Of a stretch of 10,434 nt of DNA, positions 1 through 10,434 are shown piece after piece. Within the stretch, counting starts at the first letter, position 1; the number at the start of each line of letters is the position of its first letter. The notes under the pieces are model-generated. The model searched no databases and was not told the origin of the DNA. It saw only the letters and a list, made by a program, of their open reading frames with translations. A program made the translations under genes and the position numbers. Source of the DNA: Candidatus Jordarchaeales archaeon (lineage in GTDB: Archaea; Asgardarchaeota; Jordiarchaeia; Jordiarchaeales; Freyrarchaeaceae); NCBI GenBank assembly GCA_038858525.1, contig JAWCFL010000039.1, positions 5,285 through 15,718 of the forward strand. The letters are read 5' to 3'.

Positions 1-293
1 CCGTCACCATCAGTGTCAGCTGAAGCCGGGTTAGTGCCACGCTGGTACTCCTGGATGTTGGTCAGCCCGTCGCCGTCCTTATCCTGCCCAGCATCGTCAC
101 TCAGCGGGTCAAGACCATACTGCACCTCCCAGCCATCAGGCATACCATCACCATCAGTGTCAGAGCTCAGCGGGTTCAAGTTGTGCTGCACCTCCCAGCC
201 GTCAGATAGCCCGTCACCATCAGTGTCACTATTGTATGGGTCTGTTCCTATGCTATTTTCCTGGCTGTTTGTTAGCTGGTCTCCGTCGTAGTC
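1..293 (-). repeat. Coding tandem Asp-rich repeats (D-T-D-G-D-G-L/M-x-D/N...E...G/N-T/L-D/N-P), bacterial TSP3-like Ca-binding type
   Basis: Translation: [98 protein letters not shown]. At the DNA level, tgcacctcccagcc recurs at 121-134 and 187-200 (66-nt period). Confidence 0.9.
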
Positions 294-1979
294 TAGAGTG
301 TAATGCTCCATGTAATTTCCTAGGTAATGCCAAAGATATTCATCCCACATGTTGTTGAATGTGAAAGGCAACGCTGTATAGTATGCCTTGTGGTAATTTT
401 GACTTGTGTCGGGGTGGTATATTGCGATTCCACGTGCGTTTGGATGATCCGCTCCCTTTGCTATCGTTATGACTGCGGATGAAATGCTTGATTTGAGAAA
501 GATCGAAAGGGCTGTAAGTTTTGCGTCGGTGATTTTCTGGCTGAGTTTATCGATAAAGTCGTAGAGGTCCACCAAGAAGAAATCTTGATACGTAAATTTT
601 TCTACTTCGTTTAGTGTTTGCTGTATTGCGGTACGCCATGTGCTTTCAATCGTTTTAATGTCAAGGTACTTCGCCGTCTCGTTAAGTGCAATGTAAACAT
701 CAGAGATCCTTGTTACGTTGATTACCGCAAACGACAATCCCGGCGGATTAAGACTGCTGTAGCTATTAACTATCCACTGCCCCAGTTGAGCTGGCGTAGC
801 ACTCGGATTCGCAACCAAAGTTCCAACAAAAGAGTAATCAGTCTCATTATCAACAAGATATATTACGTCTTCAGAAACAACTGCTACTTCTGTCAAATTT
901 CTTAAGGCGTACAAGTGTTCAACTATTCCAGTTAAGCACGCCTTGTAATGTATGAGGTTTACTCCTCCGGTTTCATTTAACGCCATGCGGATTTCTGAAA
1001 AGTTCAGGTTGTCATTGTTATCTGTTCCGTCCCAACAGACGCCATATATTCCGCTGCCATGGTTCCATAGATTTAGGGCATAGCGTTGCGCAGGGAATTT
1101 AGACTTAACGTAACTTATGAAATCCCTCAGAGTTCTATAATCTCCGGTGTTCCTTTCGGCATTACCGAAATCTGAAAGGCATACGGGCCCCTCTTTACCT
1201 ATGTAGTACACTCTGGTCCCAGTCTGAAGGGTATAGGGATTTGTTCCTCCATCATATGGGTCCAAGAGAACAACGAAGTTCACCGAAGCAGTACTACCAA
1301 CACTCGCTATCTCTGCAATGTCACACATGGAGAAAGGCCCTATACCATCTAACCCTTTAGAATCTTCTGCCACCATGTAAAACATATAGGTCCACTGTGC
1401 GGTAGGCTTCGTAATGCTCTGACTCACAGTCACATTCACAGTTAAATTATAGTACCCCCCACTAGGCCAGTCGGCATGGACTTGTATTGTCCAGTACCCT
1501 GTAGGATCTCCTGGTTCCAATGTATAGAGGAGACCTCTTCGAATATCAGGAGGTCGAATATCAGGAAGTGACAAGGTGTTTCGTACCACGCATTGTCCAT
1601 TAGGCGCAAATAAAGCAATTGAAAGATATTCATCTATAGTTCCCTCTTCTAGGTTACAGTCTAATGCGATGTATATGGTGGAGTTGGGGTTACTCACTGT
1701 AATATTATAAAAGTCATCAGCATCCCAAAACCAATCGATAGAGTTATTGATGTATTTTCCTGGTGTTATTATCATTGCTTGACTTGGTGTGTTTCCTGCA
1801 TCATTGGAACTATTGCCGTCCTTAATTGAAGTATAGGTACCGTCGGTGTTTCCTTCATGTTGAGCGGCAAAGACGAGTAGCGGTGAAGCCGTCTGTTGCG
1901 TGGCGTGTAAGAGTATGCCCGTCATTAAAGCGGCCGTCAAAAGTATAACTAGAACAAAAGATACAGTAGCTTTTTTCAT
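1..1979 (-). CDS. Secreted clostripain-family (peptidase C11, clan CD) cysteine protease with an N-terminal signal peptide/anchor, a PPC-like beta domain and C-terminal Asp-rich Ca-binding repeats. The 3' end lies beyond the left window edge.
   Basis: I translated this by hand: ATG at 1979-1977, then 659 codons with no stop to the window edge. The N-terminus is [24 protein letters not shown] (basic plus hydrophobic). C11 motifs: [47 protein letters not shown] (His codon 1059-1061), [18 protein letters not shown] (Cys codon 936-938), DLYDF and GIAIYHP. A GGTGA SD sits at 1989-1993. Confidence 0.9.
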
Positions 1980-2032
1980 CTTAGTTTATCACCTTCCTCT
2001 TTTTGTTTAAATATCATCTCTTTAGAGAGAAA

Positions 2033-2048
2033 TATATAAAAATTTTCG
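2033..2048 (-). promoter_or_regulatory. BRE + TATA box for the C11 peptidase gene
   Basis: Minus strand reads CGAAAATT TTTATATA, about 55-70 nt upstream of the ATG. This matches the archaeal BRE/TATA consensus. Confidence 0.65.
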
Positions 2049-2390
2049 TTGTAGAAAAGATTATTCTTTCAACAGTTACTACGATGAAAGCAAAAACGGA
2101 ATTTGATCTTAAAATAAGCTGAAGGAAGAATACATAGTGTAGTATGTATATAGTTATTCCAAAAAACTACGTGAGAAGGGGGTCCACGCTAGGTAGGCGT
2201 ATCCTAAAAATATGGGTTGGCTTTCGCGAATAAAAAGGGTTTGCTGAAGAGTTAGTAAGGGGGGGTTCAACGCCACTATGCGGAAGCAAAAAGGAAGTTT
2301 TATGGAAGCAAATATATACTGTGCAAGAAGGAATTCAAAAAAGAGTTCAAAGGAACACTTGTCGGGAAAAATCAAGAAAAACAGCCAGAA

Positions 2391-2408
2391 ACGAAAATAA
2401 TTTATAGA
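2391..2408 (+). promoter_or_regulatory. Candidate BRE + TATA box for hdrB
   Basis: ACGAAAATAA TTTATAGA lies about 105 nt upstream of the hdrB ATG, with a GGAGG SD at 2496-2500. Confidence 0.45.
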
Positions 2409-2510
2409 ATTCGTCTAAACGTAAGAGCGGAGTAAGGTGTTACCTATCGCGATAGTGTCGACGTGACTGCGTGAATTCGGCGCGAGAGCATTTAAGGAGG
2501 GATTTAAAAA

Positions 2511-3401
2511 ATGAAGAAATATGCTTACTTTTTAGGGTGTTTAACCCCAAACAGGTATCCGGGTATTGAGGCGGCGACTATTGATCTTTTGAGGATGTTT
2601 GATGTTGAACTTGATTACATGAAGGGGACGTCTTGTTGCCCTGCTCCGGGGGTCTTTGGTAGCTTCGACCTTGAGACCTGGCTTACGATAGCTGCTAGGA
2701 ACATTACTATAGCTGAGGGTATGGGGAGAGATATTACGCTGACCTGTAATGGGTGCTTTGCCACGTTGCAGGAGGCTGACCATGTTCTAAAGCATAACAG
2801 GGAGCTTGTGAAGAAGATTAATGGTCACCTTTCGAAGATTGGAAGGGAGTATAAGGGGACGAGCAACGTTCTCCACGTGATAGAGATCCTCTACAATGAA
2901 ATTGGCCCTGACAGGATAAGTGACATGGTTGTTCAGCCTCTCGACGGAGTTAAGGTTGCTTGTCACTATGGTTGCCACTTCCTGAAGCCGAGCTCGGTGA
3001 GGCAGAGGGGGAACTCTGAAAACCCAACAATGCTGGAGGAGCTAGTTGAAGCTGTTGGCGCTACTCCCGTGGATTATAAGGACAAGAAGATGTGTTGCGG
3101 TGCGGGTGGCGGTGTGAGGGCTGGGAAGATAGACGTGGCGTTGGAGATGACCCGGAAGAAGCTTGACGCGATGATTGAGGCTGGAGCAGACTGTGTAACT
3201 ACACCATGTGTCTTCTGTCACTTCCAGTTTGATGCGGGACAAACAGAGATAAACAGCAAGCTTGGAGCTGAGAAGTACAAGCTCCCAGTAGTCTTCATAA
3301 CTCAGCTTATAGGACTAGCCCTTGGGCTGTCGCCGAGAAGAATGGGGCTTCACAGGCAAAGAATCCCCGTAAAGCCGCTCCTAGACAAAATATTCCACTA
3401 A
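2511..3401 (+). CDS. hdrB: CoB-CoM heterodisulfide reductase subunit B (HdrB) family, two CCG domains
   Basis: 296 aa. Motifs YAYFLGC..., SCCPAPG, TCNGCF, HYGCHFLKP, MCCGAGGG and PCVFCHFQFD give two complete CCG Cys sets in the HdrB pattern. A GGAGG SD is present. Confidence 0.93.
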   Translation: MKKYAYFLGCLTPNRYPGIEAATIDLLRMFDVELDYMKGTSCCPAPGVFGSFDLETWLTIAARNITIAEGMGRDITLTCNGCFATLQEADHVLKHNRELVKKINGHLSKIGREYKGTSNVLHVIEILYNEIGPDRISDMVVQPLDGVKVACHYGCHFLKPSSVRQRGNSENPTMLEELVEAVGATPVDYKDKKMCCGAGGGVRAGKIDVALEMTRKKLDAMIEAGADCVTTPCVFCHFQFDAGQTEINSKLGAEKYKLPVVFITQLIGLALGLSPRRMGLHRQRIPVKPLLDKIFH

Positions 3402-3456
3402 GCCACTTTAAAGACGGGGAATAAGGAAAAAGGGTGACTCGTTAAATAGTCTTTTC

Positions 3457-4584
3457 CTACTTCCGGCTTTCTATTTTTTTGGCGATGGCGTCTCCAACCT
3501 CGCTGGTTCTGCTTGGCTTAACATTAGCGTATTTTCCCTTGCATAGGTCTGGTGTTCTGACTTTTCCCTCCGCTAGTATTTCGGCTACTCCCTGCTCTAT
3601 TAGTTGCGCCGCTTTACTGCAAGAGCTGTCGCCGTTCCTCTGAGCGAGCCACTCGAGCATCATCTTCGCCGAGAGAATGGAGCCTATGGGGTTCGCCACG
3701 TTTTTGCCCGCTATGTCGGGGGCGGTTCCATGCACCGGCTCAAACATGGCGTGTCTGTCCCCAATGTTCCCGCTGGGAGCCATCCCCATGCCACCTATAA
3801 GCACAGAGGATAAGTCTGAGAGTATGTCGCCGAACATGTTTGTCGTCACTACTACATCATAGTGCTCCGGGGACCTTATCATCCACTGGGTCATAGCGTC
3901 CACGTAGACATAGTCCCGCTCAACGCTCGGGTACTTGGCGGCGACCTCGTCAAAGATCTTCCTGAAGAACCTGCAACCATCAAGCACGTTGCTCTTGTCG
4001 ACGCACGTCACCCTGCGCTTCCCGTCAGCAGGAGCCCCGCTTCTTGAAAGGCACAGCTTGAAAGCGTAGTCTATGATCCTCTCGCAACCCTTCCGAGTTA
4101 GGATCCTAACATCCACGGCCGCATCCTCAACTCCGCCCCTGTCCAGAATGCCTCTTATTGGGGCATAGAGGTCCTCCGTGTTCTCCCGCACCACGACGAA
4201 GTCAACCTTGTCCTTGCCCGGAGCGAGAGGCTCAACACCCTCGTAGAGACGAGCGGGCCTAACGTTGGCGTAAAGGTCCAAGCCGAACCTTAAGTCCAGG
4301 AGTATCCTTATTCCCGCAAGTTGCCCGTCTGGGAGAACCGCTTTAGGCCATCCTACAGCCCCAAAAAGAACGGCGTCAGCCTTCCTGCAAGTATCAAAAG
4401 CGTCGTCAGGCCACTCCTTCCCCGTCTCCAAGTAGTATACTCCTCCACATGGAACCTCTATGTATTCCAGTTCGAAGCCGCCAATGGCGCCAGCAGCGGC
4501 ATCTAAAACCTTAACTGCTTCAGGGACAACCTCCCGCCCAACTCCGTCGCCGGGAAGAACAGCAATTCTATAGCGCCTCAACAT
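3457..4584 (-). CDS. Isocitrate/isopropylmalate/tartrate dehydrogenase family (NAD-type beta-decarboxylating dehydrogenase); substrate not assignable
   Basis: Motifs IAVLPGDGVG, GAVGWP, DLYANVRP, VRENTEDLY, VDKSNV, NMFGDILSD and FEPVHGTAPDIAGKNVANP. The start is placed at ATG 4584 because the GTG at 4590 is part of the GAGGTG SD. Confidence 0.88.
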   Translation of the reverse strand: MLRRYRIAVLPGDGVGREVVPEAVKVLDAAAGAIGGFELEYIEVPCGGVYYLETGKEWPDDAFDTCRKADAVLFGAVGWPKAVLPDGQLAGIRILLDLRFGLDLYANVRPARLYEGVEPLAPGKDKVDFVVVRENTEDLYAPIRGILDRGGVEDAAVDVRILTRKGCERIIDYAFKLCLSRSGAPADGKRRVTCVDKSNVLDGCRFFRKIFDEVAAKYPSVERDYVYVDAMTQWMIRSPEHYDVVVTTNMFGDILSDLSSVLIGGMGMAPSGNIGDRHAMFEPVHGTAPDIAGKNVANPIGSILSAKMMLEWLAQRNGDSSCSKAAQLIEQGVAEILAEGKVRTPDLCKGKYANVKPSRTSEVGDAIAKKIESRK

Positions 4585-4688
4585 TAACACCTCAAGAGAG
4601 TCAAGGAAAAGTGACTTAAAAACAACTTAAATTTACCCATGGAGAAGCTCTAAAAAGGAGTTAAGGCAAAAAAGGAGAATATGAAGGG

Positions 4689-5969
4689 CTAAATAACTTT
4701 GTTAAGAACTTCTAGTAGCTCAACGACTTCGAGCTTGGAGCCGCCGGCTGCGACGGCGTCGCCCAAGTTTCTTATGCAGAATGGGCACGACGTGACTATT
4801 GCCTCGGCGCCCGTAGCCTCCGCCTCTTTCACTCTCTCAAGCGCAGTCCATAGGGCAAACTCGGGGTACTGTGTCTTGACGCCGCCACCAGCACCACAGC
4901 ACCATGAATCCTCCTTTACGCGGTACATTTCAACTAGTTCCACTCCCGGTATCGCCTTGAGGATTTTCCTTGGGAGCTCATACCACTCGTCCTTCTTCTT
5001 CTTGATCTCTCTCTCGTCAACGAACCAGTTCTTGCTCTTAGCTAGTTCCTCGCGCTCAACGTCGAGGGCGATGTGCCTCATGAGGTGGCATGGGTCATGC
5101 CATGTGACCTTCTTCTTGTAGCTTCCCTTAAACTTTAGCTTGCCCTGGTCTATGAGTTCAGCTATGAACTCCAACGTGTGCTTGGGTGTGAAGGGCAACT
5201 TCGAGCCGCTGAACTTGGGATAGTCCACTCTAATCGTCCTGTAGCACCCGGCGCAGCTGAAGAGTAGCGTGTCATAGTCCTTAAAGGCCTTCAGGTTCTC
5301 GTTCATAACTCTCTTAGCTTCCTTGCGCTGACCTGTCCTGAAAAGCGGCGAGCCGCAGCAAACTTCATCCTCGAGTACGGCGAACTCGACTCCAAGCTTG
5401 TTCAGTAGCTCAGCTGTAGCCTTTGCCACTTGCTTCTGCCTGTAGGAGGCGGTGCAACCAACAAAGTACGCGATGTTTGCGTCTTTTTTAGTACTGATCT
5501 TTGCCTCGCTAAGCCACTTTGTCCTGTTCTCGTGCTTCTCCCCGTATGGATTGTTAAGCTCACTTACATACTTGCCTAGAGCAGCAGTCTTAGGTGGAAG
5601 GGGGACTCCGGCTTCGACGCATGCTGCCCTTGCAGCCTCGATCAAGTCAACCGTGGGGAGCTTGTTTTCACATTGCGCCTGGCAGTTGCCGCAAGTGGTG
5701 CATGGGTAAATTAGGTCTCTCACACTCTCGTTCGGCACAAGGTTGCCTTCAAGTATTGATCTTAAAATCCACATTCTGCCGCTGTTGAGATATCCTTCCC
5801 ACAGCCGGTAATAGGTTCCGGAGGGGCACCCTTCAATCATACCCTCGTAGAGCGTACCCTTGTATTCCCCAATGCCTTCCCTGTCTGGTTCACCGGAAAA
5901 TGAGAACATGCAGGCTTTACAGTGAATGCAGCGGAAGAGCTCTTTCTTCATCGCTTGGAGGCTTTCCAT
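4689..5969 (-). CDS. HdrD/GlpC-like (Fe-S)-binding protein: two 4Fe-4S motifs plus two CCG domains
   Basis: 426 aa. CIHCKAC...CP and CTTCGNCQAQC, then GCTASY...CCGSP...CAGC and DPCH...WCCGAGGG...CPFC. Confidence 0.88.
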   Translation of the reverse strand: MESLQAMKKELFRCIHCKACMFSFSGEPDREGIGEYKGTLYEGMIEGCPSGTYYRLWEGYLNSGRMWILRSILEGNLVPNESVRDLIYPCTTCGNCQAQCENKLPTVDLIEAARAACVEAGVPLPPKTAALGKYVSELNNPYGEKHENRTKWLSEAKISTKKDANIAYFVGCTASYRQKQVAKATAELLNKLGVEFAVLEDEVCCGSPLFRTGQRKEAKRVMNENLKAFKDYDTLLFSCAGCYRTIRVDYPKFSGSKLPFTPKHTLEFIAELIDQGKLKFKGSYKKKVTWHDPCHLMRHIALDVEREELAKSKNWFVDEREIKKKKDEWYELPRKILKAIPGVELVEMYRVKEDSWCCGAGGGVKTQYPEFALWTALERVKEAEATGAEAIVTSCPFCIRNLGDAVAAGGSKLEVVELLEVLNKVI

Positions 5970-6005
5970 TTTTTATCATCTCCGTGCTATACTCCTCGAG
6001 TTTAT

Positions 6006-6013
6006 TATTTAAA
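6006..6013 (-). promoter_or_regulatory. Candidate proximal TATA box for the HdrD-like gene
   Basis: Minus strand TTTAAATA preceded by GGCAAAG, about 40 nt upstream of ATG 5969. Confidence 0.45.
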
Positions 6014-6044
6014 CTTTGCCCGCCTAGCAGGAGCCGGGCAGTTT
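6011..6044. other. GC-rich inverted repeat/hairpin in the ppcA to hdrD-like intergenic region
   Basis: TGCCCG (6017-6022) pairs with CGGGCA (6035-6040). The stem extends by AAAC/GTTT across a 2-nt bulge and contains an inner CCT/AGG pairing. Confidence 0.6.
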
Positions 6045-6067
6045 CGACTCTCCATCAAGATGAACTG

Positions 6068-6083
6068 GATATAAATTTTATCG
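6068..6083 (-). promoter_or_regulatory. Candidate distal BRE + TATA box for the HdrD-like gene
   Basis: Minus strand CGATAAAA TTTATATC, about 105 nt upstream of ATG 5969. Confidence 0.4.
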
Positions 6084-6172
6084 TTTAGCTTGGAGGACCC
6101 GTTAGCGGATAAAACGGCGTCCGAGGGAGTTGTGGCCTATTGATTTGCCAAGCGCTTTCCGGAATGAACATG

Positions 6173-7741
6173 TTATCCGAGGCACTTCCTGATCATTGCC
6201 GCTTCTTGGAGGTATCTTCTGGCTTCTTCGGGGTTTTCTTCAATGTACGCTATCAAGAAGTTGTTTATGGTGTTCTCATGCTTTCTATGAAGAAAACTTC
6301 TGGGACCCGTTTTGGCTTCCAAGTGGTTTTGGGCTGCTTCGACGTCCTGCAGTATTTTTGAGAGGGCGAATGAGAGCCTTTCTCTCTCCACTCCAGCCTT
6401 CTTAGCCACTTTCTCGTGTGCTTCCATAAGCATGTTTACATTGTCCCATGAAAGGTAACCTGCAGCTGTTTGGACGTCATGCCTTATTTTGAGGTGATGA
6501 GTGACAGCGGCGTCCCATTCCTCCTCGTTTAGCTCGTTCAGCGCTCTTAGCCCCAGTATTTCGGGGGGTATTCCTAAGGTGTAGAGCGCGGCTGCGAATG
6601 GTATTGCTCGAGGGAGCGTGATGCCGCCCATGCTTCTGCTGTAGCCGAAGAGTCCTATGTGGAGTTTTCTGGATCTTCTTTTTGGAACGTATGCTGCAAC
6701 GCTGTTTATGAGGGGGGCTAGGTTTGCTATTACTTCTTGGTAGCTAGCTTTGAGTTTCTGTGTTGCGCTGAGAAGTACCTGTTCTTCATGTGGCTCTAGG
6801 ATTTCTTGTTCACCGTGAGGTAGAATGGTGTTAAGTATCCTAACGGTTCTTTTCACTTCCTCAATTGGATAGTCGTACTTTAGTGAGGATTGTATGGTTA
6901 CAGTGTAGATCCCCCTGTACTCTTCAAGGAAGTTTTGGAGGTTGCTGGGGGAGAGATGTCCTCTGAAGGGCATTGTTCCGACGCCTATTATCGGGTATAT
7001 AGGGATCCCTGTTTCTTCCTCTATTTTTTTGAGCTTTGAAAGGGCGATCTTTGAAAGAAGGACTGCTGGAACGATGCCGTAGTTGAGGGCTGGGTCGGAC
7101 CTCGCCAGGAACACTCTTAGGTAAGGTGGTTTCACCGTGTCCAAGTATGGTTTCACTATTCTTTCAGCTCCTTTGAGGCTTTCCATGTCCTCTATGAGGG
7201 GGATGACTTCTATGGTGGGCGGTTTGAAGCAGCCAACCCAGTCCTTCACTTTTACGGAGGAGTCGATGTCCAGCTCTTGAACTCCAACAATGGCTTTTTT
7301 GTAGTAGTTGAGTAGCCATACGAGCTCTCTGCTGTTAGTTGTGAAGGGCAAAATGACCTCAAATATTGGCGTGACTTCCCTACCATAGAACTTTGAGGCT
7401 ACGTCGCAGCTTACCGGTATGTTGACGAGGCTCTCAACCATTATTTTTTTCTCTGCCTCCTCAACTTTGGGGTTCGGAAGCCTATATGTTAGGAAGACGT
7501 CTCTCCCGATCACGTTCTCCCTGAAGTACTCCTCGTAACTAAGCAGTAGTTTTCTTACGACGTGTGTGTCAACATCCTTTCCTTCGGCGTCCCACATGAC
7601 CTCGTGGCAGCCGAGCTCGCTGAAGACGAAGAACGCCTCGTAGACTTCGTCGTCTTCCTCAATTACTTCACTCTTACACCATTGGGGGACGCAGGCATTG
7701 TCCGGATGCTGGGTGGACATTGTGCGCGGTATTAATCTCAA
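6173..7741 (-). CDS. ppcA: Archaeal-type phosphoenolpyruvate carboxylase
   Basis: 522 aa with a TTG start and a GGTG SD. The N-terminal IPRTMSTQHPDN signature is present, along with MWDAEGKD, RVFLARSDPALNYG, GVGTMPFRG, TIQSS and LPRAIPFAAALY. Confidence 0.95.
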   Translation of the reverse strand: MRLIPRTMSTQHPDNACVPQWCKSEVIEEDDEVYEAFFVFSELGCHEVMWDAEGKDVDTHVVRKLLLSYEEYFRENVIGRDVFLTYRLPNPKVEEAEKKIMVESLVNIPVSCDVASKFYGREVTPIFEVILPFTTNSRELVWLLNYYKKAIVGVQELDIDSSVKVKDWVGCFKPPTIEVIPLIEDMESLKGAERIVKPYLDTVKPPYLRVFLARSDPALNYGIVPAVLLSKIALSKLKKIEEETGIPIYPIIGVGTMPFRGHLSPSNLQNFLEEYRGIYTVTIQSSLKYDYPIEEVKRTVRILNTILPHGEQEILEPHEEQVLLSATQKLKASYQEVIANLAPLINSVAAYVPKRRSRKLHIGLFGYSRSMGGITLPRAIPFAAALYTLGIPPEILGLRALNELNEEEWDAAVTHHLKIRHDVQTAAGYLSWDNVNMLMEAHEKVAKKAGVERERLSFALSKILQDVEAAQNHLEAKTGPRSFLHRKHENTINNFLIAYIEENPEEARRYLQEAAMIRKCLG

Positions 7742-7785
7742 AGAGCAACACCAGGCGAGATTTTACTTCTAAAAAAGACAAGACA

Positions 7786-7793
7786 AATATAAA
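7786..7793 (-). promoter_or_regulatory. Candidate TATA box for ppcA
   Basis: Minus strand TTTATATT, about 45-50 nt upstream of the TTG start. Confidence 0.35.
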
Positions 7794-7897
7794 TATTGTG
7801 CAAAAGAAAATAATACATAAGTAAAGACCGAGACGGAGAATTCGCTTGCCGAGTTAAGACAACAAGCCCGTCGCGAAGACTAAAAAGCCGACTAAAG

Positions 7898-9229
7898 CTA
7901 GTACGTCTCCTGCCTCAAAAACTTGATTGCCTCGTTGAGAGCAACTTGCTCATAGCGTCTCTTTCCGTCTTTGAAGTAGATGGTTACGGTCCCCGTAGAA
8001 GCTTCCTTCTCCCCTACGAACACTATGGCGTTTATCCCCTTTTTCTCGCAGTACTCCAGCTGCTTCTTATAGCTTCTCCTCATCAAGTCTACTTGAACTT
8101 TCAGCCCTTCCCTCCTTAATTCTCTCCCCACGTTATGGGCGTAACTCCAATACTTCTCGTCCATGGATACCACGAAGACTTGGGTGCATGTTTTCCTTTC
8201 CAGGTTGAAGAGGCCAAGCTCAAGGCCGGCGTCTATGATCCTCTCCAGTCCTACGCTCACCCCAGTTGATGGGGTTCTTGGGCCGCCGTACCGCTCGATG
8301 AGGTCGTCGTATCGTCCTCCCCCCGCCAGCGCGCCTATCTTAGGCTCCTCAACGTAAACCTCAAAAATGGGCCCAGTATAGTAATCTAGTCCTCTAACCA
8401 TGCTCAAGTCCAGAGTAAGGTTATTCTTGTGGCTGGATGCATCGATCACTCCCTTAAGGTGGTCCACCGCTGTGCAGACGCTCTCGTTCTCCTTAAACTG
8501 GGCTTCAAGTTCGTTCAGCGTCTCCTCAGGGTTCCCCGAAACATCAACGACACCCATTATTTTTTCAACTTCACTCGACCCTAGGCCTATCCTGGTAAGT
8601 TCAGCCTCAACTCCATCCCGCCCTATTTTCTCGAGTTTATCTATCGCCCTGAAAACTTCCAGCACCTTTCCCTCACCGTACCTTGAGAGGTTGAGCTCTT
8701 CTTCAAAAATTCCTCTCAGAAGACGGCGGTCGTTAAGCCTAACTCTGAACTCGCTGTAGCCAAGAGACTCCATCACGTCGCACACGACGTCGATCACCTC
8801 GGCGTCAGCTTCAGGATAGGGGGAGCCCACGATGTCAGCGTCACACTGCCAGAACTCCCTGTAACGCCCCTTCTGAGGCCTCTCATGCCTCCAGACGCGC
8901 CCAACATGATACCTCTTAAAGGGCAACGTGAGTGCTTGGCCCGCAACGAACCTAGCGAGGGGAACAGTGAGGTCGTATCTCAGAGCAAGCCACTCCCCAC
9001 TCCACGGGTCCTGGAAACGGTAAAGAAGCTTCGACTCGACCTCCTCCCCATACTTACCCTTCAAAGTCTCCCAATACTCGATGACGGGAGTCTCAAAGGG
9101 GTCAAACCCATACCGCTCAAATACACCTTCGATAACTCCTATAATTCTCTTCCTGAGAAGAGTAACTTCTGGAGGAAAATCCCTGAAGCCGCGCGGAACA
9201 CTATACTTAGTCGACGCCGACACCTCCAC
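7898..9229 (-). CDS. hisS: Histidine--tRNA ligase
   Basis: 443 aa. Motifs PRGFRDF, LALRYDLTVPLAR, WRHERPQKGRYREFWQCDAD, VRGLDYYTG, GGGRYD and GLERI, followed by a C-terminal anticodon-binding domain. The start is GTG 9229 or GTG 9223. Confidence 0.96.
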   Translation of the reverse strand: MEVSASTKYSVPRGFRDFPPEVTLLRKRIIGVIEGVFERYGFDPFETPVIEYWETLKGKYGEEVESKLLYRFQDPWSGEWLALRYDLTVPLARFVAGQALTLPFKRYHVGRVWRHERPQKGRYREFWQCDADIVGSPYPEADAEVIDVVCDVMESLGYSEFRVRLNDRRLLRGIFEEELNLSRYGEGKVLEVFRAIDKLEKIGRDGVEAELTRIGLGSSEVEKIMGVVDVSGNPEETLNELEAQFKENESVCTAVDHLKGVIDASSHKNNLTLDLSMVRGLDYYTGPIFEVYVEEPKIGALAGGGRYDDLIERYGGPRTPSTGVSVGLERIIDAGLELGLFNLERKTCTQVFVVSMDEKYWSYAHNVGRELRREGLKVQVDLMRRSYKKQLEYCEKKGINAIVFVGEKEASTGTVTIYFKDGKRRYEQVALNEAIKFLRQETY

Positions 9230-9319
9230 AAGGAAGACGAGACAAAAACTAGATGATAGGAGAGATAAAATTAACGCTCAAAGAGCAAGAAACGAAAAGT
9301 ATGAGGGTGCCGGGCGGGA

Positions 9320-9339
9320 CTCTCGTGGTTGAGCACCAA
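9320..9339 (-). other. tRNA intron 4, T-loop position 59/60 (20 nt)
   Basis: TTGGTGCTCAACCACGAGAG. This is a complete hBHBh': outer helix GCGGG/CCCGC, central helix TTCG/CGAG, bulges AT|T and AG|T, inner helix TGGT/ACCA. Confidence 0.85.
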
Positions 9340-9360
9340 ATCGAACCCGCGACCCCAGGA

Positions 9361-9380
9361 TTGCACGCGCGTGAAGCGCC
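9361..9380 (-). other. tRNA intron 3, predicted position 38/39 (20 nt)
   Basis: GGCGCTTCACGCGCGTGCAA. The inner helix is GCGC/GCGC and both cuts fall in 3-nt bulges (AA|G, AA|T). The central helix is imperfect: GCA(G)C/GTGC. The register is ambiguous over the flanking GCAA repeat. Confidence 0.6.
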
Positions 9381-9381
9381 T

Positions 9382-9400
9382 TGCTGCCCCCAAGCCGGGT
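9382..9400 (-). other. tRNA intron 2, canonical position 37/38 (19 nt)
   Basis: ACCCGGCTTGGGGGCAGCA. The central helix is CTGT/GCAG, with bulges GG|A and CA|A and an inner helix CCC/GGG. Confidence 0.8.
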
Positions 9401-9415
9401 CCACAGTCCTGTGCT

Positions 9416-9431
9416 TACGGGGTTCTAAGCT
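9416..9431 (-). other. tRNA intron 1, position 22/23 (16 nt)
   Basis: AGCTTAGAACCCCGTA. The central helix is TGGG/CCCG with bulges AG|A and TA|A. Of the four registers allowed by the AGC repeat, only 22/23 gives a 4-bp central helix. The inner helix is weak (relaxed BHB). Confidence 0.75.
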
Positions 9432-9481
9432 CTCCCAAGCTGAGCTACCGGCACCTCATCGAGAAATTAGAAGAAAACAAT

Positions 9482-9497
9482 TTTTAAAAGTTTTCTA
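9482..9497 (-). promoter_or_regulatory. BRE + TATA box of tRNA-His
   Basis: Minus strand TAGAAAAC TTTTAAAA. The TATA lies 28-35 nt upstream of G1, consistent with a short 5' leader. Confidence 0.65.
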
Positions 9498-9513
9498 TTT
9501 TTATTTCCACTAC

Positions 9514-9600
9514 TTACCGTTGTCGGATAGTTAACTTTTTATAACTATCCGTTCCACCTCTTTAAGTTCATCGGTGGCTTTCGCCGCCAACGGTAAAGGA
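9514..9600 (-). ncRNA. Predicted TnpB omegaRNA/reRNA scaffold (element right end) overlapping the tnpB 3' end
   Basis: A perfect 10-bp hairpin CGGATAGTTA/TAACTATCCG (9524-9551) spans the stop codon. There is also a GAAA-tetraloop hairpin (9571-9590) and a 9-bp long-range complement TTACCGTTG/CAACGGTAA (9596-9588 with 9522-9514). TnpB guide scaffolds are known to derive from the right end. Confidence 0.6.
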
Positions 9601-10434
9601 CGGCACATTGGGAGCTTCATGGCTATATTCCATGCAGCGACAAGGTGTCTATCTGCCTGGAACCCGCACCGCCTACACTTGAAGACATGCCCATTCGGCT
9701 TATTCAACCCGCCACACATCGGGCACGTCCTAGAGGTGTTCTTAGCGTCAACTATTTCAGGATTAAAGCCATGCTCCATCGACTTATAAGAAATGTAAAG
9801 CTGGATTCTCCTGAATGGCATGCTGTGGAGCCTCCTATTCATCACCCTACCATACCGAATCCTCCCCCTGATATGGGTGAGCTCCTCCATTACAGGCTTA
9901 ACGTTTTCCTCGGCAACTATACGGGTTACAATCTTCGCCGCCCTATGGAGTACGTCGTTTACCCTCCGCCTCTCCCTCCCAGAATACTTCGATAACAGCC
10001 TAGCTCTTGTCTTCCCCGAGGTCTTGCTCTGAATGCTCCTCCTCTTCCTGAAGTACCTGCCTCTAATGTGTTTTGCCTCACTTATATCTATCTTGATGAA
10101 CCTAACCTTACCCGGCTTCACAACAGCCAAATCTACACTACACTCATTAACATCGATGCCTAGTATGCCTTCAGCCTCCCCCTCCTCAACAGTCCTCCTA
10201 AAAGTAACATGAAGATAGTATTCATTATTAAATTTTACAAGCCTTGAGCCTTTAACCTGCCAGTGCATGAACTTCCTTGAATGCTCATGAACCCTGAACG
10301 GAATCGCGATGTGTCCTTTGTGCGTAGCCAGCCTTACGCATCCCCAACTGAACCAGAACAGGTGGGCGTCGTCCAAAAGAATGCTTATCTTTTCAACCCT
10401 TGGAGGACCAATTTCCTTTCTCCTCCTGGAGAGC
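9531..10434 (-). CDS. tnpB: TnpB family RNA-guided endonuclease (IS200/IS605 OrfB); 5' end beyond the right window edge
   Basis: RuvC-I GILGIDVN (Asp 10152-10154), RuvC-II VMEEL (Glu 9885-9887), NTSRTCPMCG...FKCRRCG zinc ribbon and the RuvC-III region ADRHLVAAWNIA. The frame stays open upstream of the track's TTG at 10376 (…LSRRRKEIGPPRVEKISILLDD…). Confidence 0.93.
   Translation of the reverse strand, partial: LSRRRKEIGPPRVEKISILLDDAHLFWFSWGCVRLATHKGHIAIPFRVHEHSRKFMHWQVKGSRLVKFNNEYYLHVTFRRTVEEGEAEGILGIDVNECSVDLAVVKPGKVRFIKIDISEAKHIRGRYFRKRRSIQSKTSGKTRARLLSKYSGRERRRVNDVLHRAAKIVTRIVAEENVKPVMEELTHIRGRIRYGRVMNRRLHSMPFRRIQLYISYKSMEHGFNPEIVDAKNTSRTCPMCGGLNKPNGHVFKCRRCGFQADRHLVAAWNIAMKLPMCRPLPLAAKATDELKEVERIVIKS

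Follow-up and report, generated by a model that had tools for sequence, protein, structure and literature searches.

Previously described genomes of the Asgard lineages Freyarchaeia and Atabeyarchaeia contain introns in 92-95% of their tRNA genes, with over half carrying several, and many of these introns occupy non-canonical positions (Valentin-Alvarado et al., 2024; PMC11291895). The columns of Supplementary Data 4 of that study reach 'intron 4': four introns are listed for Arg-TCT and Ile2-CAT of Freyarchaeia and, after curation, for Leu-GAG of Freyarchaeia and Trp-CCA of Atabeyarchaeia, and the 38 tRNAs tabulated for the complete Freyarchaeia genome include no tRNA-His entry. A census of tRNA intervening sequences (Goswami et al., bioRxiv 10.64898/2026.10.13.758758) gives 2.0-2.4 per tRNA gene in Jordiarchaeaceae and Freyrarchaeaceae, a mean of 2.2 and up to five per gene in three focal families including Jordiarchaeaceae, and a Jordiarchaeaceae mean of 2.01 in an independent panel; D-arm insertions are missed most often, and T-arm insertions lie mostly at canonical BHBs. 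Outside this group, tRNAs of Thermoproteales contain BHB introns at non-canonical positions with up to three per gene (Sugahara et al., 2008; Pyrobaculum calidifontis; as relayed by PMC8450103). Where archaeal introns are closely spaced, one may have to be removed before the next BHB can form (tRNAscan-SE 2.0 paper, PMC8450103).

The tRNA-His(GUG) gene described here shares with the Thermoproteales genes the non-canonical BHB introns, some of them so close that one would have to leave before the next BHB forms. It differs in phylum (Asgard versus Thermoproteota), and both the maximum per gene (three) and the mean intron burden (0.84 per gene; 1.54 in P. calidifontis) of Thermoproteales are lower. 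The initial annotation of this DNA had chosen Thermoproteales as its frame, which does not suit a host that is an Asgard archaeon of the Jordarchaeia. The closer comparison is with the Freyarchaeia of PMC11291895 (= Jordarchaeia, Freyrarchaeaceae), with which the host, a hot-spring Jordarchaeum, shares the class but neither family nor genus.

The 10,434-nt stretch of DNA analysed here (the window, contig G000:C39) belongs to a 2.09-Mb, 63-contig assembly with 47% G+C and 92.7% completeness. At 9306-9455 on its minus strand, it carries a 150-nt gene that extends from G-1 to C73, with CCA not encoded, and that we interpret, from sequence comparison, as a real and functional tRNA-His(GUG) gene, present in a single copy in a Candidatus Jordarchaeum-like Asgard archaeon, with a rough probability of 0.7 for this explanation as a whole. 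Read from the minus strand with G-1 first, the tRNA body is interrupted three times. Excision of 16 nt (9416-9431), 39 nt and 20 nt (9320-9339) yields a perfect 75-nt tRNA-His sequence, which ARAGORN calls tRNA-His(gtg), in agreement with the initial annotation; in its drawing the acceptor stem (G-1:C73) has 8 bp, the D stem 4 bp and the anticodon and T stems 5 bp each. The 5' end consists of G-1 and the acceptor strand GUGCCGG, the 3' end of CCGGCAC and C73, and the histidine identity set is present in the form of the GUG anticodon and the extra G-1 paired with C73. Exon 1 (9432-9455, 24 nt) comprises G-1, the 5' strands of the acceptor and D stems and the D loop up to G22; exon 2 (9401-9415, 15 nt) runs from A23 to G37 and includes the anticodon; exon 3 is the single nucleotide A38 (9381), lying between two introns; exon 4 (9340-9360, 21 nt) spans U39 to U59 and contains the 3' strand of the anticodon stem, the variable loop, the 5' strand of the T stem and most of the T loop; and exon 5 (9306-9319, 14 nt) covers U60 to C73, all on the minus strand. 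Introns and exons each sum to 75 nt, so that half of the precursor is intron, in line with the initial annotation, which had set 75 nt of intron against 74 nt of exon.

The unspliced gene was missed by ARAGORN, with and without its intron option (-i), and by the Rfam tRNA model at the gathering threshold as well as at E <= 1 on the whole genome, which bears out, for these two tools, the expectation that standard finders would miss or miscall it. When just the 37/38 intron is kept, ARAGORN detects the tRNA, and in most orthologs it then reports Asp or Asn because it puts the intron in the wrong place. Neither BLAST with the mature tRNA nor a structural regex for a His anticodon arm found another tRNA-His locus in the 92.7%-complete assembly, and the genome probably has no second one. 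Genome-wide, ARAGORN and Rfam reported 11 and 8 tRNAs, respectively, and these low counts are what heavy interruption of most of its tRNA genes would produce. A tRNA-Arg(GCG) gene (G000:C4:38169-38337, plus strand) contains five inserts of 14, 17, 16, 28 and 19 nt with a 4/4 central BHB helix at all five junctions, and its spliced form is recognised by ARAGORN. Furthermore, removal of 23 + 82 + 20 nt from a 199-nt tRNA-Trp(CCA) gene (G000:C5:47059-47257, plus strand) leaves a tRNA-Trp cloverleaf, which amounts to at least three inserts, and the 82-nt anticodon-loop insert may in turn be compound. It had been proposed that four introns would match or exceed the known extreme. This was not upheld, given the four-intron tRNAs tabulated in PMC11291895, the up to five per gene in the preprint and the five-intron tRNA-Arg(GCG) of the window genome. 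Four introns are a record neither for archaea nor for the window genome and leave the upper limit per tRNA unchanged, and the tRNA-His is a further case of the already documented heavy interruption in the Jordarchaeia lineage.

Six distinct sequences were compared, namely those of the window genome, of G001, G002 and G003 from the same genus, of G004 from the sister genus and of L136, a sister-genus variant on a metagenome contig. The positions 22/23, 37/38, 38/39 and 59/60 and the lengths of 16, 19, 20 and 20 nt given in the initial annotation, here termed introns D, a, b and T, are exactly those that yield BHB geometry in a scan of the locus. The geometry, which is reportedly due to Marck and Grosjean in 2003, was scored at every candidate boundary: each strand carries a 3-nt bulge beside a central helix of 4 bp and is cut behind its second bulge nucleotide, and further helices flank the motif on the outer and the inner side. 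Canonical and relaxed BHB classes follow Goswami et al. (bioRxiv 10.64898/2026.10.13.758758). At the exact boundaries, the central helix is 4/4 for introns D, a and T of the window genome. Intron T (9320-9339, minus strand, 20 nt, at 59/60) forms a strict hBHBh' motif with the 5-bp T stem as outer helix and 4 inner bp; the motif is strict in 6/6 sequences, with an inner helix of 3-7 bp and U-G/U-A changes in the central helix, and also appears in the MFE fold of the full precursor. Intron a (9382-9400, minus strand, 19 nt) lies at the canonical position 37/38 and pairs C32-U35 with GCAG in its central helix, with an inner CCC:GGG helix of 3 bp and an outer helix of 5 bp once intron b is gone. 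Intron D (9416-9431, minus strand, 16 nt, at 22/23) has the central helix UGGG:CCCG and flanking helices of 1 bp each; inner pairs number 2-3 in G001 and G002, and the central helix is 4/4 in 4/4 same-genus sequences through U-G/U-A and G-C/G-U changes. Placing this intron at 23/24 to 25/26, which gives the same mature sequence, leaves no central helix, and 22/23 is the only one of the four placements to have one.

Intron b (9361-9380, minus strand, 20 nt, at 38/39) has a 4-bp inner hairpin (GCGC/GCGC), a 3-bp outer helix (GGG:CCU) and, in the window genome, a central helix of 2/4 in the canonical register or of 4 bp with one bulged A. Its motif is canonical (4/4 central, outer 4-5) in G004 and L136, reaches 3/4 in G001 and G003 and 1/4 in G002. 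When each intron was shuffled 20,000 times and central plus inner pairing was counted at the exact boundaries, the observed pairing was reached in about 0.1% of shuffles for T, 0.5% for a, 1% for b and 2% for D. The MFE of the whole precursor showed no extra stability over shuffles (z = -0.70) and was uninformative. Together with the conservation of the motifs in diverged introns and their presence or absence across genera, the shuffles indicate that the intron motifs exceed chance. Within the best explanation, introns D and T are predicted to be independent of the other introns.

Whether the locus has three or four introns depends on the 39-nt insert in the anticodon loop. Taken as a single intron, the insert yields 0-1/4 central pairs in all six orthologs, and a single 39-nt intron at either 37/38 or 38/39 has no BHB in any of them. 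A nested model, in which the inner piece is shifted by one nucleotide and position 38 is the last base of the insert, also lacks a BHB and gives C38 or G38 in two orthologs. Intron a ends in GCAGYA and is followed by A in 6/6 orthologs. Immediately ahead of position 39 the base differs among them (A, A, C, G, A, A), and intron b precisely fills the interval from A38 to U39. For its BHB, intron b takes the 3' part of intron a (GGG + GCAGC) as the 5' strand: the outer helix forms with positions 40-42(43), with CAGG replacing GGG in the sister genus, and in the central helix CAGY of intron a pairs with the 3' end of b. The 5-bp anticodon stem constitutes the outer helix of intron a and becomes adjacent only once b is removed, which then gives a strict BHB. 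An exhaustive search for one-, two- or three-step excision paths to the mature anticodon arm returned only b then a wherever a path exists, with both steps canonical in G004 and L136 and a relaxed b step in G001 and G003; in G002 no BHB excision path was found.

The split of the insert into 19 + 20 nt made in the initial annotation is the only BHB-consistent route, with a central helix of 2/4 for b in the window genome. Because the 38/39 motif is degenerate in this genome, four units rather than three can be called no more than likely; the four-unit decomposition is the only one consistent with BHB geometry across the orthologs. If there were three introns instead, the insert would be removed whole at 37/38 by a broad-specificity endonuclease tolerating a non-BHB 3' site, and the internal GCAGYA|A would be a mere relic of an older, shorter intron. 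Such a scheme would give the identical mature product in the window genome, where A stands on both flanks, it accommodates the degenerate intron b BHB of the window genome and G002, and a motif-free census would score the 39-nt insert as one intervening sequence. We nevertheless regard it as unlikely: the 3' site of a single intron has only the 0-1/4 central pairs given above in every ortholog, and whole removal would yield C38 in G003 and G38 in G002, the latter able to pair with C32 and shrink the loop, whereas two introns leave A38 throughout. In addition, both units have canonical BHBs in G004 and L136, and a b-free state exists in the distant Asgard genome G029. A caveat on the four units is that relaxed BHB classes are frequent by chance (bioRxiv 10.64898/2026.10.13.758758).

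We give even odds that the anticodon loop contains two abutting introns around a one-nucleotide exon (A38), in which the younger 38/39 intron, having no exon-based 5' half, would borrow the 3' half of the older intron as its BHB 5' strand and thereby enforce the order b then a. No prior description of an abutting 37/38 and 38/39 pair around a one-nucleotide exon was found, and the pair is undescribed for the Freyarchaeia and Atabeyarchaeia of PMC11291895. The text of the Goswami et al. preprint mentions neither adjacent or nested introns nor tRNA-His, and its census would score this gene as three inserts, since any contiguous insert of >= 10 nt counts as one unit.

In all orthologous genomes, the same interrupted tRNA-His gene is the only match, and removal of the inserts restores a cloverleaf that ARAGORN calls tRNA-His(gtg) in the window genome and in the five orthologous sequences. 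G-1 is genome-encoded in every ortholog. Across the six sequences, exons are 92-97% identical, differing at 2-6/75 positions, and introns are 50-80% identical, vary in length (D 15-19 nt, a 15-20, b 13-20, T 17-24) and retain BHB geometry. G002 carries a compensatory exon change from A28:U42 to G28:C42. Positions 26 and 44, which form the 26-44 tertiary pair (window 9412 and 9355), show a coordinated swap, with A26/G44 in the window genome and G26/A44 in all five other sequences.

The gene is accompanied by a conserved neighbourhood. A TATA-like box, TTTTAAAAA (9481-9489, minus strand), was read from the sequence 26-34 nt upstream of G-1; box and spacing recur upstream of the tRNA-His orthologs, and we take it to be a putative promoter. 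The histidyl-tRNA synthetase gene hisS (7898-9229, minus strand; Pfam tRNA-synt_His and HGTP_anticodon) starts 77 nt downstream of the tRNA 3' end on the same strand, which places the tRNA beside its own synthetase, and two other Jordarchaeum genomes (L013, L022) have the same arrangement. The window HisRS shows 81-83% identity to its counterparts in 'Candidatus Jordarchaeia archaeon QC4' and 'Candidatus Jordarchaeum sp. LHC_1308'. On the other side, a TnpB-like ORF (9531-10433, minus strand) with Cas12f1-like TNB and OrfB_IS605 domains stops 75 nt before the tRNA on its upstream side; in the other direction it continues past the window edge. At least 10 TnpB copies with 72-91% aa identity occur in the genome, many of them at contig ends. 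None adjoins tRNA-His in other species, so the TnpB is a species-specific IS insertion near the tRNA promoter. The remainder of the window (3-7741) encodes a clostripain-family peptidase with bacterial TSP3 repeats, two CCG-domain (Hdr-like) proteins, an isocitrate/isopropylmalate dehydrogenase and an archaeal-type PEP carboxylase.

Two further rival readings concern the locus as a whole. It could be a decaying, non-functional tRNA-His pseudogene whose working copy lies in the unassembled 7% of the genome, to which the incomplete assembly, the weak intron b motif of the window genome and the multi-copy TnpB element just upstream lend some room. This is very unlikely in view of the strong purifying selection on the exons across the five other sequences, with compensatory changes, the conserved TATA box and hisS neighbourhood, the single His-like locus in the assembly and the interrupted gene being the sole match in every orthologous genome. 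The second reading, in which the locus would have arisen by misassembly or chimerism in a 63-contig metagenome-assembled genome, is argued against by the separate metagenome contig L137, which carries the identical 150-nt sequence with identical flanks and a neighbouring TnpB that differs (98% aa identical); the same architecture in four other species genomes leaves such an artefact a negligible probability. Jointly, the ortholog, TATA-box, single-locus and L137 evidence makes pseudogene or artefact unlikely, and a genuine, working tRNA-His gene remains our preferred interpretation.

The distribution of the introns is informative about their origin. Intron D is absent from the sister genus (G004, L136), which marks it as a discrete 15-19-nt element. 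In G029, a distant Asgard genome of another family, the tRNA-His locus L127 contains only a 14-nt homolog of intron a that ends in GCAGCA|A and is followed directly by positions 39-43, and its D and T arms are uninterrupted. The two genes have in common the acceptor and G-1:C73 design, the anticodon loop and the homologous 37/38 intron starting with A, whereas the D-arm, 38/39 and T-loop introns occur only in the window gene, and G029 represents the less interrupted state. ARAGORN calls L127 (G029:C24, about 33300-33400) Asp(gtc) with a misplaced intron, and BHB geometry and the G-1:C73 stem identify it as tRNA-His(GUG). In a phylum-wide pattern search with the anticodon loop plus intron a, nearly everything matched outside the family was coding DNA hit by chance, and G029 gave the sole real tRNA-His. 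A metagenome scan for b-free Jordarchaeum-type variants returned four contigs, all with b, and one new sequence variant. The distant Asgard family has a alone, the sister genus a, b and T, and the window genus all four introns; this series suggests stepwise gain, and the sister genus without intron D and the distant tRNA-His with the 37/38 intron alone mark the inserts as discrete gains made one after another. This agrees with the repeated gains of tRNA intervening sequences reconstructed by Goswami et al. (bioRxiv 10.64898/2026.10.13.758758). Copying from another tRNA gene is unsupported, since no paralogous copies of the four introns were detected in the genome, where searches gave only chance matches of 11-13 nt.

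In the related Freyrarchaeaceae, mature-sequence and pattern searches of five genomes found no tRNA-His, and the mature sequence matched only other tRNAs or coding DNA. One of these (G006) is a complete genome whose coordinates match the published Freyarchaeia tRNA table, and a differently arranged set of introns probably conceals its tRNA-His.

The genome encodes two EndA paralogues with PF01974 matches, as ORFs of 191 aa (G000:C3) and 198 aa (G000:C43). The alignment of the 191-aa protein with the A. pernix catalytic subunit (3p1z_B, E 1.6e-48) runs from end to end, and the protein keeps Tyr/His/Lys. Its segment GQPLGIRKPKTPQF aligns gap-free to A. pernix GQPLDVEKPRGADF (K44, R46), with K-P-K opposite K44-P-R46 of the Crenarchaea-specific loop, a loop that enables the enzyme to cut non-canonical positions and motifs (Hirata et al., 2011; PMC3241643). 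The 198-aa protein is without the His at the catalytic position in alignments of the ORFs and looks like a structural subunit. An (alpha-beta)2 enzyme was defined as two EndAs of about 170-200 aa of which one alone has the full catalytic Tyr/His/Lys. The pair fits such an enzyme with a putative Crenarchaea-specific-loop-like insert, an assignment supported at the level of gene content; it is the type present, with a Crenarchaea-specific loop, in Thermoproteales, and two EndA paralogues are found in most Asgard genomes (Goswami et al., bioRxiv 10.64898/2026.10.13.758758). The broad-specificity endonuclease of (alpha-beta)2 or epsilon2 type predicted in the initial annotation is thus matched, in its (alpha-beta)2 form, by two EndA paralogues, one of them with the full set of catalytic residues and with a predicted loop containing K-P-K.

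From the observed sequence architecture, conservation, BHB geometry and gene content, a splicing route can be proposed in which expression, the actual cleavage sites and the order of splicing are predictions. The pre-tRNA-His would be transcribed from its own TATA promoter as a 150-nt precursor with four protein-spliced (EndA/BHB-type) introns, D, a, b and T. An (alpha-beta)2 splicing endonuclease with a Crenarchaea-specific-loop-like insert would cut each 3-nt bulge behind its second nucleotide, and the exons would be joined by a ligase. Intron b would leave first, through a BHB contributed by the 3' part of intron a, in which GGG pairs with 40-42 and GCAGY with the 3' end of b. Its removal would set A38 beside U39, and the anticodon stem could then act as outer helix in a canonical BHB around intron a. 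As the introns would be removed sequentially, A38 would always be attached to a larger exon, and there would be no free one-nucleotide exon to ligate.

The tRNA-His of this clade is invisible to ARAGORN and Rfam and absent from the published table of the complete Freyarchaeia genome, and annotation pipelines may for this reason report an essential tRNA as missing. If the anticodon-loop arrangement proposed here is true, insert-counting censuses undercount Asgard tRNA introns wherever two abut, and the BHB of an existing intron can seed the next insertion, so that introns beget introns. The tRNA-His gene offers a clean, comparatively dated case of stepwise intron accumulation, from one to three to four introns, and would also show an enforced splicing order around a single-nucleotide exon.

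Follow-up and report, generated by a model that had tools for sequence, protein, structure and literature searches.

The window, a stretch of 10,434 nucleotides, carries on its minus strand at 9455-9306 a tRNA-His(GTG) gene of a hot-spring Asgard archaeon (Jordarchaeia), which is split by four small introns. We consider it probable that all four are BHB introns and that two of them, located at 37/38 and 38/39 in the anticodon loop, flank a lone exon base, A38, and are excised in a set order over two rounds. The sequence anatomy of the gene, its conservation, the statistics of its motifs and the splicing enzymes encoded in the genome are described below, and from them we infer cleavage at these sites and in this order.

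The tRNA-His gene and its four introns

A search of the raw window with ARAGORN and Rfam reported no tRNA at 9455-9306. When four pieces of 16, 19, 20 and 20 nt are taken out, a perfect 75-nt cloverleaf is left and ARAGORN calls the spliced sequence tRNA-His(gtg). The acceptor stem is GTGCCGG/CCGGCAC, the D-arm is present, the T-arm is GCGGG/CCCGC, and G-1 is encoded, opposite C73. The anticodon arm consists of CAGGA (9411-9407), of CTGTGG, corresponding to C32-G37 (9406-9401) and including the anticodon GTG (9404-9402), and of the 3′ strand TCCTG (9360-9356); the insert within it is made up of 19 nt (9400-9382), an A (9381) and 20 nt (9380-9361). The spliced tRNA thus has an intact 7-nt anticodon loop, CTGTGGA; this loop, the anticodon arm and A38 recur unchanged in tRNA-His genes without introns from another Asgard family. 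The introns are found at 22/23, 37/38, 38/39 and 59/60, some of which are non-canonical positions (Table 1).

Table 1. Coordinates of the tRNA-His gene, its introns and the flanking features in the window
Feature	Coordinates	Strand	Basis and remarks
TATA-like box TTTTAAAAAT, putative archaeal tRNA promoter	9480..9489	-	Sequence; centred ~30 nt upstream of G-1; promoter role suggested by position only
Exon 1: G-1, acceptor 5′ strand, D-stem 5′ strand, D-loop, to G22	9432..9455	-	Spliced cloverleaf
Intron 1, 16 nt, D-arm, 22/23	9416..9431	-	Relaxed BHB: central TGGG/CCCG 4/4; outer and inner helices weak
Exon 2: A23-G37, anticodon stem 5′ strand CAGGA, C32-G37	9401..9415	-	Spliced cloverleaf
Intron 2, 19 nt, canonical 37/38	9382..9400	-	BHB once intron 3 is gone
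A38, candidate one-nucleotide exon between introns 2 and 3	9381..9381	-	Best A38 position in 6/6 orthologues
Intron 3, 20 nt, 38/39	9361..9380	-	Relaxed motif in unspliced precursor
Exon 4: T39-T59, anticodon stem 3′ strand, variable loop, T-stem 5′ strand, T-loop to T59	9340..9360	-	Spliced cloverleaf
Intron 4, 20 nt, T-loop 59/60	9320..9339	-	Strict hBHBh′: outer 5 (T-stem), central TTCG/CGAG 4/4, inner 4
Exon 5: T60, T-stem 3′ strand, acceptor 3′ strand, discriminator C73	9306..9319	-	CCA not encoded; T-rich trailer next
hisS (histidyl-tRNA synthetase)	7898..9229	-	Pfam; 76 nt downstream of tRNA-His, same strand; context, outside the intron system

The host assembly comprises 2.09 Mb with a GC content of 47% and is 92.7% complete. 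No second copy of tRNA-His was found when the spliced sequence was compared with the genome by BLAST, and a genome-wide spliced-alignment scan with the intron-poor tRNAs of another Asgard genome gave no other match to the tRNA-His reference. The gene in the window is the sole tRNA-His(GTG) found in the assembly.

Orthologues were collected from three genomes of the same genus (g1), one genome of a second genus (g2) and four metagenome contigs, which together gave six distinct sequences, four in genus g1 (the window, G001, G002 and G003) and two in genus g2 (G004 and L101). The layout with two introns in the anticodon loop is kept in all six and thus in two genera of Jordarchaeia. Only 0-6 of the 75 positions of the mature tRNA differ among the six sequences, including a compensatory change of A28:T42 to G:C, and exon 1 is nearly identical throughout, with a single T/C change in the D-loop, while the introns of distinct species are 45-80% identical. 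Intron 1, whose 4/4 central helix is formed by the TGGG of the D-loop with the intron, is present in all four genus-g1 sequences and absent from genus g2; in the window it could also be read in another register, with 9428-9413 excised, which gives an identical product. Intron 4 has a strict hBHBh′ motif in the six sequences (17-24 nt; outer 5, central 4/4, inner 3-7), and its inner helix shows compensatory changes. These patterns bear on the idea that the locus is a decayed tRNA pseudogene, of which the motif-like pairings are mere leftovers. Although such a reading would be in keeping with the failure of standard tRNA finders to call the gene, we regard it as very unlikely, given that no other tRNA-His was found in the assembly, that its exons are strongly constrained while the introns drift and their helices show compensatory changes, and that it has been kept next to hisS in two genera, with a TATA-like box upstream.

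In all relatives of both genera (L002-L005, L101, L104), hisS follows tRNA-His on the same strand after ~76 nt, and the two could possibly be co-transcribed. It is more speculative, but suggested by the 76-nt spacing in every relative, that a slow two-step maturation of tRNA-His could be coupled to a transcript shared with hisS. Directly upstream of tRNA-His there is a TnpB/OrfB_IS605-like ORF with a Cas12f1-like TNB domain (9531-10376, minus strand). A 93-aa ORF on the plus strand (9253-9534) spans the whole tRNA-His gene and is almost certainly spurious. The remainder of the window (3-7741) encodes a clostripain-family peptidase with TSP3 repeats, two CCG-domain (heterodisulfide-reductase-like) proteins, an isocitrate/isopropylmalate dehydrogenase and an archaeal-type PEP carboxylase.

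Motifs of the two anticodon-loop introns

The initial annotation had assigned to intron 2 a central helix CTGT/GCAG whose outer helix could not form until the next 20 nt were removed. The central helix is present on the minus strand as stated, and the number of outward pairs does rise from 0 in the unspliced RNA to 5 after removal of these 20 nt. Once intron 3 is gone, intron 2 of the window has an outer helix of 5 bp (the anticodon stem), the central helix CTGT/GCAG (GCAG at 9387-9384) with 4/4 pairs, an inner helix CCC/GGG and the bulges GG↓A and CA↓A (arrows mark the cuts). The same BHB geometry is found in all six sequences after intron 3 removal, with outer 5, central 4/4 and inner 2-5, and the inner helix covaries between the genera (CCC:GGG versus CTG:CAG). 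In this state, intron 2 is a textbook hBHBh′ intron with a central helix that uses C32-U35, like the canonical archaeal 37/38 BHB intron that Marck and Grosjean reportedly described in 2003. It differs from the latter in the primary transcript, where a second intron lies between its 3′ bulge and the outer helix.

The motif of intron 3 had been predicted to borrow sequence from intron 2, and here too the helices and bulges are exactly as described, with intron-2 strands being used in every orthologue. The 3′ part of intron 2, namely the G-run and GCAGC, supplies the 5′ strands of both the outer and the central helix. In the window precursor, the outer helix is GGG (9390-9388)/CCT (9359-9357), the inner helix is GCGC/GCGC and the bulges are AA↓G and AA↓T, while the central helix has 2/4 pairs in the strict register and reaches 4 bp, as GCA(G)C/GTGC, only if G9384 is bulged. 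Across the orthologues, in which intron 3 measures 13-20 nt, the outer helix has 3-5 bp and is formed by the G-run (g1) or CAGG (g2) with C40, C41, T42 and sometimes G43, its third pair covarying as G:T, G:C or A:T. The central helix joins CAG[T/C] of intron 2 to the 3′ end of intron 3, between bulges of the form AA↓N and NN↓T, and the number of central pairs is 4/4 in G004 and L101, 3/4 in G001 and G003, 2/4 in the window and 1/4 in G002. The motif is therefore canonical in genus g2 (central 4/4, outer 4-5) and relaxed in the species of the window. When the insert was shuffled with the cut sites held fixed, a motif as good as that of intron 3 was obtained in 0.04-0.14% of the window shuffles; over the six orthologues the rate never exceeded 0.66% and was mostly below 0.15%.

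In order to locate A38, every A in the 34-40-nt insert was scored by the motif of the 3′ intron in the unspliced RNA together with that of the 5′ intron after removal of the 3′ intron. The same homologous middle A (9381 in the window) obtained the best combined score in each of the six sequences, and the other candidate positions were rejected on their lower motif scores. This supports the earlier proposal that the mature A38 comes from a one-nucleotide exon at 9381. A single intron of 33-39 nt would have 0-1/4 central pairs. The competing view is that the whole 39 nt are one intron at 37/38 or 38/39, removed in a single reaction, so that A38 would be the A at 9400 or that at 9361, with which the insert begins and ends. 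In all six orthologues the insert does begin with an A, and in the window it ends with one too, which would give the same mature sequence. However, the central helix of such an intron has 0-1/4 pairs at either position in all six sequences, and the insert ends in G in G002 and in C in G003, so that position 38 would be altered there, whereas the intron-less relatives have A38. It would also leave unexplained the internal GCAG, the perfect partner of CTGT. We therefore find a single 39-nt intron improbable, and retain two introns around A38.

For the two-intron reading, the exact junctions in the window are complicated by a GCAA repeat (9384-9381 and 9364-9361), by which five cut registers yield the same product. 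Four of these were rejected, the BHB geometry being found only in the AA↓G/AA↓T register. Due to this repeat, sequencing of junctions or circular introns cannot separate the registers in the species of the window, but it can in species like those of G002 and G003, in which only this register yields A38. Literal nesting, with the first-removed intron wholly inside the other, is not what the sequences present: introns 2 and 3 abut around one exon base, because the motif geometry puts the 5′ cut 3′ of A38. The GCAA repeat was also considered as a target-site duplication, and this was rejected since the repeat is species-specific and follows from both bulges being AA↓N.

As for the origin of this arrangement, that the 20-nt unit was inserted into a pre-tRNA already containing an intron is a guess. 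Among the tRNA-His orthologues of the two genera of family f1, no relative without the 20-nt unit (intron 3) was found. A BLAST search with the precursor found no paralogue of either anticodon-loop intron elsewhere in the genome, and there is thus no sign of a recent intron transposition.

Predicted order of excision and the splicing enzymes

With intron 2 removed first, intron 3 is left with 0-2/4 central pairs in the strict register and has no outer helix in any of the six sequences. Since intron 2 acquires an outer helix of 5 bp and a 4/4 central helix after the loss of intron 3, and no motif is left in the reverse order, excision of intron 3 followed by intron 2 is the only route through recognisable motifs. 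The initial annotation had predicted that intron 3 is excised before intron 2, and the in silico comparison agrees, the outer helix of intron 2 going from 0 to 5 pairs in one order and the intron 3 motif vanishing in the other. The two motifs are also mutually exclusive, because the same CAG triplet takes part in both central helices, its partner being the anticodon-loop CUG in the motif of intron 2 and the 3′ end of intron 3 in the other. Judging from the sequences, the anticodon-loop introns are most likely cut out in a fixed order.

The pathway that we propose, as the most economical one, would start with an alternative fold of the precursor, in which the 3′ end of intron 2, made of an anticodon-stem decoy (the G-run or CAGG) and CAG[T/C], would find its partners in C40-T42/G43 and the 3′ end of intron 3. 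Two 3-nt bulges would then hold the sites A38↓N and N↓T39, at which an (alpha-beta)2 endonuclease would cut, and RtcB would then join A38 to T39. The RNA could subsequently refold such that the real anticodon stem abuts CTGT/GCAG, giving a textbook 37/38 BHB. In the second round, cuts at G37↓A and A↓A38 would release intron 2, and G37 would be joined to A38. Along this route A38 would remain covalently attached throughout and never be free, while simultaneous cutting of both introns would release it as a mononucleotide.

With regard to the enzymes, two EndA paralogues (PF01974) are present in the genome (G000:C3:81835-82089 and C43:5978-6235). One has the Tyr/His/Lys triad, and its best matches are the catalytic (alpha) subunits of Aeropyrum and Pyrobaculum, with which it aligns without gaps through a region that we take to be the crenarchaea-specific loop. 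The other, beta-like paralogue is without the active-site His, which indicates an (alpha-beta)2 enzyme, and the genome thus appears to encode a splicing endonuclease of the crenarchaeal type. The RtcB ligase is encoded by one gene. Enzymes of the (alpha-beta)2 kind cleave relaxed motifs at non-canonical sites (PMC6379350).

The fold proposed for the first round is not the one favoured by nearest-neighbour calculations. MFE folding of the anticodon arm of the six sequences did not recover the motif of intron 3, and the best fold with this motif enforced exceeds the MFE by 3.9-15.9 kcal/mol at 37 °C and by 2.9-11.2 kcal/mol at 70 °C. The real anticodon stem and the helices of intron 2 are usually preserved in the MFE structure, as they are in genus g1. 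A broad-specificity endonuclease might therefore act on the MFE fold, cutting the well-formed 5′ site of intron 2 early or tolerating an enlarged 3′ bulge, in which case the order might be preferred but not strict. In its full form, this objection holds that the same two introns are removed in no obligatory order, the (alpha-beta)2 endonuclease cutting the four anticodon-loop sites as they become exposed. More specifically, intron 2 could go first as a relaxed HBh′ with the hairpin of intron 3 in its 3′ bulge, and intron 3 could follow through an imperfect helix with U33-G36. The retention of the anticodon stem, of CTGT/GCAG and of the inner helix of intron 2 in the MFE or a near-MFE fold speaks for such a scheme, as does the acceptance of relaxed motifs by (alpha-beta)2 enzymes (PMC6379350). 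The last bases of intron 3 in genus g1 (TGCA or CTCA), as read from the sequences, are moreover complementary to U33-G36 at 3-4 of 4 positions, and offer an imperfect alternative route. However, the U33-G36 helix leaves a 3′ bulge of 1 nt, so that the cut geometry is off by one, and it has 2/4 pairs in genus g2, precisely where the motif for removing intron 3 first is canonical. The low pairing left to intron 3 once intron 2 is gone (0-2/4 in the strict register, with no outer helix) also argues against it. We hold splicing with no obligatory order to be unlikely, though it has more in its favour than a single 39-nt intron.

A stronger version of the ordered pathway, on which our own opinion is evenly divided, would make A38 a genuine single-nucleotide exon, possibly the shortest for the archaeal/eukaryal tRNA-splicing endonuclease pathway. 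Intron 2 would then have evolved into a cis-acting decoy of the anticodon stem, with no other task, until it is itself removed, than to present intron 3 to the enzyme, and the strict succession of intron 3 and then intron 2 would be imposed by the toggling CAG helix.

Comparison with other archaeal tRNA introns

The Jordarchaeia are the Asgard group also called Freyarchaeia (PMC11291895). The passages on introns in that paper report them in 92-95% of the tRNA genes of Freyarchaeia and Atabeyarchaeia, often at non-canonical positions and with up to four per gene (Valentin-Alvarado et al. 2024, Nat Commun, PMC11291895). The tRNA-His described here, from the same Asgard order, fits this picture, its four introns, some of them non-canonical, being within the published range. 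Neither splicing order nor abutting introns are mentioned in these intron passages or in Supplementary Data 4 (PMC11291895), and the smallest exons between introns that we computed from that table are of 8-9 nt (Arg-TCT), compared with 1 nt in tRNA-His.

Supplementary Data 4, the table for the complete Freyarchaeia genome, lists no tRNA-His (PMC11291895). In the sister family, pattern and BLAST searches and a look beside hisS likewise did not find tRNA-His in genus g3, which includes this published complete genome (G006, identified by Rfam tRNA matches whose coordinates agree with those of Supplementary Data 4). One weak match was rejected, as it is not a tRNA. An Rfam match in G006 that is absent from Supplementary Data 4 (C1 1729369-1729443; L117 ~160-305) was also set aside, being the 3′ part of an initiator-like tRNA(CAT) with an interrupted 5′ part.

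Within the genome that harbours the window, tRNA introns were surveyed with 36 reference tRNAs, taken from another Asgard genome and placed by a crude spliced alignment. The references are heterologous, the boundaries approximate and the counts rough. About 38 tRNA loci were obtained in this manner, most of them with 2-4 inserts of 10-80 nt. A blind two-step motif test over the ~38 loci returned tRNA-His as the only 3′-abutting pair with a one-base exon (exon gap 1). The same test gave candidate nested inserts at C13:31355 and C5:47257. An Arg(GCG)-like locus (G000 contig C4 near 38338, plus strand) has five gaps, each with a 4/4 central helix, and is a candidate five-intron tRNA.

The closest known parallel is found in the nested multi-intron pre-tRNAs of Crenarchaeota/Thermoproteales, which are spliced sequentially according to the account in PMC3978253 (citing Sugahara et al. 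2007, RNA 13:671; Tocchini-Valentini et al. 2009, PNAS 106:20246). As these pre-tRNAs are presented there, several BHB introns occur in one precursor, the last motif forms only after another intron has been removed, and the heterotetrameric endonuclease accepts BHB and BHB-like motifs, all of which resembles the present case (PMC3978253). In tRNA-His, by contrast with the nested introns as outlined in that account, the intron predicted to be removed first abuts the other instead of lying inside it, with A38 retained between the two, the other intron supplies half of the motif, and the lineage is Asgard and not crenarchaeal. Our literature search for one-nucleotide exons or adjacent introns returned no matches, although Sugahara et al. 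(2007) or Tocchini-Valentini et al. (2009) may show a similar abutting case.

Since ordered splicing of interlocked archaeal tRNA introns and multi-intron tRNAs in this Asgard order have both been published, we claim no new mechanism. What our data add are two introns that abut around a one-base exon, an upstream intron that would supply a decoy of the anticodon stem, and the conservation of this abutting layout over two genera. With six sequences in two genera and motifs that range from canonical to relaxed, the locus is a natural, replicated test case for how RNA refolding may steer a splicing endonuclease, and it would show how small an exon the cut-and-join pathway can carry. The intron layout also explains why tRNA finders can miss tRNA-His in this Asgard group, and it adds to the evidence that the Jordarchaeia rival the Thermoproteales in the fragmentation of their tRNA genes.
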